Below are positions 1 through 64,000 of a stretch of 64,000 nucleotides of DNA, piece by piece; the first letter of the stretch is position 1; each line of letters starts with the position of its first letter. The position numbers and the translations under genes are program-made. The stretch is taken from positions 4,365-68,364 of the forward strand of contig JAEWZB010000121.1 in assembly GCA_023395515.1 (NCBI GenBank), in the 5' to 3' direction. The notes below the pieces were generated by a model. It ran no database searches. It was not told where the DNA came from and saw only the letters and a program-made list of their open reading frames with translations. This DNA comes from Bacillota bacterium. GTDB taxonomy: Bacteria > Bacillota > Syntrophomonadia > Syntrophomonadales > Syntrophomonadaceae.

Positions 1-83
1 AAGAAATTGATAAACTGATTAATAAAAACCCGGAAGATGCAGCCCAAGTACTGAGAATCTGGCTGGCGGAAGATATGAGGTGA
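1..83 (+). CDS. fliF: flagellar MS-ring protein FliF, C-terminal fragment (5' end outside window)
   Basis: The frame is open from the window edge and reads ...EIDKLINKNPEDAAQVLRIWLAEDMR. TGA at 81-83 lies 4 nt before the fliG ATG. Identity is inferred mainly from the conserved fliF-fliG order. Confidence 0.5.
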   Translation, partial: EIDKLINKNPEDAAQVLRIWLAEDMR

Positions 84-87
84 GAAG

Positions 88-1104
88 ATGGCAACTGCAA
101 CAAAAAAAGCGTTAAACGGTAAACAAAAAGCTGCCAATTTTTTAATTTTTCTAGGTCCGGAAAAGTCAGCCGAAATTTTTAAGCATATGAATGATGAAGA
201 AATTGAACAGTTGACTTTGGAAATAGCTAATGTCAGGCAGGTGTCAACCGAAAAAGCGGACGAAATATACCGTGAATTCTTTGAAATGTGTATTGCCAGC
301 CAATACATAGGGCAAGGCGGTATTTCTTATGCTAAAGAGATTTTGGAAAGGGCTTATGGCCAAGAAAAAACTATGGAGATAATCGGGCGTATTTCAGCTT
401 CTCTGCAAGTCCGCCCCTTTGATTTTATGCGCAATACCGAACCTTCGCAATTATTAAATTTTATTCAATCCGAACATCCACAAACTATTGCTCTGATACT
501 AGCTTATTTAGCTCCGGAAAAAGCTTCGATTCTTTTATCAGCTCTGCCCCCGGAAAGGCAATCCGATGTGGCTAAAAGAATAGCTATTATGGATACCACT
601 TCCCCGGAAGTAATAAAAGAAGTGGAGCGGGTTTTAGAGCGTAAGCTGTCCTCCTTAGGACCTCAAGAAATGACAGTGGCGGGTGGTATAAAATCAGTAG
701 TTGAAATAATTAACCGGGTGGATAGAGGAACTGAAAAAACTATCATGGAAGCCATGGAAGTTCAAGATCCTGAACTAGCCGAAGAAATTAAAAAACTGAT
801 GTTTGTATTTGAAGATATAGTTATTATTGACGACCGTTCTGTACAGCGGGTACTCAGAGAAGTTGAAAGTCAAGATCTGGCTTTAGCCTTAAAAGGAGCC
901 AGCAATGAGGTGGCCCAGAAGATATTTGGCAATATGTCGCAAAGAGCTTCCGATATGCTGAAGGAAGATATAGAGTTTATGGGGCCGGTTAGACTGCGTG
1001 ATGTAGAAGAAGCGCAACAAAGGATAGTAAATATAATCAGACGGTTAGAAGATACCGGAGAAATTGTGGTAGCCAGAGGTGGAGGAGATGAAATAATTGT
1101 CTAA
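88..1104 (+). CDS. fliG: flagellar motor switch protein FliG
   Basis: 338 aa. FliG hallmarks EHPQTIALIL and MFVFEDI, plus the charged C-terminal torque-helix region. Confidence 0.95.
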   Translation: MATATKKALNGKQKAANFLIFLGPEKSAEIFKHMNDEEIEQLTLEIANVRQVSTEKADEIYREFFEMCIASQYIGQGGISYAKEILERAYGQEKTMEIIGRISASLQVRPFDFMRNTEPSQLLNFIQSEHPQTIALILAYLAPEKASILLSALPPERQSDVAKRIAIMDTTSPEVIKEVERVLERKLSSLGPQEMTVAGGIKSVVEIINRVDRGTEKTIMEAMEVQDPELAEEIKKLMFVFEDIVIIDDRSVQRVLREVESQDLALALKGASNEVAQKIFGNMSQRASDMLKEDIEFMGPVRLRDVEEAQQRIVNIIRRLEDTGEIVVARGGGDEIIV

Positions 1105-1900
1105 AATTATTAAGAATTCATCTTTATCATCCAAACCTAAGCTTATTGAACTTACCGATTTACAAGAACTAAAAAAAACTTTAACGGCTAGCTTGGCTAG
1201 CCATGATAATAATAATTATTTAAATGAAATAAACGCGTTAAAAGCCGAAGGTGAGCAGATTCTAAAAGAGACTGAACAAATGGTTTTTGAGCTTCTGGAA
1301 AGGGCCCGAGGGGAAGCTAAAGAAATAATACTAAATGCCCAAGAAGAAGCTGATGTTATACGCAATGAAGTTTTTCAAGAAGTTAAATTACTAAGAGAGG
1401 AAGCGAAGACTTCCGGGTACGAAGAAGGATTAAAACTAATTCATGCCGAGATTGAAGCTGACCGGCAAAGAGCCCTGGAACAAAATGAACTTATCATAGA
1501 GGAAGCTCGTCAAACTAAGTTAAGCATGCTAAGAAGTGTGGAAGCGGATATGGTCAGACTAGTTATAGCTGTGACTAAAAAGGTTATAGCTAATGAGTTA
1601 TCTACCAATCCGAATTTAATAATAAATATTGTCAGAGATGCGATTAGTTATTTAGATAGTCCTGAAAATATAAAGGTTTATGTTAATCCGGCCCAGTTAG
1701 ATAATTTATTACGATTAATGGAGGAAGAGACTTTAACTGATATTGGCAGTAAGGAGATTAATGCCGAAGCCAAAGGGGATGCCAGAGTTTCTTGCGGCAG
1801 TTGTCTCATTGAAAGTGATAATGGATCTGTTGATGCCCGTATAGAAACTAAGCTGGATATTATTGAACAAGGTTTACAGGAAGTATCAGGAGATGAGTAA
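1097..1900 (+). CDS. fliH: flagellar assembly protein FliH
   Basis: 267 aa with an E/K/A-rich coiled-coil N-half. It overlaps the fliG end by 8 nt and lies directly before the FliI ATPase. Confidence 0.8.
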   Translation: MSKIIKNSSLSSKPKLIELTDLQELKKTLTASLASHDNNNYLNEINALKAEGEQILKETEQMVFELLERARGEAKEIILNAQEEADVIRNEVFQEVKLLREEAKTSGYEEGLKLIHAEIEADRQRALEQNELIIEEARQTKLSMLRSVEADMVRLVIAVTKKVIANELSTNPNLIINIVRDAISYLDSPENIKVYVNPAQLDNLLRLMEEETLTDIGSKEINAEAKGDARVSCGSCLIESDNGSVDARIETKLDIIEQGLQEVSGDE

Positions 1901-3224
1901 AGCGGCTGAAGTGAAAAATTTCCATAAATATTTTGAAGTTTTGGACCGTATATCGGCTTGCCAACTGAAAGGCAAGATTTCCCAAGCTATCGGGCTAACT
2001 ATCGAAGCTACCGGATCCCGGGTGAGTTTAGGTGAGCTTTGTTTTATAAGAACAAATTTTGCGGATAGAAAAGAGATACCAGCCGAAGTAGTAGGCTTTA
2101 AAGATAATACTATTCTGTTGATGCCTCTAGGTAATCTGGAGGGAATAGGGCCGGGTAGTGAGTTAATCGCTACGGGTACTACCCTAAGAGTTAATGTGGG
2201 ACTGGAACTGCAAGGCCGGGTTCTGGACGGTATGGGACAGCCCCTAGATGATAAAGGCCGAATAAAGACTAATATTAGTTATCCGGTCATGAACCAGCCC
2301 CCTAGTCCTTTAAAGAGAAAAAGAATAACTGAAGTGCTGCCGGTAGGAGTTAAAGCTATAGACGGGCTTATTACGGTGGGCAGAGGTCAAAGAATAGGGA
2401 TTATGGCCGGTAGTGGGGTAGGTAAAAGTACCCTGATGGGTATGATTGCCAGAAATACTGAAGCAGATATTAATGTTATAGCCCTAATCGGGGAAAGAGG
2501 CCGAGAAGTCAGAGAATTTCTGGAAAGAGATTTAGGTGAAGAAGGACTGGCTAAATCAGTAGTAGTTGTAGCAACTTCTGATCAGCCGGCTTTAGTTAGA
2601 TTAAAAGGGGCCTTTGTAGCTACCAGTATTGCTGAATATTTTAGGGACCAGGGTAAGGATGTTCTGCTTTTAATGGATTCCTTGACTAGATTTGCCTTAG
2701 CTCAACGTGAGGTAGGTCTGGCGATTGGTGAACCTCCGGCTACCCGAGGTTATACCCCTTCGGTATTTGCTTTATTACCCCGTTTATTAGAAAGAGCAGG
2801 TACTTCCGAACAGGGTACAATTACCGGCCTATACACAGTTCTGGTTGAAGGTGATGACATGAACGAACCTATTACCGATGCGGTAAGAGGTATTGTTGAC
2901 GGGCATATTGTTTTAAGCCGCCATATGGCAGCCATGAATATATATCCGGCCATAAGTGTAAATGACAGTATAAGCCGGGTAATGATAGATTTAGTTCCCG
3001 ATGAGCATTTGCAAATAGCTAATAAATTCAGAAGTGTTTTAGCTACTTATGAGGAAGCTAAAGATTTAATTGAAATAGGGGCTTATAAAAAAGGTTCCAA
3101 TCCCCTGATTGACGAATCAATCACTTTAATCGAAAAATGTCGTAGTTTTATTAAACAAGAGGTTTATCAGGAGGCTAAGTATAATGACACCTTGGAATTT
3201 TTAAAACAAGCAACCAGCAGGTAG
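1863..3224 (+). CDS. fliI: flagellum-specific ATPase FliI
   Basis: T3SS/F1-type ATPase with Walker A GSGVGKST and Walker B DVLLLMDSLTR. The ORF-track start is TTG 1863. ATG 1893 (MSKAAE...), overlapping the fliH stop, is an equally plausible start. Confidence 0.95.
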   Translation: MNKVYRKYQEMSKAAEVKNFHKYFEVLDRISACQLKGKISQAIGLTIEATGSRVSLGELCFIRTNFADRKEIPAEVVGFKDNTILLMPLGNLEGIGPGSELIATGTTLRVNVGLELQGRVLDGMGQPLDDKGRIKTNISYPVMNQPPSPLKRKRITEVLPVGVKAIDGLITVGRGQRIGIMAGSGVGKSTLMGMIARNTEADINVIALIGERGREVREFLERDLGEEGLAKSVVVVATSDQPALVRLKGAFVATSIAEYFRDQGKDVLLLMDSLTRFALAQREVGLAIGEPPATRGYTPSVFALLPRLLERAGTSEQGTITGLYTVLVEGDDMNEPITDAVRGIVDGHIVLSRHMAAMNIYPAISVNDSISRVMIDLVPDEHLQIANKFRSVLATYEEAKDLIEIGAYKKGSNPLIDESITLIEKCRSFIKQEVYQEAKYNDTLEFLKQATSR

Positions 3225-3232
3225 GGATATAG

Positions 3233-3661
3233 ATGCATAAGTTTGTATTTAAGCTGCAAAGAAAGTTGGATATTTCTAAACGTCAAGAAAAGATGGCCAG
3301 TGAGCATTTGGCTTTAAGGATGCAGGAAAGAAATGCCATTATAGATAATATTAATACCCAACTGGCTAGATTAAATGGCTTTGAAACCTCCATAAGAACA
3401 TTACCATTTAAAAAAACTTTAGTTATTAAAGATTATCTGCCGGTCATAAGAAATCATATAAAAGATTTGCATATAGAACTAGCCAAAGCTGAGGAAAGAG
3501 TGGAAACGGCCAGAAACATTTTACTGGAATGTAAAAAAGAAACTAAAACCTTGGTTAAATTACGAGAGAATGAGTGGAAAAAGTATTTGCAGGAACTTAA
3601 TTTAGAGGAACAAAAAGAAATAGATGAAATAGCTATTAATAATCATTTTAGAAGCAACTAA
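3233..3661 (+). CDS. fliJ: flagellar export chaperone FliJ
   Basis: 142-aa all-coiled-coil protein immediately after fliI. Position and size are canonical. Confidence 0.7.
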   Translation: MHKFVFKLQRKLDISKRQEKMASEHLALRMQERNAIIDNINTQLARLNGFETSIRTLPFKKTLVIKDYLPVIRNHIKDLHIELAKAEERVETARNILLECKKETKTLVKLRENEWKKYLQELNLEEQKEIDEIAINNHFRSN

Positions 3662-3682
3662 CCTGACATTGGGGTGTAGATA

Positions 3683-4270
3683 ATGGGCAACCTGCTTAAA
3701 ATTTTAGTATCGATCATATTATTTTTGCTTTTAGCAGCAGGAATTTTATACTTATTATTTTATCTTGATATATTAAAGCCACCGGCTTTTTTATCCGATA
3801 TACCTGTGATAGGAAAAATAATTACTACTGATGAAAAAAACCAGCCACCACCAAAACCAGATAAAGAAACTTTAGTTCAACAAGAGAATAATAATTTAAA
3901 AGAGACGGTAGAAAAAAAGAATGAGGAACTAAAAGAGCTGCAATCAGAAAATCAAGAATTAGAACAACAACTGCAAACCTTAGCCGAAAGCGAAGATAAA
4001 CTAAAAGATGAAATAGTGAATTTGAATGAACAATTAATTGACCTTAAGACTTTAAAAGATAATCAAACTGCTGCTTATAAAGATATGGCCAAGTATTATG
4101 CGGAAATGAATGCTAAAGATGCGGCTGATATTATTTCCCGCTTAGAAATGGAACATATTATCGGCATACTTAACCATATGAGTGCTGATCTGGTAGCAGA
4201 TATATTACAAAATATGGACAAAGATAAAGCGGCCGAAGTAACTAAAAAAATGTTGGTAGTCAGTCCCTGA
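3683..4270 (+). CDS. MotE/YlxF-like flagellar protein (TM helix, coiled coil, MgtE_N-like C-terminus)
   Basis: 195 aa. Hydrophobic N-terminus ILVSIILFLLLAAGILYLLFYL, an E/Q/L coiled coil, and a C-terminal DAADIISRLE...LVADILQNMDKDKAAEV. It occupies the same slot as B. subtilis ylxF between fliJ and fliK. Confidence 0.6.
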   Translation: MGNLLKILVSIILFLLLAAGILYLLFYLDILKPPAFLSDIPVIGKIITTDEKNQPPPKPDKETLVQQENNNLKETVEKKNEELKELQSENQELEQQLQTLAESEDKLKDEIVNLNEQLIDLKTLKDNQTAAYKDMAKYYAEMNAKDAADIISRLEMEHIIGILNHMSADLVADILQNMDKDKAAEVTKKMLVVSP

Positions 4271-4290
4271 TTAAGCAGATGCAATTATAC

Positions 4291-4340
4291 ACAAGGGGCT
4301 AAGAGTAAGGATTTCTAAGTCCTTACCCTTAACCCCTTGT
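4291..4340 (+). promoter_or_regulatory. intra-operon RNA hairpin upstream of fliK (no U-tract)
   Basis: ACAAGGGGcTAAGaGTAAGGA - tttctaag - TCCTTACcCTTAaCCCCTTGT: 19 bp with 2 mismatches and an 8-nt loop. An alternative stem CCCTTAAC (4326-4333) / GTTAAGGG (4339-4346) is possible. Confidence 0.6.
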
Positions 4341-4362
4341 TAAGGGAGATTATGTAAAGGAG

Positions 4363-5721
4363 GTGAATTTGAAAGTGGCAATGAATATGTTTGCATCTGC
4401 TAATTATGAAGTACGTCCGGTTGCGGCAGAACCTAAACCTGTACCCGCTCCGGGAAAGCCTAAAGCTAATTCTAAATCTAATTTTGAAAGCCTTTTGCAA
4501 AAGACTAACCATAAAAAGGCGGGGAGTCAAGATACTTCTGCAGCAGAACCTAAACCACCTGTAACCACAAATTCTGAGGACAATCAACTGATCATGTTAT
4601 TAACTGATTATCAGGAGCAATTAGGATTACTGCCAGATGGTGAGGTTAATCAAGAGCAGCTATTGCAACAACTAAGCATGCTTTTAGAAGCAATGGGCAG
4701 CTCTGATGTAAAGGACCTGGATGCTGAAGGACTGGATGTTTTAAAAACCAGATTAGCTGAGCTAATTAAACAAAATGGGACTATTATTCCTCCCCAGGAT
4801 ATGAAAGGGGAGACCCAGCCGGAAATACCCCCCCAGCTCTTAACTGGAAAATCGGATTTAACCTTAGATAATCAGACCAGAGTTAATGATGGGGAAAAAT
4901 TTACGGCCCGGGCCGTTCAAGACCCGGTTAAGGCCGAACCTCTAACTAACCTAGTAAAGCTGGAGACTAAACCGAAAAAAACGGAAGGAAACCGGCTAGC
5001 TGAAGATAAAGCCGAGGTAAAAGCTGAAAACCAAAACTCTACCGATATTAAAAGGTTAATGGCGGCAGAAGCTAACCGGTTTAGCGGGGTAAGACCATCA
5101 GCAACTACCGGGAACAGTTCCTTAATACCTGAACAAACGGCCGAGAATACCAATGAAGACGAGGGTATGCCGAACATCAATCTAAGTAAATTAGAGGCAA
5201 CTGCACCGAAGGTAGATAATCGGGTTTTTACTATGGCTAATAATAAACCTCTGGAAGCTAAAGAGCTTATTGACCAGATAGTTAAAAAAGCCGAGATATT
5301 ATTAAAACAGAATGCTTCCGAAATAAAAATTGACCTTAAACCGGAATTCCTCGGTAAAATGACGATTAAAATTGCCGTGGAGGAGGGCATACTTACCGCC
5401 AGGTTCTTGACTGAAAACCATCAAGTCAAAAATTTGCTGGAAAGCAACTTAAATACCTTACGGCAATCTTTAGAAGCACAAGGAATAAAGGTAGAGAAAA
5501 CCGAGGTTAATGTGCAGTTAAATAATGGTGGTTTGTTTGACGGTTCTGAAAATGGCAGGGAATCTAAGTGGGAAAGGCCTAATTACGTGATCAATTACCA
5601 ATCCCAGGAGCATGACGAGGATTACCTTCCAATAACAACTGATTTAATTAGTCCCGATAACCGCTCTGATGTAGAAGCTTACCAACCTTATGAAAATGCG
5701 TCCCTAAGTTTTCTGATTTAG
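4363..5721 (+). CDS. fliK: flagellar hook-length control protein FliK
   Basis: 452 aa. Low-complexity P/E/K/Q-rich N-part and a Flg_hook-type C-terminal domain (LKPEFLGKMTIKIAVEEGILTARFLTENHQVKNLLESNLNTLRQSLEAQGIKV). SD AAGGAGGTG lies just upstream. The start could instead be GTG 4372 or ATG 4381. Confidence 0.8.
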   Translation: MNLKVAMNMFASANYEVRPVAAEPKPVPAPGKPKANSKSNFESLLQKTNHKKAGSQDTSAAEPKPPVTTNSEDNQLIMLLTDYQEQLGLLPDGEVNQEQLLQQLSMLLEAMGSSDVKDLDAEGLDVLKTRLAELIKQNGTIIPPQDMKGETQPEIPPQLLTGKSDLTLDNQTRVNDGEKFTARAVQDPVKAEPLTNLVKLETKPKKTEGNRLAEDKAEVKAENQNSTDIKRLMAAEANRFSGVRPSATTGNSSLIPEQTAENTNEDEGMPNINLSKLEATAPKVDNRVFTMANNKPLEAKELIDQIVKKAEILLKQNASEIKIDLKPEFLGKMTIKIAVEEGILTARFLTENHQVKNLLESNLNTLRQSLEAQGIKVEKTEVNVQLNNGGLFDGSENGRESKWERPNYVINYQSQEHDEDYLPITTDLISPDNRSDVEAYQPYENASLSFLI

Positions 5722-5732
5722 GAGGTGAAAAA

Positions 5733-6323
5733 ATGAGTACTAATCCCATATGGGCACCGGTACCTTGGGGTACTAATCAAACCAACCAAGTAAACAGTCA
5801 GAAGGTAGCTAACGAGGATAAGTCTATTTTAGGTAAAGATGATTTCTTAAAAATACTTATAACCGAGCTAAAATACCAAGATCCTTTAGAGCCTATGGAT
5901 ACTAAGGAATCTATAGCTCAAATGGCTTCCTTTTCTTCCTTGGAGCAGATGCAAAACTTGAATCAGGGTTTTGAGAATATGGCCAACAGTATAATGAATC
6001 AGCTAGTTCCCAGCTTAATGCTGCAGCAAGCCAGTACCATGATCGGCAGAGAGGTTGCTTATGTAAATCCAGATTTAAATGAAGATACTCCTGAAGATGA
6101 AATGGTTTTAGTTGGACGGGTAAGCTCAGTATCAATAGTTGATGGTCAACCGGTTTATATTATCGGCAAGCATCAAGTGGCTTTTGGGGATATCTTGGAA
6201 ATGGGGCAGCCTTCTACTAATGATGATGCTTTAGCCAAGATATTAGAAAAGCTGGATAGCTTATTGGCCGCCTTAAAACCGGGGGAAGATGAACCAGGGG
6301 AAGGTGAAGAAGATGCAGAATAA
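5733..6323 (+). CDS. flgD: flagellar hook assembly/capping protein FlgD
   Basis: 196 aa with the FlgD N-terminal signature LGKDDFLKILITELKYQDPLEPMD. It lies between fliK and flgE. Confidence 0.85.
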   Translation: MSTNPIWAPVPWGTNQTNQVNSQKVANEDKSILGKDDFLKILITELKYQDPLEPMDTKESIAQMASFSSLEQMQNLNQGFENMANSIMNQLVPSLMLQQASTMIGREVAYVNPDLNEDTPEDEMVLVGRVSSVSIVDGQPVYIIGKHQVAFGDILEMGQPSTNDDALAKILEKLDSLLAALKPGEDEPGEGEEDAE

Positions 6324-6696
6324 AGTGTATTTTCCTCAGCAGCCCATACAACCCATAACTCCGAAGAAGAGTGAATCTGTTTCTAAAACAACGGCCGCTA
6401 ATACCACCAGCTTTGCCCAGGTATTAGATAACCAGTTAAATCAGGAATTAAAATTCTCCCATCATGCTAAAGAAAGGCTGAAAAACCGTAATATTGAGCT
6501 AAGTGAAACTGATCTACTCAAGCTTAACGATGCCGTAGCTAAAGCCCGGGAAAAAGGTTCTCGTGATTCCTTAGTTCTTATGCAGGATTTAGCTTTAGTA
6601 GTAAGTGTTAAGAATAATACGGTTATAACCGCAGTAGATGGGGAAAGCCTCAAGGAAAATATCTTTACTAATATTGACAGTGCGGTAATAGTTTAA
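6289..6696 (+). CDS. small conserved flagellar-operon protein (flgD-flgE slot)
   Basis: It more likely starts at ATG 6313, overlapping the flgD stop. FSHHAKERLKNRNI...DSLVLMQDLALVVSVKNNTVITAV resembles the 'flagellar operon protein' family seen at this position in Firmicutes. This is recalled from memory, not searched. Confidence 0.5.
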   Translation: MNQGKVKKMQNKVYFPQQPIQPITPKKSESVSKTTAANTTSFAQVLDNQLNQELKFSHHAKERLKNRNIELSETDLLKLNDAVAKAREKGSRDSLVLMQDLALVVSVKNNTVITAVDGESLKENIFTNIDSAVIV

Positions 6697-6719
6697 GGCT
6701 GGACCTCTGAGAGGAAGCC

Positions 6720-6749
6720 TTAAGGTGCGGAATGATGGAAGCACCTTAA
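6720..6749 (+). promoter_or_regulatory. RNA hairpin upstream of flgE with a GGA-GGA loop
   Basis: TTAAGGTGC - GGAATGATGGAA - GCACCTTAA: 9-bp stem and 12-nt loop containing two GGA motifs. It lies ~15-20 nt before the flgE SD AAAAGGAGG. Confidence 0.55.
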
Positions 6750-6782
6750 ACTAATTAAGCTAAAAAGGAGGTCATATACAAT

Positions 6783-8219
6783 ATGATGCGTTCAATGTAT
6801 GCTGGGGTTTCGGGTTTAAGAAACCACCAGACCAGAATGGATGTCATAGGTAATAACATTGCTAATGTTAATACCACCGGCTATAAGAAAAGCCGGGTAG
6901 TTTTCAAAGATACCTTGTATCAAAGTGTGCGGGGAGCTTCCAGTCCTACTGATGCCCGGGGGGGTACTAACCCTATGGCCATAGGCTTAGGTATGACTAT
7001 CAGCAGTATCGACCAGATTCATACCCCTTCCCCGGCTGCTGCTACTAACAAGACTACGGATTTGGCTATTGACGGGAACGGCTTTTTTATCGTAGATAAT
7101 GGCGGGCAAAAGTATTACACCAGAGCCGGTAATTTCGATTTTGACGAATGGGGCAATATGATAAGTCTTTCCAACGGTTACCGGGTTCATGGCTGGACCG
7201 CCGATCAGGATTGGAATATCGATACCTTAAAAGCTACCGGTACTATAGATATATCCGGTTTTAAAACTGTGGCACCCCGGGCCACTACGCAAATGAGATT
7301 TGAGGGGAATTTAAACTCCACTACTCAGGTATCATTAGCTGCTGGTACTCCGCCCGTGCATTTTGGGGCTGATATTAACAAGGGTACAAACATGCCTGTA
7401 GCAGGAGATGAGCCGGAAATAATAACCCCTAAAGAGGTTTATGATTCCTTAGGCAATAAGCAGATATTATATTTCAGGTACTTTAAGTATGAGGCTGCGC
7501 CAGGTAATCCAACGGCTACCCCGCCTGTTCCTCCTACAATTCGGTGGGCGTGTGATATTTGCAAAGACCCGGAATTTGAGAATATGGATGGTTATCAAGG
7601 CCATGAGGGTGATTTTTTCTCGGCGGTAAATATAGAAAATGGAACGGTCGATGGAAGTGGTAAAGGCTTTGTAAGAGTATATAATATCGAATTTAATGAT
7701 CAAGGCTTAATTAATAATCCCAGTAATGCCAATTATACATTGGTTATTGACCGCAGTGCCCATGGAGCCGAAGAAATGAAAGTTGATATAGACTTTGCGG
7801 CTCTTACTCAATGGGAATCAAAGTCCTCGGTTAAGGTACCTTATCAAGACGGCTATACTATGGGGAACTTAACTAGTTATACGATAGGTATTGATGGAGT
7901 TATTCAAGGGTTGTATGATAATGGAGAAACTAGAAATTTAGCCCGGGTAGCTTTAGTTAATTTCCAAAATCCCTCCGGTTTACTTCAAGTCGGCAGCAGC
8001 TTATACCAAGTCTCTAACAATTCCGGTGATCCTTTTGTGGGGGCCCCGGGTGACCAGGGGATGGGAGCTTTAATACCGGGCAGCTTGGAGATGTCTAATG
8101 TAGATTTATCCGAAGAATTTACCGATATGATTATAACCCAAAGGGGATTCCAGGCTAATTCAAGAATAATAACTACTTCCGATGAAATGCTGCAGGAGTT
8201 AGTTAACCTTAAGAGGTAA
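6783..8219 (+). CDS. flgE: flagellar hook protein FlgE
   Basis: 478 aa. N-terminal rod/hook signature MYAGVSGLRNHQTRMDVIGNNIANVNTTGYK and C-terminal LEMSNVDLSEEFTDMIITQRGFQANSRIITTSDEMLQELVNLKR. Confidence 0.9.
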   Translation: MMRSMYAGVSGLRNHQTRMDVIGNNIANVNTTGYKKSRVVFKDTLYQSVRGASSPTDARGGTNPMAIGLGMTISSIDQIHTPSPAAATNKTTDLAIDGNGFFIVDNGGQKYYTRAGNFDFDEWGNMISLSNGYRVHGWTADQDWNIDTLKATGTIDISGFKTVAPRATTQMRFEGNLNSTTQVSLAAGTPPVHFGADINKGTNMPVAGDEPEIITPKEVYDSLGNKQILYFRYFKYEAAPGNPTATPPVPPTIRWACDICKDPEFENMDGYQGHEGDFFSAVNIENGTVDGSGKGFVRVYNIEFNDQGLINNPSNANYTLVIDRSAHGAEEMKVDIDFAALTQWESKSSVKVPYQDGYTMGNLTSYTIGIDGVIQGLYDNGETRNLARVALVNFQNPSGLLQVGSSLYQVSNNSGDPFVGAPGDQGMGALIPGSLEMSNVDLSEEFTDMIITQRGFQANSRIITTSDEMLQELVNLKR

Positions 8220-8226
8220 GTTGTTC

Positions 8227-8256
8227 TTAATCCGGGGAGTTAACTCCCCGGATTAA
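8227..8256 (+). promoter_or_regulatory. perfect 13-bp hairpin immediately after flgE (no U-tract)
   Basis: TTAATCCGGGGAG - ttaa - CTCCCCGGATTAA, 8 nt after the flgE stop. It is followed by cggaactGAGGTGaatatATG (flbD). Confidence 0.65.
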
Positions 8257-8274
8257 CGGAACTGAGGTGAATAT

Positions 8275-8469
8275 ATGATTTATGTAACCAGGTTAAATGG
8301 GGAAAAAATCGCGGTTAATATTGATTTAATAGAAATAATGGAACAAACTCCCGACACTATAATTACTCTTACTACCGGTAAAAAGTTTGTGGTTAAAGAG
8401 GATATAGAAAAGATTCGGGAAGCAGTTATTAACTACCGTAAAGCTATTAATACCACACTTAAAAAGTAA
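8275..8469 (+). CDS. flbD: flagellar protein FlbD
   Basis: 64 aa. MIYVTRLNGEKIAVNIDLIEIMEQTPDTIITLTTGKKFVVKE is typical of the FlbD family. Confidence 0.85.
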   Translation: MIYVTRLNGEKIAVNIDLIEIMEQTPDTIITLTTGKKFVVKEDIEKIREAVINYRKAINTTLKK

Positions 8470-8487
8470 GGTAGGGGAGGGAAAACT

Positions 8488-8961
8488 TTGGCTGAAGATA
8501 AAACATTGGAAGAGAAACCGAAATCAGGGTTTGATTTTAAGATTATAGTAGTGGGATTAGTCATTTTCTTGATAGCTATGGGTGCTACTTATTTTATGAT
8601 AAAAAGTCTGATGACGCCTCTTTTACCTAAAGATGAAACTGCCCAAGCAAAAGAGGTTTTAACAGGAAATTTATTAGAAGTTGGCGAATTTACAACTAAT
8701 ATTGGTGACATAGCAGGAAGTAGATTTGTAAAAGTGGAAATATTCTTAGAAGTTACCGGTAAAAAAGGTAAAGAAAATACGGGAGAATTTATGCCTATTA
8801 TAAAAGACAGCATTTTATCTATATTGTCCTCTAAAACCGTTGCTGATCTGGATGTAAGAAATCGCGAGCGCCTTAAAGAAGAAATAAAAAGTGACCTTAA
8901 TGCCAAATTAGGCCAGAACACCATTAAGAGTGTATATTTTACCAGTTTTATTATGCAATAG
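8488..8961 (+). CDS. fliL: flagellar basal body-associated protein FliL
   Basis: 157 aa with a single N-terminal TM helix (IIVVGLVIFLIAMGATYFMI) and a FliL-type C-terminal domain. It lies before fliM. Confidence 0.8.
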   Translation: MAEDKTLEEKPKSGFDFKIIVVGLVIFLIAMGATYFMIKSLMTPLLPKDETAQAKEVLTGNLLEVGEFTTNIGDIAGSRFVKVEIFLEVTGKKGKENTGEFMPIIKDSILSILSSKTVADLDVRNRERLKEEIKSDLNAKLGQNTIKSVYFTSFIMQ

Positions 8962-8987
8962 TACCTCTTTATGAGGAGGGTTTATAA

Positions 8988-9980
8988 GTGAGTGATGTTT
9001 TATCCCAGAATGAAATAGATCAGCTATTATCTGCCTTAAGTAGTGGATCAGTAGATGCTAATGAATTAAAAGAGGAAGAAACGAAGAAAAAGGTTAGGGT
9101 TTACGATTTTCGCAGGCCTAATAAGTTTTCTAAAGATCAGATTCACACTTTGCAGGTTATTTATGAGAATTATGCCCGTTCCTTAGGTACTTATTTATCG
9201 GCTCAACTGCGGGCCCCTATTCAAATGGAAGTTTTATCGGTTGAACAGACTACTTATGAAGAGTTTGTACGTTCAATTCCTAATCCGACCATACTTAATG
9301 TATTTTCCATCTTTCCTCTGGAAGGTAGTGCTATAATGGAAATTAACCCTAACTTGGGTTTTGCCATGATAGACAGATTGTTGGGAGGACCAGGGCATGC
9401 CCCGGAAAAGATTAGGGCTTTAACCGAAATTGAACAAACCGTTATAGAACGTATTGTTCAACGTATGTTAGATTATTTGCAAGAACCATGGGGCAGCATT
9501 ATTGAAATTGAACCGTCATTAGATAGGGTGGAAACTAACCCCCAATTTACGCAACTAGTTTCCCCATCTGAAATAATGATTATTGTATCGCTGGAAACTC
9601 GTATGGGTGAATTATTAGGAATGATTAATATGTGTATTCCTTTTTTAGTTCTAGAACCGATTTTAGATAAGTTAAATGTGCATTTTTATTATGCATCATC
9701 CAGCAAACAATCATTACCGGAAAATGTTGATGCCATAAAAAATAAACTGGAGAATACTTATGTTCCGGTGAAAATACTGTTAGGCAAGACCATTATTACG
9801 GTAAAAGATTTGTTAGAATTATCTGTAGGTGATGTAATAACTTTGAATAAGAATATTCGTGAAGAGCTGGAAGTGGTAATTGGCCAAAAAACTAAGTTTC
9901 TAGGTAAACCGGGTATTTTTAGCAATAAATACTCAATTCAGGTTTCCCGGATTGTAGAGGAGGGAAATGAAGATGAATGA
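8988..9980 (+). CDS. fliM: flagellar motor switch protein FliM
   Basis: 330 aa. N-terminal CheY-P docking peptide LSQNEIDQLL, a CheC-like middle domain and a SpoA-like C-terminus. Confidence 0.9.
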   Translation: MSDVLSQNEIDQLLSALSSGSVDANELKEEETKKKVRVYDFRRPNKFSKDQIHTLQVIYENYARSLGTYLSAQLRAPIQMEVLSVEQTTYEEFVRSIPNPTILNVFSIFPLEGSAIMEINPNLGFAMIDRLLGGPGHAPEKIRALTEIEQTVIERIVQRMLDYLQEPWGSIIEIEPSLDRVETNPQFTQLVSPSEIMIIVSLETRMGELLGMINMCIPFLVLEPILDKLNVHFYYASSSKQSLPENVDAIKNKLENTYVPVKILLGKTIITVKDLLELSVGDVITLNKNIREELEVVIGQKTKFLGKPGIFSNKYSIQVSRIVEEGNEDE

Positions 9981-11154
9981 CGGCATTTTGACCCAAGAAG
10001 AAGTTGATGCTTTATTAAAAGGGGAAAGTAATATAACTCTTTCCGATAATAATGAAAAAAATATACCACCAACTGGCAGTATTACTGATTTTGAGAAAGA
10101 TGCTTTAGGTGAAATAGGCAACATAAGTATGGGTACATCAGCTACTACCCTTTCTACCTTATTAAGACGTAAAGTATCGATTACTACACCTAGTGTTTCC
10201 ATTACAACTAGTGAACAATTACGTTCCGACTATCCTTTACCTTATGTAGTTGTTGAAGTTAGTTATACTGATGGTTTACACGGGACTAACGTTTTAGTAA
10301 TTAAAGAAGAAGATGCCTGTATTATTGCAGACTTAATGATGGGAGGAGAAGGCAAGTGTGAAGATACCACGTTAGATGATATCAAATTGAGTGCGGTAGG
10401 AGAGGCCATGAATCAAATGATGGGTTCTGCTACTACCAGTCTTTCTTCGATGTTTAGTACCAGAATTGACATTGCTCCTCCTAAGCTAACTGTAATGGAT
10501 TTTGGTAAAGAACACCTGGAATTGTCAACTGATTACCATGATATGGTCAGTATTAAATTTAAAATGGAAATAGAAGACCTTATTAATAGTGAGATTATGC
10601 AGATTATCCCTATGGAAGCAGTTAAGCATATGATTAGTATGCTGATGGGGAATACCATTGAAGAAACCACCATTGAAGCGGTGACGGAAGTAGCGGCCCC
10701 ACCTCCGGTAATAGAAACTGTACCACCGGTCCGGGAAAAACCTCCGGAACCAATTATGCAACCGGCAGCGTCTCAAGATATGTGGAGTCATGAAGCTTAT
10801 AACAGCATACCTACTAATTTAAAAAGAGGTGAACAAGTTACAGTACAGCCGGTGCAATTTGCTCCCCTTAGGGAAAGTGACAGTATCCAGACTCCTCAAA
10901 ATATTGGCCTTATAATGGATGTTCCTTTAGATGTTACCGTAGAATTAGGCAAGACCAGAAAAACCATAAAAGATATATTAGATCTTCATCAAGGGGCCAT
11001 TATTCAATTAGATAAAATGGCCGGAGAACCAGTAGATTTAATGGTTAATGGTAAACTCATTGCTAAAGGAGAAGTAGTAGTAATAGATGAAAGCTATGGA
11101 ATTAGAATAACTACTATAATAAGTCCTTTAGACAGAATGAATAAACTTCAATAA
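9967..11154 (+). CDS. fliY: flagellar motor switch phosphatase FliY (CheC-like + FliN domains)
   Basis: 395 aa. N-terminal LTQEEVDALL peptide, CheC-type motifs (DALGEIGNISMG, SAVGEAMNQMMG), and C-terminal FliN/SpoA domain VELGKTRKTIKDILDLHQGAIIQLDKMAGEPVDLMVNGKLIAKGEVVV. Confidence 0.85.
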   Translation: MKMNDGILTQEEVDALLKGESNITLSDNNEKNIPPTGSITDFEKDALGEIGNISMGTSATTLSTLLRRKVSITTPSVSITTSEQLRSDYPLPYVVVEVSYTDGLHGTNVLVIKEEDACIIADLMMGGEGKCEDTTLDDIKLSAVGEAMNQMMGSATTSLSSMFSTRIDIAPPKLTVMDFGKEHLELSTDYHDMVSIKFKMEIEDLINSEIMQIIPMEAVKHMISMLMGNTIEETTIEAVTEVAAPPPVIETVPPVREKPPEPIMQPAASQDMWSHEAYNSIPTNLKRGEQVTVQPVQFAPLRESDSIQTPQNIGLIMDVPLDVTVELGKTRKTIKDILDLHQGAIIQLDKMAGEPVDLMVNGKLIAKGEVVVIDESYGIRITTIISPLDRMNKLQ

Positions 11155-11168
11155 TATTTAGGAGGTTT

Positions 11169-11534
11169 ATGATGGGAAAAAAGATATTGATTGTAGATGA
11201 CGCAGCTTTTATGAGAATGATGATTAAGGATATTCTCACTAAAAACGGTTATGAAATAGTAGGAGAAGCAGAAAATGGGCAGGTTGCAGTAGACAAATAT
11301 AAGGATTTAAAACCTGATTTAGTTACCATGGATATAACTATGCCGGAAATGGATGGAATTGCCGCCGTAAAAGCCATTAAATCTTTGGATTCCGGAGCAT
11401 GTATAATTATGTGCAGTGCGATGGGACAACAATCTATGGTTATTGATGCAATTCAAGCCGGGGCTAAGGATTTCATTGTAAAACCGTTCCAACCGGAAAG
11501 GGTATTAGAAGCAGTAGGCAAAGCACTTGACTAG
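11169..11534 (+). CDS. cheY: chemotaxis response regulator CheY
   Basis: 121-aa stand-alone receiver domain: LIVDDAAFMR, phospho-acceptor context VTMDITMP, conserved Lys in VKPF. Confidence 0.9.
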   Translation: MMGKKILIVDDAAFMRMMIKDILTKNGYEIVGEAENGQVAVDKYKDLKPDLVTMDITMPEMDGIAAVKAIKSLDSGACIIMCSAMGQQSMVIDAIQAGAKDFIVKPFQPERVLEAVGKALD

Positions 11535-11542
11535 TTTGATTT

Positions 11543-12190
11543 TTGGAAGTGATATTGATGCTTGCCTTTAAAAGGTATCATTTTATTGTTATTTTAACCT
11601 TAATTTTAATTTGTTCATTATCACTTAATGTTTTAGCCGTTGATATGGATGATTTAAATGCGGAAATGGATAAGCAAGAACAAAGTCAAACCCCTAATTC
11701 CGGTAATATGCTGTGGTTGGAATTTTTAAAACTAGTAGTAGTTTTAGGTTTAATAGTAGGGGCGGCTTGGTCAATAATACGCCTTTTTAGCAAGCAGGTA
11801 GCTAATAAGATGCAGGGAACCTGGATTCATGTAGTAGATGAAGTAGCTTTAGGTCAAAATCGGGGTATAGTCCTCTGCGAAGTGGGAGAAAAATTATATG
11901 CTATAGGAGTTTCTGATTCCAATATTAATCTTTTGTTTGAAATTAATAATCCTAAACTTCTGGAAGAGATTAACTTAAACGACAATATAGAAAAGCCCCC
12001 ATCTAAGGATTGGCATGAATTTAAGAGCTTAATTAAAGACAAGCTGATACCTAACCGGTCATCAGCCTCAAATCCCGGTAAAAAAGAGTTTCATTTCTTA
12101 ATGAATGAGCAAATACAAAGAATGGAAAAATTATCTGATAATCTGGGCAATAGTGAAATGAATATTAAAAGAAGTGATAGAAATGATTAG
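11543..12190 (+). CDS. fliO: flagellar biosynthesis protein FliO/FliZ
   Basis: Signal/TM N-terminus, a second TM (LKLVVVLGLIVGAAWSII) and a FliO-type segment. It lies directly before fliP and overlaps it. The start may be ATG ~11558. Confidence 0.6.
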   Translation: MEVILMLAFKRYHFIVILTLILICSLSLNVLAVDMDDLNAEMDKQEQSQTPNSGNMLWLEFLKLVVVLGLIVGAAWSIIRLFSKQVANKMQGTWIHVVDEVALGQNRGIVLCEVGEKLYAIGVSDSNINLLFEINNPKLLEEINLNDNIEKPPSKDWHEFKSLIKDKLIPNRSSASNPGKKEFHFLMNEQIQRMEKLSDNLGNSEMNIKRSDRND

Positions 12191-12956
12191 AGTAAACAGG
12201 ACCAAAGCTATTACCATCATTATTATTAGTCTTATTTTTTTAGCCTTATATTCACCTACGGTTTTAGCTGACCCGATTCAGTTGCCTAATATTAATTTAA
12301 GTATTGGCGGAGAGGAAGAGGGCGGCCAAAACTTATCTTCAGTAATACAATTACTGATTTTATTAACTGTTTTAACTCTGGCCCCGGCGATAGTTATTTT
12401 ATTAACTTCTTTTACCCGCATAGTGGTAGTTTTGTCCTTTATCAGAACTTCTTTAGCAACCCAACAAATGCCCCCTAATCAAGTTTTGATTGGGTTAGCG
12501 TTGTTTTTAACCTTTTTTGTTATGGCGCCAACTTTTCAGCAAGTCAATTCCAATGCCTTGCAGCCATTTATGCAAGGTGAAATAGGGCAAGAAGAAGCCT
12601 TCCAAAAGGGTATGGACCCTATGCGTGCTTTTATGTTTGAGCAAACCCGGGAAAAAGACTTGGCTCTTTTTGTGAAAATGGCTAATCTGGAAAGGCCCAG
12701 GAATTTTGATGATATTCCTAATTATGTTCTTATACCTTCATTTGTAATTAGTGAATTAAAAACAGCCTTTCAAATAGGATTTATTATTTTTATCCCCTTC
12801 TTAGTCATTGATATGGTAGTAGCTAGTGCTTTAATGTCCATGGGTATGATGATGTTGCCTCCTATGATGATATCATTACCCTTTAAAATATTACTATTTG
12901 TACTAGTTGACGGTTGGAATTTAGTTATTCAATCACTTTTACTTAGTTTTAGATAG
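12174..12956 (+). CDS. fliP: flagellar export apparatus protein FliP
   Basis: 260 aa polytopic protein with the conserved FKTAFQIGFIIFIPFLVIDMVVASALMSMGMMMLPP. Confidence 0.95.
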   Translation: MIEMIRVNRTKAITIIIISLIFLALYSPTVLADPIQLPNINLSIGGEEEGGQNLSSVIQLLILLTVLTLAPAIVILLTSFTRIVVVLSFIRTSLATQQMPPNQVLIGLALFLTFFVMAPTFQQVNSNALQPFMQGEIGQEEAFQKGMDPMRAFMFEQTREKDLALFVKMANLERPRNFDDIPNYVLIPSFVISELKTAFQIGFIIFIPFLVIDMVVASALMSMGMMMLPPMMISLPFKILLFVLVDGWNLVIQSLLLSFR

Positions 12957-12972
12957 GGGAGAGTAGATTTAT

Positions 12973-13245
12973 TTGTACGAAGATATTGTTTTAGGAATAG
13001 CTAATGAAGCCGTTTTAACGGTTTTATTAGTATCTGCTCCGGTTCTGGGAGCCGCCTTATTAACTGGTCTATTAATCAGCATTTTACAAGCTACTACGCA
13101 AATCCAGGAAATGACCTTGGTATTTGTACCTAAAATTGTGGTAGTGCTGTTGGTAATCGTAATTTTTGGACCATGGATGTTAGGAATTGTTACCACCTTT
13201 ACGCAAAACTTATTTGCGGCTATCCCTACTCTCCTTGCTTTATAA
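12973..13245 (+). CDS. fliQ: flagellar export apparatus protein FliQ
   Basis: 90 aa, two TM helices, with the FliQ/SpaQ-type sequence ...LLISILQATTQIQEMTLVFVPK. Confidence 0.9.
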   Translation: MYEDIVLGIANEAVLTVLLVSAPVLGAALLTGLLISILQATTQIQEMTLVFVPKIVVVLLVIVIFGPWMLGIVTTFTQNLFAAIPTLLAL

Positions 13246-13260
13246 GGATAGGTAGCAGAT

Positions 13261-14022
13261 ATGCCCTTTGCATTAGAAACTTTTTTGCTAATTTTCGGCC
13301 GGGTAACCGGGTTATTTTTAAGTGCTCCGATTTTCGGCAGCAGACAGATTCCGGCTAGAGTAAAGGCATTAATTATAGTATTGCTGTCTGCCACTTTAGC
13401 CTTTTTTATTCCGGTTCAATATGGACAGGAAATATTAAATCCTATCCATTTTTTAGCGGCGATTATTATGGAAATTTTAATTGGTTATACTTTAGGATTT
13501 GTGGTTTACATACTTTTTGGTGCTATTCAGTTAGCCGGGCAGCTTATGGATATGCAAATGGGTTTCGGTATTGTAAACGTGGTTGACCCCCAAACGGGTG
13601 CTCAGATACCATTATTAGGCAATTTAACGCAAACTTTAGCCTTGTTGATCTATCTGGCGGTAAATGGACACCATTACTTAATACAAGCTTTAGCCCAAAG
13701 CTATAAAGCTATACCGGTTTTGGGCTTTAATATAGATGCTAGTTTTTCCGGGTTACTAATTGAAATAACTGTGTATATGTTTATTCTGGCGGTACAAATA
13801 GCGGCACCTATAATAATTGCAGTATTAACAACTGATATTGCCATGGGATTTATAGCCAGGACCGTGCCCCAAATGAATGTTTTCATAGTAGGGCTGCCCC
13901 TTAAAATATTAGTAGGGCTTGGTGCACTTTTTTTGATGTTACCTATTTATGTGTGGATATTTAGTGTGTTGTTTGCTCGTTTTTACGAATATTTAGACCG
14001 TATTATACTGTTAATGGGGTAA
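13261..14022 (+). CDS. fliR: flagellar export apparatus protein FliR
   Basis: 253 aa polytopic membrane protein. It lies between fliQ and flhB. Confidence 0.9.
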   Translation: MPFALETFLLIFGRVTGLFLSAPIFGSRQIPARVKALIIVLLSATLAFFIPVQYGQEILNPIHFLAAIIMEILIGYTLGFVVYILFGAIQLAGQLMDMQMGFGIVNVVDPQTGAQIPLLGNLTQTLALLIYLAVNGHHYLIQALAQSYKAIPVLGFNIDASFSGLLIEITVYMFILAVQIAAPIIIAVLTTDIAMGFIARTVPQMNVFIVGLPLKILVGLGALFLMLPIYVWIFSVLFARFYEYLDRIILLMG

Positions 14023-14029
14023 TAAGCTT

Positions 14030-15148
14030 ATGGATAAACAATATGAAGAAATATTTTTATTACCTTTAGATTTACAAATATTTGCTGATGAGAGCACCGG
14101 AGAAAAAACGGAATCAGCTACCCCGCGCAAACGGGAAGAAGCTAGACAAAAAGGACAAGTTTTTAAAAGTACCGATTTGAATTCAGCCGTAATTTTATTA
14201 GCCGGGTCGGTAGTATTGTTTGTGACTTTTCCTTATATGGTAAATCTGTTAAAAGAATTTACTACTATGTATATTTTAGATCGTACCTTAAGCAGCTTTT
14301 CTAACCAGTATGCTTATGAATTATTAATTGAAGTTTTGCTTTTATTAGGGAAAATACTGTTTCCCGTATTATTAACCACCTTTATTACGGCTTTAGTTAT
14401 AACTTATCTGCAAGTAGGATTTGTCTTTAGTTCCGAACCCCTGAACTTTAAATTAGAAAGGTTAAATCCTCTGGAAGGATTCAAAAAAATCTTTTCCAAA
14501 AGAGCCTTGGTGGAGTTAACTAAATCTTTACTTAAGGTATCAGTAACCGGTTACATAGTATATACGGTATTTAGAAAATACTTATATGTATTTCCCCGTT
14601 TTGTGGATATGGAATTGGCGGCCACCCTAATAGCTTTAACTACTATCGTTTTTGAAATTGCCCTTAAAGTAGGGGTCTTTTTTATAATTGTAGGGGTATT
14701 GGATTATATCTACCAATGGTATGAACACGAGAAATCCTTAAAAATGAGCAAATACGATATTAAGCAGGAATATAAGCAAATAGAAGGGGACCCCTATATT
14801 AAGTCCCGGCAAAGGCAAATTCAAAGAGAAGCGGCCATGAGAAGGATGATGACCGAAGTTCCTAAAGCTGATGTAGTAATAACTAACCCTACCCATTTTG
14901 CGGTAGCTTTAAAATATGATGCTGATACTATGGAGGCTCCCACCGTAGTAGCTAAAGGACAAGACTTAATAGCTTTAAAAATTAGGGAAATAGCAGAATT
15001 AAATAAAGTAGTTATTGTGGAAAATCCCCTTTTAGCAAGAACTCTTTACTATGCTTTAGATATAGGTACTGAAGTCCCGGAAGATCTTTATCAAGCTATA
15101 GCAGAAGTGCTGGCCTTTGTTTATAAGCAAAAACAATTAGCTATGTAG
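14030..15148 (+). CDS. flhB: flagellar export switch protein FlhB
   Basis: 372 aa with the autocleavage motif NPTH (VVITNPTHFAVALKY). Confidence 0.95.
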   Translation: MDKQYEEIFLLPLDLQIFADESTGEKTESATPRKREEARQKGQVFKSTDLNSAVILLAGSVVLFVTFPYMVNLLKEFTTMYILDRTLSSFSNQYAYELLIEVLLLLGKILFPVLLTTFITALVITYLQVGFVFSSEPLNFKLERLNPLEGFKKIFSKRALVELTKSLLKVSVTGYIVYTVFRKYLYVFPRFVDMELAATLIALTTIVFEIALKVGVFFIIVGVLDYIYQWYEHEKSLKMSKYDIKQEYKQIEGDPYIKSRQRQIQREAAMRRMMTEVPKADVVITNPTHFAVALKYDADTMEAPTVVAKGQDLIALKIREIAELNKVVIVENPLLARTLYYALDIGTEVPEDLYQAIAEVLAFVYKQKQLAM

Positions 15149-15165
15149 TTTCTAGGAGGAAAACG

Positions 15166-17226
15166 ATGGAATTTAGCCCCGGCTGGTTAAATAAACTGCA
15201 GGAAAAAAGCGATATATTAATAGCAATTCTGGTTATCACTATTGTTTTGATGATGATAATCCCATTGAAGCCTGCTCTTATAGATATATTACTAATATTT
15301 AATATTAGTTTTGCCTTGATAATTTTAATGGTGGCTATGTTTAATTCAGAGCCCTTGGAGTTTTCCGTATTTCCATCTTTACTTTTAATAATGACTTTAT
15401 TCAGGTTAGCGCTTAGTATTTCGACGACCCGCCTCATTTTGCTTTATGCCGAAGCTGGCGAAGTAATACAAGCCTTTGGTTCTTTTGTAGTCGGGGGAAA
15501 TATGGTAGTAGGGTTTGTAATATTTTTGATTCTGGTAGTTATTCAATTTATTGTAATTACCAAAGGTGCGGAGCGGGTATCGGAAGTAGCCGCCCGCTTT
15601 ACCCTTGATGCTATGCCGGGCAAGCAAATGGCTATTGATGCCGACTTAAATGCCGGGTTAATTGATGAAAGAGAAGCCCGCACCAGGCGGGAAAAAATCC
15701 AAAACGAAGCTAACTTTTACGGTGCTATGGATGGGGCCAGTAAGTTTGTTAAAGGGGACGCTATAGCCGGAATTATTATTGTTATAATTAATATTGTGGG
15801 CGGGCTGATCCTAGGTATGGCTCAAAGGGGCATGGATTTGTCCCAAGCTGCCCAGACCTACACCATTTTAACTATCGGCGATGGTTTAGTAATTCAAATA
15901 CCGGCTTTACTAATTTCCACCGCTACCGGCATAGTAGTTACCAGAAGTGCTTCCAAGTTAAGCTTAGGCAAAGAAGTAGGAAGCCAGCTCTTTAATCATC
16001 CCAAAGCTTTGGGTCTGGCGGCAGTAATCCTTTTAGTATTAGGCACCATCGGGTTACCTAAGTTGCCTACCTATTCTTTAGCCGCTTTTTTTGGCATGTT
16101 ATATTTTTCCTTTAGGTCATCCCTGGTGGAAGAAGTAGAAGAAGTCGCCGGTGAAGATATGCAAGAAGCTGAAGAAATAAAGAAACCGGAAAATGTAGTA
16201 GAACTTTTACAAGTGGAAAAAATGGAAATGGAATTAGGTTACGGATTAATTCCCTTAGTAGACACCGAGCAGGGTGGAGACTTATTAGATAGAATTGTAA
16301 TGATCAGAAGACAATGTGCAGTAGAATTAGGGTTTATTGTACCTCCTATCCGTATCCGGGATAATATGCAATTAAAACCTAATTCCTATGTAATTAAGAT
16401 TAAAGGCATACAAATAGCAACCGGGGAATTAATTCTGGACAACTATTTGGCGATTGGACCTGGTATTGAAACTGACCTGAATCTAAGCGGAATTGATACG
16501 GTGGAGCCAGCCTTTAACTTGCCGGCTAAATGGATAGATACCAAAGATCAGGAACGGGCCGAACAAGAAGGGTATACCGTAGTTGATCCGCCTTCAGTTT
16601 TAGCCACCCATTTAACTGCTGTTATCAAGAACCATGCTTTTGAATTGCTGGGCCGACAAGAAATTCAAAATACTATTGATTTTGTAAAAGACAGTAATCC
16701 TGCGGTAGTCAATGAGCTTATTCCTGACTTGATGAATATTGGGGATATACAGAAAGTATTAAGTAATTTATTAAAAGAACAAGTTTCTATTCGGGATATG
16801 GTTACTATTCTGGAAACTTTAGCAGATTATGCAAAAATTAGTAGGGATAATGATGTTTTGACCGAATATGTTAGACAATCTTTAAAAAGACAGATTACTA
16901 AACAGTATCTGGATAGCGATATGAAGTTAACGGTATTAACCTTAGATCCCAGTTTGGAAGAGCAGCTTAGAAATTCAGTACAACAAAGTGAATTTGGCTC
17001 TTATTTAGCTTTAGACCCGGAATTGGCGCAAAAAATGATTGATAAATTAACCACATATTACGATAATCTTACTAATCAAGGAATTACTCCTATAGTATTA
17101 TGTGCCCCGGTATTAAGAATTTACTTTAAGAGGCTTCTGGACCGTTTTATTACTAATATAGTGGTTATTTCCTATAATGAGGTAGATAGTGAGGTTAATG
17201 TTGAAGTAATTGGGATGGTGTCATAA
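15166..17226 (+). CDS. flhA: flagellar export gate protein FlhA
   Basis: 686 aa of the FHIPEP family (FTLDAMPGKQMAIDADL) with a large cytoplasmic C-domain. Confidence 0.95.
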   Translation: MEFSPGWLNKLQEKSDILIAILVITIVLMMIIPLKPALIDILLIFNISFALIILMVAMFNSEPLEFSVFPSLLLIMTLFRLALSISTTRLILLYAEAGEVIQAFGSFVVGGNMVVGFVIFLILVVIQFIVITKGAERVSEVAARFTLDAMPGKQMAIDADLNAGLIDEREARTRREKIQNEANFYGAMDGASKFVKGDAIAGIIIVIINIVGGLILGMAQRGMDLSQAAQTYTILTIGDGLVIQIPALLISTATGIVVTRSASKLSLGKEVGSQLFNHPKALGLAAVILLVLGTIGLPKLPTYSLAAFFGMLYFSFRSSLVEEVEEVAGEDMQEAEEIKKPENVVELLQVEKMEMELGYGLIPLVDTEQGGDLLDRIVMIRRQCAVELGFIVPPIRIRDNMQLKPNSYVIKIKGIQIATGELILDNYLAIGPGIETDLNLSGIDTVEPAFNLPAKWIDTKDQERAEQEGYTVVDPPSVLATHLTAVIKNHAFELLGRQEIQNTIDFVKDSNPAVVNELIPDLMNIGDIQKVLSNLLKEQVSIRDMVTILETLADYAKISRDNDVLTEYVRQSLKRQITKQYLDSDMKLTVLTLDPSLEEQLRNSVQQSEFGSYLALDPELAQKMIDKLTTYYDNLTNQGITPIVLCAPVLRIYFKRLLDRFITNIVVISYNEVDSEVNVEVIGMVS

Positions 17227-18380
17227 TGAAGATTAAGAAATTTATCGCCAAAGATTATAAAATGGCTATTAAACAAGCTAAAGAAGAAATGGGCAGTGAC
17301 GCCATTATCCTACAAACTCGCCAAATAAAAACCGGGGGATTTTTCGGCTTATTTGCTCGGGCTCAAGTTGAGGTAACCGTAGCCATAGATGACACTTTAC
17401 AAGTAAACTTGGACCGGCTGCGTAAAGCCTCTTTTAAAACCGAAAGTTTACCCGAAATAGCTAGTGATGCTGAAAAAGATAAAGAACCTGTAGATTTAAC
17501 CATGCTGGAAGAGTTAAATAGTCTTAAATCGATGATGACGGAAATAAAAATGCAAATGTATGACATAGAAGTAGTTAAAGGGATGTCCTCGGATGTACGT
17601 AAATTTTATGAAAAGCTGGTCAATAACAATGTGGATAAGGACATTGCCTTAAAAATAGCTAATAGTGTAGAAAGCAGGCTGCCCCAAAATGGATTAAGTG
17701 ATGAGAAATGGACTAAAGAGGTTTTGCTGCATATTTTACAACAACATATTGAAGAAGTTAAACCTATAGAAATTAAAAGTGATAAAAAAGGTAATGTAAT
17801 ATTTTTTATCGGACCCACCGGAGTCGGAAAAACTACCACCATTGCTAAGCTAGCGGCTAATATCTCTTTTATTGATAGAAAAGAGGTATCTTTAATTACT
17901 TTAGATACTTATAGAATTTCGGCTGCTGAACAATTAAGGACTTTTGCAGAAATTATCGATATCCCCATAAATGTTGTTTTTGAACCCTTGGAATTGCAGC
18001 AGGCAATTATAGAACAAAAAGATAAAGATATTATTTTAGTAGATACCGCTGGACGCAGTCCTTATAATGATCAGCATATGGAAGAACTTAAAAAATTTAT
18101 TGAAATTGCTGAGCCTGATGAAATAATTCTAGTCTTAAGTGTAATTACTGAAAGTAGTGATTTAATAAATATTTACGAAAGATTTAGTATATTTAGTATA
18201 GATAAGATAATTTTTACCAAACTGGATGAGGCTCATAATTATGGACAAATTTTAAATGCCATATATGAAATTAAAAAGCCTATAGCCTATTTAACTAATG
18301 GCCAAAATGTACCGGATGATATTGAAATCCCGGATTCTCTTTATCTGGCTAAAATGCTTCTGGGAAAGGATGAAGCATAA
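17226..18380 (+). CDS. flhF: flagellar SRP-like GTPase FlhF
   Basis: 384 aa with G1 GPTGVGKTTT and G3 DTAGRS. The start overlaps the flhA stop. Confidence 0.9.
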   Translation: MKIKKFIAKDYKMAIKQAKEEMGSDAIILQTRQIKTGGFFGLFARAQVEVTVAIDDTLQVNLDRLRKASFKTESLPEIASDAEKDKEPVDLTMLEELNSLKSMMTEIKMQMYDIEVVKGMSSDVRKFYEKLVNNNVDKDIALKIANSVESRLPQNGLSDEKWTKEVLLHILQQHIEEVKPIEIKSDKKGNVIFFIGPTGVGKTTTIAKLAANISFIDRKEVSLITLDTYRISAAEQLRTFAEIIDIPINVVFEPLELQQAIIEQKDKDIILVDTAGRSPYNDQHMEELKKFIEIAEPDEIILVLSVITESSDLINIYERFSIFSIDKIIFTKLDEAHNYGQILNAIYEIKKPIAYLTNGQNVPDDIEIPDSLYLAKMLLGKDEA

Positions 18381-19300
18381 TGAAAGATCAAGCGGAAAAA
18401 TTAAGAGCCATGGCTTTAAAAACCAGGCTCAATATAGAAAAAGAAATGTTAAATGACTTTAAACAAACTAAGGTTATAGTAGTTAGCAGTGGTAAAGGCG
18501 GGGTGGGTAAAAGTACCTTAGCTTTAAACATGGCTATTGATTTGTGCCGCAAAGGCAAGAAGATACTACTTTTTGATGCTGATTTAGGTATGGCTAATAT
18601 AGATATAATGTTAGGCATAATTCCTCAGTATAATTTATACCACGTGACTACCGGCAATAAATCTATACAGGATATTACCCTTACTATAGAAGAAGGGTTA
18701 GATATTATTCCTGGTGGCTCCGGTATTTATGAATTAGCCAATTTAAGTGATGAGCGGCTAAAAAATATTTTAGTGCAAATAGGAAAATTAGATGGTATTT
18801 ATGATTACATGATTATTGATACCGGGGCCGGAATATCTAAGAGTGTGATAACCTTTTTACTCGCCGGTGACGATGTAATAGTAATAACTACTCCTGAACC
18901 AACCTCAGTTACTGATGCCTATGGTATTGTAAAAAGCCTAAATAAAAGTAGTTTTAAAGGCCATGTTTATCTAGTAGTTAACCGGGTGGTTGATGGTAAT
19001 GAAGGTATTATGGTAGCAGAGAAATTTAAGCTGGTATGTAAAAAGTTTTTAGAAATTGATATAAAGTTTTTAGGATACATAATTAACGAACCATTAATCA
19101 GTGAGGGAATTAGAAGGCAGGAATCTTTTATTAAGCTCTTTCCTAAAAGTGTGGCCGCTAAAAATGTCAGCGGGATTACCGACCTCTTATTGAAAGAAGG
19201 CCATGGGGATAATGCTGATAATGATGAATTAATAACCCCGCCGGCCCAAGGCAGAGGTATAAAAAACTTTTTTAAGAAGTTAGCCGGTATTAGTAAATAG
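18380..19300 (+). CDS. flhG: MinD-like ATPase FlhG (YlxH)
   Basis: Deviant Walker A SGKGGVGKST and a C-terminal amphipathic helix GIKNFFKKLAGI. It follows flhF with a 1-nt overlap. Confidence 0.85.
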   Translation: MKDQAEKLRAMALKTRLNIEKEMLNDFKQTKVIVVSSGKGGVGKSTLALNMAIDLCRKGKKILLFDADLGMANIDIMLGIIPQYNLYHVTTGNKSIQDITLTIEEGLDIIPGGSGIYELANLSDERLKNILVQIGKLDGIYDYMIIDTGAGISKSVITFLLAGDDVIVITTPEPTSVTDAYGIVKSLNKSSFKGHVYLVVNRVVDGNEGIMVAEKFKLVCKKFLEIDIKFLGYIINEPLISEGIRRQESFIKLFPKSVAAKNVSGITDLLLKEGHGDNADNDELITPPAQGRGIKNFFKKLAGISK

Positions 19301-19314
19301 TAGGAGAATGATAA

Positions 19315-19962
19315 ATGAAAGTTGATGATATTAAATTAAATCAACTGGTAGAAATAGAATATGCCCTAGACCCTGAGAATACAGAGTATCTTCCCAGCCG
19401 GGTAGAAGAAAAAACAGAAAAATATTTATATTTAGCCGTGCCTATTCGCAAAAATGAGTTGGTGCCATTTAGAATAGGTACTAAAGTTAGGGTAGTTTTT
19501 TCTACTAAGGATAATACATATGCTTTTAATACGATAATCACCGGACGCCAAAGAGAACCTATACCAGTTTTACAGGTTACTAAACCCGAGGAATTAATTA
19601 AAATACAGCGCCGCTCCTATTTTAGACTGCCAGTTAATTTAGAAGTTATTTTTACTGTACATCATGATATAGTAGAACAAAAAGGCATGACTTTGGATAT
19701 TAGTGGCGGGGGTGTATTGATTTTAACCAAAGCTAACTTGGCAGCCGGTCAAATTTTAAATTTGATATTAAATTTACCTAATCGGGAGCCCATTTATTGT
19801 AAGGCTACGGTAGTAAGAATCTTACAAAAGGCTAGAACTGCTGGGGAAGATAACAAAGTAGCTATCAACTTTTTAGATATCAATGAAGCTAAACGAGATA
19901 AGATTTTTAACTTTATATTTGACAAACAAAGGGAATGGATTCAAAAAGGCATTTTAGAATAA
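19315..19962 (+). CDS. YcgR/MotI-type PilZ-domain c-di-GMP receptor
   Basis: 215 aa. PilZ motifs RRSYFR and DISGGG follow an N-terminal YcgR-like barrel. Confidence 0.8.
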   Translation: MKVDDIKLNQLVEIEYALDPENTEYLPSRVEEKTEKYLYLAVPIRKNELVPFRIGTKVRVVFSTKDNTYAFNTIITGRQREPIPVLQVTKPEELIKIQRRSYFRLPVNLEVIFTVHHDIVEQKGMTLDISGGGVLILTKANLAAGQILNLILNLPNREPIYCKATVVRILQKARTAGEDNKVAINFLDINEAKRDKIFNFIFDKQREWIQKGILE

Positions 19963-19974
19963 AGGGGTGATAAT

Positions 19975-21042
19975 ATGCCGAAGACTAGAGTTTTAGTGGT
20001 AGACGATTCTGCTTTTATGAGAAAAGTTATCTCTGATATAATAAATGCTGATCCTAACCTGGAAGTAATCGACAAAGCTCGAGATGGGATGGATGCAATT
20101 AAAAAAATTAAAGAGCTTAAGCCGGATGTGGTGACCATGGATATTGAAATGCCGGGAATGGACGGCTTATCGGCTCTGGCTCAAATAATGAGAGAGACCC
20201 CCGTACCCATAATAATGCTAAGCAGCCTCACTAAAGCAGGTACCGAGCAAACTGTTAAAGCATTAAGTCTGGGGGCAGTCGATTTTATTCCTAAGCCTTC
20301 GGGGCAAATATCCCTAGATATTGATAAAGTTAAAGACGAAATTATAGGAAAAATAAAAATCGTAGCAGGTACAAAGAAAAAACTGAAGAACTATAATAGT
20401 ATAAGTCAATTTGTGGAACATAAGGTAGCTAAAGGTGATAAAATTGTCGATAAGTTAAAGCCTTTACAAAACTTGATCGCCATAGGTACTTCAACAGGAG
20501 GGCCTAAGGCATTACATCAAGTTATACCTAAACTGCCTGGTTCTATTAACGCGGCTATCTTAATTGTGCAACATATGCCGCCGGGGTTTACCAAGTCTTT
20601 AGCGGAAAGGCTGGATTCAATTTCTAATATAAAGGTAAAGGAAGCTGAAGATAACGAATTGATTATACCGGGGTGTGCATATATTGCACCGGGAGACTTC
20701 CATTTAACGGTAAAAGCTAAGCAAATGACTAATAAAAATGAATTATATATATCATTAAATCAATTACCGCCTTTTGGTGGTCATCGCCCTTCCGTAGATG
20801 TGATGTTTAACTCGATTGTGGAAGAATTCCAGGGACGGGTAATAGCTACAATTATGACTGGTATGGGTTCCGATGGAGCGGAAGGCTTAGCTAAAATTAA
20901 AGATAAAGGCGGCTTGACTATAGCTGAAGATCAATCATCTTGTATTGTATATGGAATGCCCAGGGCAGCCATAGAAAAAGGCAAAGTTGATAGAGTAGTT
21001 CCCCTAACTAGTATAAGTGATGAAATACTACGATTGCTATAA
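19975..21042 (+). CDS. cheB: chemotaxis methylesterase/response regulator CheB
   Basis: Receiver domain (VVDDSAFMR, TMDIEMP) plus an esterase domain with GTSTGGP and HMPPGFT. Confidence 0.9.
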   Translation: MPKTRVLVVDDSAFMRKVISDIINADPNLEVIDKARDGMDAIKKIKELKPDVVTMDIEMPGMDGLSALAQIMRETPVPIIMLSSLTKAGTEQTVKALSLGAVDFIPKPSGQISLDIDKVKDEIIGKIKIVAGTKKKLKNYNSISQFVEHKVAKGDKIVDKLKPLQNLIAIGTSTGGPKALHQVIPKLPGSINAAILIVQHMPPGFTKSLAERLDSISNIKVKEAEDNELIIPGCAYIAPGDFHLTVKAKQMTNKNELYISLNQLPPFGGHRPSVDVMFNSIVEEFQGRVIATIMTGMGSDGAEGLAKIKDKGGLTIAEDQSSCIVYGMPRAAIEKGKVDRVVPLTSISDEILRLL

Positions 21043-21079
21043 GAAGTCATAACCGCATAGAATGTAATTTTGTAGAGAG

Positions 21080-23125
21080 GTGACCAATATGAATATGGAT
21101 ATGTCCCAGTATCTGGATGTATTTCTAGAAGAAAGTAAGGAACACCTTGGCAGTTTAAATCAAAAACTTCTGGATTTAGAAAGAAACCCTACTAATTTAG
21201 CGGCATTAAATGAAATATTCAGAGCTGCCCATACCCTTAAAGGTATGTCATCAACCATGGGATTTGAAGATCTGGCTGATTTAACTCATCATATGGAAAA
21301 CGTTCTGGCCGATTTAAAAGAAGGAGTATTAATAGCCAACTCCTCGGTTGTAGATGTATTATTCGAATGTTTTGACCGTATTCAGCTAATGGTGGAAAAC
21401 ATTGAAACAACTGGGTCGGGCTTTATGGATAATAGAGATTTAGTGGAATTATTAGAAGGTATAAAAAAAGGTGAATTAGTTAGTGCGACTCTGGAAGCAG
21501 ATCTGCCCAGCAGTTTACCTTATTTAGAGACGGTAAACCAAGACCTGCAAAATAATTTTCAGTTTAATGACTATGATATTACTATTTTAGAAGAAGCCCA
21601 TAGCCGAGGCTTTAATGTTTTTCGCATTAAAATTTCTATTGATCCCAGTTGTTTAATGAAAGCAGTTCGTGCTTTCATGGTATTTAAAGCAGTTGAAGAA
21701 GAAGGAGAAATTATAAAATCTATACCGGCCGCTCAAGAACTTGATGAAGGCCGTTTCGAAAACGATTTCCAAATATTTTTAGTTACCCATCTTGACCAAG
21801 GCCCTATTCAGGAACTTATTACAGGTATATCCGAAGTTAAGGTGGATTTTATTGAAAAAGTTAATATTGAATTATTAGTTGACCATAATACTGTTTTTGA
21901 TATGGCCAATAACCTTGGTAATGAAGAAAATAACCTGGCTGGTGAAAATAATGGGGACGATATTAGAAAAGCTCCTAAAGTAAAACATACGGTGCGGGTT
22001 GATATTGAGCGGTTAGATAATTTAATGAACCTGGTAGGCGAGCTGGTAATGCACAAGGGCAGACTTGAACAAATCGGTGCTACTAGTAAAATAGGTGATT
22101 TAAATGAAACTATTGAACAAATTGACCGAATCAGCAGTGATTTACAATCAGTAGTCATGAAAGTAAGAATGGTGCCTATTGAGCAAGTGTTTAATAGATT
22201 TCCCCGTATGGTAAGAGACTTAGCTAAAGAACTTAATAAAGAAGTAAACTTCATAATAGAAGGCAAAGAAACTGAATTAGATAGAACCGTTATTGATGAA
22301 ATAGGTGACCCTCTAGTTCATTTATTAAGAAATGCAGTTGACCATGGTTTGGAATCTACTGAACAAAGAATTAGCACCGGTAAAACAACTTATGGGACGG
22401 TGGTCCTGCGGGCCAGACATGAAGGCAATAATGTTTATATTGAAGTTGAAGATGACGGACTGGGGATCAATGTTAAAAAAGTCCAGGAACTTGCTATAAA
22501 CAAGGGGTTAATAACTGCGGGGGAAGCGGAGAGAATGTCCCACGAAGAAGCAGTTAGTATATTATTTTACCCTGGGTTTAGCACGGCCAAAGCGGTAAGT
22601 GATGTATCAGGACGAGGCGTAGGACTTGATGTGGTTAAATCAAAAATTGAAGCCTTAAATGGAGAAATATTTGTTGATTCTAAAGAAGGTACCGGAACAA
22701 AATTTAGAATCAAGCTTCCTTTAACTTTAGCTATAATTCAGGCTTTGATGGTTTCCGTAGGAGACGAAATTTATGCTATACCCTTAAGTTCGGTAGATGA
22801 AACTACCATGATTACTAAAGAAGATATTAAAATGATTCAAAATCAAGAAGTGATGATGATGAGAGGCAATGTGCTTCCCATCTACCGCTTGAGCTCTCTT
22901 TTAGAAACCCCTAATTACATAGAAGAACAATCCGAAATGTATGTAGTAGTAGTGCGAAAAGCTGAAAGACAAATTGGCCTGATTGTCGATACCTTAATTG
23001 GACAGCAGGAGATAGTAATTAAGTCATTAGGCAAGATACTGGGAGGTATACCAGGCATAGCAGGTGCTATTGTGGCTGGTGATGGTAATGTTAGATTGAT
23101 ACTTGATATCGCTACATTGTTTTAG
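21080..23125 (+). CDS. cheA: chemotaxis histidine kinase CheA
   Basis: Hpt site AAHTLKGMS, HATPase motifs DDGLGI and SGRGVGLDVV, and a C-terminal CheW-like domain. The start may be one of the ATGs at 21089-21101. Confidence 0.95.
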   Translation: MTNMNMDMSQYLDVFLEESKEHLGSLNQKLLDLERNPTNLAALNEIFRAAHTLKGMSSTMGFEDLADLTHHMENVLADLKEGVLIANSSVVDVLFECFDRIQLMVENIETTGSGFMDNRDLVELLEGIKKGELVSATLEADLPSSLPYLETVNQDLQNNFQFNDYDITILEEAHSRGFNVFRIKISIDPSCLMKAVRAFMVFKAVEEEGEIIKSIPAAQELDEGRFENDFQIFLVTHLDQGPIQELITGISEVKVDFIEKVNIELLVDHNTVFDMANNLGNEENNLAGENNGDDIRKAPKVKHTVRVDIERLDNLMNLVGELVMHKGRLEQIGATSKIGDLNETIEQIDRISSDLQSVVMKVRMVPIEQVFNRFPRMVRDLAKELNKEVNFIIEGKETELDRTVIDEIGDPLVHLLRNAVDHGLESTEQRISTGKTTYGTVVLRARHEGNNVYIEVEDDGLGINVKKVQELAINKGLITAGEAERMSHEEAVSILFYPGFSTAKAVSDVSGRGVGLDVVKSKIEALNGEIFVDSKEGTGTKFRIKLPLTLAIIQALMVSVGDEIYAIPLSSVDETTMITKEDIKMIQNQEVMMMRGNVLPIYRLSSLLETPNYIEEQSEMYVVVVRKAERQIGLIVDTLIGQQEIVIKSLGKILGGIPGIAGAIVAGDGNVRLILDIATLF

Positions 23126-23137
23126 TGAGGTGACAAA

Positions 23138-23605
23138 ATGCAAAATGTTGTTAATCTAAATATAAGTACTGCCGATTATTTGAGTGAAGAATTTCAAGTT
23201 GTAGCCTTTAAGTTAGGACAAGAGGAATACGGAGCCGATGTTTTAAATGTCCAGGAGATTAACCGTCCCTTAAATATTACCCGGGTGCCCCGGACTCAAG
23301 AATATATCGAAGGGGTAGTAAACCTTAGGGGTAATATTGTTCCGGTTATTAATCTGCATACCAAGTTTAATATTAAAGGCCAGGGCTCGGAAGATGATAA
23401 GAGAATAATAGTTTTTCAGTTTGACGATCTGAAGGTAGGCATTATAGTAGATGAGGTATCTGAAGTAATAAGGCTTAAAACTAGTGATATAGAAGAAACG
23501 GCTAAGGTGTACAATGCAATGACTGTTGAGCATATTAAAGGCATTGCTAAAGTTAATAGCAGATTATTAATTCTGCTGGACTTACCAAAGATATTAGAGG
23601 TATAG
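23138..23605 (+). CDS. cheW: chemotaxis coupling protein CheW
   Basis: 155-aa single CheW domain (EYGADVLNVQEI...VVNLRGNIVPVINL). Confidence 0.9.
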   Translation: MQNVVNLNISTADYLSEEFQVVAFKLGQEEYGADVLNVQEINRPLNITRVPRTQEYIEGVVNLRGNIVPVINLHTKFNIKGQGSEDDKRIIVFQFDDLKVGIIVDEVSEVIRLKTSDIEETAKVYNAMTVEHIKGIAKVNSRLLILLDLPKILEV

Positions 23606-23620
23606 GGTGGGTGGTCTTTA

Positions 23621-24247
23621 GTGGCTCATGATTTTATTGAACTGTCATCTATACAAATTGATGCATTAAAAGAAATTGGAAATATCGGGGCTGGCAATGC
23701 TGCTACCGCATTAGCCCAGATGGTTAATACTAAAATTGACATGGCTGTACCCCGGGTAAATATTCTTCCTTTCTCTGAAGTACCGGATTTAATAGGAGGA
23801 GCCGATTCACATGTGGTTGGGATATATCTAAATGTAACTGGTTCTGCACCGGCGAATATTTTATTTATTTTACCCATAGCCAAAGCTTGTGCACTTTGTG
23901 ATATGCTTTTTGCCAGAGATATAGGTCACACTTTGCCGGAAGATTTCGGGGAAATGGAAATGTCAGCTATGATGGAACTGGGAAATATTTTAACTGCAAC
24001 TTATTTAAACGCTTTATCCATGTTTACGCAACTAACCTTTATGCCTTCTGTGCCTGGTTTAGGTATGGATATGGCCGGAGCAATAATTGATGCTATATTA
24101 GCGCAGTTTGGAGAAGTTGCGGACTATGTTTTGGCCCTGGAAACCGATTTTAGAAAGGAAGACATGGATGTAGTAGGGCACTTTTTCATGTTGCCTGAAC
24201 CAGGCTCGCTAGATACGATTTTAACTGCGCTTGGGGTGAGTTATTAA
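23621..24247 (+). CDS. cheC: CheY-P phosphatase CheC
   Basis: 208 aa with the two CheC active-site repeats DALKEIGNIGAGNAA and SAMMELGNILTATY. Confidence 0.8.
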   Translation: MAHDFIELSSIQIDALKEIGNIGAGNAATALAQMVNTKIDMAVPRVNILPFSEVPDLIGGADSHVVGIYLNVTGSAPANILFILPIAKACALCDMLFARDIGHTLPEDFGEMEMSAMMELGNILTATYLNALSMFTQLTFMPSVPGLGMDMAGAIIDAILAQFGEVADYVLALETDFRKEDMDVVGHFFMLPEPGSLDTILTALGVSY

Positions 24248-24733
24248 ATGGGCAAAATTATTCAAGTAGGAATGGCTGACTTAAAACTAGCTGCAAATCC
24301 AGACAAGCTTTTGACGGCAGGACTGGGGTCATGTATTGGTATATGCCTTTTCGATAAAAGTGTGGCTAAAGGTGGATTAGCCCATATTATGCTTCCTTCC
24401 AGTACTTTGGCTAAAAATGCAGTTAATCAAGCTAAATTTGCCGATTCGGCCATAATTTTATTAATAGAGGAATTAGAAAAGTATGGTTGCAGTAGAAGCC
24501 GGCTGCAGGCAAAATATGCCGGTGGTTCGCAAATGTTTAAGTTTTCCGGTGAGAGTGACATTATGAAAATAGGGCAAAGAAATGCTCAAGCCGTAGAAGA
24601 AAATTTACAAAAACATCGTATCCGGGTATTGGCTACGGATACAGGAGGTAATTACGGAAGAACTATTACATTTGATCCGCAATCTGGTGATCTACTAGTT
24701 AGGACAATTGGACATGGGGAGAGAATTATTTAA
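24248..24733 (+). CDS. cheD: chemoreceptor glutamine deamidase CheD
   Basis: 161 aa with the catalytic Cys context GLGSCIGICL. Confidence 0.9.
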   Translation: MGKIIQVGMADLKLAANPDKLLTAGLGSCIGICLFDKSVAKGGLAHIMLPSSTLAKNAVNQAKFADSAIILLIEELEKYGCSRSRLQAKYAGGSQMFKFSGESDIMKIGQRNAQAVEENLQKHRIRVLATDTGGNYGRTITFDPQSGDLLVRTIGHGERII

Positions 24734-25506
24734 TGACCTCTGATTTACATAGTTTCTGGGTTCAGTATAAGGAAAATTATTTAATAGAGGCTCGCGATGA
24801 ATTAATAATTCATTATTCCCATCTGGTTAAATATGTGGCCAATAGGTTGGCTATCAATTTGTCCTCGGTAGTAGAAGTTGATGAATTAGTATCCTATGGT
24901 ATTGAAGGTTTAATTGATGCTATAGAAAAATTTGATCATAAGAGAAATATTAAATTTGAAACTTATGCTCTTACTAGAATAAGGGGTTCTATGATTGATG
25001 GACTTAGATCCATGGATTGGGTACCCGTTTCGGTGCGCCAGAAAAGCAAGGAATTTGAAAAAGTGTATGCCGCATTAGAAGCTAAACTGGGCCGTGCGGC
25101 TACGGATAGCGAAGTAGCAGCAGCCATGGGCATAAGTGTTAATGAATTAGCTAATATCTTAAAAGATATTGCTTCTACGACAATAATTTCATTAGATGAT
25201 TTTCTGCCCGGTGATGATTCGGGGGATAAGAAAAAACGAATAATGGATGTTTTGGAGGATGAGAGTAATCCGGATATACTTGAACTTCTAGAAATATCTG
25301 ATACTAAGAATATCTTAGCTAAATCGATTGCTAAATTACCTGAAAAAGAAAAAATGGTAATCTATTTTTATTATTATGAAGGCTTAACTTTAAAAGAAAT
25401 TGGGGCCGTTCTGGGTTTATCTGAATCTAGAATATCACAACTTCATACTAAAGCTATACTAAGGCTTAGAGGCAGTCTAAGCAAAAAGAAAAACTTAGTG
25501 ATGTAA
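24733..25506 (+). CDS. sigD: flagellar sigma factor SigD/FliA (sigma-28)
   Basis: 257 aa with sigma-70 regions 2-4. Region 4.2 HTH is LTLKEIGAVLGLSESRISQLH. It lies at the end of the che genes, as in B. subtilis. Confidence 0.9.
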   Translation: MTSDLHSFWVQYKENYLIEARDELIIHYSHLVKYVANRLAINLSSVVEVDELVSYGIEGLIDAIEKFDHKRNIKFETYALTRIRGSMIDGLRSMDWVPVSVRQKSKEFEKVYAALEAKLGRAATDSEVAAAMGISVNELANILKDIASTTIISLDDFLPGDDSGDKKKRIMDVLEDESNPDILELLEISDTKNILAKSIAKLPEKEKMVIYFYYYEGLTLKEIGAVLGLSESRISQLHTKAILRLRGSLSKKKNLVM

Positions 25507-25538
25507 GAAGCAAGATTTATATATAAGGGGGGAATTTA

Positions 25539-26945
25539 ATGCTGGAGAACCAAATAAGTAAAGACGGAGAAGTCAGAGTAGCTTTTGATAAAGATAAGCT
25601 CAAGGCATATTTGGAAGTAGTTCCCCCATTAGGTGATGGCAAACCAGTTACTAAACAAGATATTGAGGCTACCCTTAAAGAACAGCAAGTTGTACAAGGA
25701 ATTAAGGCTAATCAGATTGAAGAAGCTTTAAAAGAGCATAATTGGGGAAAAAAGATTCTTATTGCCGAAGGTCAACCATCAGAGCATGGGCATAATGCCC
25801 AAGTAACTTTTAAGTTTCCTTTGCCCAGTGAAAGGGTGGGGCCTAAAATTGATGAAGAAGGTACTGCAGATTATCGGGATTTAGGACTTATTTATAACGT
25901 GAAAATGGGAGAGTTATTAGCCGAAAAGACTCCTGCTACACCTGGTATACCGGGGGTGGATGTAACTGGTAAAGCTATACCGGCTAAACCGGGGGTGGAT
26001 TTACGTATTCCCAAAGGGAAAAATACTTTTAGCGATGATAAAGACACCATGGTTTTAGCCGCCATAGATGGTAATGTAACTATTCGGGACAATAAAATTG
26101 TAGTTGATCCCGTTTATGTTGTTTCCGGTGATGTGGATTTCTCTTCCGGGAATATAGAGTTTGTAGGAAACGTAGTCATTAATGGTAATGTTAATTCCGG
26201 CTTTAAGGTCCATGCGGGTGGAGATATAGATGTTATGGGCTTTATTGATGGAGCGGAAGTTACCGCAGGTGGCAGTATTGTGGTTAAAGGCGGTATTAAC
26301 ACTGGCAACAAAGGATTAGTAAAAGCTAGTGGTGATATATGTGCCCGTTTTGTGGAGAATTCCCGTATAGAAGCTGGCCATGATATATTAATCCGGGAAG
26401 CTATAATGCAATCTTTAGTTAGGGCCGGAGGCTCGGTAAGGGTAAGGGATAAAAAGGCTATCATACTAGGCGGAGTAACTCAAGCTTCGGTAGAAGTGGA
26501 ATCACGGGTCTTAGGTTCTCAGCTGGCTACGGCTACCGTAGTAGAAGTAGGCGTTAACCCTCATTATCGTGAAGAATATTTGCAATTGAATAAATTAAGG
26601 AAAGAAAGAAAGCATACATTAGAAAATCTGAATCATAACTTACAAGTTTACCAAAAGAGTGGGGTAGCACCTGAAAACTTATCACCCCAAAGGAAATTAG
26701 CTTTAATTAAAACCTTAGATGATTTCAAAAATCTAAGAAAAGAAATGCAGGAAATTGAAGAGCGGATAATTTTTTTAGAAAACGAGTTTTTAAATAGTTA
26801 TAATGCCAAAGTGAAAGCCCATGACATAGTATATCCTGGGGTTAGAATAACTATAGGGCAATCTATATATATTGTTAATGACCCTATAAAATATAGTGCT
26901 TTTGTTTTGGAGGATGGGGAAGTAAGGATATCGTCTTTACGCTAG
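25539..26945 (+). CDS. FapA/DUF342 family protein
   Basis: 468 aa. Central beta-helix-like G-rich repeats (GNVVINGNVNSGFKVHAGGDIDVMG...) and a C-terminal coiled coil, typical of DUF342 proteins in flagellar loci. Confidence 0.7.
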   Translation: MLENQISKDGEVRVAFDKDKLKAYLEVVPPLGDGKPVTKQDIEATLKEQQVVQGIKANQIEEALKEHNWGKKILIAEGQPSEHGHNAQVTFKFPLPSERVGPKIDEEGTADYRDLGLIYNVKMGELLAEKTPATPGIPGVDVTGKAIPAKPGVDLRIPKGKNTFSDDKDTMVLAAIDGNVTIRDNKIVVDPVYVVSGDVDFSSGNIEFVGNVVINGNVNSGFKVHAGGDIDVMGFIDGAEVTAGGSIVVKGGINTGNKGLVKASGDICARFVENSRIEAGHDILIREAIMQSLVRAGGSVRVRDKKAIILGGVTQASVEVESRVLGSQLATATVVEVGVNPHYREEYLQLNKLRKERKHTLENLNHNLQVYQKSGVAPENLSPQRKLALIKTLDDFKNLRKEMQEIEERIIFLENEFLNSYNAKVKAHDIVYPGVRITIGQSIYIVNDPIKYSAFVLEDGEVRISSLR

Positions 26946-26956
26946 GAGGGACTATA

Positions 26957-27259
26957 ATGACTATTAGAAGTATAGATATGCAAGTCCTGGTACAAAAAGC
27001 AACAGATGTGTCCAAAATTCAGCATACTCAACAAATCCAAAATGCTGGTAGACAGCAAGAAAATGCGGCTCAGATTATGCAACAAACTGAGGTTATTTCC
27101 AAATCGGTTAATCAAACTAAAGAAACTGAAGCTAAGCGGGTACATGAGGAAAAAGAGAAGAAAGAAAAAGGAAAAGGAAAACGGGGCAAGTCATCTCCTG
27201 CCCCAGAAGATAGCAAAGAATCTGGTTCAGATCATCCCGGAATTGATATTATAGCATAG
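26957..27259 (+). CDS. hypothetical Q/E/K-rich 100-aa protein
   Basis: The ORF starts 9 nt after the DUF342 stop behind SD AGGAGGG. I recognise no family, and the C-terminal half is low-complexity. Confidence 0.4.
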   Translation: MTIRSIDMQVLVQKATDVSKIQHTQQIQNAGRQQENAAQIMQQTEVISKSVNQTKETEAKRVHEEKEKKEKGKGKRGKSSPAPEDSKESGSDHPGIDIIA

Positions 27260-27934
27260 GTGGTGATTTTAATAGTAACTTTTATAGTTGCGCTGGCCTT
27301 TCTTCTAATAGTAATAGCAATTTATTATATAATAAAGCAACAAAATATGATGGAATCATTTTCCCGTGAGTTTGCCGATGTGTTAAATGAAGCGGAACAA
27401 TTAAAACAAGATTTAAATATTATGATGGAAAATGCTCTGGATATCTCCCGTTCCTTAGTAGATGATCTGGATGCCAAAGTAAATATAGCTCCACCTAGTG
27501 ATGAACAGATAACCGAACTTATGTTGCTGCCTAATGCCGGGGATAGTATTAGGGTTTACGAACTAGCTAAACAATTAGATATTGACAGTCAGGAATTGAT
27601 TAGCCTTTTAGCTAAATGGGGCTATAGATATAATAACCAGATGAATACCTTAGACCTTGACATAGTGGCCAATATAAAAAGATTAGTTCTTGAAAATGGG
27701 CCTCCCCCAGTTGAAATCTTTAGTAGGAAAGAAAAAACCCAGGTTACAATGGTTCCCGAGGATAATGAGGACAATTTCAATCTGGAACAAATAAAAAAAG
27801 CTCATCCTTACTTAGCCGTGGGCATACTGGCTGAACAGGGTTACAGTATTAAAGAAATAGCTAAATTACTGGGACGGGGACAAGGTGAGATAAACTTAAT
27901 ACTAAGCTTATCTAAAAAAACTAAAGTTATATAA
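27260..27934 (+). CDS. membrane-anchored protein with an IF2_N-like segment and a C-terminal HTH-like segment (SwrB position)
   Basis: 224 aa. N-terminal TM helix ILIVTFIVALAFLLIVIAIYYII and a coiled coil. IRVYELAKQLDIDSQELISLLAKWGY resembles the IF-2 N-terminal motif (compare inf[26 protein letters not shown] in this window). The C-terminus is YSIKEIAKLLGRGQGEINLILSL. Confidence 0.5.
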   Translation: MVILIVTFIVALAFLLIVIAIYYIIKQQNMMESFSREFADVLNEAEQLKQDLNIMMENALDISRSLVDDLDAKVNIAPPSDEQITELMLLPNAGDSIRVYELAKQLDIDSQELISLLAKWGYRYNNQMNTLDLDIVANIKRLVLENGPPPVEIFSRKEKTQVTMVPEDNEDNFNLEQIKKAHPYLAVGILAEQGYSIKEIAKLLGRGQGEINLILSLSKKTKVI

Positions 27935-27957
27935 AGCGAATTTAACTAAATTCGCTT
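27934..27957 (+). other. perfect 10-bp hairpin without a U-tract (copy 1 of a duplicated terminator-like stem)
   Basis: AAGCGAATTT - aact - AAATTCGCTT starts in the stop codon of the preceding gene and is followed by CAGAGCG, not by T's. Confidence 0.7.
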
Positions 27958-28081
27958 CAGAGCGTCAAAAAAGCCCAATAGCTGCGTTGTTAAGGTCAGC
28001 CCGTTCAATCGACGTACCTATGTACGCCTCAATCACGGTCTTCCCTTAACGCCTTGCTCTTGAACTTTTTTGCTCGCTCTG
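27958..28081. repeat. ~124-nt GC-rich long imperfect palindrome (candidate MITE or structured RNA)
   Basis: Pairings: CAGAGCG/CGCTCTG, CAAAAAAG/CTTTTTTG, GCGTT/AACGC, CCGT/ACGG, and an apical CGTAC-ctat-GTACG. An internal loop carries TCAATC on both arms. GC is ~50% against AT-rich flanks. Confidence 0.65.
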
Positions 28082-28108
28082 AAAATGCATACTTTTTCAA
28101 TAATCTCC

Positions 28109-28136
28109 AGCGAATTTACTTTAATTCGCTTTTTTT
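28109..28136 (+). terminator. intrinsic terminator (copy 2 of the duplicated stem) ending the fla/che transcription unit
   Basis: AGCGAATT - tacttt - AATTCGCT followed by TTTTTT. The stem is nearly identical to 27934-27957. Confidence 0.75.
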
Positions 28137-28191
28137 ACGTCTTTTGGGGCACAATAATTGATAATACTAAAGGATTCAAAAGCTTAGAATC

Positions 28192-28221
28192 TTGCAAAAC
28201 GTATAGCCGTTATGGTATATT
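28192..28221 (+). promoter_or_regulatory. candidate sigma-A promoter of rpsB-tsf
   Basis: TTGCAA, an 18-nt spacer, then extended -10 TGgTATATT. It lies ~110 nt upstream of the rpsB ATG. Confidence 0.5.
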
Positions 28222-28330
28222 AATTTTTGGTAATTACACACGCTAAGGTGACATTATAAATAGTGCTGAGTATCAGTTTTTATAATGGATGAAGCTAGCG
28301 GAGGAATAAAACTAAAGGAGGTATATAATT

Positions 28331-29029
28331 ATGTCAGTAATTACTATGAAACAACTTCTTGAAGCAGGGGTCCACTTTGGACATCAAACCCGTCGGTGGA
28401 ATCCTAAGATGGCAACTTATATCTATATGGAGAGAAATGGTATTTATATCATTGATCTGCAGCAAACCGTGAAGAAATTCGAAGAAGCTTATGAGTTTGT
28501 AAAAAGTGTAGCTGTGGACGGAAAAGGAGTTCTTTTTGTAGGTACGAAGAAACAAGCTCAGGAAACTATTAAAGAGGAAGCTATCAGGTCTAATATGTAC
28601 TTTGTCAATCAGCGTTGGTTGGGTGGCATGTTAACCAACTATAAGACGATTAGAAAAAGAGTATTAAGGTTAAAACAGCTGGAAAAAATGGAAGCAGAAG
28701 GAGCTTTTGACGTTTTAACCAAAAAAGAAGTGGCAAAACTTATAAATGAGCGGGAAAGACTGGAAAGATTTTTAGGCGGTATTAAGGATATGGAAAAACT
28801 GCCCGGAGCTATTTTTGTAGTTGATCCCAGAAAAGAAAGAATTGCAGTAGCTGAAGCCAGAAAACTAAATATTCCTGTAGTAGCTATTGTTGATACTAAC
28901 TGTGATCCTGATGAAGTAGATTATGTTATCCCCGGTAATGATGATGCTATCAGAGCAGTAAAGCTTATAACTGGAAAAATGGCAGATGCTGTTCTGGAAG
29001 GCAGGCAAGGAGAACAAGTTACTGCTTAA
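28331..29029 (+). CDS. rpsB: 30S ribosomal protein S2
   Basis: 232 aa with [29 protein letters not shown] lies upstream. Confidence 0.97.
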
Positions 29030-29038
29030 GTGATCAAC

Positions 29039-29071
29039 AAGGGGTGGATTTTTACTAAACACCCCTTTTTT
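29039..29071 (+). terminator. intrinsic terminator/attenuator between rpsB and tsf
   Basis: AAGGGGTG - 13-nt loop - CACCCCTT followed by TTTTTT. Confidence 0.7.
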
Positions 29072-29136
29072 GTACTATCATTAAAAAAACTGCCTATTGC
29101 TAAGGCAAAGGGTTAATTATAAATACATAGGAGGTT

Positions 29137-29790
29137 ATGAACTTGGTAACTGCTGCAATGGTAAAAGAGCTGCGTGAAAGAACTGGCGCAGGAATGATGG
29201 ATTGTAAAAAAGCTCTGGTTGAAACTAACGGTGACATTGAAAAAGCCATAGATGAATTAAGAACTAAAGGTTTGGCTAAAGCGGCCAAAAAGGCTGGTAG
29301 AGTTGCAAGTGAAGGCTTAGTTATATCTTATATTCATGGTGGCGGGAGAATCGGGGTATTAGTTGAAGTAAACTGTGAAACTGATTTTGTAGCTAAAACT
29401 GATGAGTTTAAACAACTTGCTTATGATATTGCTATGCAAATAGCCGCCTCTAATCCTGAATATGTTTCTCGTGAAGAAGTTCCGGAAACAGTTATTAATC
29501 ACGAAAAAGAAATTTTAAGAGCGCAAGCTTTAGAAGAAGGCAAACCGGAAAAGATTATTGATAAAATGATTGAAGGCAGAATTGAAAAGTACTTCAAAGA
29601 AAAATGCTTGCTGGAACAAGAGTTCATTAAAGATACCGATAAATCCGTTCAGGAATTAGTACATGAAAATGTGGCTAAAATTGGGGAAAATATTACGGTG
29701 CGCAGGTTTGCGAGATATGAAGTTGGAGAAGGTATTGAAAAAGAAGTCGTAGATTTTGCTACTGAAGTTATGTCGCAAATTAAATCTTAA
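29137..29790 (+). CDS. tsf: elongation factor Ts
   Basis: 217 aa with the N-terminal UBA-like [23 protein letters not shown]. Confidence 0.95.
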
Positions 29791-29823
29791 TATTAATAAT
29801 AATAGCGTCTGGGAGGTAGTATT

Positions 29824-30540
29824 TTGCAACAACCCAAGTATAAACGAGTCGTCCTAAAATTAAGTGGAGAGGCCCTAGCTGGAAATGACGGTTATGGTAT
29901 AAACCATGAGATAATATCTTCTATTTCTAAGCAAGTGGTAGAAGTTGTTAATTTAGGAGTACAGGTTGCAATCGTAGTAGGCGGAGGAAATATTTGGCGT
30001 GGTGTAGCAGGAAGTGCCCGGGGAATGGATCGGGCTACTGCTGACTATATGGGCATGCTGGCAACCGTAATTAATGCCTTGGCACTCCAAGACGCTCTGG
30101 AAAATCTTGATATGGGAACTAGAGTTCTATCTGCTATAGAAATGAAAGAAATTGCCGAACCTTATATTAGGCGCAGAGCTATCAGACATTTAGAAAAGGG
30201 TAGAGTAGTAATATTTGCCGCCGGAACCGGTAACCCATATTTTTCTACGGATACAGCCGCAGCCTTACGTTCAGCCGAGATAGAAGCTGATGTTATATTA
30301 ATGGCTAAAAAAGTTGATGGGGTATATGATTCAGATCCGGTTAAAAATCCCGATGCTAAGAAGTTTACGGATTTGGAATTTATTGATGTCCTTAATAAAG
30401 GGTTGGGTGTGATGGATTCAACGGCTGCTTCCTTGTGTATGGATAATAAAATACCTATTATTGTTTTTGATTTAACCCAGAATGGTAATATACTAAAAGC
30501 AGTATTGGGTGAGGATATAGGAACCTATGTAGGGAGGTAA
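29824..30540 (+). CDS. pyrH: UMP kinase
   Basis: 238 aa with [13 protein letters not shown] and [10 protein letters not shown]. Confidence 0.95.
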
Positions 30541-30544
30541 TAAA

Positions 30545-31102
30545 GTGGTTAAAGATATTTTACTTGATGCTGAAGATCGCATGAAGAAATCTATTGAGCA
30601 TCTTAAAACCGACTTGGCATCCTTAAGGGCGGGCCGAGCAAATCCGGCCATGTTAGATAAAATTATGGTTGATTATTACGGAGAGCCTACCCCCATTAAC
30701 CAATTGGCTAACATAACGGTACCTGAGGCTAGATTACTGGTAATACAACCATGGGATAAGTCCAGTATAGCGGAAATAGAGAAAGCCATTTTAAAATCCG
30801 ACTTAGGGATTAATCCTAACAACGATGGTAATGTTATTCGGATTGCTATTCCCCAATTAACTGAAGAAAGACGAAAAGATTTAGTTAAGGTGGTCAAAAA
30901 GAGAGCCGAAGATAATAGAGTAGCTGTTCGTAATATTAGAAGAGAAGCTAATGACCTGTTAAAGTCCAGTGAAAAAGACAAGTTAATTTCCGAGGACGAA
31001 AACAAAAAGGGCATGGAAGATATTCAAAAACTAACTGATAAATACATCAAGGAAGTGGACAATATCTTACAAGCTAAAGAAAAAGACATAATGGAAGTCT
31101 AA
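30545..31102 (+). CDS. frr: ribosome recycling factor
   Basis: 185 aa with [15 protein letters not shown]... Confidence 0.95.
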
Positions 31103-31128
31103 TGATTTATATTTTTGATTCGGGATAT

Positions 31129-31150
31129 ACCCCCTTTTAGGGGGTTTTTA
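31129..31150 (+). terminator. intrinsic terminator after frr
   Basis: ACCCCC - tttta - GGGGGT followed by TTTT. Confidence 0.7.
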
Positions 31151-31192
31151 ATTTATACTATCAGATCAGTATAAAATGAGAAGAGGGGTATT

Positions 31193-31942
31193 TTGAGTAA
31201 AAGCCAACTAAACTATAAAAACTTGATTAATCCCCAAAAACTACCGCGCCATATTGCTATAATTATGGATGGCAATGGCAGATGGGCTAAGAAAAAATTT
31301 ATGCCCCGTACTATGGGACATCGAGCCGGTATGAGTTCCTTGAAAAAGGTAGTTACCGCTTCCTCACAGATGGGCATATCCATTCTTACGGTTTTTGCTT
31401 TCTCAACTGAAAATTGGAAAAGACCAACTGAAGAAGTAAACTTTTTAATGAATTTATTAGTTGAATATTTACATAAGGAATTAGATGAGCTCCATGAAAA
31501 TAATGTCCGGATTAATATGTTAGGAGACCGGCAAACTTTACCTTCAATTTGTCAAAATGAAATAGATGCTGCTATTAAGAAGACGGCTAACAATAATGGG
31601 TTGCTTTTTAATATTGCTCTAAATTATGGGGCGCGGGATGAAATGTTGACGGCCATGAAAAGTCTCTTTAGCCAAGCCCAAGCTAATGAGATTTCCCTGG
31701 ATAATTTAACTGAAGAAATGTTCTCCAGTTTGTTGTATACTAAGGATATTGCCGATCCGGACCTGTTAATTAGAACAGCGGGGGAAAAAAGAATAAGCAA
31801 TTTTTTATTATGGCAGATAGCTTATAGTGAATTATGGTTTACCGAGGTTTTATGGCCTGATTTTACGGAACAGGATTTATGGCAGGCTATTTATGATTAT
31901 CAGCAAAGAGACCGCAGGTTTGGCGGATTAAGTCCAAAATGA
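31193..31942 (+). CDS. uppS: undecaprenyl diphosphate synthase
   Basis: 249 aa with HIAIIMDGNGRWA and FSTENWKRP. Confidence 0.95.
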   Translation: MSKSQLNYKNLINPQKLPRHIAIIMDGNGRWAKKKFMPRTMGHRAGMSSLKKVVTASSQMGISILTVFAFSTENWKRPTEEVNFLMNLLVEYLHKELDELHENNVRINMLGDRQTLPSICQNEIDAAIKKTANNNGLLFNIALNYGARDEMLTAMKSLFSQAQANEISLDNLTEEMFSSLLYTKDIADPDLLIRTAGEKRISNFLLWQIAYSELWFTEVLWPDFTEQDLWQAIYDYQQRDRRFGGLSPK

Positions 31943-31959
31943 CGGGATGAGATATTTTA

Positions 31960-32745
31960 ATGTTAAAAGAAAGAATTATTAGTACAATAGTAGGTGTACC
32001 CTTAATAGTAGCTATCCTATATACCGGGGGAGTATATTGGATAGTGTTTTTTGCTTTACTAGGTCTAGGGGGACTTTATGAATTTAATAAAATGATTAGC
32101 AAAGAATATCAACCCATGTGGGTTTTCAGTATTTTATTAATGTTAATTATAATGTTTCATAGCTATAATGATTTATTAATTCCATCCTTAGTTCTTTTTA
32201 TGTTTATAATAGTTATATACTTAGTAATAAAGTTTCCGCAAACTACTATAATCGACATGGCTCTCAGCTTATTGCCTGCATTATATTTAGGCTTTTCTTT
32301 AAGTTTTGCCATACTGCTCAATAATCAACCTCATGCTTTTCTAATCATGCTAGTTTTGTTTTTATTTACTTGGAGTAGTGATGTAGGCGGCTATGTTTTT
32401 GGGAGGTTATGGGGAAAACATAAATTAGCCCCTCTCTTAAGTCCCAATAAAACTTGGGAAGGTTCTATGGGAGGCATAGTTTTAACTATTATTGCCGCAG
32501 TACTTCTTTTTAATGGGGCTGGACTGGGCCATCAAAATATAGTTAGTATAATTATTCTAGGTATTTTATCAAGTATTGCTGCGCAATTAGGAGATTTATT
32601 TATGTCGGGAGTAAAACGGATATTTTCCATAAAGGATTCCGGTAATTTAATTCCCGGGCATGGTGGAATTTTGGACCGGTTTGATAGTTTTCTATTGGTT
32701 TTACCTATTGTATACTGTTGTATTTATTATGGTAAAATCTTATAA
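31960..32745 (+). CDS. cdsA: phosphatidate cytidylyltransferase
   Basis: 261 aa polytopic protein with the CTP-transferase signature SGVKRIFSIKDSGNLIPGHGGILDRFDS. Confidence 0.9.
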   Translation: MLKERIISTIVGVPLIVAILYTGGVYWIVFFALLGLGGLYEFNKMISKEYQPMWVFSILLMLIIMFHSYNDLLIPSLVLFMFIIVIYLVIKFPQTTIIDMALSLLPALYLGFSLSFAILLNNQPHAFLIMLVLFLFTWSSDVGGYVFGRLWGKHKLAPLLSPNKTWEGSMGGIVLTIIAAVLLFNGAGLGHQNIVSIIILGILSSIAAQLGDLFMSGVKRIFSIKDSGNLIPGHGGILDRFDSFLLVLPIVYCCIYYGKIL

Positions 32746-32811
32746 AGAAGAATTGGCTGGTTTTAAATAATTATTAATTCTTATTCTGCTGCAAAAAGTT
32801 ATTATTCGTTA

Positions 32812-33066
32812 GTTGAATGTATAAATATTCCGTCACCAGACTTCGCATGGGGAAACACCAACTGCTTGTCTCAAGAATAAAGGGGTACCGGGCCAAAATC
32901 ACATCCTTAATGGTGAACGATAGTGAACATCGGGAGTGCCCGTGAGTACATCCTGTTCAGTGGCCCGCTCACCTCGTCCATGAGGTTCGCCCCCTTTCTT
33001 CTTGAGCCTTCGCAGGGTGTATCCGCCATGCTGCGTCAACGGCTCCTACATATTTATACATTCAAC
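32812..33066 (+). repeat. interspersed ~255-nt GC-rich structured element, copy A (candidate ncRNA or non-autonomous mobile element)
   Basis: A perfect 17-bp closing inverted repeat GTTGAATGTATAAATAT (32812-28) / ATATTTATACATTCAAC (33050-66). Nested helices: GCATGG/CCATGC, ACACC/GGTGT, CTGC/GCAG, a 15-of-16-bp CTCAAGAAtAAAGGGG/CCCCTTTcTTCTTGAG, CGGGCCA/TGGCCCG, CGGG-agtg-CCCG and ACCTC-gtccat-GAGGT. A 65-nt 5' interior stretch counted by hand is ~55% GC. The 5' ~65 nt are ~85-90% identical to 63932-64000. Confidence 0.75.
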
Positions 33067-33100
33067 ATGATAAATTAAGGTTAATTTAAAATTAAAACTG

Positions 33101-34231
33101 ATGGGTGAGGATAATATGGATCCTGAATTAACTAGATATTTAAAAACTTTAACTAAACTGGCCATCTTGGTTATGGCGTTAGTGGCTATTTATTTGTTGT
33201 TTACTTATGTTTTTCCCATAGCCGGTAAAATGCTGTCATATTTACCGTCACTGCTGATGCCCTTTATAATTGCGGTTCTTTTGGCCATTATAATTGAACC
33301 GGTAGTAGTATTTTTTGAAACTAAAGCTAGATTAAAAAGAAGTTGGTCGGTTGCGCTTAGTTTAACCTTAGTAGTAGGTGGTTTTATATATTTAGTTTCA
33401 TTATTAATTGCTAAGATAATGCAAGAAATTTCCGGTATGACTCCTCAGTTAATAAAGTATTCTGATGGAGTAGTACAAAAGATAATAGCGGCAGTCAGTG
33501 ATTTTAGAGTGCTTTATTTGAAATTAAACTTACCGATTGAAGTGCAAAATGCTATCCAGGATAATTTGCAAAATTCCATAACGGTAATACGTCAATTCAT
33601 GGAAAGCAGTGTTAACTCTCTAGCCAAGTTATTAACCGTATTACCCGATATGTTTGTAGTTATTATGATTGCTACCGTAGCCACCTTTTTTATCATTAAA
33701 GACCGGGCGTTACTTAAAATTTTCTTTTTACAGCTTATACCGGGCAATGCCAGATCTAAAACTAGAGATGTTACCACTGAGCTTTTTAAATCCTTTATCG
33801 GTTTTCTGAAAGCCTATAGTATTTTAATTACCATAACTGCAATAGTTACTATGATTGGCCTTAAAATCCTGGGGGCTAAGTATATACTGACTATCGGTAT
33901 TGTAGTGGGCCTTTTGGATATTTTACCTATTTTGGGTCCGGGAACCTTTTTTATTCCGTGGATCATCTGGGAATTTATTTCCGGTAACACCGGCTTCGGA
34001 ATTAGTTTAGTAGTTTTATATGGAATCATCTCAGTAGTAAGGCAATTTTTAGAACCGAAAATAATTGGAGATAATATAGGCTTACACCCTTTGGCCACCT
34101 TGTTTTCTTTATATGTGGGGTTAAGGCTGGGAGGAATTGTGGGCATGATTTTAGGTCCCGTCTTAATTGTTATTATCATGGCCAGCTACCGGGTAGGTAT
34201 TTTTGATGGTATCAACTGGAGGAAGCGTTAA
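33101..34231 (+). CDS. ytvI: AI-2E/PerM family membrane protein, YtvI-like (sporulation integral membrane protein)
   Basis: 376 aa polytopic protein. The C-terminal conserved block is ILPILGPGTFFIPWIIW...PKIIGDNIGLHPLATLFSLYVGLRLGGIVGMILGPV. ATG 33116 (MDPELT...) behind GGTGAGGA is the more likely start. Confidence 0.7.
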   Translation: MGEDNMDPELTRYLKTLTKLAILVMALVAIYLLFTYVFPIAGKMLSYLPSLLMPFIIAVLLAIIIEPVVVFFETKARLKRSWSVALSLTLVVGGFIYLVSLLIAKIMQEISGMTPQLIKYSDGVVQKIIAAVSDFRVLYLKLNLPIEVQNAIQDNLQNSITVIRQFMESSVNSLAKLLTVLPDMFVVIMIATVATFFIIKDRALLKIFFLQLIPGNARSKTRDVTTELFKSFIGFLKAYSILITITAIVTMIGLKILGAKYILTIGIVVGLLDILPILGPGTFFIPWIIWEFISGNTGFGISLVVLYGIISVVRQFLEPKIIGDNIGLHPLATLFSLYVGLRLGGIVGMILGPVLIVIIMASYRVGIFDGINWRKR

Positions 34232-35394
34232 TGACGGCTCAACAGAATATTATAGTTTTGGGCTCAACCGGTTCGATTGGAACTCAAACTTTAGAAATAG
34301 TAGATAATTATCCGGAAAAATTTAAAGTAGTTGGTTTAGCCGCTAAAGATGAAGTGGCAGAGCTTAACCGGCAAATAAAAAAATATAGGCCGGAAATGGT
34401 AGCAGTAGCAACTGAGGCAGCTTATGGGGAGCTGCAAAGAGAATGGGGAAATCAGATCAAAATTGGGTTAGGTACTCAGGGTTTATGTGAAGTTGCGGCA
34501 TTAGCCGCGGCTGATACTGTATTAGTGGCTTTAAGTGGGGCAGTAGGTATTTTGCCTACTATGGCGGCCATTAAAGCTAAAAAACGTATTGCTTTAGCTA
34601 ATAAAGAAACCTTAGTAGCGGCTGGTGACATCGTAATGGAGGAAGCCAGGATTAATCAAGTAGAGTTGCTTCCGGTAGATAGTGAACATTCGGCAGTTTT
34701 TCAGTGTTTGCTGGGTGAAGAGAAGTTTTTAGAAAATATTTGGCTAACTGCTTCGGGAGGGCCTTTTAAAAATTACTCTTTAGAAGAATTGGAACAAGTT
34801 ACGGTAGAAATGGCTCTCAAACATCCTAATTGGAATATGGGCCCTAAAATTACTATTGACTCTGCTACCCTAATGAACAAGGGTTTAGAAGTGATAGAGG
34901 CTCATCATTTGTTCAATGCCCCTTACGAAAATATTAAAGTGGTTATTCAACCGGAAAGTATCATCCATTCCATGGTGGAGCTTAATGATGGTTCTTTTCT
35001 GGCTCATCTGGGCACTCCCAACATGAAAATACCTATCCAATATGCTTTAACTTACCCGGAGCGAATAAATACCGGGGTCGAAAAACTTGACTTTTATAAA
35101 TTAGGGGAGATACATTTTAAGCGGCCGGATATGACCAGATTTCCCGCTTTAAAATTAGCTTATGAAGCAGGTATAACCGGTGGCAGTATGCCCACCGTAC
35201 TTAATGCAGCTAATGAAGTAGCAGTTAATTATTTCTTAGGTGGGGTAATTAAATTTACCCAGATACCGGTTATAGTTGAACAGGTGATGCTAAAACATTC
35301 GGCTATGGCAACTCCTGATTTATCAGCTATATTAGAAATTGACCAATGGGCCAGAACCAGATGTAGTGAATTAATTGCTAAGGAGGTTAATTAA
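34231..35394 (+). CDS. dxr: 1-deoxy-D-xylulose 5-phosphate reductoisomerase
   Basis: 387 aa with LGSTGSIGTQTL, LANKE and PVDSEHSA. Confidence 0.95.
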   Translation: MTAQQNIIVLGSTGSIGTQTLEIVDNYPEKFKVVGLAAKDEVAELNRQIKKYRPEMVAVATEAAYGELQREWGNQIKIGLGTQGLCEVAALAAADTVLVALSGAVGILPTMAAIKAKKRIALANKETLVAAGDIVMEEARINQVELLPVDSEHSAVFQCLLGEEKFLENIWLTASGGPFKNYSLEELEQVTVEMALKHPNWNMGPKITIDSATLMNKGLEVIEAHHLFNAPYENIKVVIQPESIIHSMVELNDGSFLAHLGTPNMKIPIQYALTYPERINTGVEKLDFYKLGEIHFKRPDMTRFPALKLAYEAGITGGSMPTVLNAANEVAVNYFLGGVIKFTQIPVIVEQVMLKHSAMATPDLSAILEIDQWARTRCSELIAKEVN

Positions 35395-36419
35395 TGTCAG
35401 TTATTATTACGCTTTTAATAATAGCAGTTCTTGTATTAGTTCATGAATGGGGGCATTTCATAACTGCCCGGCGTATAGGAATACCAGTACATGAATTTGC
35501 TTTAGGTTTTGGGTATAAGCTTTTTTCTATAAAGAAAGATGGGGTTGAATACTCGATTAGACTTATACCTTTAGGCGGATTTGTCCGCATGGCCGGAGAA
35601 GAATTAGGCGATCTTAGTGAACCGAGCGGCTACAGTAATAGGACTCCCTTGGAGAAAATAAGGGTAGCTTTCGCCGGTCCTTTTATGAATTTTGTTTTAG
35701 CTGTACTAGTTTTTATTTATATTTATACTTTTATAGGTATACCCCACTCTACTGATGAGCCTATTTTAGGCAAGGTGATGGAAGATAAACCGGCTTATGC
35801 AGGCGGATTGCGGGAAAACGACCGGGTTATTGAAATTAACGGTATTAAGGTTAATACCTGGAATGATTTTACCCAGCATATTGTTCAAACTGAAAAAGGA
35901 GCCTCCATGGAAATGCTGGTGGAACGTAATGGACAAATGCAAACCTTTACTATAAAGCCTGAGCCCAATGAAAGTAACGGTCAGCCTGCTATAGGAGTAC
36001 TAAGTAAGCTCATTTATGAAAAACAAAATATTTTAACTTCTATAGTTTTTGGTTTACAGCAAACTTATGAATTAACCCTGCTATTATTGGCGGGATTATG
36101 GACGATGATTACCGGTGGAGCTTCTATGCAAGACTTAGCCGGCCCGGTAGGAATTACTAAGCTGGTGGGAGAGGCGGCTGAAATAGGAATCGTATATTTA
36201 TTAAATTTTGCCGCCTTTTTAAGTATAAACTTAGGTATTTTAAATCTTCTGCCCATTCCGGCTTTAGATGGAAGTAAAATAGTATTTGCCACTATTGAAG
36301 GTATCCGTAGGAAACCAATTGAACCGGAAAAAGAAGGCTTTATTCATTGGTTAGGATTTTTATTCTTAATGTTATTAATTGTAGTAGTTACTTACAATGA
36401 TATAATCAAGCTATTTTAG
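35394..36419 (+). CDS. rseP: RIP site-2 zinc metalloprotease RseP/RasP
   Basis: 341 aa with HEWGHF (HExxH), a central PDZ domain and NLLPIPALDG. Confidence 0.9.
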   Translation: MSVIITLLIIAVLVLVHEWGHFITARRIGIPVHEFALGFGYKLFSIKKDGVEYSIRLIPLGGFVRMAGEELGDLSEPSGYSNRTPLEKIRVAFAGPFMNFVLAVLVFIYIYTFIGIPHSTDEPILGKVMEDKPAYAGGLRENDRVIEINGIKVNTWNDFTQHIVQTEKGASMEMLVERNGQMQTFTIKPEPNESNGQPAIGVLSKLIYEKQNILTSIVFGLQQTYELTLLLLAGLWTMITGGASMQDLAGPVGITKLVGEAAEIGIVYLLNFAAFLSINLGILNLLPIPALDGSKIVFATIEGIRRKPIEPEKEGFIHWLGFLFLMLLIVVVTYNDIIKLF

Positions 36420-36431
36420 GAATGAGTTGTA

Positions 36432-37481
36432 ATGAAAAGAGAAACTAAAGTAATTAAAATAGGTGATGTGGCTATTGGGGGTACTAATCCTATAGTAGTG
36501 CAATCCATGACTACTACTGATACCAGGGATACCCGGTCTACCGTGGCCCAAATTAAAAGGCTGGAGGCAGCCGGCTGTGAAATCGTAAGGGTAGCCGTAA
36601 TCGATGAAGAGGCGGCCGGGAATATTGCGCAAATAAAAAAAGGCATTAATATCCCTCTAATAGCCGATATTCATTTTGATTATAAATTGGCCTTAAAAAG
36701 CGTAGCCGCAGGAGCTGATGGCCTGCGCATAAATCCGGGTAATATAGGGGACCAAAATAAGGTTAAAGAGGTAGTAAAGGCTTGTAAGGATCAAGCTATA
36801 CCTATACGCATAGGGGTTAATGCCGGTTCCTTGGATAAAGCCATTTTAGCTAAATATGGGGAAATTAACGCCCTGGGCATGGTGGAAAGTGCTAAACAGA
36901 ATATAAGTATTTTAGAAGACATGGATTTTACCGATATAAAAATTTCTCTTAAAGCATCCGCAGTTCAGCTAACCGTAGAGGCCTATAAGTTAATGGCCGC
37001 CGAAGTTTCTTACCCATTACATCTGGGTATCACGGAAGCCGGTACTAAAGATCGGGGCCTGATAAAATCGGCCTTGGGTTTAGGGATGTTATTAAGCCAA
37101 GGTATTGGCGACACCATAAGGGTATCCTTAACTGCCGATCCGGTAGAAGAAGTTTGGGCTGCTTATGAAATATTAAGAAATCTTAATTTGCGTAACCGGG
37201 GCATAGAAATAGTATCCTGTCCTACTTGCGGAAGATGCGAAATTGACCTTATTAATATTGCCGAAGCCGTGGACAAGGAGTTACGGGATATAGACAAGCC
37301 GATTAAAATTGCGGTTATGGGCTGTGTAGTAAACGGGCCGGGGGAAGCTAAAGAGGCTGACTTTGGCATCGCCGGAGGGCGAGGTTTAGGACTCTTATTT
37401 AAAAAAGGCGAGATTATAAGAAAAGTTAAAGAAGAAGAACTGGTAAATGAACTATTAAAAGAAATACACAATTCATTCTAG
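36432..37481 (+). CDS. ispG: HMBPP synthase IspG
   Basis: 349 aa with IVVQSMT and Fe-S cysteines CPTCGRC and GCVVNGPGE. Confidence 0.95.
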
Positions 37482-37487
37482 GAGGTA

Positions 37488-39194
37488 TTGGCCGTGAAGT
37501 CATCAGAACTTTTTTATCCCACCCTTAGAGAAGTACCTAGTGAAGCGGAAATTGTCAGTCACCAATTGCTTTTAAGAGCAGGATTTATCAGGAGAGCTAC
37601 GGCAGGAGTTTATACTTATCTGCCTTTAGGATATCGGGTAATAAGAAAGATAATGCAGATAGTCCGGGAAGAAATGGATAGGGCCGGGGGTCAGGAAGTA
37701 TTAATGCCTATTATCCAACCTCGGGAATTATGGGAAGCATCAGGCCGGTGGTCAGTTTATGGGGATGAAATGTTTCGTTTAACTGACCGGCATAACCGTC
37801 ATTTTGCTTTAGGCCCTACCCATGAAGAATTAATAACTACCTTAGTAGATGGTGATGTTCACTCTTATCGTGATTTGCCTTTGCTTTTATACCAGATGCA
37901 AAATAAATACCGGGATGAAATCAGACCCCGTTTTGGTTTGATGCGGGGCCGGGAATTTATTATGAAAGACTTATATTCTTTCGATATCGATGATAAAGCT
38001 TTGGACATATCTTACCGTAAAATGTATGAAGCTTATAATCGCATTTATGAAAGGTTAAATCTTAAATTTAGAGTAGTAGAAGCGGATAGTGGTGCAATTG
38101 GCGGTAATGAAAGCCACGAGTTTATGGTTTTAGCTGAAACGGGAGAATCGGAAATAGTGTACTGCGAAAAATGTAATTATGCGGCTAATGTGGAGAAAGC
38201 CGAATGTATTATGCCTGAGGCTGATCAAAAGGAAGCCCGGCTGGAAATTGCCAAAATCCATACTCCCGGTCAAAAAACTATCCAGGATATAGTTGACCAT
38301 TTTAATATTCCTCATGAAAAACAGATTAAAACCCTGATGTATTTGGCTGACCAAGAATTAGTGGCCGTAGTTTTAAGGGGAGACCGGGAGCTAAATGAGA
38401 TTAAACTGAAAAATGCTCTAGGCTGTAATACAGTATTTATGGCAGATGAGAGAACGGTTAGCGAAGCATGTAGAGCCGGATTTGGTTCTCTGGGTCCGGT
38501 AGGATTAAATATTAAAGTATATGCCGATCTGGAAGTTACTAAGATGTATAATTTTGCTTGTGGTGCTAATGAAAATGATTACCACTACATTAATGTTAAT
38601 CTGGGGCGGGATTTTGTCCCCGAAAAAATATTAGATTTAAGAAATGCGGTAGCCGGAGATTTATGTCCGGAGTGCAGTGAACCATTATTTGTAGTCCGGG
38701 GCATTGAAGTTGGGCATATATTTAAACTGGGTACTAAGTATTCCCAAGCCCTGGGAGCAACATTTTTAGATGCAGAAGGTCAAGAAAAACCAATGGTAAT
38801 GGGATGTTATGGTATTGGGGTTTCCCGAACTATGGCGGCTGCGGTGGAGCAGAATTATGATGAACATGGAATCATCTGGCCGATACCTATTGCTCCTTAT
38901 CATGTAATAGTAGTAACCGTTAATGTGAAAAATGAAGAATTAAATACGGCCGCTCTATCAATCTATGATGAACTAACTGCCGCCGGTATCGAAGTTATTT
39001 TAGATGACCGGGATGAAAGAGCCGGAGTTAAATTCAAAGATGCTGATTTGATAGGCATTCCGATCCGAATTACCATAGGACCAAAGTCTTGGCAGGAAAA
39101 CCAGGTGGAAGTGAAGAAAAGAGGGAAAGATGAATCTGTATTAGTAGACAGAGCCTTAGTTTTGGAAACGATTATGAGTATGGTTAACCCTTAA
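37488..39194 (+). CDS. proS: prolyl-tRNA synthetase (bacterial type with INS editing domain)
   Basis: 568 aa with class II aaRS motifs (FRDEIRPRFGLMRGREF, GCYGIGVSR). A GTG two codons into the ORF, better spaced from SD AGGAGG, may be the real start. There is no T-box leader, because the gene abuts ispG. Confidence 0.95.
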   Translation: MAVKSSELFYPTLREVPSEAEIVSHQLLLRAGFIRRATAGVYTYLPLGYRVIRKIMQIVREEMDRAGGQEVLMPIIQPRELWEASGRWSVYGDEMFRLTDRHNRHFALGPTHEELITTLVDGDVHSYRDLPLLLYQMQNKYRDEIRPRFGLMRGREFIMKDLYSFDIDDKALDISYRKMYEAYNRIYERLNLKFRVVEADSGAIGGNESHEFMVLAETGESEIVYCEKCNYAANVEKAECIMPEADQKEARLEIAKIHTPGQKTIQDIVDHFNIPHEKQIKTLMYLADQELVAVVLRGDRELNEIKLKNALGCNTVFMADERTVSEACRAGFGSLGPVGLNIKVYADLEVTKMYNFACGANENDYHYINVNLGRDFVPEKILDLRNAVAGDLCPECSEPLFVVRGIEVGHIFKLGTKYSQALGATFLDAEGQEKPMVMGCYGIGVSRTMAAAVEQNYDEHGIIWPIPIAPYHVIVVTVNVKNEELNTAALSIYDELTAAGIEVILDDRDERAGVKFKDADLIGIPIRITIGPKSWQENQVEVKKRGKDESVLVDRALVLETIMSMVNP

Positions 39195-39215
39195 TATTTA
39201 GGTTAGGGTGAGAAG

Positions 39216-39881
39216 ATGTCAGTTTATGAAATAATATTTAAGTTAACATTAGCTTGTATTTTAGGTGGTCTGATTGGATTAGAAAGAGAAAGCTTAAATA
39301 GACCGGCTGGACTTAGAACCTACACCTTAGTTTGTGTAGGTTCGGCCTTAGCTATGGTAGTTTCTTTAGATATGTATTTCCAATATTATCAAACCGTTAA
39401 TGCTGATCCGGGGCGTATAGCAGCTCAGGTTATAAGTGGTATCGGATTTTTAGGAGCCGGAACCATTATGCGTGAAGGTGCCACAGTTAGGGGATTAACT
39501 ACCGCCGCCGGACTGTGGGTAGTAGCCTGCATAGGCTTAGCCGTGGGGGCTGGCCTCTATGTGCCGGCTATCGCCACAACTATAATTATTTTGTTTATTT
39601 TAATTTATTTTATAAGGTTTGAGCAAAAGTTTACCGGGATGCGGGAATATAAAGGGTTGGTGCTGGTAGTAGAAGATAAACCGGGGCAGGTTGGGACTAT
39701 AGGTTCCATTCTGGGTGATCTGGGAATTTCCATTAAAAATATTCAATTATCCCGCCTGGAAGGCGAAATTGATTTAGAAATAGAATTATTATTGCAATTG
39801 CCTACTAATATTTTAATTAGTCAAGTGATTGAAGAATTATCTCATGTAACCGGTTTAAGAAATATTGATAGACTGAACTAG
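39216..39881 (+). CDS. MgtC/SapB family membrane protein with a C-terminal ACT-like domain
   Basis: 221 aa with GLERE...PAGLRTYTLVCVGSAL...GIGFLGAGTI. Confidence 0.8.
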   Translation: MSVYEIIFKLTLACILGGLIGLERESLNRPAGLRTYTLVCVGSALAMVVSLDMYFQYYQTVNADPGRIAAQVISGIGFLGAGTIMREGATVRGLTTAAGLWVVACIGLAVGAGLYVPAIATTIIILFILIYFIRFEQKFTGMREYKGLVLVVEDKPGQVGTIGSILGDLGISIKNIQLSRLEGEIDLEIELLLQLPTNILISQVIEELSHVTGLRNIDRLN

Positions 39882-39910
39882 AAGAACATGGCTTCAAAAG
39901 GGGAGTTAAT

Positions 39911-42900
39911 GTGAAAGATTTTTATGATTTTTTTTATGAGTTTACTGAGGAAAAATGTTGTGATAAATGGATAGATGCTAAAATAGTAAAGTTAGAAGTT
40001 TTTAATAATAGGTCATTATGGCGATTACACCTTATTACCCAATATCCCATTAATGTAAAAGAAATTAATCAGGTAAAAAGCCAATTATTAAAAAAGCTGA
40101 CCTTTTTAAATGAAATAGAATTTGTGCCTTTAATAGATAACCCTAAATTATTGAAGGAAATCATAGCTCAACATAAGGATGAATTATCATCCTCTTTCTT
40201 TTCTAGCCCGGAATTAAAAAATTCGGTAGAATGGCATATTGGTAATGCACGTATAGATTTAAAGACTAGTGATCAGCCGGCTTTTACCTTCCTGATGGAA
40301 AATGAAATTTGTATTAAGTTAGCAGATTGGTTATGGGACAATTATCTGCTAAGAGTAGTAGTTAGAGCTATAGAATCTAATCTGGGAGAAATAGAAAAAG
40401 AAGTAGAGCTATTTATTCCGCAAAAGGAATTGACCGTAATTGAAAATGCGGTTCCTGCTGCTGAAAACAGCTTTGTCAAGCGTAAGCCTATGCGCAGGGA
40501 ACGGCGCTCTAATTTAAAGAGTGACAGTGAAACTATAAAAATAGCGGAAGTAGTAGAAGGCTTAAAAACAGTTATCGTAGAGGGTGAAGTATGGCATAAG
40601 GAGAATACTCAGCTTAGAGACGGACGTTATGTTATCAGTTATTATTTAACTGATTATTCGGATTCTATCCTAATTAAAACTTTTATTGATAATCTGGAAG
40701 AGGACGAAATCAGAGTCGGGGATTGGATAAAGGTGCAAGGCAGCGTAAGATACGATAATTTTGCCCGGGAAATTGTACTTTATCTGGATGCCTATTTACA
40801 AGGGGAAAAAGCGGAGCGCTTAGATAATAGCCCCTTAAAACGAGTAGAATTACATTTACATACTAAAATGAGTGCTATGGATGGTTTAACTGAAATTGAT
40901 GAGGTAATAAAACGGGCAGCTAAGTGGAACCATCCGGCTATTGCCATTACCGACCACGGGTGTATTCAAGCTTTCCCTGATGCCTATCAAGCTGCCCAGA
41001 AATATAATATTAAAGTTATTTACGGGGTAGAAGCCTATTTAGTCAATGAGGACAAAAAGGAAAGACCCTATCATATTATTTTGTTAGCTAAAAACCGGGA
41101 AGGTTTAAAAAACTTATATAACCTGGTCAGTATTTCCTATCTGGATCATTATTACCGTTTCCCTAAAATACCCCGGCGGGTTTTAGCCGAATATAGACAA
41201 GGCCTATTGCTGGGCACGGCTTGTGAAGCGGGAGAACTCTATACCGCCATAGTAAATAAAGCTGCCCCGGAAGAAATAGAGAAAATTGCGGCTTTTTATG
41301 ATTATTTAGAAATTCAACCTTTACAAAATAATGAGTTTTTAATCAGGGAAGGTTTAGTAGAAAGTAAAAATGATTTAGAACAGATAAATAAAGACATAAT
41401 CGAGTGGGGAGAAAAGCTTAATATCCCAGTTGTAGCTACTGGTGATGTGCACTTTTTAGATCCTAATCATGAAATATACCGGCGTATCATTCAAGCGGGC
41501 CAGGGCTATGAGGATGTGGAGCATGAATTACCCCTTTATTTTAAAACTACCGAGGAAATGTTAAATGACTTCAGCTATCTGGGAGATGCTAATGCGCACA
41601 AGGTAGTAATCGAAAACCCACTTAATATTGCCAATCAAATTGAAAGTATTAAACCGGTGCCGGATGGCTTTTATCCTCCTAAAATTGACGGAGCTGAAGA
41701 GGAAATAACTAATTTAACCTGGAATGATGCTTGTGCCAAGTACGGGGGTAAGCTGCCGGAAATAGTAGAAGCCAGAATAAAACGGGAACTTGATTCGATT
41801 ACCAAACATGGCTTTAGTGTTTTATATCTTATTGCCCATAAGCTGGTTAAAAAGTCTAATGATGATGGCTATTTAGTAGGGTCCCGGGGTTCGGTAGGTT
41901 CTTCCTTGGTAGCCTATTTTACCGGTATTACTGAGGTAAATCCCTTACCCCCCCATTATAGATGTTTGCACTGTAAAAATTCGGAGTTTCCTCCCGAGGG
42001 GTCAGTAGGTTGTGGAGCAGATTTACCGGCTAAACTGTGCGATTGTGGTCACGAGTTTATAAAAGATGGATTTGATATTCCTTTTGAAACATTTTTAGGT
42101 TTTGAAGGGGATAAAGTACCCGATATTGATCTGAATTTCTCCGGCGAATACCAAAGTAAGGCTCATCAATACGTAGAAGAACTATTTGGCAGTGATAATG
42201 TATTTAGAGCCGGAACTATTTCTACTATTGCCGAAAAAACTGCTTTTGGTTTTGTGAAAAAGTATATGGAAAATAAAGGGGAAATAATAAAAAATTCCGA
42301 AACTAATAGATTAGTTAAAGGAATTACCGGAGTAAGAAGAACTACCGGGCAACATCCGGGTGGATTAATAGTAGTGCCCCGGGATAGAAATATTTACGAG
42401 TTTACGCCCTTGCAACATCCGGCGGAAAATAAGGATTCAGGAGTTATTACAACTCATTTTGAATATCATGCTATTGGTGATCAATTAGTTAAGTTGGACA
42501 TCTTAGGCCATGACGATCCCACCGTAATTAAAGAGCTGGAAGATTTAACCGGTATAGATGCGGCTACGATTAGTCTTAGCGAAAAGGAGACTATGAAACT
42601 TTTTTCTTCCGTTGACCCCCTGGGAATTAAATCAGCCGCTATTGACTCTAGTGTAGGTACTTTTGGTATTCCGGAATTTGGGACTAAATTTGTGCGGCAA
42701 ATGTTAGAAGCTACCCGGCCTACCACTTTCTCTGAATTAGTCCGTATCAGCGGTTTATCTCATGGTACCGATGTATGGCTGAATAATGCCCAAAACTTAA
42801 TATCCAATAATGTGGCTAAATTAAATGAAGTTATTTGTACCCGAGATGATATTATGACTTTTCTTATTTATAAAGGTATGGATAAGAAGCAAGCTTTCAA

Positions 42901-43543
42901 GATAATGGAAAAAGTAAGAAAAGGTAAAGGCCTAAATAGGGAAGATGAAGCCCTTATGAGGGAAAACCAAGTTCCTGAATGGTATATAGATTCTTGTAAC
43001 AAAATAAAATACATGTTTCCTAAAGCTCATGCGGTTGCTTATGTAACTATGGCCTATAGAATAGCCTTTTTTAAAGTTTATTATCCTTTAGCATTTTACG
43101 CCAGTTTCTTTAGTATTCGGGCGGAAGATTTTGAGGCGGAAACTATTTTAGCCGGTTACGATGCGGTTAATAACCGTATAAAAGCTATTGAAGCTTTAGG
43201 TTATCAGGCTAGCCAAAAGGACAAAAAATTAATACCGATTCTGGAATTAAGCTTGGAGATGTATGCCCGGGGCTTTCAGTTTTACCCGGTGGATATATTT
43301 AAATCTAGTGCCGATAAGTTTATGGCGAAAAATAATGGTTTAATACTGCCTTTTTCTGCTTTGCCTAATGTGGGCATAACCGCGGCCCGGGGTATTGCAG
43401 AAGCAGTCAAGCAAGGAGCTTTTGTTTCTGTGGAGGATTTTCAACAACGAACCCATTTAAATAAAACGGCCATGGATGTTTTGAGAAGATATCATTGTTT
43501 TAGTGGTTTACCTGAAAGTACCCAAATTAGTTTATTTGGTTAA
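39911..43543 (+). CDS. polC: DNA polymerase III PolC-type alpha subunit, apparently lacking the 3'-5' exonuclease insertion
   Basis: 1210 aa. PolC-specific features: N-terminal and OB domains; PHP motifs ELHLHTKMSAMDG, ITDHG, GVEAY and TGDVHF; Zn-finger HYRCLHCKNSEF...CDCGHEF; FETFLGFEGDKVPDIDLNFSGEYQ; and the palm/fingers core. GVEAYLVNEDKKERPYHIILLAKNREGLKNL joins the two PHP halves with ~9 residues, where canonical PolC carries the ~200-aa DEDD exonuclease. Confidence 0.9.
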   Translation: MKDFYDFFYEFTEEKCCDKWIDAKIVKLEVFNNRSLWRLHLITQYPINVKEINQVKSQLLKKLTFLNEIEFVPLIDNPKLLKEIIAQHKDELSSSFFSSPELKNSVEWHIGNARIDLKTSDQPAFTFLMENEICIKLADWLWDNYLLRVVVRAIESNLGEIEKEVELFIPQKELTVIENAVPAAENSFVKRKPMRRERRSNLKSDSETIKIAEVVEGLKTVIVEGEVWHKENTQLRDGRYVISYYLTDYSDSILIKTFIDNLEEDEIRVGDWIKVQGSVRYDNFAREIVLYLDAYLQGEKAERLDNSPLKRVELHLHTKMSAMDGLTEIDEVIKRAAKWNHPAIAITDHGCIQAFPDAYQAAQKYNIKVIYGVEAYLVNEDKKERPYHIILLAKNREGLKNLYNLVSISYLDHYYRFPKIPRRVLAEYRQGLLLGTACEAGELYTAIVNKAAPEEIEKIAAFYDYLEIQPLQNNEFLIREGLVESKNDLEQINKDIIEWGEKLNIPVVATGDVHFLDPNHEIYRRIIQAGQGYEDVEHELPLYFKTTEEMLNDFSYLGDANAHKVVIENPLNIANQIESIKPVPDGFYPPKIDGAEEEITNLTWNDACAKYGGKLPEIVEARIKRELDSITKHGFSVLYLIAHKLVKKSNDDGYLVGSRGSVGSSLVAYFTGITEVNPLPPHYRCLHCKNSEFPPEGSVGCGADLPAKLCDCGHEFIKDGFDIPFETFLGFEGDKVPDIDLNFSGEYQSKAHQYVEELFGSDNVFRAGTISTIAEKTAFGFVKKYMENKGEIIKNSETNRLVKGITGVRRTTGQHPGGLIVVPRDRNIYEFTPLQHPAENKDSGVITTHFEYHAIGDQLVKLDILGHDDPTVIKELEDLTGIDAATISLSEKETMKLFSSVDPLGIKSAAIDSSVGTFGIPEFGTKFVRQMLEATRPTTFSELVRISGLSHGTDVWLNNAQNLISNNVAKLNEVICTRDDIMTFLIYKGMDKKQAFKIMEKVRKGKGLNREDEALMRENQVPEWYIDSCNKIKYMFPKAHAVAYVTMAYRIAFFKVYYPLAFYASFFSIRAEDFEAETILAGYDAVNNRIKAIEALGYQASQKDKKLIPILELSLEMYARGFQFYPVDIFKSSADKFMAKNNGLILPFSALPNVGITAARGIAEAVKQGAFVSVEDFQQRTHLNKTAMDVLRRYHCFSGLPESTQISLFG

Positions 43544-43577
43544 ATACAGCAACTTATGCTCATATTTGTATAGCAAC

Positions 43578-43607
43578 TTGAATAAAGTTATTTCAATGTG
43601 TTATACT
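43578..43607 (+). promoter_or_regulatory. candidate sigma-A promoter of the rimP-nusA-infB operon
   Basis: TTGAAT, an 18-nt spacer, then extended -10 TGtTATACT. Confidence 0.55.
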
Positions 43608-43638
43608 TTTACTAAGCTAACCAATATTTACGATTTAG

Positions 43639-43662
43639 AAGTGGGTGCGGACCCACTTTTTC
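43639..43662 (+). terminator. leader terminator/attenuator upstream of rimP
   Basis: AAGTGGGT - gcgg - ACCCACTT followed by TTTT. It lies between the candidate promoter and the rimP SD. Confidence 0.65.
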
Positions 43663-43701
43663 TATTGTAAAGACACCCATGAATAATTTAGGGGGTGAAA
43701 A

Positions 43702-44160
43702 ATGATGGCTGAAAATTATACAAAACGACTGGAAGAGTTATTAGAGGGGCAACTTAATACTATTAATGTAGAGCTGGTTAATGTAGAATACCGTATGGAG
43801 AATAAAGACCAGATGCTGCGTATTTTCATTGATCATAGTGAAGGCGTAGATTTGGGGCTTTGTACTGAGGTTACGAAGCTAGTTAAAAAGCTCATAGATG
43901 ATACTGATATTAATTATGACCATTTGGAAGTTTCTTCTCCCGGCTTGGATAGGATTATTAAAAGAAACAAGCATCCGGAAAGATTTATAGGACAACAAGT
44001 TAAAGTTAAAACCCTGAAATCTTTTCCTGGACCGCGGAAATTAGTAGGAATATTAACCCAGGTTAATGATGAAATGATAACAGTTGCAGATGATACTGAT
44101 AATTATGAAATATTTTGGGATGTAGTCACGACCTTAAGACTTCATTCAGATTTTAATTAG
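43702..44160 (+). CDS. rimP: ribosome maturation factor RimP
   Basis: 152 aa with LRIFID...LEVSSPGLDR. It lies before nusA. Confidence 0.9.
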   Translation: MMAENYTKRLEELLEGQLNTINVELVNVEYRMENKDQMLRIFIDHSEGVDLGLCTEVTKLVKKLIDDTDINYDHLEVSSPGLDRIIKRNKHPERFIGQQVKVKTLKSFPGPRKLVGILTQVNDEMITVADDTDNYEIFWDVVTTLRLHSDFN

Positions 44161-44171
44161 GAGGAGGTACA

Positions 44172-45233
44172 ATGGCAAACGATCTGATTCAGGCGCTAAT
44201 TGAAATAGAGAAAGAGCGGGGTATCCCCAAGCTGGCATTAATTGATGCAATTAAATCTGCTCTTAATACCGCCTATAAAAAGAATTTTGGCACTTCCCAA
44301 AATGTAAGTGTAGAATTTAATGATATTACAGGTGAAGTAAAAGTTTTTTCGCAAAAAACTATTGTGGAAACCGTGACCGATGGCAGAATAGAAATAAGTG
44401 CCGAGGAAGCTAAAGACTTATACCCTGATTGTCAAACCGGGGATTTAGTTTATGTAGAAGCTACTCCAGGTAATTTTGGGCGTATAGCAGCCCAAACTGC
44501 TAAACAAGTTGTTATTCAAAAACTTAGAGAAGCGGAAAGAAGCCTTATTTATGAAGAGTTTTTGGAACGGGAAGGTGAAATAGTTACTGGAACCATACAA
44601 AGACTGGAAAATAAAAATGTCTATATCAGCTTGGGAAGAACTGAAGGCATAATGCTTCCCGCCGATCAAGTGCAATCAGAAAATTATGAGATAGGGCAAA
44701 GATTAAAAGCTTATATACATGAGGTTAAAAATACTCCTAAGGGACCTAATATATATGTTTCCAGGTCTCATCCTTACTTTTTAAGGCGTTTATTCGAATT
44801 GGAAGTACCGGAAATATTTGATGGAGTAGTTGAAATTAAATCAATTGCCCGTGAAGCCGGGTTTAGATCTAAGATTGCTGTCCATTCCTTAGATGATAAA
44901 GTTGATTCAGTAGGAGCTTGTGTAGGACCTAAAGGATTCAGGGTGCAAAATATTGTTACCGAACTGGGCGGCGAGAAAATAGATATTATTAAATATGATA
45001 AAAGTGTGGAAAAATTCATTGCCAATGCTCTAAGCCCCTCCAAAGTTTTAGCTGTACATGTTAATGAAGAGGAGAAAATGGCCAGGGTTATTGTGCCGGA
45101 TTATCAACTTTCTTTAGCTATAGGTAAAGAAGGACAAAATGCCCGGCTAGCAGCTAAGCTTACCGGATGGAAGGTTGATATTAAAAGCGAAAGCCAGCTC
45201 GAAATTGTAGAAGATGGTGAAAGCGATGAATAA
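44172..45233 (+). CDS. nusA: transcription termination/antitermination factor NusA
   Basis: 353 aa with N-terminal, S1 and two KH domains ([36 protein letters not shown]). Confidence 0.95.
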
Positions 45234-45507
45234 ACCCAGAAAGCTTCCCCAGCGTATGTGTGTGGGATGCCGGGAAATGAAAAATAAAAAGGAACTGATT
45301 AGAATAGTTCGCAATGCCGAAGGTATCTTACATTTGGATACTACCGGGAAAAAACCGGGACGAGGAGCTTATCTATGTCCTAGTGTAGACTGTTTTAATC
45401 AATCTATTAAAGGAAAAAGAATCCAAAAAGCTCTGGAACAAGATTTGTCCGAGGAGCTTATTGAAAGCATTAAGCAGCAAATTGAGGCAGTAACAGCTAG
45501 TAAATAA
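45214..45507 (+). CDS. ylxR: YlxR/RnpM family RNA-binding protein (DUF448)
   Basis: 97 aa with [19 protein letters not shown] and GRGAYLC. Confidence 0.85.
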
Positions 45508-45508
45508 G

Positions 45509-45865
45509 GTGTGTGATAAGTTGAGAAAACTATATAGTATGTTAGGGTTTGCTCAAAAAGCAGGTAAGGTTTCCGCCGGTACTTTAGCGGCTAAATCAAG
45601 TTTAATAAGGCGTAAAGCTTATCTGCTCCTAATGAGTAATGATATAGCGGATAATTCTAAAGAAATGTTGATTAATATTTGCCAGAAAGTTAATATACCA
45701 TGGGTTATACTGGGGAATAAATATGATTTGGGTACTAGTGTAGGGAAGGCTTACCGGGTGGCGGTAACCATTAATGATAACAAAATGGCGGCAGCTCTTT
45801 TGGATGCTATTAACAGGACGGAAGAAAAAATAGAAACTATGGGGGTGGTTGAATGGCCAAAATAA
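45509..45865 (+). CDS. ylxQ: L7Ae/YlxQ family RNA-binding protein
   Basis: [13 protein letters not shown]... It lies between ylxR and infB. The start is probably an internal TTG or ATG (45521-45539). Confidence 0.8.
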
Positions 45866-48522
45866 GAGTACATGAATTAGCAAAAGAACTGGGAATACAA
45901 AGTAGAGAAATGGTGAATGTTTTGCATGGTTTAGGACTAGATGTCAAAAACCATATGAGTACTATGGAAGAATCACAGGTAAGTTGGGTTAAAAAGCAAC
46001 TTGCTAATTCTAAAATGGAAGAAAACAAAGTCCCTAAATCTGATAAACCCAAGCAACCGATTGACAATCGGCCTTCCGTAGATCAAGGAAGACAACCCCA
46101 CCATCGGGAAAGAAATCAGAATTTTTCCGATCCGTCCAAACCTCCTGTAGATAGAAATAACCGAGCTTCCAGCCCAGATAGAGCCGATAGGCCACAAAAT
46201 TCAGGTAATAGGCCACCACAAAGCCCGAACCGACCTGCTAATAGGCCCCAAAGTCCAGATAGACCTGGTGATAGGGCTCAAGGCCCGGATAGAAGGCCTC
46301 CAAGCCAGGATAGGCCTGGTAACAGGCCCCCAAGCTCAGATAGAACTGGTAACAGGCCGCCAAGCCCGGACCGACCCGGTAACAGGCCGCCAAGTTCAGA
46401 TAGAACTGGTAACAGGCCGCCCAGCCCAAATGATAATAGGGGCTCCAATAACCATAGGCCCACTAATGTTAATAGAAACCAAGATGCCGGCCGACCTAAT
46501 ACTAATAAGCCTGCTTCGGCAGGAATGAATAATCATAGGCCTAAAGATAGCAACTTCCGTCCTCCTAATGCAAGGACACCAGTTGCAAATTCAGCCGCGC
46601 CAACTAGTGATAAAGAAAATCTTAAGGCTTCAGATGTTACTAGAGGTGCCAAACCTAATAAACCTAATAATAAAACTAAAAAAACCCCGGACAAGAGTTT
46701 TCCTAAAAAAGACTATAGCCGTCAGGTAAGAAAACCGAAGCATAAACGCAAAAAAGAAGAAGTTATAGAAAAGACCCCCGATTTAATCGCTATTGAAGAT
46801 AGCATTACCGTAAGAGAATTTGCGGAAATGCTGGGTAAAAGCGCGGCCGAGATAGTGAAAAAATTAATGGAATTAGGTACTTTAGCTACCGTTAATCAAG
46901 ACATAGACTTTGAGACTGCCGAAATATTGGCTAGTTTGTATGAAGTCAAAGTAGAACGGGCCATATCGGAAGAAGAAAAACTCTTAGAAGAAATCATAGA
47001 TGATGATAAATCGATGGAACTAAGACCACCTATAGTTACAGTTATGGGTCATGTTGACCATGGTAAAACTTCCTTATTGGATAAAATCAGAAGTGCTGAT
47101 GTAGTCTCCGGTGAAGCGGGGGGAATTACCCAACATATAGGTGCTTATCAAGTAACGGTAAAAGGTAATAAGATAACCTTTATAGATACTCCCGGTCACG
47201 AAGCTTTTACGGCTATGAGAGCCAGGGGAGCCAACCTTACCGATATTGTAATATTAGTAATCGCTGCTGACGACGGGGTTATGCCTCAAACCGTAGAAGC
47301 GATTAACCATATTAAGGCAGCGGGAGTACCGTTTTTAGTAGCAGTTAATAAGGTGGATAAGCCCACTGCTAATCCGGACAAAGTTATGCAGCAATTGACT
47401 GAATATGGCATTGTACCGGAAGAATGGGGCGGAGATATTATTTTTGTTCCGGTTTCGGCTAAAACGGGAGATAATATAGATACTTTACTGGAAATGGTTC
47501 TATTAGTGGCAGAACTTAACGAAATTAAAGCTAATTCTAACCGGGCTGCAGAAGGAGTAGTTATTGAAGCGGAACTGGATAAAGGCCGCGGACCGGTGGC
47601 AACCGTCTTGGTATTAAAAGGAACCTTAAAAGTAGGCGACTTTTTAATCTGCGGTAGCAGCTTATGTAAAGTTAGAGCCATGAGTGATTATAGAGGCAGA
47701 AGAGTTGATAATGCTTTGCCTTCCATGCCCATAGAAATAATGGGCTGGTCAGATGTACCGGAAGCCGGAGGTAAAGTTCAAGCTTGTGATGAAAAAATAG
47801 CTAAGGAAGTATTGAGCTTAAGAGCCAGTGAAAGAAAGCTGGAAGAACAAAAGAGCAGCAGTAAAGTTTCTCTGGATGATTTCTTTAAACAAATGCAAGA
47901 TGCAGGAGTTAAAGAATTAAACTTAATCATAAAAGGTGATGTGCAAGGATCTATTGAAGCCTTAGCTCAATCTTTATTACGTTTATCCACTGATGAAGTT
48001 AAAGTAAATGTAATTCATTCGGCGGTAGGTGCTGTAACCGAAACCGATGTCATGCTGGCCACTGCTTCTAATGCAATAATCATTGGATTTAATGTAAGAC
48101 CAGATGTTAATGCCCGTAAAAGTGCGGAACAGGAAAATATTGATGTTCGTCTCTACCGGGTTATTTACGAAGCGATTGATGATGTTAAAAAAGCGATGGT
48201 TGGACTTCTAGATCCCGAATATAAGGAGAAATATATCGGCCGAGCCGAAGTTAGGGCTACCTTTAAAGTGCCCAATGCCGGCACTATAGCAGGCTCTTAT
48301 ATTATTGATGGAAAAATGCAAAGAAATGCCAATATTCGGGTTTTAAGAGATGGAGTTATCATTTACGAAGGTAACTTATCCTCCTTAAAGAGATTTAAAG
48401 ACGATGTTAAAGAAGTACAGGAAAATTATGAATGTGGTATAGGTATAAAGGATTTTAATGATCTTAAAGATGGAGATGTTATTGAAGCCTTTACCATGGA
48501 GGAAATTCCTAGAGAACTATAA
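45853..48522 (+). CDS. infB: translation initiation factor IF-2
   Basis: 889 aa with the IF2_N motif [11 protein letters not shown] and G-domain motifs [14 protein letters not shown] and NKVD. There is a long P/R/N/D-rich repeat region. Confidence 0.97.
46150..46435 (+). repeat. in-frame tandem repeat (30-nt unit, nested 60-nt unit) encoding DR(P/T)GNRPPS(S/P) decapeptides in the IF-2 linker
   Basis: 46321-46380 and 46381-46440 are near-identical over ~46 nt (aacaggccSccaagYtcagatagaactggtaacaggccgcc). The peptide reads [40 protein letters not shown], preceded by more degenerate units. Confidence 0.85.
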
Positions 48523-48571
48523 AAAATAATAGCAGCAGCAAACCAAGTTTTTCGAGAAAGGGGCAAGTATT

Positions 48572-48934
48572 ATGAGTCAACGCAGGCAGGAAAGAATGGC
48601 AGAAGAGACTAAACGCCTATTATCCCAAATAATATTAAATCTAAAAGATCCTAGAATAAACCTGTCTACTATTTCTATAACTAGGGTAGATATTACTAAT
48701 GACTTAAGTCATGCCCGAATAAATGTGAGTATACTAGGAGATGAACAAGAACAACAGGAGACTATAAAAGTTATCCAAAAAGCCAAAGGATATTTGCGCA
48801 GTGAACTGGCTCGTCAGCTAGAAATCAGACATGCACCGGAACTGGACTTACGCTTGGATAAGTCTATCGAACATGGGATTAGGATTTCATCATTACTGGA
48901 AGAACTGCGCGATGGAAAAGAGACTAATGAATAG
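48572..48934 (+). CDS. rbfA: ribosome-binding factor A
   Basis: 120 aa with LKDPRI...ITRVDITNDLSHARI. Confidence 0.9.
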   Translation: MSQRRQERMAEETKRLLSQIILNLKDPRINLSTISITRVDITNDLSHARINVSILGDEQEQQETIKVIQKAKGYLRSELARQLEIRHAPELDLRLDKSIEHGIRISSLLEELRDGKETNE

Positions 48935-49892
48935 CTTAAAAGAAATATCCGCACAACTCATAAAAAACGATAACTTTCTTATAATCGGGCACAGTATTCC
49001 TGATGGGGATTGTATTGGTTCTATGCTAGGTTTGTATATGGGATTGATATCACTAAATAAAAATGTTAGTATGTTTCTCCACGATATTATTCCTAGCATA
49101 TATCATTATTTACCTTATGTGGAATATATCAATAATTCTCTGCCGGAGCCGGACAGGATAGAAAACATTATTTTCTTAGACTGTACTGATAAAGACCGGG
49201 TGGGTTTTGAGGTGGCCCCCAATTTAAATAAGGAAGCTACAGTTTTTAATATTGACCACCATGAAAGCAATGCCTTTTTTGGTCATTACAACTATGTGGA
49301 TAAGAGGGCTGCGGCTACCGCCGAGATTATTTATGAGTTGTTAGGGGAAATGAATATACCCCTAAATGAAAATATAGCTACTCCCCTTTATGCAGGCATG
49401 GTAATGGATACCGGCAGCTTTAAGTACAGCAATACTACCAGTAAGACTCACCAAATAGCGGCGGCACTTTTAGAAAGCGGAGTTAATTTAGAAAAGACCC
49501 GAATAAATTTATTTGAGTCTAAGCCTATGCAAGAAGTATTACTTTTAGCTAAGGCATTAAGAAATTTTAATATTAGTGCCGATGGGAAAATAGCCTGGAT
49601 GTTATTACCTTATGCCGATATTGATGAAATAGCAGCTCATGGTTTGCATCCTGAAGGAATTATTAATTACACCCGGATGATTAAAGGAGTTGAAGTAGGT
49701 TTACTATTTCGCGAAATAAAACCGGGTTTAATCAAGATAGGCTTTAGATCGAAACAAGGTGTTGATGTTGCCCTGATAGCTAAGGAATTAGGAGGCGGGG
49801 GTCACAAGCAGGCGGCTGGGGCCAGCCAAGAAGGTGATATTAACACAGTTTGTGACCAGGTTATAAAAATAGTAGAAAAAATGGTGTTATAG
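48912..49892 (+). CDS. nrnA: DHH/DHHA1 phosphoesterase, NrnA-like nanoRNase / pAp phosphatase
   Basis: DHH motifs HSIPDGDCIGS, FLDC, DHHESN, and DHHA1 GGGGH. The ORF is open from 48831, but ATG 48912 or 48927, overlapping the rbfA end, is the plausible start. Confidence 0.8.
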   Translation: MEKRLMNSLKEISAQLIKNDNFLIIGHSIPDGDCIGSMLGLYMGLISLNKNVSMFLHDIIPSIYHYLPYVEYINNSLPEPDRIENIIFLDCTDKDRVGFEVAPNLNKEATVFNIDHHESNAFFGHYNYVDKRAAATAEIIYELLGEMNIPLNENIATPLYAGMVMDTGSFKYSNTTSKTHQIAAALLESGVNLEKTRINLFESKPMQEVLLLAKALRNFNISADGKIAWMLLPYADIDEIAAHGLHPEGIINYTRMIKGVEVGLLFREIKPGLIKIGFRSKQGVDVALIAKELGGGGHKQAAGASQEGDINTVCDQVIKIVEKMVL

Positions 49893-50789
49893 ATGGATGG
49901 ATTTTTAATTGTAAATAAACCGTCTGCTATGACCTCTTATGATGTAATTAGAAGCTTGAAACGTCTATTGCCCCGTAAAACCAAAATAGGTCATTTAGGA
50001 ACTCTTGATCCGATGGTAACGGGAGTATTGCCTATAGCTATCGGACAAGCCACTAAAATAATTCCTTATATTGAGGATGAATCCAAAGAATATGTGGCTA
50101 CCCTAACTTTAGGGGGAGTTTCTGATACTCAAGATGTATGGGGCAATGTTACTTATAAAAACTCGGTTCAGATAGAAGCCGAACCAATCGAAACTGCCCT
50201 AAAAAACCTGGTAGGGGATATTGAACAAATTCCTCCTATGTACTCGGCAGTCCACCATCAAGGTCAAAAGCTATATGAGTTAGCCCGTAAGGGTGTCATC
50301 GTGGAAAGAAAAGCCCGGCCGGCCCGAATATTTGCTATAGATGTCTTGCAGATTGATTTAAAGGGCCAGTTTCCGTTGATACAATTCCGGGTAGTCTGCT
50401 CTAAGGGAACTTATATCCGAACCTTATGCAATGATATCGGGGAGAAATTAGGTACGGGCGGATTTTTATCGAGCCTTATCCGCACTAAGTCAGGTATTTT
50501 TACTCTGGATGACAGCCATTCTTTAGCAGAGATTCTAGCCGAACCCGAGGATATAAAAGGTTTGCTGGCGGTAGATTTTCCTCTAAAACACTGGCCGGTC
50601 TATAGGCTTAAAGATAGGGCCGAAAGCCTAGCCATTAGTAATGGCAATCCTATTTATACTACTTCTGAGTTACCACTGGGATTTATGAGAATTTATGACC
50701 AGGAAGAACAATTTGTAGCTATCGGTCAAGCTAATGCGGAAAACTTATCTGTAGCAATAAAACCAATCCGGGTTTTTAAAACTGTTTAA
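49893..50789 (+). CDS. truB: tRNA pseudouridine-55 synthase
   Basis: 298 aa with GHLGTLDPMVTGVLP. Confidence 0.95.
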   Translation: MDGFLIVNKPSAMTSYDVIRSLKRLLPRKTKIGHLGTLDPMVTGVLPIAIGQATKIIPYIEDESKEYVATLTLGGVSDTQDVWGNVTYKNSVQIEAEPIETALKNLVGDIEQIPPMYSAVHHQGQKLYELARKGVIVERKARPARIFAIDVLQIDLKGQFPLIQFRVVCSKGTYIRTLCNDIGEKLGTGGFLSSLIRTKSGIFTLDDSHSLAEILAEPEDIKGLLAVDFPLKHWPVYRLKDRAESLAISNGNPIYTTSELPLGFMRIYDQEEQFVAIGQANAENLSVAIKPIRVFKTV

Positions 50790-50801
50790 GGGAGAACTTA
50801 G

Positions 50802-51740
50802 ATGGAGATAATTAGAGAAATAGAAAACTATAAAAAAGGCGAAAAGCCCGTATTTTTAGCTTTAGGAAACTTTGATGGAGTACATTTAGGCCACCACAGG
50901 TTATTGCAGGAGGTAGTGGACGGAGCCAATGCTAATTCAGGAATTTCCACCGCTTTTATATTTGATCCTCATCCTAATAAAATAATTAATCCCGATAAAG
51001 CTCCGAAGCTGATTACAGGATCTCTGCAACAAGCCAAATTATTAGAACAGATAGGAATTAAATTATTGATTTACAACTCTTTTAATAAAGAGATATCTAA
51101 GTGGGAACCGGAAGAGTTTGTGCAAAAAATAATAGTAGATAAGCTTAATGCTAAACATATATTTGTAGGTTTTAATTATTCTTTTGGTTACAAAGGCCAA
51201 GGTACCCCTGATTTGCTAAAGGAATTAGGAATTAAATATGGATTTAAAGTTAGTATTATAAGACCGGTAGAATTAGATGGTAAGGTGGTTTCCAGTACCT
51301 TAATCAGGGAAGCCCTGGAAGAGGGGCAGGTCAAGGAAGCCCGGCATTTATTAGGTCATCCCTTTACAGTAACCGGCAGTGTAGTTCGCGGTGAAAAGCG
51401 GGGCAGTAAAATTGGATTTCCCACAGCTAACCTTAAAATAGATGAGGATATTTTAATACCTGGTATAGGAGTTTATGCCGCTAAGGCTTTATATAAAGAA
51501 GTTACTTATAATTGTGTAGTAAATATAGGCAGAAAACCTACTTTTCATAATGACCATCCGGTAACTATGGAGGTACATATCATAGATTTTGCCCAAGATA
51601 TTTATGATGAAACTCTAACCATATATTTTCTGGATAAGGTCAGGGATGAAAAAAAGTTTAACGGTATAGATGATTTAGTAAACCAGATTAGCCAAGACCG
51701 GGATGCAGCCTATAAAATAGCGGCGGTCTATTCGAGTTAA
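50802..51740 (+). CDS. ribF: bifunctional riboflavin kinase / FAD synthetase
   Basis: 312 aa with ALGNFDGVHLGH and GEKRGSKIGFPTANL. Confidence 0.95.
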   Translation: MEIIREIENYKKGEKPVFLALGNFDGVHLGHHRLLQEVVDGANANSGISTAFIFDPHPNKIINPDKAPKLITGSLQQAKLLEQIGIKLLIYNSFNKEISKWEPEEFVQKIIVDKLNAKHIFVGFNYSFGYKGQGTPDLLKELGIKYGFKVSIIRPVELDGKVVSSTLIREALEEGQVKEARHLLGHPFTVTGSVVRGEKRGSKIGFPTANLKIDEDILIPGIGVYAAKALYKEVTYNCVVNIGRKPTFHNDHPVTMEVHIIDFAQDIYDETLTIYFLDKVRDEKKFNGIDDLVNQISQDRDAAYKIAAVYSS

Positions 51741-51969
51741 AGTTTACTTTTTAACGAGGCTATGCTAAAATTACCTTGGTTCTAATGGGATTTTATGAGA
51801 ATATTATGAAAGTTTTAAAGCAAAGAGCGGCCAGGTCTTTGATCTAGTTGTTAAATATATAAGGTAGACTGATTATAAAGTGGTCTGCCCCGGAACCGTC
51901 AGCTAGGGTTAGCGAAGTCACCGACGCTTTTCTTGGTTAGCGGCGATTAATAGTGAGGAGGTGAAATAA

Positions 51970-52239
51970 ATGGCCTTAAGTCAAGAAAGAAAGCAAGAAC
52001 TTATCAAGGGTTTCCAAATTCATGAAAATGATACCGGTTCCCCGGAAGTTCAAATAGCCATTCTTACGGAAAGAATTAATTATCTGAATGAACATCTTAA
52101 GCTTAATAAAAAAGATCATCATTCACGCCGAGGTTTACTTAAGATGGTTGGTCAAAGAAGAGCTTTATTAGATTATCTTAAAGATAATGATTTCGAAAGA
52201 TATAGAAGTATCGTTACCAGATTAGGTTTACGAAGATAA
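51970..52239 (+). CDS. rpsO: 30S ribosomal protein S15
   Basis: 89 aa with [33 protein letters not shown]. Confidence 0.97.
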
Positions 52240-52268
52240 AGAGCGGATACTGCCGCTCTTTAATTTTA
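52239..52268 (+). terminator. hairpin/terminator between rpsO and pnp
   Basis: AAGAGCGG - atactg - CCGCTCTT followed by the T-rich TAATTTTAT. Confidence 0.65.
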
Positions 52269-52307
52269 TCCTTAATCCATAATATTAGAAAGGAGGACAT
52301 CTAATCA

Positions 52308-54419
52308 GTGCATCTTTTTGAAACCGAAATTGGTGGAAGAAAATTAGTAATCGAAGTTGGTAAAGTAGCTAAACAAGCTAATGGAGCTGCTGTAATGCGT
52401 TATGGAGAAACTGTAGTCTTAGTTACAGCAACTGCTTCTAAACTGCCGCGGGAAGGCATAGATTTTTTCCCTTTGACGGTAGATTATGAAGAAAGACAAT
52501 ATGCCGCAGGAAAAATTCCGGGAGGGTTTATAAAAAGAGAAGGCCGGCCTACAGAATTGGCGACTTTAAGTGCCCGATTAATTGACAGGCCTATCCGTCC
52601 TTTATTCCCTAAAGGATACCGTAATGATGTGCATGTAGTAGCTACGATTTTATCCGTAGAAAAGGATAATGCCCCTGATGTAACGGCTATAACCGGAGCA
52701 TCAATAGCATTAAGTGTTTCTAATATTCCTTTTAACGGCCCGGTGGCGGGGGTAGTAGTAGGCTTAATTGATGGAAAGTTTATAATTAACCCTACCGTGG
52801 AAGAAATGGGCCTAAGCCAGATGCATATAACTGTAGCCGGTAGTAAGGATGCCATCATGATGGTAGAAGGGGGAATTAATGAAATTCCCGAAGCTCAAGT
52901 TATTGACGCTATCTTTTATGCTCATGATGAGATTAAGAAAATCTGTGCTTTCCAGGAAACTATAATTGCAGCTGTTAACCCGGTTAAATCCGAAGTTATT
53001 CTGCCCCAGGTCAATGAAGAGCTGGAAGCTGCCGTAAGGGAATTCGTTACTGAAAAAATGGAAGCAGCAGTAAAGAATTCTGATAAAAAGGCCCGGGAAG
53101 GGCAAATGGAAGCAGTAAACCAGCTAACTATGGAACATTTTGCTGATATTTATCCCGAAGATGGTAAACAAGTAAATACTATACTGGAAAAAGTTTTGAA
53201 AGAAACTGTGCGTAAAATGATTTTAGAAGATAGGGACAGAGTTGATGGCAGGGAACTAGATGAAATCAGACCAGTTACTTGTGAAGTAGGCTATTTGCCC
53301 AGACCCCATGGTACAGGTTTATTTACCCGGGGACAAACCCAGGTATTATCTGTTACTACTTTAGGTGCTATGAGTGAGGAACAGGTGTTAGATGGATTAG
53401 GAATTGAAGAATCTAAAAGGTATATCCATCATTATAATTTCCCCCCTTATAGTGTAGGTGAAACTAAACCTATGCGGGGACCGGGACGCCGGGAAATAGG
53501 TCATGGTGCTTTGGCAGAAAGAGCTTTAATTCCAGTAATTCCAGACCAGGAAGTTTTTCCTTATACTATCAGAGTAGTATCTGATGTCTTAGAATCAAAC
53601 GGCTCCAGCTCTATGGGCAGTGTCTGTGGTAGCACCTTATCTTTAATGCATGCGGGAGTTCCCATTAAAGCTCCGGTATCAGGTATTGCTATGGGTTTAG
53701 TTAAAGAAGGAGATGCCTTTGCGATTTTAAGTGATATTCAAGGAATTGAGGATGCCTTAGGAGATATGGACTTCAAGGTAACCGGAACTGAAAATGGACT
53801 TACGGCTTTACAAATGGATATTAAAATCACCGGAGTAAACCGTGAAATAGTAGAAACAGCTTTAGCTCAAGCTCAGGTCGGCAGAATGTTTATTATGGGC
53901 AAAATGATGGAAGCTATTGATCAGCCTAATCAGGAACTTTCTCCTTATGCTCCTCAAATGATACGGATGAAAATTCATCCCGATAAGATTAGGGAAGTAA
54001 TAGGCCCTGGGGGAAAGACTATCCATAAAATTGTTGATGATACCGGCTGTAAAATTGATATTGAAGATGATGGTACTTTATTTATTGTAGCAACTGACCA
54101 AGAAGCAGGACAACGCGCCCGTTCTCTAATTGAGTCTATTGTGGCCGAAGTAGAAGTAGGCAAGACTTACATGGGTACAGTAAAACGCATTATGGATTTC
54201 GGAGCATTTGTAGAAATTATTCCGGGTGTTTTAGGTACTTCAGGTAAGGAAGGGTTAGTCCATATATCTCAACTGGCCGAAGAGAGAGTTGAAAAGGTAA
54301 ATGATGTGGTAGCAATTGGTGACCAAATCCTGGTTAAGGTTACGGAAATTGATAAACAAGGCCGAGTCAACTTATCTCGTAAAGCAGTTTTGAAAAGTAC
54401 TACTAAACCAAACAATTAA
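52308..54419 (+). CDS. pnp: polynucleotide phosphorylase
   Basis: 703 aa with two RNase PH domains plus KH (IGPGGKTI) and S1 ([15 protein letters not shown]). Confidence 0.97.
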
Positions 54420-54433
54420 AGTTTTTTCCCAAG

Positions 54434-54466
54434 TAAACCGAGACCACTCGGTTTATTTGTATTTTC
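54434..54466 (+). terminator. intrinsic terminator after pnp
   Basis: TAAACCGAG - acca - CTCGGTTTA followed by TTTGTATTTT. Confidence 0.75.
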
Positions 54467-54532
54467 TGGATAACTGAATACATACCTTACCTGACGAATA
54501 ATTATTTATGAGTAGCTAATGTTAGGGGTGGG

Positions 54533-55387
54533 ATGGTGATTTCTAAAAAGGGTTTTCAAGTCATTAAATTAGATGGTAGAGCCCTTTTTTTATTTACTTT
54601 TTTAATAGCCACCTCATTGATTAACAGTGGGGTAGACAAAGTAGAACGTTATTTTTACGGGGTAAAGCCGGGGGTAACCATTGAATCTTATGCTGCTGAA
54701 GGTTTATTGCCTGATGAGGTCCGATTAGTAGTGGAGGAATTAGCTCTAAAATATCTGACCATACCGGTAGAGCCCCATATTGATAAATTAACCGGGCAAA
54801 TAATAGAGGAAAAGGAAGGTGTATTAGTAGATATTAAAAAAAGTGTAGCTAAAGTGATTGCGGCTCAGGAAAATGAGCAGGTCAGTTTGTATTTGATTAG
54901 GGTACAGCCTCACCATACCAGTCAGGAGCTAAGTAATGCCAATAAGGTTTTAGGTTATTATGAAACCGGCATAGGTGGGTCTTACCAACGTTATAATAAC
55001 ATTTTGCTGGCTAGTCAGGGTATTAATAATGTGCTTTTATGGCCGGGAGACTTATTTTCCTTTAACGAAATAGTAGGGCCCAGAACCGTGGAAAGAGGTT
55101 ATTTACCTGCCCCAGTTATTTTATCTGGGTCTACCGGAGTAGATTATGGAGGAGGGGTGTGTCAAGTATCAAGTACATTATATAATGCAGTTTTAAATAG
55201 TGGGCTTAAGGTAATGGAAAGACATCCACATTCAAAGCCAGTTACTTATATTCCTAAAGATAGGGATGCTACAGTGAGCTTTGATGATTTAGATTTTAAA
55301 TTCGAAAATACTTCCCAGGGGCCCATAATAGTAAAAGCAGGTATTAGTGGAGGAAGAATCTGGGTACAGCTAAGGGGGAAAGATTAG
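54533..55387 (+). CDS. VanW family protein
   Basis: 284 aa with an N-terminal TM helix and the VanW core GGGVCQVSSTLYNA...ERHPHS. Confidence 0.75.
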   Translation: MVISKKGFQVIKLDGRALFLFTFLIATSLINSGVDKVERYFYGVKPGVTIESYAAEGLLPDEVRLVVEELALKYLTIPVEPHIDKLTGQIIEEKEGVLVDIKKSVAKVIAAQENEQVSLYLIRVQPHHTSQELSNANKVLGYYETGIGGSYQRYNNILLASQGINNVLLWPGDLFSFNEIVGPRTVERGYLPAPVILSGSTGVDYGGGVCQVSSTLYNAVLNSGLKVMERHPHSKPVTYIPKDRDATVSFDDLDFKFENTSQGPIIVKAGISGGRIWVQLRGKD

Positions 55388-56137
55388 ATGAAAGTTTACT
55401 TTTTTTCTAAAAAAATGTTAATGGGGGCAGCAGCTGTATTATTACTTATTGCTAGTTTTTTAGGAGTTTCACTGCTTTATTACAGTGAATCCGGAGTAGC
55501 ATCGCGTATGAATGAGCCTATATACCAGGGTAATACCGGTAAAAAGGTGGTAGCGATTACCGTCAATGTAGACTGGGGGGAAGAATTTATTCCGGCCATG
55601 TTAGAGCAGTTTCAAAAACATGAAGCTCAAGTAACCTTTTTTGTTACCGGGGTATGGGCCGAGAAAAATCCAGACCTGTTAAAGAAGATGGCTGAGGCTG
55701 GACATAGCATTCAAAACCATGGTTATAAGCATGTGCATTTTAACAGTCTCTCTTCAGCCGATGCAGTTAACCAGATAAAAAAAGCGGAAGAGGTTATTTA
55801 TAAAACTATAGGTAAGCGCAGTGAGTTTTTTGCCTCTCCTTATGGGGAACAGAACCGCCAATTAATGAGTTCTGTGTCCAGTATCAATTACGACCTGATC
55901 ATGTGGAGTGTAGATACTATTGACTGGCAAAGGCCTAGCCCGGATATCATTGTAAAAAGGGTGCTCAATAAGGTTCATAATGATGCCATTATTTTAATGC
56001 ATCCTACCGAACCAACGGTGCAAGCCTTACCGGAGATGCTAAAGGGTATCAAAGCAGAAGGCTATAAAATGGTAACCATAGATAAAATTTTAGTGGCCAA
56101 GGATGGGGATGTAAAGGAAAATGTTACGAAAGAGTAG
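55388..56137 (+). CDS. polysaccharide deacetylase (YlxY/PdaB-like, NodB domain)
   Basis: 249 aa with an N-terminal TM helix and NodB motifs TVNVDWG, FFVTG, HSIQNHGYKH and LMHP. Confidence 0.85.
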   Translation: MKVYFFSKKMLMGAAAVLLLIASFLGVSLLYYSESGVASRMNEPIYQGNTGKKVVAITVNVDWGEEFIPAMLEQFQKHEAQVTFFVTGVWAEKNPDLLKKMAEAGHSIQNHGYKHVHFNSLSSADAVNQIKKAEEVIYKTIGKRSEFFASPYGEQNRQLMSSVSSINYDLIMWSVDTIDWQRPSPDIIVKRVLNKVHNDAIILMHPTEPTVQALPEMLKGIKAEGYKMVTIDKILVAKDGDVKENVTKE

Positions 56138-57230
56138 TATTATTTGTTTAGCCCTTTTTTTATTACTTAGTATAAAGGTGGAGGTCAATGCTGCACCTTA
56201 CTTTTCTACTAACTTTTTCTGCCTGGCTGATGGGGAGACTGGTCAAATTATATATGCTAAAGGCCAGGATGATAAGCGGGCCGTAGCCAGTACCACCAAG
56301 ATGATGACGGCTATTTTGACGGTGGAATATGCCGGGTTAGATGAGGTAGCTACTATTACTGAACATGCTGATAAGACCCCGGAATTTACCATTGGATTAC
56401 GGGCCGGGCAGCAAGTAGAGGTGGGGGAGTTATTAAAGGTAGCCTTAATCCGTTCCTCCAATGATGCAGCCGTAGCTTTAGCTGAACATGTAGCCGGTGA
56501 TGAAAGATTTTTTGGGCATCTTATGACTAAGAAAGCTTTTGCCATAGGGGCAGTTAATACCCATTTTGTAAATGCGTCGGGACTGCCTAATCAAGAGCAT
56601 TATAGTACCGCTTACGATTTAAGTGTGATAGGACGTTATTTATTAACCAAAAAAGAGCCGGCCCAAATTGTAGCTATGCCGCAGTCTACCTTTAAGCATC
56701 CCGGTTACCGGGAACCCTTGCCTATCCAAAATACTAATGGCTTAATGTGGAATTATCCCGGTATTAACGGAATTAAGACCGGTACAACTGATTTAGCCGG
56801 CCGATGTTTAGTAGCTTCAGCCACCAGGGAGGGACGCAGTCTTATTGCCGTTGTTCTAAGGTCAGGGGATAGAAATGGTGATGGCAGAAGATTATTGGAT
56901 TATGGCTTTAATAAGGCGGAATATGTAAAGGTAATAGATAAAGAGCAGGTATTTAAACAATTAAAAGTAAATAATGGGGATAAACCATATGTAGAAGTTT
57001 ATCCCAGCCAGGATGTATACCTATGGCAGGCCGATATAAAATTAGATATTGAAAAAAAGGTGCGTATGAACTATATGGTTGAAGCCCCGATAAATGAAGG
57101 AGTTAAGCTAGGTTATCTGGATGTTTATGCTAATGGTAAGCTGGTTAATAGTATAGCTTTAGTGAGTAGGGAGAATATTAACAAGAATAATAAAATCATT
57201 AATAGAATAAAGGAAATATTAATAAAGTAA
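56121..57230 (+). CDS. D-alanyl-D-alanine carboxypeptidase (S11, DacB/DacF-like)
   Basis: Signal peptide, SxxK (ASTTKMMT), SxN (SSND) and KTG (KTGTT). Confidence 0.85.
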   Translation: MLRKSSIICLALFLLLSIKVEVNAAPYFSTNFFCLADGETGQIIYAKGQDDKRAVASTTKMMTAILTVEYAGLDEVATITEHADKTPEFTIGLRAGQQVEVGELLKVALIRSSNDAAVALAEHVAGDERFFGHLMTKKAFAIGAVNTHFVNASGLPNQEHYSTAYDLSVIGRYLLTKKEPAQIVAMPQSTFKHPGYREPLPIQNTNGLMWNYPGINGIKTGTTDLAGRCLVASATREGRSLIAVVLRSGDRNGDGRRLLDYGFNKAEYVKVIDKEQVFKQLKVNNGDKPYVEVYPSQDVYLWQADIKLDIEKKVRMNYMVEAPINEGVKLGYLDVYANGKLVNSIALVSRENINKNNKIINRIKEILIK

Positions 57231-57289
57231 AGGGATTACTAGTAGATTAAACGAATTATAGTATGAATTCTATCAATGGAGGTAATTAG

Positions 57290-58558
57290 GTGATAAATAA
57301 TTGGAATCTGGATAGTAATGCCACCCTGGTTGTCGAAGAAATTCCTTACCTGAAATCAGTAGCGGTAGGTATATATATTAAAGTAGGCTCCAGACATGAG
57401 CCTGAGCATATGGCGGGAGCCAGTCATTTTATAGAACATATGCTTTTTAAGGGAACGGGCAGCCGTACGGCCCGGGATATCGCGGAGAGCTTTGAAGGTA
57501 TCGGCGGACAGCTTAATGCTTTTACCGCTAAAGAATATACTTGTATATATGCCCGGACCTTAGATGAAAATTGTTATGAAGCTCTGGATATTTTATTTGA
57601 TATGATTTTTAATTCATCATTTTCCGCTAAGGATTTTATTACGGAAAAAGGGGTAGTTATTGAAGAGATCAATATGTACGAAGACTCCCCCGATGACTTA
57701 ATTCACGATGTTTTTGCCCAAAATTTATGGGATGGCAATTCCATGGGCTGGCCTATATTAGGGACCTTAGATTCGGTGGCCAACTTTAGCCGGGATGATA
57801 TTTATAATTTTTATAAAAACTGCTACCAACCGGCTAATTTGATTATTTCCATTGCCGGGAATGTGAAAAACGAAGCTATAAAGGCTAAGATTGAAAATTG
57901 TTTAAGCCGGCCATCACAATTAGCAGTTAATATAGAGAATCCTGACTCTAAAACTAATTTACCTTTTATAAACTTAGTGGAGAAGGATACTGAACAAGTT
58001 CAACTCTGTATAGGGGGACCCAGTATTTCTTATTTTGATTCTAACCGTTATGCTCAAAATGTCATGAATAGTATTTTGGGAGGCGGATTAAGTTCGAGAT
58101 TATTCCAAAAAATGCGGGAAGAATTAGGTCTGGCTTATTCGGTATATTCTTATCCCTCTAATTATTCAGATACCGGTTCTTATGCTATATATATCGGGAC
58201 TAGCAAGAATAATGTAGCCCGTTTTTTTGCCGCTTTACATGAAGAATTAGATTTATTTATAAGTAAGGGTGTTACCGAAGCTGAAGTAAACCGGGCCCAG
58301 CAGTTAATGAAATCCAATATTTATTTAGGCATGGAAAGTGCTACTAATCGCATGAGCCGTATTGGCAAATCCATGTTGATGTACGGAAAAATAGTTCCGG
58401 TAGAAAAAGTAGTGGAAAAGGTTTTAGCGGTAACCCCGGAAGAGGTCAATAATCTGGCCCAAAACATCCTGAATCATAAATCATTATCCATGGCAGCTAT
58501 TGGTTCCAAAGATATATTATCTCAAGTAGAACAAGAGTTCTCGCACTATTTTAGGTAG
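57290..58558 (+). CDS. M16 family zinc peptidase (YmxG/MlpA-like)
   Basis: 422 aa with the inverted zinc motif HFIEHMLFKGT. Confidence 0.85.
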   Translation: MINNWNLDSNATLVVEEIPYLKSVAVGIYIKVGSRHEPEHMAGASHFIEHMLFKGTGSRTARDIAESFEGIGGQLNAFTAKEYTCIYARTLDENCYEALDILFDMIFNSSFSAKDFITEKGVVIEEINMYEDSPDDLIHDVFAQNLWDGNSMGWPILGTLDSVANFSRDDIYNFYKNCYQPANLIISIAGNVKNEAIKAKIENCLSRPSQLAVNIENPDSKTNLPFINLVEKDTEQVQLCIGGPSISYFDSNRYAQNVMNSILGGGLSSRLFQKMREELGLAYSVYSYPSNYSDTGSYAIYIGTSKNNVARFFAALHEELDLFISKGVTEAEVNRAQQLMKSNIYLGMESATNRMSRIGKSMLMYGKIVPVEKVVEKVLAVTPEEVNNLAQNILNHKSLSMAAIGSKDILSQVEQEFSHYFR

Positions 58559-58579
58559 CAGATATAAGGAGAGGGTAAG

Positions 58580-59017
58580 TTGAAAATCCATATTAAAAGG
58601 TTGCATTCTGCAGATATTCCTTTACCTCAGTATATGACTGATGGTTCTTCAGGATTAGTTTTATATGCGGCTAATGATGAGCCTATGGTAATAGATAAAG
58701 GCCGAACCGTATTAGTTCCTACCGGCATTGCTATTTCCATACCTAAAGGTTATGAAGCCCAAGTCCGTCCCCGCAGTGGACTGGCTATTAAGCATGGTAT
58801 TACCTTACTTAACACCCCCGGCACTATTGATGCTGACTATAGAGGTGAAATTAAGGTTATTGTTATAAATCTGGGGGACAAAGAGTATATTTTACAAAGA
58901 GGGGAAAGAATTGCCCAGATGGTTTTTACTAAGGTGGAAAAAGTTGAATTAGTTGAGGTCGAAGACTTGGAAAAGACCACTCGGGGCACAGGCGGTTTTG
59001 GACATACTGGAGTTTAG
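58580..59017 (+). CDS. dut: dUTP diphosphatase
   Basis: 145 aa with RPRSGLA, GTIDADYRGE and a C-terminal RGTGGFGHTG. Confidence 0.9.
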   Translation: MKIHIKRLHSADIPLPQYMTDGSSGLVLYAANDEPMVIDKGRTVLVPTGIAISIPKGYEAQVRPRSGLAIKHGITLLNTPGTIDADYRGEIKVIVINLGDKEYILQRGERIAQMVFTKVEKVELVEVEDLEKTTRGTGGFGHTGV

Positions 59018-59028
59018 GGGGGATTAAC

Positions 59029-59298
59029 ATAAAGCTTAATGAGCTGATAGGTAAGGAAATGGTTAATATTTATGATGGCATGCGGATGGGAACGGTAGGG
59101 GAATCAGATATGTTAATTGATGAACAGAGTGGTCAAATTATTTCCATTATTCTTCCCAACCGGGGCAATGCCTTTAACTTTTGGGCTGACCGGCAAAAGC
59201 TGGTTATTCCCTGGGAGGCAGTTAAGAAAATAGGACGGGAAGTAATCGTGGTAGATATTGATAATACTCATATGCGGCTTAAAAATCATTCTTATTGA
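59029..59298 (+). CDS. ymxH: YlmC/YmxH family PRC-barrel sporulation protein
   Basis: The ORF-track ATG is at 59059. The in-frame upstream codons ATA AAG CTT AAT GAG CTG ATA GGT AAG GAA encode (I/M)KLNELIGKE, the conserved family N-terminus. See findings for the non-canonical start argument. Confidence 0.8.
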   Translation: MKLNELIGKEMVNIYDGMRMGTVGESDMLIDEQSGQIISIILPNRGNAFNFWADRQKLVIPWEAVKKIGREVIVVDIDNTHMRLKNHSY

Positions 59299-59318
59299 TA
59301 CATAGGAGGGATTAGAGT

Positions 59319-59498
59319 ATGGATAAAACTAAAGCATGGGATTATGCTCTAGGACTAATTAAAGTGGATGGTTTAGAGCCTTCTAAGGATTTTTTGGAGC
59401 TAGTGGAGAAAGAAAAAAAAGGCGAAATTACAACAGACGACATGAGAAAATATTTAAACGAAAAATATAAAATTAAAGAAGATAAAAACCATGATTGA
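59319..59498 (+). CDS. VbhA-like (class I Fic) antitoxin, degenerate inhibitory motif
   Basis: 59-aa ORF below the ORF-track cutoff: MDKTKAWDYALGLIKVDGLEPSKDFLELVEKEKKGEITTDDMRKYLNEKYKIKEDKNHD. SD AGGAGGG lies 8 nt upstream. The stop overlaps the Fic ATG (ATGATTGA). ALGLIKVDGLEPS aligns with VbhA ALASQRLEGLEPD. Confidence 0.6.
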   Translation: MDKTKAWDYALGLIKVDGLEPSKDFLELVEKEKKGEITTDDMRKYLNEKYKIKEDKNHD

Positions 59499-59751
59499 CC
59501 CATATTTATATCCTGGTACTGACATACTTATAAATAAACAAGGCATAAAAGATGAAAAAAAACTGAATGAAATGGAAGCAAATTTTGTAGCTATTAGACT
59601 TAGAGAATTAGTTGAAAAGCCGCTTCCAGGAAATTATGATACTTTAGTGGCAGCCTCAGCTATTTTTTCAGATTTAGGAGATTTGTCTAAACCCGAATAT
59701 TTAATAAATATTATCCAAGATGCAATGGAAAAAGATACTGAACAAAGATAG
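59491..59751 (+). pseudogene. Fic/DOC family protein remnant (internal deletion removing the HxFx[DE]GNGRxxR core)
   Basis: 86 aa. The N-terminus DPYLYPGTDILINKQGIKDEKKLNEMEANFVAIRLRELVEKPLPGNYD is typical Fic. It then runs directly into a C-terminal-like tail, and no Fic motif is present. Confidence 0.6.
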
Positions 59752-59756
59752 AAGAT

Positions 59757-59785
59757 AAAAAAAGGCCAAGTGCCTCTTTTTTTTT
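59757..59785. terminator. weak bidirectional terminator between the convergent Fic remnant and PHP gene
   Basis: AAAAAAAGGC - caagt - GCCTcTTTTTTTTT: an A-tract and T-tract flank a short GC stem. Confidence 0.45.
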
Positions 59786-59818
59786 GCCCTTTAACCTTTA
59801 AACAATTTAAAGCCTATT

Positions 59819-60565
59819 CTATAAAGCTTCTTGCAGCTTCGGGGTAAGGCTTTTTTTATGTTCATTAAGAAATTGGCGGACTTTGCGGACAGAAGTATTG
59901 AGTATTTGGCTTTGACGAATACCGGCACTTAAAGCCAGGCTGACTGCTTTTCTATTTTCCCCCGTATTGTAGCTGATATGGGCATCACTGTTAATACTGA
60001 CTAATATATGGTGCTTTTTAGCCATTTGAGCAAATTGGTTGCATAAGGTTTGGCTGCCGGGACGAACTATAAAAGAACTGTTATTCAACTCTATAGCCTT
60101 ATGGTAATGTTTAGCTGCCAGTACTACTTGTTCTACATCTACAGGATATTTGGGGTTGCCCGGATGAGTAATTAAATGGACATAGGGATTTTTAATGGCG
60201 GCAATCATAGCTTTAGTATTATCTTCCTGGCCTTGTCCGGTGTAGCCGGTTTCATCATGAAAACCTGCCAAAACTATATCTAGGAAATCAGACATGACCT
60301 GTTCCGGCATATCAACTTCACCTTGAAAGTTTAAAATATTAGCTTCTACTCCCCGTAGTAATTCCACACCTTCTATAACCCGGGGTAGGGATATCATGTT
60401 GGTAAAATGATATAGGTGCGGAGCGCCGGGCATGTTAAGTCCGTGGTCAGTAATAGCTACCATTTTAAGATCTTTTTGGGCTGCAACGGTCATAATCTCT
60501 TGAATAGTGCTGTAACCGTGGCCACTGGCAATAGTATGAACATGTAAATCCACTGGTATTTTCAA
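59819..60565 (-). CDS. PHP-domain phosphoesterase (YcdX-like)
   Basis: 248 aa with DLHVHT, ITDHG, and His/Asp metal ligands spread through the sequence (GFHD, THPG, NSDAH). Confidence 0.85.
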   Translation of the reverse strand: MKIPVDLHVHTIASGHGYSTIQEIMTVAAQKDLKMVAITDHGLNMPGAPHLYHFTNMISLPRVIEGVELLRGVEANILNFQGEVDMPEQVMSDFLDIVLAGFHDETGYTGQGQEDNTKAMIAAIKNPYVHLITHPGNPKYPVDVEQVVLAAKHYHKAIELNNSSFIVRPGSQTLCNQFAQMAKKHHILVSINSDAHISYNTGENRKAVSLALSAGIRQSQILNTSVRKVRQFLNEHKKSLTPKLQEAL

Positions 60566-60602
60566 TTTTTTTCACCTCCTTTTTCCTAATAGTAGACTAT
60601 GA

Positions 60603-60631
60603 ATGTTAAACTGATTACCTCTAAGTGTAAA
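60603..60631 (-). promoter_or_regulatory. candidate sigma-A promoter for the PHP gene
   Basis: The minus strand reads TTTACA, a 17-nt spacer, then TAACAT. It lies ~40 nt upstream of the SD. Confidence 0.4.
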
Positions 60632-60660
60632 AACTCGGTAAAATTAAGGCTAAAGAAATA

Positions 60661-60690
60661 CCCTTAAAAAAGCTGCGGCTTTTTTAAGGG
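60661..60690 (-). terminator. perfect 13-bp hairpin downstream of the MCP gene
   Basis: CCCTTAAAAAAGC - tgcg - GCTTTTTTAAGGG, with a T-rich tail on the minus strand (TATTTCTTT). Confidence 0.6.
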
Positions 60691-60852
60691 CCAATAGAGG
60701 GACTTAAAGATATATATAAATAGTCAAGTCATAGAGGAGGCCATATGACCAAGACTAGGGGAAGAGGAAGTGGTTGGGATTTCATCCTGCGACTAAGATT
60801 CAGGCAGAGCCCTTACAGGACTACTGATTTTATGTTCGCTATGCTTATCTTT

Positions 60853-62535
60853 TTATGATGTAGTTTTAACTCCCCCTGAATCAAGTCTTACTTTATTGAT
60901 AAAGCTTTCTATTTGGGCGGATAAGTCTAATAGTTCACTGCTGTAAATTTGGGTAGAATTGCAATTGTTTTCTTGTATTCGGGCCGAGTTAAGCATAGGG
61001 GGAATAGCATGATTAATCAGGTTAGCTTTTTGCCATACATTATCAATTTGCCGGTTAAGGGTTTGCAATAAGTGAATATTACTATTTATAGATGCTCCCA
61101 GCTGTTCAGTAACCTCTTGATTTAAAATTATTTCATTATTAATACCGTTAAATAAACGGCCGGCTTCATGGCTTATATCCAGGGTGAGACTGATTTCTTG
61201 GCATATATTATTATAATTTTCATCCAATACTTTAAAGCGGGAAAATATCTCCTGGACAATTTTATTAGTTTGTAAAGAAAAGTCATGGGTATTTTGGGCC
61301 AGATTAGTTACTTCATAAGCGACGATGCTGAAAGCATTACCGTGGATACCGGCCCGGGCCGCCTCCAGGGTAGCATTTAAGGCCACTAATTTTATCTTTT
61401 GGGCAATTTCTTCTATGGAAGTATTAATTTTTAATACTTCCTGCAGTTTATTTTCCAGACTGGAAAAGGAATGACTAGTATCACCGGCAATATTATTAAG
61501 GGAGTTTAACTTGGCGAGCATTTCCGTAATAGAGGTCTGGCCGGTTTGAGATTGCTCAAAAACCATAGTACTGGTTTTAATAGCTTCTTGTTTTTGCTTT
61601 TCGATAGTCCCATTAATATTTGTTAATTCATTAACCGAATTGCACATAGCTTTAATATCATTAAGCTGTTGATTAGTTTCCTGATTTATATTTTCTATAT
61701 TTAAAACAATAGCATTGGCTTCCTGTTGAATTAATTTAGTGTTGTTTTGTAAGTCGGAGCTGGAATGCTTAAGCAGGGAAACCGTATTGCTTAAATACGC
61801 GGTAAATTTTGCTAAATAGCTTATCATGCTGTTAAAAGATTTACTCATGTGGCTTAATTCGCTCGTCGCTTGTTTTTCGGGAATACTGGTATTTAAGTAA
61901 CCGGATTCCACCTTTTTTAAAGCACCGACTAAATAGGTAATAGGCTGGGTTATGTAATTGGAGATAAGCCAAGTGGCTAAACAGCTTAATATTAGGGAAA
62001 TAGCTGCTATAATAAACATGAAATTACGCAAATTATTTAAGGGTTTTAAGTAATCACTTTTCGGCATTACTAGTGCTACTAAAGTATTAGACTCTAAAGA
62101 AAAGGCATAGGAAATAATATAAGCATGGTCTTTAAAGGTAGACATGGTTATACCTTTCTGTTCGGCAATTATTTGGTTTAATAATGTTTCATTAACGGGA
62201 AAGTCTGATAATTCTCCAAATCGGGTAATTTCTTTATTATCAACCTGAATAAGATATTGGTTTAAGCCTAGGGCTTGCTCTTGGTAACTGGAGCGTTGCT
62301 GGCTTAAAAAGTAGGAGAGCTTTTTGTCATATTCCCGGCTGTCCACGGTAGAACGCAGTATGGACATTCTTTCTATTACATTATTAGTAGAATCTTGTAA
62401 TTTACCTGCAATTAGAGTATTAATTTGCTTTTCCTGAATATGAAGAACTGCTATAGATAAAGCCGTAATAGTTAATAACAAGATAAAAGCAAAAATAATT
62501 CCCATATACTTTTGTAAAGATAAATTTTGTAACAC
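60853..62535 (-). CDS. methyl-accepting chemotaxis protein with an atypical signalling tip
   Basis: 560 aa: two TM helices flanking a ~135-aa sensor domain, a HAMP domain, and an MA domain with LVALNATLEAARAGIHGNAFSIVAYEVTNLAQ. Confidence 0.85.
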   Translation of the reverse strand: MLQNLSLQKYMGIIFAFILLLTITALSIAVLHIQEKQINTLIAGKLQDSTNNVIERMSILRSTVDSREYDKKLSYFLSQQRSSYQEQALGLNQYLIQVDNKEITRFGELSDFPVNETLLNQIIAEQKGITMSTFKDHAYIISYAFSLESNTLVALVMPKSDYLKPLNNLRNFMFIIAAISLILSCLATWLISNYITQPITYLVGALKKVESGYLNTSIPEKQATSELSHMSKSFNSMISYLAKFTAYLSNTVSLLKHSSSDLQNNTKLIQQEANAIVLNIENINQETNQQLNDIKAMCNSVNELTNINGTIEKQKQEAIKTSTMVFEQSQTGQTSITEMLAKLNSLNNIAGDTSHSFSSLENKLQEVLKINTSIEEIAQKIKLVALNATLEAARAGIHGNAFSIVAYEVTNLAQNTHDFSLQTNKIVQEIFSRFKVLDENYNNICQEISLTLDISHEAGRLFNGINNEIILNQEVTEQLGASINSNIHLLQTLNRQIDNVWQKANLINHAIPPMLNSARIQENNCNSTQIYSSELLDLSAQIESFINKVRLDSGGVKTTS

Positions 62536-62827
62536 TAAGCTGGCCTCCTTTTTTACTATCTTAATAAAGTAAAGTAAAAATAAGTTTTGGGATTTATAAA
62601 GATAGGGTAAATTAATGTAAAATGTTTACTCATAAAATTAGCAGGGAAATAAGATGCAAATGTTAAAATATATGGCGACATGCTAATTAGAATTTTAGAG
62701 GTTAATTTTGGGGGGGCATCTTTTTTATTAATATGTCTGATTTATAGTAGTTTTTTGTTACACATAGCAGAAATAAGACTATAATTATAAGAATATTAGG
62801 AAAAAAATTTATTTGGAGGGGTAATCA

Positions 62828-63898
62828 GTGCATAAGAAATTATTCATTCCGGGACCAGTTGAAGTTAGACCGGAAGTTTTAGACAAAATGTCAACACCGA
62901 TGATTGGACACCGTAGTAAAGATGCCTCCAGTTTACAAAGAAACATCACGGATAAACTTAGGCAATTGCTATATACTGAAGAGGAAATACTTTTGTCCAC
63001 CAGTTCGGGCAGTGGTTTAATGGAAGGAGCGGTCCGGTCCTGCACTTTACAAAGAGCAGCCGTATTTTCCGTAGGAGCTTTTGGCAAAAGATGGTTTGAA
63101 ATGGCTCAGGCTAATAATGTAGCGGCTGATTTGTTTGAAGTTCCTTTAGGACAGGCAACTACTGCGGCAATGGTAGACGAAGTATTAGCCACGAATAAAT
63201 ATGATTTAGTTACGGTTACTCATAATGAGACTTCTACGGGGATTATGAATCCGGTGCAAGAAATAGCCCCGGTTATAGCTAAATACCCCGAAATTATCTG
63301 GTGTGTTGATGCGGTAAGCTCCGCCGGGGGCTCTAAAATAGAAGTAGATAAATTAGGAATTGATATTTGCATTACTTCCACCCAAAAAGCACTGGGGCTG
63401 CCTCCTGGTATGGCTATATGTACCTTTTCTAAAAAAGCTGTAAGACGGGCCCAGCAAGTACCGCACCGGGGCTTTTATTTAGATTTGTTAGCTTTATATG
63501 ATTATATCCAGAAAAAAGATTATCAATATCCTTCTACCCCCTCCTTATCACATATGTTTGCGCTTGATTACCAATTGGATTATATACTGGAGGAAGGTTT
63601 GGAGAATAGATTTCAGAGGCATATAGAGATGGCGGAATATGTGAGAGGCTGGGCTAAAAAGCATTTGGCTTTATTTGCTGATGAGAGATATTTATCTAAT
63701 ACTTTGACTACTATTAAGAATACCAGAAGTATAGATGTAGCTGCCTTAAACAAAGAACTGGGTTTAAGAGGCTGGCAGATATCTAACGGGTATGGGGACT
63801 TAAAAGATAAAACTTTCCGTATTGCCCATATGGCTGATTGCAGTTTAGATGAGATAAAAGAGCTAATCGGGAATATAAATGATATTTTGGGCTGGTAG
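62828..63898 (+). CDS. class V aminotransferase (serine-pyruvate / alanine-glyoxylate aminotransferase family)
   Basis: 356 aa with PGPVEV, THNETSTG, DAVSS and the PLP-lysine context TSTQKALG. GTG start. Confidence 0.85.
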   Translation: MHKKLFIPGPVEVRPEVLDKMSTPMIGHRSKDASSLQRNITDKLRQLLYTEEEILLSTSSGSGLMEGAVRSCTLQRAAVFSVGAFGKRWFEMAQANNVAADLFEVPLGQATTAAMVDEVLATNKYDLVTVTHNETSTGIMNPVQEIAPVIAKYPEIIWCVDAVSSAGGSKIEVDKLGIDICITSTQKALGLPPGMAICTFSKKAVRRAQQVPHRGFYLDLLALYDYIQKKDYQYPSTPSLSHMFALDYQLDYILEEGLENRFQRHIEMAEYVRGWAKKHLALFADERYLSNTLTTIKNTRSIDVAALNKELGLRGWQISNGYGDLKDKTFRIAHMADCSLDEIKELIGNINDILGW

Positions 63899-63931
63899 GA
63901 TAGTATGTAGTATATGATTATATTGCACTAG

Positions 63932-64000
63932 TTTGAATACATAAATATTTCGTCGCCAGACTTCACATGGGAAACACCATCCGCTTGGTTTTGTGGGGAA
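63932..64000 (+). repeat. interspersed structured element, copy B (5' part only, truncated by window end)
   Basis: TTGAATacATAAATATTtCGTCgCCAGACTTCaCATGGG-AAACACCAtcCGCTTG aligns with copy A positions 32813-32868 with a few substitutions and a 1-nt indel. It has the same orientation and starts 34 nt after a gene stop. Confidence 0.7.

Follow-up and report, generated by a model that had tools for sequence, protein, structure and literature searches.

The spacer between the last gene of a fla/che cluster and rpsB, in the 64,000-nt stretch of Bacillota (Syntrophomonadaceae) DNA analysed here (hereafter the window), raises the question of why one gene should be followed by two near-identical hairpins in the same orientation, with a GC-richer palindrome between them. 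A preliminary description of the sequence offered three readings: a small non-autonomous element that had entered an intrinsic terminator, duplicating the stem, an IS200/IS605-derived palindrome-associated element, and a structured 3'-UTR or independent small RNA ending at the second hairpin. Our comparative sequence analyses strongly favor a version of the first, in which positions 27958-28108 are very probably a non-autonomous transposon (MITE) with IS1182-family ends that inserted into the fla/che terminator with duplication of the whole hairpin, an IS1182-type transposase acting in trans. The features on which this reading is built are as follows.

27260-27934, + strand: the final fla/che gene, 224 aa, taken from the list of open reading frames; its terminator is the insertion target.
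27935-27957, no strand assigned: hairpin 1, AGCGAATTTAACTAAATTCGCTT, the left copy of the target-site duplication, with its T-run lost.
27958-28108, + strand: the 151-nt element (MITE), present in many copies and missing at the corresponding site of the five congeners.
27958-27973, + strand: left terminal inverted repeat (IRL), CAGAGCGTCAAAAAAG, identical at 8 places in the genome.
28005-28034, + strand: conserved apical module, TCAATC-GACGTAC-ctat-GTACGCC-TCAATC, a 6x6 internal loop with an apical stem-loop, delimited by alignment and contig matches.
28065-28081, + strand: inner complement of the IRL, CTTTTTTGCTCGCTCTG, which closes the long hairpin, placed by folds and the copy listing.
28091-28108, + strand: outer right inverted repeat (IRR), ACTTTTTCAATAATCTCC, degenerate here; the duplicated hairpins of other copies begin directly after it.
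28109-28136, + strand: hairpin 2 (28109-28131), the right copy of the target-site duplication, with the original T-run, found by terminator scan and fold.
28192-28221, + strand: rpsB promoter-like site, TTGCAA-18-TATATT, found by motif scan; the block around it is conserved in 5/5 congeners.

The arrangement of the two hairpins is as the preliminary description had it. The 224-aa gene ends with a TAA stop at 27932-27934, and hairpin 1 follows directly 3' of it with the structure AGCGAATTT-aact-AAATTCGCT(T) (-7.7 kcal/mol when folded as DNA), passing straight into CAGAGCG without a T-run. Hairpin 2, AGCGAATT-tacttt-AATTCGCT(T), is identical to hairpin 1 at 20/23 positions, all three differences lying in the loop, and continues into a T7 run that reaches 28136. 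It was the sole terminator-like call of a consensus scan of 27700-28400, and with an 8-bp GC-containing stem, the T7 run and a position at a gene 3' end it is the predicted intrinsic terminator, and the putative working terminator, of the fla/che operon. The palindrome between the hairpins (27958-28081; GC 0.45-0.48, vs 0.28-0.33 in the flanks) folds as a single long, imperfect hairpin; our fold recovered all of the helices listed earlier and a symmetric internal loop with TCAATC on both arms. Under DNA parameters its free energy is -25.7 kcal/mol on the + strand (z -6.4) and -33.1 kcal/mol on the - strand (z -8.7); when all 216 nt of the region are folded as RNA, z is -9.2 (+) and -11.0 (-), with 0/200 shuffles as good. 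The sole open reading frame that touches the element is a 58-aa frame that starts inside it and runs into the spacer.

To determine what the site looks like without the palindrome, the region upstream of rpsB was compared in five genomes of the same genus. All five carry a single terminator hairpin after the orthologous last fla gene, followed by the conserved rpsB promoter and leader block, which is the empty site expected of an insertion. At the empty site of the closest congener (rpsB 93% identical) the sequence reads TAA-AGCGAACTTGATTTTATAATCAGTTCGCTTTTT, and in the alignment its TAA-AGCGAACTTGATTTTATAATCAGTTCGCTTTTTAAATG forms the same AGCGAA...TTCGCTT stem as both hairpins of the window. 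As the congeners possess one uninterrupted terminator, the window carries an insertion into that terminator, and the two window hairpins are thus a 23-bp target-site duplication. The insertion leaves the rpsB promoter-like site intact.

The element also recurs elsewhere in the same genome and in related ones. A search of the own-genome assembly (G000; 126 contigs, 3.25 Mb) located it at about 13 places, comprising about 9 full or near-full copies, 2 copies reduced to the ends and 2 solo left ends. These copies are 76-97% identical to the window copy, and all are intergenic, a few bases from the 3' end of some gene.

Clearest own-genome copies: C24:3875-4025, C58:713-908, C116:46705-46897, C36:32756-33040, C124, C60, C26 and C120.
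Ends-only miniatures: C36:17265 and C95:8344.
Solo left ends: C67 and C104.

Among 41 related genomes, nine carry the element, with at least 21 copies each in six, all belonging to other genera of the family or order; none of the five same-genus genomes in this search carries it. Matching public contigs were titled mainly as Syntrophomonas and Syntrophomonadaceae MAGs, and a plasmid BLAST with the element gave no match.

Comparison of 51 non-redundant full-length copies, drawn from numerous genomes, indicated that the duplication of a hairpin is a habit of the element and not a peculiarity of the fla/che locus. A hairpin of at least 7 bp abuts the IRL in 39/51 copies, vs 1/51 in a control window placed 25 nt further out. 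In 27 of the 51, the left and right flanks match each other above every one of 254 mismatched-pair controls, and the duplications span complete hairpins (18-33 bp) and are in many cases perfect, each locus having its own hairpin. Mismatches between paired hairpins fall mostly in the loop, and at one locus (L191) the two loops are mutual reverse complements. Other copies in G000 have a hairpin on the IRL side only, without visible duplication; therefore, either insertion does not always have the same outcome or the second copy frequently disappears.

These duplications also define the right end of the element. In the 27 copies with a duplication, the duplicated flank typically begins 27 nt past the inner repeat, and thus the element ends at 28108 rather than at 28081; the boundary proposed earlier, which gave an element of about 124 nt, was 27 nt short of the 151-nt insert. 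The additional segment (28082-28108, AAAATGCATACTTTTTCAATAATCTCC) comprises the element's spacer and the degenerate outer IRR, and in another genus the corresponding tail, GGGTATGGGCACTTTTTGACAGTCTG, has the spacer and, after it, a second right inverted repeat. The terminal inverted repeats of the family are accordingly the IRL, CAGAGCGTCAAAAAAG, and an outer IRR with the consensus CAGACTGTCAAAAAG in reverse complement. In some copies, extra 46-nt modules (0-3 per copy) are found between the body and the right end; the idea that such modules elsewhere are type III toxin-antitoxin repeats was ruled out, as the genes downstream of them are mutually unrelated. Overall, the 151-nt element is small (the usual bound being about 600 bp) and non-coding, and it displays dispersed copies, terminal inverted repeats, a target-site duplication and presence/absence polymorphism, as MITEs do.

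A candidate partner resides in the same genome. With two mismatches allowed, the left-end motif also marks the ends of a 1563-bp insertion sequence (IS) at G000:C55 (2-1564) and on C96, whose ends are CAGACTGTCGAAGAA and CAGACTGTCAAAAAAG. The MITE IRL matches the IS IRR (CAGACTGTCAAAAAAG) at 14/16 positions; counted by eye, the left ends of copies from other genera (CAGACCGTCAAAAAA) match the same IS end at 15/16, and the outer IRR of the window copy matches the IS repeat at 10/16. The outer-IRR segment in another genus, CTTTTTGACAGTCTG, is of the IS type, its first 14 positions matching the IS IRR. The 447-aa transposase of this IS contains DUF772, DDE_Tnp_1 and DDE_Tnp_1_6 domains, and its score against NF033551, the NCBIfam model for the IS1182 family transposase, is 416 bits (cut-off 270). 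The G000 contig ends at the IS end, and a public contig (L243) that encodes the identical protein at 1501-2844 contains the whole IS (1417-2979); on its two sides the terminator hairpin of the gene upstream, AAAGCAGATCATTAAGATCTGCTTT, is present as a perfect direct duplication of 25 bp.

The same behavior extends to the relatives of this IS. In metagenome contigs, 53 relatives of the transposase were found, and both ends could be located for 28 of them; the ends are of the CAGACTGTC(G/A)AAAAA type in all 28, and whole-hairpin duplications of 19-27 bp surround 11 of these full-length relatives. The other 17 have different hairpins at their two ends, and the right flank of one (L244) is the left flank of another (L245); these unlike hairpins are most simply explained by chimeric assembly across IS copies. 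The IS therefore resembles the MITE in its termini (CAGAC/G-Y-GTC-R-AARAA), in its insertion into terminator hairpins and in its 19-27 bp whole-hairpin duplication, so that the agreement of ends and the shared target choice and duplication expected of an element dependent on an IS1182-family transposase are both seen. It differs from the MITE in encoding a transposase, in having short subterminal hairpins of its own and in lacking the long palindromic body and the apical module. Among the MITE-bearing genomes, the transposase domain was detected in G000, G010, G011 (a pseudogene) and G033 (fragments). No such transposase was found in the MITE-rich genomes G012, G018, G019 and G026, and the pseudogene is the only one of G011. 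Most of these five MITE-rich genomes are draft MAGs, where repeats drop out, but G011 is a single complete contig.

The palindromic body was further compared across an alignment of 40 diverse copies. The apical module is invariant in all 40, and the stems below it covary, with compensatory changes in 14/23 pairs. As a 30-nt pattern, TCAATC-RACGTAC-loop-GTACGCC-TCAWTC, the module has exact matches in more than 120 contigs; the MAGs that bear it, often with several contigs per MAG, include some labelled Acidobacteriota, Syntrophaceae/Deltaproteobacteria, Christensenellaceae and Bacteroides, and the module stays the same in copies whose MAGs carry the labels Firmicutes, Acidobacteriota, Desulfobacterota and Bacteroidota. 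The apical loop is between 3 and 6 nt long. In 50/51 copies the - strand has the better fold; its internal loop, GAUUGA/GAUUGA, could form the pairs G.A, A.G, U.U, U.U, G.A and A.G and thus a continuous helix. Outside the apex, A.C and G.T mismatches number 132 vs 105 (p = 0.09), a weak skew. The alignment contains a conserved U.G on the + strand, with conserved wobble positions on both strands; together with the weakness of the skew, the U.G counts against a clear preference for one strand.

Several alternative explanations were weighed against an IS1182-dependent MITE. One is that a hairpin-duplicating MITE is moved by another enzyme, the true partner being an autonomous element that also bears the apical module. 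This would be in keeping with the absence of the module from all 28 full-length IS relatives and with the four MITE-rich genomes in which no IS1182-type transposase was detected. Moreover, clustering of the open reading frames around 120 copies revealed no recurrent transposase-like neighbor, and a tblastn search with three IS1182-type transposases matched none of the 120 core-bearing loci, so no full-length module-bearing element was recovered among them. However, the termini match the ends of an IS in the same genome at 14-15/16 positions, the first 14 positions of the outer IRR in another genus agree with the IS IRR, the rare duplication of whole hairpins is produced by the IS as well, and no other candidate enzyme was found; we therefore regard a different enzyme as improbable. 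It is even harder to maintain that the element is primarily a functional structured RNA, that is, a fla/che 3'-UTR element or a small RNA ending at the second terminator, with the repeats being members of a gene family. The very stable fold, the covarying pairs, the better-folded - strand and the conservation of the module with its 3-6 nt loop in MAGs bearing the labels of several phyla would all suit such an RNA, but Rfam 15 gave no match (E up to 1) for the window copy or the copies of other genomes, nor did the module-bearing repeats match any Rfam family. With respect to adjacent genes (5 vs 5 in G000) and to T-runs (10 vs 10), copies occur in both orientations, and across 116 copies no orientation bias was detected with respect to GC skew (42 vs 44) or ORF strand (26 vs 34). 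The wobble positions are conserved on both strands, the flanking hairpins are target duplications that are different at every copy, and the site is empty in the congeners. An RNA identity is thus very unlikely. The 3'-UTR reading of the preliminary description may still describe a side effect of the landing site, but it does not give the identity of the element, because the copies lie in both orientations with respect to neighboring genes.

The two remaining explanations concern the hairpins themselves. IS200/IS605 elements lack terminal inverted repeats and do not generate target duplications. A palindrome-associated element of this type, bounded by its own same-orientation subterminal hairpins, was suggested by the two similar hairpins that flank the window copy, but the copy-to-copy comparison refuted it: the flanking hairpin sequence is different at every copy, and the hairpins are therefore derived from the target and do not belong to the element. 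Terminal inverted repeats and target duplications are both present here, and there is no conserved tetra- or pentanucleotide before the left end, which leaves this reading with scarcely any probability. A local, lineage-specific terminator duplication that happens to enclose a palindrome would account for the window copy itself and for nothing further. It was refuted by the census of copies, in which the palindrome occurs at many unrelated loci and genomes, beside or between different hairpins, and we give it practically no credence. The non-autonomous element that inserts into a terminator and duplicates its stem, as the preliminary description had put it, thus prevails; its multiple copies, the five empty sites, the hairpin duplications in 27/51 copies and the IS with the same duplication all agree with it.

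Elements with comparable habits have been described in other prokaryotes. IS1630 of Mycoplasma fermentans, a member of the IS30 family, reportedly uses as targets, and duplicates, inverted repeats that vary in length and sequence, producing long target duplications. It is similar to the present element in duplicating inverted-repeat targets, while its transposase belongs to a different family and it is autonomous. Close parallels are also IS1272 of staphylococci and its composite TnSha1, which have the same type of DDE transposase (IS1182 family) and likewise use hairpins as targets: they insert into hairpins, often terminators, with no primary-sequence specificity (PMC4923244, PMC5678879), and according to Siguier et al. 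(2015), as cited in PMC4923244, certain IS1182-family members target palindromes. In IS1272 insertions, however, the hairpin is deleted or replaced and no target duplication is left (PMC4923244, PMC5678879), whereas the whole hairpin is duplicated here, and IS1272 is autonomous whereas the MITE carries no gene. [quoted passage not shown] In addition, the approximately 25-bp tandem duplication of the IR-bearing end in IS1272L (PMC5678879) resembles the inner and outer right repeats of the MITE, which are 27 nt apart.

IS1182-derived MITEs are also known from Methanosarcina acetivorans, where elements of 160-169 bp have been assigned to ISMac2 as the partner and have direct repeats of 0-4 bp (PMC3852290). 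They are similar to the present element in being short, non-coding and assigned by their ends to an IS1182-family partner, but they are archaeal and unrelated in sequence, and no hairpin targeting is described in the table of PMC3852290. The pneumococcal BOX and SPRITE repeats are small and intergenic with strong secondary structure, BOX being modular (A-Bn-C) and SPRITE resembling rho-independent terminators (PMC10969869). The modularity of BOX recalls the extra 46-nt modules of the MITE copies. Unlike the MITE, BOX and SPRITE do not duplicate a host terminator, their sequences are unrelated, and BOX has no known partner transposase. The 151-nt element belongs to a kind of mobile element that is already known, and it illustrates cleanly an established habit of transposons.

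These observations suggest the following mechanism of insertion. An IS1182-type DDE transposase acting in trans would join the two ends of the element to the opposite feet of the terminator hairpin, which would be extruded or single-stranded at that moment, and gap repair of the hairpin-wide stagger would copy the entire 23-bp hairpin to both sides. The upstream copy (27935-27957) would thereby lose its T-run, and the downstream copy (28109-28136) would keep it and still terminate the operon. With the T-run preserved in the downstream copy, the operon would retain a terminator and the insertion may have been close to neutral; the fla transcript probably now includes the element in its 3' end. 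That one intact terminator copy remains would make such insertions nearly neutral in general, which may explain how dozens of copies are carried in the small genomes of these anaerobes. As the outer right repeat is degenerate and the two hairpins differ at three loop positions, the window copy is probably old and immobile.

The insertion would account for the odd pair of terminators behind the fla/che cluster and implies that about 150 nt of the fla-rpsB spacer is probably selfish DNA rather than regulatory sequence. It also provides a well-controlled case in which IS1182-type elements appear to recognize the shape of DNA, in the form of terminator hairpins, and to duplicate the entire hairpin; the controls are the five empty sites, the 51 copies set against mismatched flanks, and an autonomous IS that does likewise.

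The apical module is a separate matter. Because none of the 28 full-length IS relatives has it, the MITE did not arise from the IS by simple deletion, and the module is not an IS-end binding site inherited by deletion; something besides the recognition of the ends appears to keep it conserved. The variation of the loop between 3 and 6 nt is easier to reconcile with a hairpin form than with a duplex operator of fixed spacing, and a LexA-box-like reading of CGTAC-N4-GTACG was ruled out by the same variable spacing. One tentative and somewhat doubtful suggestion from these patterns is that the module is a functional unit, serving in hairpin form (ssDNA, cruciform or RNA) as a docking site for a host or transposition factor and so letting the MITEs outcompete the IS. 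If so, it would define a distinct class of 'hairpin-bodied' MITEs, in which the body mimics the hairpin target. The copies are sorted by replichore in one genome only, the complete genome G011, a distribution that would fit recognition of ssDNA at the replication fork if the docking-site suggestion is true.

The apical module, the conserved 30-nt tip of the MITE, shows an orientation bias in G011, a related genome whose complete 3.23-Mb chromosome (C1) carries dnaA at 891190-891672 (-), that is, at 0.89 Mb. In this one complete genome, all 17 of the 17 exact module matches were sorted by replichore: the twelve "+" copies lie between 0.09 and 0.88 Mb or else at 2.83 and 3.08 Mb, and the five "-" copies between 0.93 and 2.10 Mb. 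Once looser BLAST matches were counted, the sorting stood at 19/22. Because the MITE copies in G011 are frequently located between convergent genes, gene strand alone is insufficient to explain this sorting. A comparable orientation bias was absent among 116 copies from other genomes.

The genome of the window, G000, also harbors a second repeat family distinct from the MITE, with five listed units:

C36:33560-33800 (-), second-family unit
C5:33850-34050 (-), second-family unit
C66:48060-48260 (+), second-family unit
C81:10120-10320 (+), second-family unit
C36:30170-30370 (+), second-family unit

Each unit carries a conserved promoter-like block (TATACTATCAGAAAGTATAATAAT...TGATAGTATAAGAAAAAC), continues with one or two 46-nt modules (CAACCTTAATAGCGACCGCAGGGAGCATCGGGAGTGCCTGTAGGT) and is closed by a terminator (GACTTGGC..GCCAAGTTTTTCTAAT); the downstream genes are unrelated, and the units had no match in Rfam. 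The same 46-nt module constitutes the insert found in some MITE copies of G000 (on contigs C58, C116, C36 and C124), and one or two such modules also occur inside a third, larger palindromic repeat of this genome, which is approximately 300 nt long with the ends GAATGTATAAATATT.../...ACATTTATACATTC:

C81:28100-28420 (-), third-repeat copy
C23:27650-27850 (-), third-repeat copy
C44:5060-5260 (+), third-repeat copy

Two unusual MITE arrangements were observed. At L073 in the related genome G010 (C100:1944-2187), two MITEs are joined head to tail, with the CAG of one end common to both. In G000 (C67:12078-12838, -), a solo 22-nt left end adjoining a hairpin breaks off into unrelated DNA, at the far end of which lies a tyrosine-recombinase gene on the opposite strand; an integrative element may have inserted into a MITE copy here.

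In the window, TTGACG within the left terminal repeat, read outward, forms together with TAAATT of hairpin 1 (the left target-duplication copy) a sigma-70-like promoter match at 27939-27968 (-), directed out of the MITE and antisense to the fla gene. The number of such matches in the region was no higher than in shuffles.

Also in the window, the rpsB leader (28222-28330; conserved block ...TGGTATATTAATTTTTGGTAATTACACACGCTA...GATGAAGCTAGCGGAGGAATAAAACT...) is strongly conserved genus-wide and contains an extra SD-like GGAGG upstream of the real SD. It had zero matches in Rfam and could be an S2 autoregulatory leader. Finally, the N-terminal part of IF-2 contains a repeated proline-rich decapeptide (RPPSxDRxGN), encoded by 30-nt tandem repeats at 46213-46443 within infB (45853-48522); this is an ordinary feature.

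Follow-up and report, generated by a model that had tools for sequence, protein, structure and literature searches.

The stretch of DNA analysed here (hereafter the window) comprises 64,000 nt of a contig from a Syntrophomonadaceae bacterium, and nearly every gene in it lies on the + strand. The spacer between cdsA and the gene for an AI-2E family transporter holds a GC-rich, strongly folded repeat element, copy A, and a second copy, copy B, is cut by the window end (Table 1). An earlier reading, made from the sequence alone, had named the two neighbouring genes cdsA and ytvI, and Pfam indeed finds a CTP_transf_1 protein and an AI-2E family transporter on the two sides. The same sequence-only reading had described the element as a segment closed by a perfect 17-bp inverted repeat. 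Both the repeat, GTTGAATGTATAAATAT / ATATTTATACATTCAAC, and the segment from 32812 to 33066 proved real, but the repeat unit is wider than this segment, extending ~30 nt further to the left (32782) and ~20 nt further to the right (~33087). The full element measures about 300 nt in the window genome and ~270 nt in related genomes, with an overall range of 270–320 nt.

Table 1 Features of the element and its surroundings, in window coordinates
Feature	Position	Strand	Remarks
cdsA, phosphatidate cytidylyltransferase	31960..32745	+	Pfam CTP_transf_1
Left outer arm	32782..32811	+	aligns with the left arm of MAG copies, GATTCCACTGCAAAAAGGTATAATTCGCAGG
Terminal-inverted-repeat homologue, TATTCTGCTGCAAAAAG	32782-32798		inside left outer arm
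-10-like hexamer TATTAT	32800-32805		inside left outer arm
Inner 17-bp inverted repeat, 5′ half	32812..32828	.	closes the rod
Span matching the TwoAYGGAY (RF01731) model by homology	32838..33038	-	GACGCAGCAUGG ... CCAUGCGAAGUCU
Lineage-specific 46-nt insert in the apical region	32907..32952	.	flanked by ACATCC direct repeats
Hairpin ACCTC-GTCCAT-GAGGT	32971..32986	-	hexaloop AUGGAC on the - strand fits AYGGAY
Inner 17-bp inverted repeat, 3′ half	33050..33066	.	
Right outer arm remnant	33067..33087	+	nhmmer match ends at 33087, model position 260/268
AI-2E family transporter (ytvI-like)	33116..34231	+	Pfam PF01594, E = 2e-51; called start 33116 (in L010)
Copy B, cut by window end	63899..64000	+	inner inverted repeat from 63931

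The interior of the element is 54.8% GC (~55% had been counted by hand in a 65-nt 5′ stretch), against 38.0% for the window; the whole 255 nt stand at 49.8%. The short motifs picked out earlier are likewise there, with ACATC occurring three times and GTGAAC twice, and the longer ACATCC stands as a direct repeat at 32901-32906 and 32948-32953, on either side of the 46-nt insert. Folding of 32812-33066 reproduced the interrupted helix opening into a multiloop that had been drawn by eye: the MFE structure is an interrupted rod with a branched apex. The + strand reaches −102.6 kcal/mol (z = −8.36) and the − strand −113.9 kcal/mol (z = −8.59), and on neither strand did any of 200 shuffled sequences match this energy. 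DNA folding parameters gave z = −7.6, in agreement with the RNA parameters. Since the two strands fold about equally well, the fold alone tells neither that the element acts as RNA nor on which strand it would do so. The high GC content, which had been taken as a signature of structured RNA, is weak evidence for the same reason, and also because the evidence on strand conflicts (see below).

The second copy that had been noticed from 63932 onwards was confirmed. Within the window, positions 63932-63987 are 86% identical to copy A with one 1-nt indel, and the nhmmer match covers 63919-63988. Another assembly of this genome contains copy B in full (L042:1140-1460), with an inner repeat that is a perfect 18 bp.

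Copies, ends and insertion sites

The search for homologues took in a single genome for each species and used as its probe a 20-mer of the conserved 5′ block. This yielded nine loci in three MAGs of Syntrophomonadaceae/Syntrophomonadales, all of which carry homologues of the element. The copy L002 is homologous to copy A by BLAST (E = 1e-10 to 3e-12) and also by nhmmer. The related copies disclose the ends of the unit, which reaches ~30 nt past the 17-bp repeat on both sides. L001, L003a, L005, L006 and L007 carry outer terminal inverted repeats of 16 bp, GATTCCACTGCAAAAA / TTTTTGCAGTGGAATC, and L009 bears a co-varying version of them. Copy A retains only a recognisable left outer repeat. Its right terminal repeat, expected to read ...TTTTTGCAGCAGAATA, is not recognisable, the right arm being only 33-36% identical to the right arms of the MAG copies, and 6 of 12 outer pairs form.

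Exact target-site duplications of 6-8 bp (AATAATAG, AATCTT, ATATTCT, ATAGAT and AAGAAG; observed lengths 6, 6, 6, 7 and 8 bp) lie in AT-rich intergenic DNA on either side of five of the seven copies whose ends are intact, and the two others, which are older copies, have imperfect ones. In the genome sampled best, full copies combine the 16-bp terminal repeats with fresh duplications of this kind. When the left flank of one copy was compared with the right flank of another, none of 42 such mismatched pairs reached 5 bp. No target-site duplication is definable for the window copies. The site of copy A is, however, found empty elsewhere: the spacer between cdsA and the transporter gene measures 39, 62 and 4 nt in three loci that do not have the element (L035, L036 and L038), compared with 370 nt in the window. 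The CdsA proteins of these relatives are 69-75% identical and the gene row is otherwise collinear. Copy A is thus an insertion that has enlarged the short spacer between cdsA and the transporter gene within a conserved row of genes.

The duplications and the empty sites together demonstrate mobility, and we conclude that the element behaves as a MITE-like mobile insertion, now or in the past. In the window genome, where the outer repeats cannot be recognised as a pair in either copy, we infer mobility from what other genomes show and from the empty sites. The sequence-only reading had offered a MITE with 17-bp terminal inverted repeats as its alternative explanation. Its mobile part stands, whereas the 17-bp repeat is not a transposon end: no direct repeats flank it, homology continues beyond it, and it is an internal stem. 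Other traits were observed among the relatives. Truncated copies and one internally deleted copy exist, and one copy contains a nested 80-nt hairpin insert with a 6-bp duplication of its own. Three independent assemblies break off within the element, which is usual for repeats; such elements break metagenome assemblies.

No autonomous insertion sequence with matching ends was found in the window or in ~190 kb of related loci, and further outer-repeat-like sites in the related loci turned out to be more fragments only. The ORFs beside L009 are FtsH-like, a CDP-alcohol phosphatidyltransferase and a radical-SAM protein instead of a transposase. Scans of viral contigs with the core 16-mer, the 3′ 19-mer and the outer repeat returned chance matches only, a metagenome scan with the core 20-mer gave a single chance match in GC-rich DNA, and no BLAST match to the element turned up in collections of plasmids and phages.

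Compensatory change in the rod

Given seven full copies from four lineages, RNAalifold predicted 90 pairs, with 94.4% of the alignment cells paired. Both sides had changed in 20 of the 90 pairs, compared with 5.8 ± 1.9 in column shuffles (0/500 as high) and with 1-4 when the pairing partners were slid by 1-3 columns; the total sample is small, about 12 copies in four lineages, and, because copies within a MAG are near-identical, only a few independent events underlie the covariation. Between copies A and B the rod shows nine compensatory double substitutions, and two of these sit in the closing stem of 17/18 bp that is perfect in both. In this stem, copy B has AATACAT/ATGTATT against AATGTAT/ATACATT, and the stem is also compensatory in L002. 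The hairpin at 32971..32986 follows suit, its changes being CG to UA in two copies and GC to AU in one.

The pairing has been kept while the flanks have not. Copy A forms 62 and copy B 67 of the 68 consensus rod pairs (91-99%), and the two copies diverge by 18-22% in the rod versus 51% in the outer arms, which no longer pair. In L002 the left end is lost and the rod is kept. These results show that the rod and the two apical hairpins are maintained by compensatory substitutions. The earlier proposal that the element is a repeat family with conserved structure and not a gene-specific leader is borne out. The difference between rod and arms further suggests a constraint on the rod that does not depend on transposition, although different master elements are a possible source of such a pattern in a sample this small.

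Relation to the TwoAYGGAY motif

The sequence-only reading had been unable to match the element to any known RNA. Searched with Rfam, the window itself gives nothing at gathering score, and the surroundings of copies A and B give nothing at E ≤ 10. The homologous copy in L002, in contrast, matches TwoAYGGAY (RF01731) over model positions 1-168 at 3829-3985 on its − strand, with 48.8 bits against a gathering score of 43 bits (E = 3e-5 in 29 kb and 3.6e-7 locally). Full-length matches on the same strand, below the threshold, were obtained for L003a (27.7 bits), L006 (27.5 bits) and L009 (27.0 bits). All four lie on the − strand of the element, which in L002 is the strand opposite to the flanking genes. 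The RF01731 span of copy A in Table 1 was mapped by homology to these four matches. The element is thus known to Rfam through a homologous copy rather than through the window, and the view that it resembles no known RNA is not supported. Identification by Rfam, which the sequence-only reading had itself named as a refutation, has in this indirect way come about.

Judging from the apical loops, the likeness extends to the signature of the motif. On the − strand these loops read AUGGAC and AUGGAU, in copy B among others, where both AYGGAY loops are intact. Both are present in the MAG copies as well, and the GGA core is kept in nearly all copies. Variant loops in other copies read ACGGAU, ACGGAC and AUGGAC, with Y as U or C in L001, L008 and L009. 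Copy A has one canonical loop, AUGGAC (32976-32981), in the hairpin whose counterpart by alignment in L006 and L002 is the first AYGGAY hairpin of RF01731; its second loop is split into AAGGAU and CAGGAU. The split is made by the apical insert, a module of ~45 nt that lies inside the second hairpin of copy A. The 46-nt insert of copy A is absent from all MAG copies, and a homologous module of ~42 nt occupies a different place in copy B, between the two hairpins. The extra module of ~45 nt in each is why the copies of the window genome miss the RF01731 model.

Strings taken from the element had no exact counterpart in the published TwoAYGGAY alignment. By homology, we file the window copies as a divergent variant of TwoAYGGAY whose own score fails the curated threshold. 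The element therefore belongs, as a variant, to an orphan RNA motif already known and does not form a new RNA class. The Rfam model misses divergent members that carry apical insertions, so that the family probably extends beyond its present annotation.

Alternative readings and known systems

We put the probability at roughly 0.7 that the element is a MITE-like non-coding repeat of Syntrophomonadaceae whose core is a divergent relative of TwoAYGGAY and whose rod is constrained. The element would have been moved by a DDE-type transposase acting in trans and binding its outer repeats; copy A, its right end lost, would now be immobile; and the rod may be under selection of its own. As far as the window is concerned, it is an ordinary insertion between two genes, to which no effect on either cdsA or the transporter gene can be ascribed.

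The indirect evidence on the strand conflicts. MFE favours the − strand, which folds better by 5-17 kcal/mol in 6 of 7 copies, whereas wobble pairs and gene co-orientation favour the + strand. Here G-U pairs on the + strand outnumber A-C mismatches by 28 to 13 cells and 15 to 9 sites, and 11 of 12 copies are co-oriented with both of their co-directional flanking genes, so that the Rfam strand is antisense. Copies often sit within 10-30 nt of the stop upstream of them and close to the start downstream. A promoter-like or terminator-like site common to the copies was found on neither strand. An internal promoter in the left arm was also considered, where a −10-like hexamer is conserved across lineages (TATAAT, TATTAT, AATAAT, TATACT or AATACT), and was rejected for want of a −35 partner or TG extension.

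It is rather unlikely that the core is a stand-alone TwoAYGGAY small-RNA gene, transcribed from the − strand by its own promoter and titrating CsrA or a similar protein, with the arms only spreading the gene. The AYGGAY loops on the Rfam strand and the GGA core in nearly all copies fit such a gene, as do the better fold of that strand and the intact rod where the outer arms have decayed, and binding of CsrA to the GGA loops of TwoAYGGAY has been proposed (PMC4333381). Copy B even has a promoter-like site (10/12 positions) on the − strand, immediately ahead of the element when read that way, but no such site and no terminator-like one is shared by the copies, and the wobble pairs point to the other strand. 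Known Csr/Rsm sponges, moreover, carry many more GGA sites than the 2-3 of each element. The established CsrA antagonist in Firmicutes is a protein, FliW (PMC8523840). A motif search for a CsrA gene in the window and related loci found none, which is uninformative. Equally improbable, in our estimate, is a cis-acting hairpin within + strand operon transcripts that affects how mRNA is processed or how stable it is, perhaps by being cut by RNase III, in the manner known from other MITEs of bacteria. The genes next to the copies are unrelated, with no common regulatory logic apparent, and the loop hexamers have no known meaning on the + strand; what speaks for such a hairpin is the G-U excess on that strand and the placement of nearly all copies in the same orientation between co-directional genes. 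This bias may come from selection at the transcript level, or from replication or the strong gene-strand bias of these genomes. A precedent exists in the MITE-like bcr repeats, which are common in UTRs and operon spacers and of which bcr3 correlates with decay rate (PMC3446304).

A decaying neutral MITE, in which the structure is a residue of palindromic origin, would account for the equal folding of the two strands, for the degraded outer ends of both window copies and L002, and for the lineage-specific apical insertions and truncated derivatives. We nevertheless hold it to be very unlikely, since the compensatory double changes far exceed both controls, copies A and B have accumulated nine of them at 91-99% pairing, the rod is much better conserved than the arms, and the loop hexamers vary only at their Y positions. 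The chance that the element is a small protein gene is close to nil. ORFs of 40-51 codons do exist on both strands, among them ones of 42 and 51 codons, but no reading frame or start codon is common to the copies, indels shift the frames, and six-frame peptides of the element had no relatives among 5.8 billion proteins; the sequence-only reading had argued against a peptide in the same sense. The MITE-like repeat with a constrained, TwoAYGGAY-related rod remains our preferred explanation. A bolder version of it, which we regard as quite unlikely, would make the TwoAYGGAY RNA the cargo of a MITE that copies itself around the genomes of Clostridia, its rod and GGA hexaloops being selected as an RNA that binds a dimeric regulator, for which CsrA is the guess made in the literature. 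Were this true, such elements would be protein decoys that spread by themselves, and in Firmicutes the first CsrA antagonists made of RNA. The module of ~45 nt, through which copy A gains a GGA site, would then be a way in which the number of binding sites changes.

Among known systems, the outer repeats recall insertion sequences of the IS6 family. Of the 14 positions of the IS6/IS26 consensus GGTTCTGTTGCAAA (PMC6807381), 11 agree with the left end in the window, TATTCTGCTGCAAA, and 10 with the MAG end, GATTCCACTGCAAA; MITEBth2 and MITEHarch3 are MITEs of this family. As in the clostridial ‘long’ members of IS6, the tip is not GG and the outermost bases are rarely complementary. Unlike IS6/IS26, the element has GA or TA at its tip instead of GG, has G7 only in the window copy, and makes duplications of 6-8 bp compared with a fixed 8 bp (PMC7986276). 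No IS6-type transposase was found near the element, and we treat a possible IS6 origin of the outer repeats as a lead only. An IS200/IS605 derivative (PATE, omega-RNA/HEARO), which would lack terminal inverted repeats and duplications, was rejected: both are present, and there is no match to Rfam HEARO/IS605-orfB.

In its general build the element resembles the small mobile repeats of other bacteria. Bacterial MITEs are typically shorter than 400 bp, with terminal inverted repeats, target-site duplications and long stem-loops, and in bcr1 compensatory changes preserve the structure (PMC3184786). Like bcr1-3 of Bacillus cereus, ERIC, Correia and RUP, the element is non-coding and below 400 bp, has terminal repeats and short duplications, sits between genes and within operons, and forms a long stem-loop with compensatory changes. 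It differs from them in having no sequence similarity to any of them by Rfam and BLAST, in a core that is more conserved than the ends, and in its two conserved hexaloops. With the Csr/Rsm sRNAs it shares GGA in hairpin loops, which lie ~27 nt apart, a spacing that a CsrA dimer could bridge. It departs from these sRNAs in having 2-3 GGA sites and no promoter or terminator of its own that we could find, and in being a multi-copy mobile element as opposed to a single regulated gene.

The closest counterpart is TwoAYGGAY itself (Weinberg et al. 2010). Both have two apical hairpins with AYGGAY loops, of which copy A has the second one split, a very long closing stem, and a purine-rich internal loop (GCA/GAA) adjoining a GCAUGG/CCAUGC helix, and both are found in Clostridia in multiple copies per genome. 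According to its description, the closing stem of the motif is ‘often very large’, with Clostridiales among the hosts (PMC2864571), and the P1 stem is often about 24 bp (PMC2864571 supplement); in the published seed alignment a single genome contributes several copies. The element differs in that additional helices and the AT-rich stem of 17-18 bp, which lies outside the Rfam model, lengthen its closing stem, and in that the copies of the window genome carry the module of ~45 nt and give no reportable score. It also has outer repeats of MITE type and duplications, a link not found for TwoAYGGAY in the part of the motif literature that we surveyed. The motif has been in Rfam since 2010, its multi-copy distribution unexplained until now, and a mobile element with terminal repeats and duplications gives that distribution a mechanism, in which the motif is carried by such an element or is itself one.

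Contig breaks within the repeat

In three independent metagenome assemblies, contigs (L011, L041 and L043) stop within the conserved 5' block of one or other copy, A or B, with the break in L011 corresponding to window position 32829; these ends show that the repeat breaks up assemblies of the window organism.

Promoter-like sites and other features of the window genome

We found a TTGCCA-18-TAAAAT promoter-like site at copy B that is directed into the element, on the strand of the TwoAYGGAY-type reading, and that overlaps the start of the DUF1015 gene downstream of this copy. Neither copy A nor the homologous copies from the three Syntrophomonadaceae MAGs (MAG copies; loci L001–L009) have an equivalent of this site. 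In the left arm, a -10-like hexamer is kept at the aligned position in all copies, as TATAAT, TATTAT, AATAAT, TATACT or AATACT, and has no -35 partner.

No Rfam match at the gathering score was obtained across the entire window, and its largest stretches without ORFs of at least 110 codons are listed below as ORF-poor. Past the window end, the same genome carries a c-di-AMP riboswitch (ydaO/yuaA leader, RF00379), flanked by an MgtC-family gene on one side and a radical-SAM/LAM_C (lysine 2,3-aminomutase-like) gene on the other.

Coordinates of features in the window, in L042 (another assembly of the window genome) and in MAG loci
Feature	Coordinates	Strand	Description
~42-nt module, copy A	window 32907-32947		within hairpin 1; ACATCC repeats on both sides
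~42-nt module, copy B	L042:1289-1335		between both apical hairpins
TTGCCA-18-TAAAAT site	L042:1454-1483	-	10/12; just right of copy B
-10-like hexamer	window 32800-32805		unpaired part of left arm; 6-7 nt upstream of inner repeat
80-nt hairpin element	L005:2276-2355		nested in left stem of one MAG copy
Family fragment	L001:7213-7278		5'-arm remnant; CCCCTGC(A/G)AAAAGT subtype
Family fragment	L009:1594-1635		5'-arm remnant; CCCCTGC(A/G)AAAAGT subtype
Family fragment	L003:300-448		internally deleted copy; AUGGAC hairpin joined directly to left arm
c-di-AMP riboswitch	L042:5775-5901		96 bits; ~4.6 kb past window end
ORF-poor stretch	window 51741-52307		567 nt; before PNPase gene
ORF-poor stretch	window 59018-59818		801 nt; holds small called genes
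ORF-poor stretch	window 27935-28330		396 nt; before rpsB

Variable, nested and partial sequences

Copies A and B of the window genome have in common a ~42-nt module (TTARTGGTGARCGAYAGYGAAYATCGGGAGTG...), the position of which in the apical region differs between the two, and which is missing from every MAG copy and from the remainder of the window. Three more partial members of the family are tabulated here. A nested 80-nt hairpin element (CCTGGATTCC...GGAATCCAGG) occurs in L005, where it is flanked by GCCTGT/GCTTGT; a remnant of it in L004 retains the left end, beyond which sequence has been deleted. The ends of this hairpin element and the terminal repeat of the main element have GGATTCC in common.

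What the first reader, a model, noticed from the sequence alone, without database searches (positions are those of the whole stretch)
41030..41075. PolC replicase without its proofreading exonuclease domain
The ORF is unmistakably PolC. It has the N-terminal and OB domains, the PolC Zn-finger HYRCLHCKNSEF...CDCGHEF, and [24 protein letters not shown]. However, it is 1210 aa, whereas canonical PolC is ~1400-1450 aa. In canonical PolC the DEDD 3'-5' exonuclease is inserted inside the PHP domain, between the GVEA motif and the (F/Y)H(V/I)xLLAxN motif. Here those motifs are joined by only LVNEDKKERP. I find no Exo I (D-x-E-T-T-G), Exo II (N-x-x-F-D) or Exo III (H-x-A-x-x-D) motif anywhere in the protein. 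All the usual PHP metal-ligand positions appear occupied (HLH, D, DH, E, H, C, DVH). Engineered Exo-deleted PolC is known to fold and polymerise; the Geobacillus kaustophilus PolC crystal construct (Evans et al. 2008 PNAS) is an example. A natural Exo-less PolC raises the question of where proofreading comes from. It could be a trans-acting DnaQ-like subunit or the PHP domain, as in M. tuberculosis DnaE1 (Rock et al. 2015 Nat Genet). I cannot tell from memory whether this lineage feature is already documented.
Basis: partly seen in the sequence, partly recalled or inferred. Interest (0 to 1): 0.65.

Follow-up and report, generated by a model that had tools for sequence, protein, structure and literature searches.

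The report
Natural PolC lacking its exonuclease domain
The main DNA-copying enzyme (PolC) of this Syntrophomonadaceae bacterium really does lack the usual built-in proofreading domain, but this variant was already described in 2013 in many Clostridia, so it is a confirmed but known oddity whose proofreading mechanism is still untested.

Summary
The ORF at 39911-43543(+) is a 1210-aa PolC. The PHP ligands E374 and H388 are joined by only 13 residues, where canonical PolC carries a ~212-aa DEDD exonuclease. Pfam, a purpose-built Exo-domain HMM, motif searches and an AF2 model all find no exonuclease.

It is not an artefact or a paralogue:
- All 120 nearest homologues share the same 12-13-residue junction. 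They include the PolC of the finished S. wolfei genome and of Thermosyntropha.
- The gene lies in the canonical ispG-proS-(mgtC)-polC-rimP-nusA-infB locus.
- The polymerase motifs, a Zn finger and the C-terminal clamp motif QISLF are present, and all nine PHP metal ligands (HHDHEHCDH) are invariant.

It is not new. Timinskas et al. (NAR 2014, PMC3919608) reported that 6% of PolCs lack the Exo insertion, that these occur in Clostridia and Negativicutes, and that those classes pair PolC with DnaE1.

My survey adds three points:
- 39 of the 80 nearest GTDB species are Exo-less, with several distinct junction types.
- The state changed at least 4 times on NJ trees.
- The PHP site is intact more often in Exo-less PolCs (29/32) than in Exo+ PolCs (66/107).

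PHP-based proofreading is the most likely mechanism but is untested.

The parts
39911..43543 (+). polC, 1210-aa PolC-type DNA polymerase III alpha subunit without the DEDD exonuclease insert
   Evidence: ORF. NCBIfam NF001688 scores 1547 bits and TIGR01405 scores 1413 bits, both above their cutoffs. The best PDB match is G. kaustophilus PolC 3f2b at 1198 bits.
39974..40123 (+). PolC N-terminal domain I (residues 22-71), weak match
   Evidence: Pfam PF14480 DNA_pol3_a_NI, E=0.0014, below the gathering score. The same family is precomputed for many homologues.
40571..40774 (+). OB fold (residues 221-288), N-terminal to PHP as in PolC and unlike DnaE
   Evidence: Pfam PF01336, E=2.8e-5. The AF2 model shows a five-strand barrel at model residues 21-98. 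Foldseek also returns OB-fold proteins among its hits.
40847..41455 (+). PHP domain core (residues 313-515) carrying all nine metal ligands: H315 H317 D324 H349 E374 H388 C438 D512 H514
   Evidence: Pfam PF02811, E=6e-40. The ligands are invariant in 120/120 homologues and in all 78 GTDB-species PolCs in which the nine positions are present. AF2 mean pLDDT is 87.5.
41030..41074 (+). Junction E374-AYLVNEDKKERPY-H388, where canonical PolC carries a 211-214-aa DEDD exonuclease
   Evidence: Sequence. Query residues 380 and 381 map to chain residues 431 and 634 of the full-length PolC 9qpc. The junction is 12-13 residues in 120/120 homologues. Related Exo+ PolCs have 211-214 residues at this site. 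The AF2 model shows strand 168-178, a short loop, then strand 187-193, with block pLDDT 95 and 92.
41702..42277 (+). Pol III alpha palm/NTPase region (residues 598-789), including the catalytic-aspartate motif PDIDLNF (737-743)
   Evidence: Pfam PF07733, E=1.3e-61. Motif located.
41963..42046 (+). PolC Zn finger C685-x2-C688 ... C710-x-C712. The second pair has a one-residue spacer instead of two.
   Evidence: Sequence. It aligns to the Zn-finger segment of 3f2b with a one-residue gap. 82/120 homologues have C-x-x-C and 2/120 have C-x-C.
42515..42928 (+). Fingers domain (residues 869-1006). The LDILGHDD motif lies just upstream, at 862-869.
   Evidence: Pfam PF17657, E=1.7e-25. Motif located.
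43274..43513 (+). Tandem helix-hairpin-helix DNA-binding module (residues 1122-1201)
   Evidence: Pfam PF14579 HHH_6, E=1.9e-9.
43523..43537 (+). C-terminal beta-clamp-binding motif QISLF (residues 1205-1209)
   Evidence: Regular-expression match. The Q, L and F of this motif are nearly invariant (at least 90%) in the 49-sequence alignment. It fits the QxxLF consensus described in PMC3919608 and PMC12926913.
36432..39881 (+). Upstream syntenic genes ispG, proS and mgtC-ACT
   Evidence: Pfam GcpE. MgtC+ACT by Pfam and NCBIfam. proS is assigned by eye from the translation and no family scan was run on it. [quoted passage not shown]
43702..48522 (+). Downstream syntenic genes rimP, nusA, ylxR, L7Ae-like and infB
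   Evidence: Pfam hits. The same order is found in L001-L005 and in most Exo+ loci.

Best explanation
This is the genuine, functional, orthologous replicative PolC of a Syntrophomonadaceae bacterium.

What is shown or strongly inferred:
- The DEDD (DnaQ-like) exonuclease insert was removed cleanly at its domain boundaries before the sampled members of the family diverged.
- What remains is a 13-residue hairpin loop between PHP strands beta3 and beta4, the DnaE-like topology.
- The polymerase still has its catalytic motifs, a Zn finger, its HhH module and its clamp-binding tail, so it should polymerise processively on the beta clamp.

What is inferred only:
- Proofreading is most likely done in cis by the PHP domain. 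Its nine-residue trinuclear-metal site is complete and invariant, and I infer it works like the Zn-dependent PHP 3'-5' exonuclease of M. tuberculosis DnaE1 and Thermus Pol III alpha.
- Clostridial PolC+DnaE1 replisomes normally carry three apparently active proofreaders: PolC-PHP, PolC-DnaQ and DnaE1-PHP. That redundancy would explain why the DEDD insert could be lost repeatedly.
- The exonuclease activity of this PHP domain has not been measured.

The confidence of 0.6 is for the whole statement including PHP proofreading. For the anatomical part alone (a real, orthologous, lineage-wide Exo-less PolC) my confidence is about 0.97.
For: Architecture and absence of Exo.

Lineage-wide and old:
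- 120/120 homologues, down to 60% identity, have a 12-13-residue junction.
- They include S. wolfei Goettingen (ABI68212.1, on a 2.94-Mb contig) and Thermosyntropha lipolytica.

Orthology:
- The locus follows the canonical fla/che ... rpsB-tsf-pyrH-frr-uppS-cdsA-dxr-rseP-ispG-proS-polC-rimP-nusA-infB order.
- The same order is shared by five Syntrophomonadaceae species, and most Exo+ loci share the ispG, rimP, nusA and infB neighbours.

Clean deletion:
- The junction keeps the flanks seen in Exo+ relatives. The window reads xYLVNE...DKKERPYH, against GYLVDD-[Exo]-DIKKADTYH in L022.

Fold:
- AF2 model of residues 201-640 has mean pLDDT 87.5, with the junction modelled as a confident beta-hairpin.
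- The best Foldseek hit is the engineered delta-Exo G. kaustophilus PolC 3f2b, with 441 aligned columns for a 440-residue query. The full-length PolC 9qpc needs 644 columns.

PHP site:
- HHDHEHCDH is found in all 120 homologues.
- G. kaustophilus PolC has N at ligand 8 (alignment) and is reported to lack PHP exonuclease activity (PMC5636811).
- Among 50%-identity cluster representatives, the PHP site is intact in 29/32 Exo-less against 66/107 Exo+ PolCs. Fisher's exact test gives p=0.002, not corrected for phylogeny.

Literature:
- Nine-ligand PHP domains of Mtb DnaE1, Taq and Tth Pol III alpha are reported to have exonuclease activity (PMC5636811).
- Clostridia usually have three 'active' proofreaders (PMC12926913).
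Against: - No biochemical data exist for any natural Exo-less PolC in the searchable literature.
- The PHP motif is just as intact in the 40 closely related Exo+ clostridial PolCs. Its conservation is therefore not specific to Exo loss and could reflect a structural or other role.
- Only 64 kb of the genome could be examined, so a trans-acting DnaQ or a dominant DnaE1 cannot be excluded.
- The Fisher test ignores shared ancestry.
Confidence: 0.6

Rival explanations
1. Proofreading comes in trans from a stand-alone DnaQ-like DEDDh exonuclease encoded elsewhere in the genome. It would bind PolC as epsilon binds E. coli alpha, and the PHP site would be structural only.
For: - Bacterial proteomes hold on average more than 3 stand-alone DnaQ homologues (PMC12926913).
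- The PHP motif is equally conserved in Exo+ relatives, so its conservation does not prove it took over proofreading.
Against: - No DEDD-like ORF occurs in any frame of the 64-kb window, and no window ORF of 90 aa or more has an RNase_T domain.
- Among the flanks (up to 10 kb each side) of 39 Exo-less loci, only one (L068) has a DEDD-like gene, so there is no conserved linkage.
- The 2026 survey assigned dedicated stand-alone DnaQ proofreaders mainly to DnaE1-only systems.
Confidence: 0.2
2. In these lineages DnaE1 is the main, self-proofreading replicase, with its own intact PHP site. PolC has a reduced or specialised role that tolerates having no dedicated proofreader.
For: Timinskas et al. 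raise exactly this possibility. They note three things:
- Clostridial DnaE1 has a typical clamp motif and a perfect PHP site.
- Some Clostridia have DnaE1 only.
- All Exo-less PolCs are clostridial.
Against: - The PolC is under strong purifying selection. Homologues are 60-79% identical, and the catalytic motifs, clamp motif and nine PHP ligands are all conserved.
- It keeps its conserved position among essential translation and transcription genes.
- I could not confirm that dnaE1 is present in this genome.
Confidence: 0.15
3. The short gene is an artefact (assembly deletion or pseudogene), or a degenerate extra paralogue beside a canonical polC located elsewhere.
For: - Such paralogues exist. 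In L081/L082 an Exo-less, PHP-degenerate PolC lies directly downstream of a 1400-aa Exo+ PolC.
- Only 64 kb of this genome was available.
Against: - The reading frame is intact.
- The same junction occurs in 120 independent protein clusters, including a finished isolate genome.
- The gene is in the canonical locus.
- The window holds no second C-family polymerase.
- Timinskas et al. state that, apart from one Thermotogae case, Exo-less PolCs are not additional copies.
Confidence: 0.02

Closest known systems
Natural Exo-less PolC variants of Clostridia and Negativicutes (Timinskas, Balvociute, Timinskas, Venclovas, NAR 2014; PMC3919608)
   Same: It has the same architecture: NTD-OB-PHP-Pol3-(HhH)2 with no Exo insertion in PHP. 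It belongs to the same taxonomic class (Clostridia). The PHP metal site is conserved.
   Different: Nothing essential differs. The paper's main text does not name Syntrophomonadaceae, and this organism is an uncultured member of the family. Its best GTDB-species match is 76% identical and its best protein match 79%. Pairing with DnaE1 could not be checked here.
Engineered G. kaustophilus PolC delta-N delta-Exo crystal construct (PDB 3F2B/3F2C/3F2D)
   Same: It is a PolC that folds without the Exo domain. It is the best sequence match (1198 bits) and the best structural match.
   Different: - The construct replaces Exo with an artificial linker that includes GSGSG. The natural junction here is shorter and conserved.
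- G. kaustophilus has N at PHP ligand 8 and is reported to lack PHP exonuclease activity. The window protein has all nine ligands.
- The window protein keeps its N-terminal domain.
M. tuberculosis DnaE1 and Thermus Pol III alpha PHP-exonuclease (Rock et al. 2015, from memory; Banos-Mateos et al. 2017, PMC5636811)
   Same: It is a C-family replicase with a complete nine-residue trinuclear-metal PHP site, no DEDD domain in the polypeptide, and a short beta3-beta4 loop instead of an insert.
   Different: Those enzymes are DnaE1-type, with the OB fold C-terminal and no PolC NTD or Zn finger. Their exonuclease activity has been demonstrated, whereas here it is only inferred from ligand conservation.
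Canonical PolC (full-length structure PDB 9QPC; B. subtilis PolC)
   Same: It shares 47-60% identity outside the insert, the same domain order, the Zn finger, the clamp motif and the genomic locus.
   Different: Canonical PolC carries a ~200-aa DEDDh exonuclease between PHP ligands 5 and 6. In PolC+DnaE3 organisms the PHP site is often degenerate.

Membership tests
PolC-type DNA polymerase III alpha subunit | Scores above the curated cutoff of the PolC equivalog HMMs | tested here: met
   NF001688 scores 1547 bits (cutoff 873). TIGR01405 scores 1413 bits (cutoff 1043).
PolC-type DNA polymerase III alpha subunit | PolC domain order: NTD, OB fold N-terminal to PHP, Pol3 core, (HhH)2, C-terminal clamp motif | tested here: met
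   Pfam positions are NI 22-71, OB 221-288, PHP 313-469, Pol3 598-789, fingers 869-1006 and HHH_6 1122-1201. QISLF lies at 1205-1209.
PolC-type DNA polymerase III alpha subunit | DEDD 3'-5' exonuclease inserted in the PHP domain (the classical hallmark) | tested here: not met
   - No PF00929 hit.
- 13 residues occupy the site where relatives have 211-214.
- The Exo HMM gives no hit.
- No Exo I, II or III motifs.

The literature accepts such proteins as PolC variants.
PolC-type DNA polymerase III alpha subunit | Polymerase catalytic motifs and the PolC Zn finger | tested here: met
   PDIDLNF at 737 and LGHDD at 865 are present. The four Zn-finger cysteines C685, C688, C710 and C712 are present, with an unusual C-x-C second pair.
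PolC-type DNA polymerase III alpha subunit | Orthologous genomic position between ispG/proS and rimP-nusA-infB | tested here: met
Exo-less PolC variant (Timinskas et al. 2014) | PolC lacking the Exo insertion, found in Clostridia or Negativicutes | tested here: met
   The insert is absent (see above). The nearest named relatives are Syntrophomonadaceae, which are placed in class Clostridia (taxonomy line).
Exo-less PolC variant (Timinskas et al. 2014) | Sole PolC of the genome, paired with a DnaE1 that has an intact PHP site | not testable with these tools
   Only 64 kb was available. The window holds no second C-family polymerase.
PHP-type proofreading exonuclease (Mtb DnaE1 / Thermus Pol III alpha type) | Nine metal-ligand residues HHDHEH[C/H]DH | tested here: met
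   H315 H317 D324 H349 E374 H388 C438 D512 H514 are present and invariant in 120/120 homologues. The motif definition comes from PMC12926913.
PHP-type proofreading exonuclease (Mtb DnaE1 / Thermus Pol III alpha type) | Intact PHP barrel fold | tested here: met
   AF2 mean pLDDT is 87.5. Foldseek matches the PHP-containing parts of PolC and DnaE structures. This rests on a predicted structure, not a solved one.
PHP-type proofreading exonuclease (Mtb DnaE1 / Thermus Pol III alpha type) | Metal-dependent 3'-5' exonuclease activity on mismatched primer ends | not testable with these tools
   This needs biochemistry. I found no published assay on a natural Exo-less PolC.
DnaQ/epsilon-like DEDDh exonuclease (RNase_T, PF00929) | Exo I (DxE), Exo II (NxxxFD) and Exo III (HxAxxD) motifs, or an HMM match, anywhere in the protein or window | tested here: not met
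   for the protein. for the other window ORFs.

The most novel reading that the evidence does not exclude
The PHP domain of natural Exo-less PolCs is the sole cis-proofreader of a PolC-type replicase. On this reading, clostridial PolCs ancestrally carried two redundant proofreaders, and that redundancy allowed the DEDD insert to be lost at least four times independently. Syntrophomonadaceae would be one old, family-wide loss. If true, this would give the first PolC-type PHP exonuclease and a natural system for asking why two proofreaders coexist in most Clostridia.
Probability: 0.5. Interest if true: 0.45.

Novelty: already known. Interest (0 to 1): 0.2.

Why it matters
Exo-less PolCs show that a PolC replisome can do without the DEDD proofreader that defines the textbook enzyme. 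They offer a natural test of whether PolC's PHP domain is an active exonuclease, which has been open since 2013. They also matter in practice: PolC is an antibiotic target, and annotation pipelines label these proteins simply as 'PolC-type DNA polymerase III'. For this window, however, the result is a confirmation of a documented variant in one more uncultured Syntrophomonadaceae genome. It is not a discovery.

Tried and rejected
Hypotheses rejected:
- **Assembly deletion or pseudogene.** Rejected because the frame is intact and 120/120 homologues share the junction.
- **Cryptic or relocated Exo domain.** I built an HMM from 40 Exo domains and searched six-frame translations of the window and of all 80 loci. 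Nothing appeared in the window. Only one Exo-less locus (L068) has a DEDD-like neighbour.
- **Second C-family polymerase nearby.** phmmer of PolC against all six-frame ORFs found none in the window or in the flanks of L001-L005.

Attempts that led nowhere:
- **Identifying the source contig.** An exact look-up of P0001 with the look-up of encoding contigs found no record. The cluster look-up gave no name for it. The GTDB scan showed that the genome itself is not a species representative.
- **Per-genome polymerase and DnaQ tables.** The supplements of both NAR papers held only a genome list for S. wolfei.
- **DnaE1 and stand-alone DnaQ in the same genome.** I could not do this.
- **Rfam and tRNA scans of the window.** Nothing was found.
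- **Literature on experimental work.** Searches for work on natural Exo-less PolC returned nothing.

Caveats on the survey:
- The NJ trees are crude. The midpoint-rooted Fitch reconstruction gave an Exo-less root, which I regard as a sampling artefact. I used only the unrooted change count, which was 4-6 in 50/50 bootstrap trees.
Full report
**1. The observation**

- The window holds a single long ORF at 39911-43543 on the + strand. It has a GTG start and encodes 1210 aa.
- It is a PolC by the curated equivalog models: NF001688 scores 1547 bits against a cutoff of 873, and TIGR01405 scores 1413 against 1043.
- Pfam finds the PolC N-terminal domain I (weak), an OB fold at 221-288, PHP at 313-469, the Pol III alpha palm region, the fingers and the HHH_6 module. 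It finds no RNase_T/PF00929.
- The finding's coordinates 41030-41075 are the codons from E374 to H388, reading GVE-AYLVNEDKKERPY-HIILLAKN.
- Against the full-length PolC of PDB 9qpc, query residue 380 aligns to chain residue 431 and residue 381 to chain residue 634. About 200 residues are missing at exactly this point.
- Against the engineered Exo-deleted G. kaustophilus PolC (3f2b), the alignment runs straight through the junction. There the artificial linker, which includes GSGSG, sits opposite the natural DKKERP.
- No Exo I, II or III motif occurs in the protein.
- An HMM built from 40 Exo domains of related PolCs finds nothing in any of the six frames of the 64-kb window. The best hit has E=3 and lies inside cheA.

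**2. Not an artefact, not a paralogue**

- The 120 best homologues in a 5.8-billion-protein collection are 1143-1238 aa long, lack PF00929, and are named Syntrophomonadaceae, Syntrophomonas wolfei or Thermosyntropha lipolytica wherever a name exists.
- In all 120 the stretch between PHP ligands E and H is 12-13 residues, with the consensus E[AG]YL[VI]xE[DN]KK[EQ][RK]PYH.
- One member is ABI68212.1, on a 2.94-Mb contig of the S. wolfei Goettingen isolate genome.
- The gene sits in the classical Firmicutes arrangement. A fla/che operon and a sigma factor are followed by rpsB-tsf-pyrH-frr-uppS-cdsA-(AI-2E)-dxr-rseP-ispG-proS-(mgtC)-polC-rimP-nusA-ylxR-L7Ae-infB-rbfA-nrnA-truB-ribF-pnp. proS was assigned from its translation only.
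- The five Syntrophomonadaceae species in GTDB share ispG-proS-mgtC-polC-rimP-nusA-infB. Most related Exo+ PolCs lie between ispG and (rimP)-nusA-infB as well.
- The window holds no second C-family polymerase.
- No ORF of 90 aa or more has a DnaQ-like domain.

**3. What is retained**

- The polymerase motifs PDIDLNF (737) and LGHDD (865) are present.
- The four Zn-finger cysteines are present, although the second pair is an unusual C-x-C.
- The C-terminal clamp-binding motif QISLF is present.
- All nine PHP metal ligands are present: H315 H317 D324 H349 E374 H388 C438 D512 H514. This is the HHDHEH[C/H]DH signature used in the literature to call a PHP exonuclease 'active'. The ligands are invariant in 120/120 homologues.
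- An AF2 model of residues 201-640 has mean pLDDT 87.5. It puts the junction in a tight hairpin between two confident strands, at model residues 168-178 and 187-193.
- Its best structural match is the delta-Exo G. kaustophilus PolC, aligned essentially one-to-one with 441 columns. Full-length PolC needs about 200 extra columns.
- The G. kaustophilus enzyme has N at ligand 8 and is reported to have no PHP exonuclease activity. Nine-ligand PHP domains of Mtb DnaE1, Taq and Tth Pol III alpha are reported to have it (PMC5636811).
- That paper also notes that the PolC Exo domain is inserted in the loop that lines the PHP exonuclease groove. Here that loop is DnaE-like in length.

**4. Breadth and history**

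- A scan of one genome per GTDB species returned 80 loci.
- 39 of them are Exo-less, with junctions of 10-27 residues that fall into several distinct sequence types. Full Exo inserts of 211-214 residues were read in 40 loci. L046, cut off by its contig end, keeps part of an Exo domain and makes 41 Exo+.
- All 78 loci in which the nine PHP positions are present have the full 9/9 motif.
- The Exo-less loci carry names such as Ruminiclostridium, Oscillospiraceae, Thermoanaerobacteraceae, Anaerovoracaceae, Peptostreptococcaceae and Lentihominibacter.
- The window protein is about equally distant, roughly 60%, from Exo+ and from other Exo-less PolCs over residues 390-1205.
- On 50 bootstrap NJ trees the minimum number of Exo gains or losses is 4-6.
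- Because the Exo+ inserts share the same site and similar flanking residues, repeated loss is the natural reading. The trees are crude and lack outgroups.
- Among the 150 best 50%-identity cluster representatives, 32 are Exo-less. The PHP motif is intact in 29/32 Exo-less against 66/107 Exo+. Fisher's exact test gives p=0.002, uncorrected for phylogeny.

**5. Mechanism**

*Shown.* This is an intact, conserved, orthologous PolC without a DEDD domain and with a complete PHP metal site.

*Inferred.* The PHP domain provides 3'-5' proofreading in cis, as in Mtb DnaE1. The DEDD insert was dispensable because clostridial PolC+DnaE1 systems usually carry three apparently active proofreaders (PMC12926913).

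*Rivals.*
- A trans-acting DnaQ-like protein encoded elsewhere. There is no evidence for one within 64 kb, and no conserved linkage in other Exo-less loci.
- DnaE1 is the main replicase, as Timinskas et al. speculated.
- An artefact or extra paralogue, which is essentially excluded.

I found no experiment on any natural Exo-less PolC in the searchable literature.

**6. Comparison with what is known**

- Timinskas et al. [quoted passage not shown]
- They reported that these occur exclusively in Clostridia and Negativicutes, apart from one extra copy in Thermotogae.
- They also reported that these classes pair PolC with DnaE1, and that PolC PHP sites are conserved.
- The 2007 survey had still found the Exo domain in 100% of polC genes.
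- The 2026 survey included S. wolfei and Syntrophothermus lipocalidus in its genome set.

The variant is therefore already known, and the window adds one more uncultured Syntrophomonadaceae example.

**7. Verdict**

Interest is low (0.2). The only open and testable point is whether the PHP domain of these PolCs really proofreads.

Noticed in passing
L081 5702-9904 and 10001-13537; L082 at the same coordinates: Tandem polC paralogues occur in ENA metagenome contigs of up to 134 kb. A 1400-aa PolC with an RNase_T domain is followed directly by a 1178-aa PolC (P0236/P0286). The second copy lacks the Exo insert and has a degenerate PHP site, with H-R-S-L-E-N-S-D-Q at the nine ligand positions. It therefore has no recognisable cis-proofreader. 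The organism is unknown.
   Followed up: partly
window 59819-60565 (-): A stand-alone 248-aa PHP-domain protein matches NCBIfam NF006702/PRK09248 at 312 bits (cutoff 264). Its next-best similarity is to the PHP 3'-5' exonuclease part of PolX. It lies 16 kb downstream of polC. I did not test any link to replication.
   Followed up: partly
window 42038-42046 (residues C710-D711-C712): The second cysteine pair of the PolC Zn finger is C-x-C here. 82 of the 120 homologues have C-x-x-C and only 2 of 120 have the one-residue spacer. It looks like a one-codon deletion within a metal-binding motif.
   Followed up: partly
window 39216-39881 (+): An MgtC-ACT gene is inserted between proS and polC. It is conserved at this position in all five Syntrophomonadaceae GTDB species (L001-L005). 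MgtC homologues were detected in only 5 of 41 Exo+ loci.
   Followed up: partly
L046 1-2721: A truncated PolC from an uncultured Eubacteriales MAG keeps part of an Exo domain (Exo HMM E=2.4e-27). On the NJ tree it clusters next to Exo-less PolCs (L011, L026). This is one reason the count of independent changes is 4-6.
   Followed up: partly
window 1-28000 (+): This stretch holds a complete B. subtilis-like fla/che operon: fliG, fliH, fliI, fliJ, fliK, flgD, flgE, fliL, fliM, fliN/Y, cheY, fliO, fliP, fliQ, fliR, flhB, flhA, flhF, a MinD-like gene, a PilZ gene, cheB, cheA, cheW, cheC, cheD, a sigma factor and FapA. It lies directly upstream of rpsB-tsf, so gene order is colinear with Bacillus over more than 50 kb.
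   Followed up: partly
window 33101-34231 (+): An AI-2E family transporter gene is inserted between cdsA and dxr in the otherwise conserved uppS-cdsA-dxr-rseP block.
   Followed up: no
window 1-64000: The whole 64 kb has no Rfam match at gathering score and no tRNA gene. That includes the leaders upstream of rpsB, infB and pnp.
   Followed up: no
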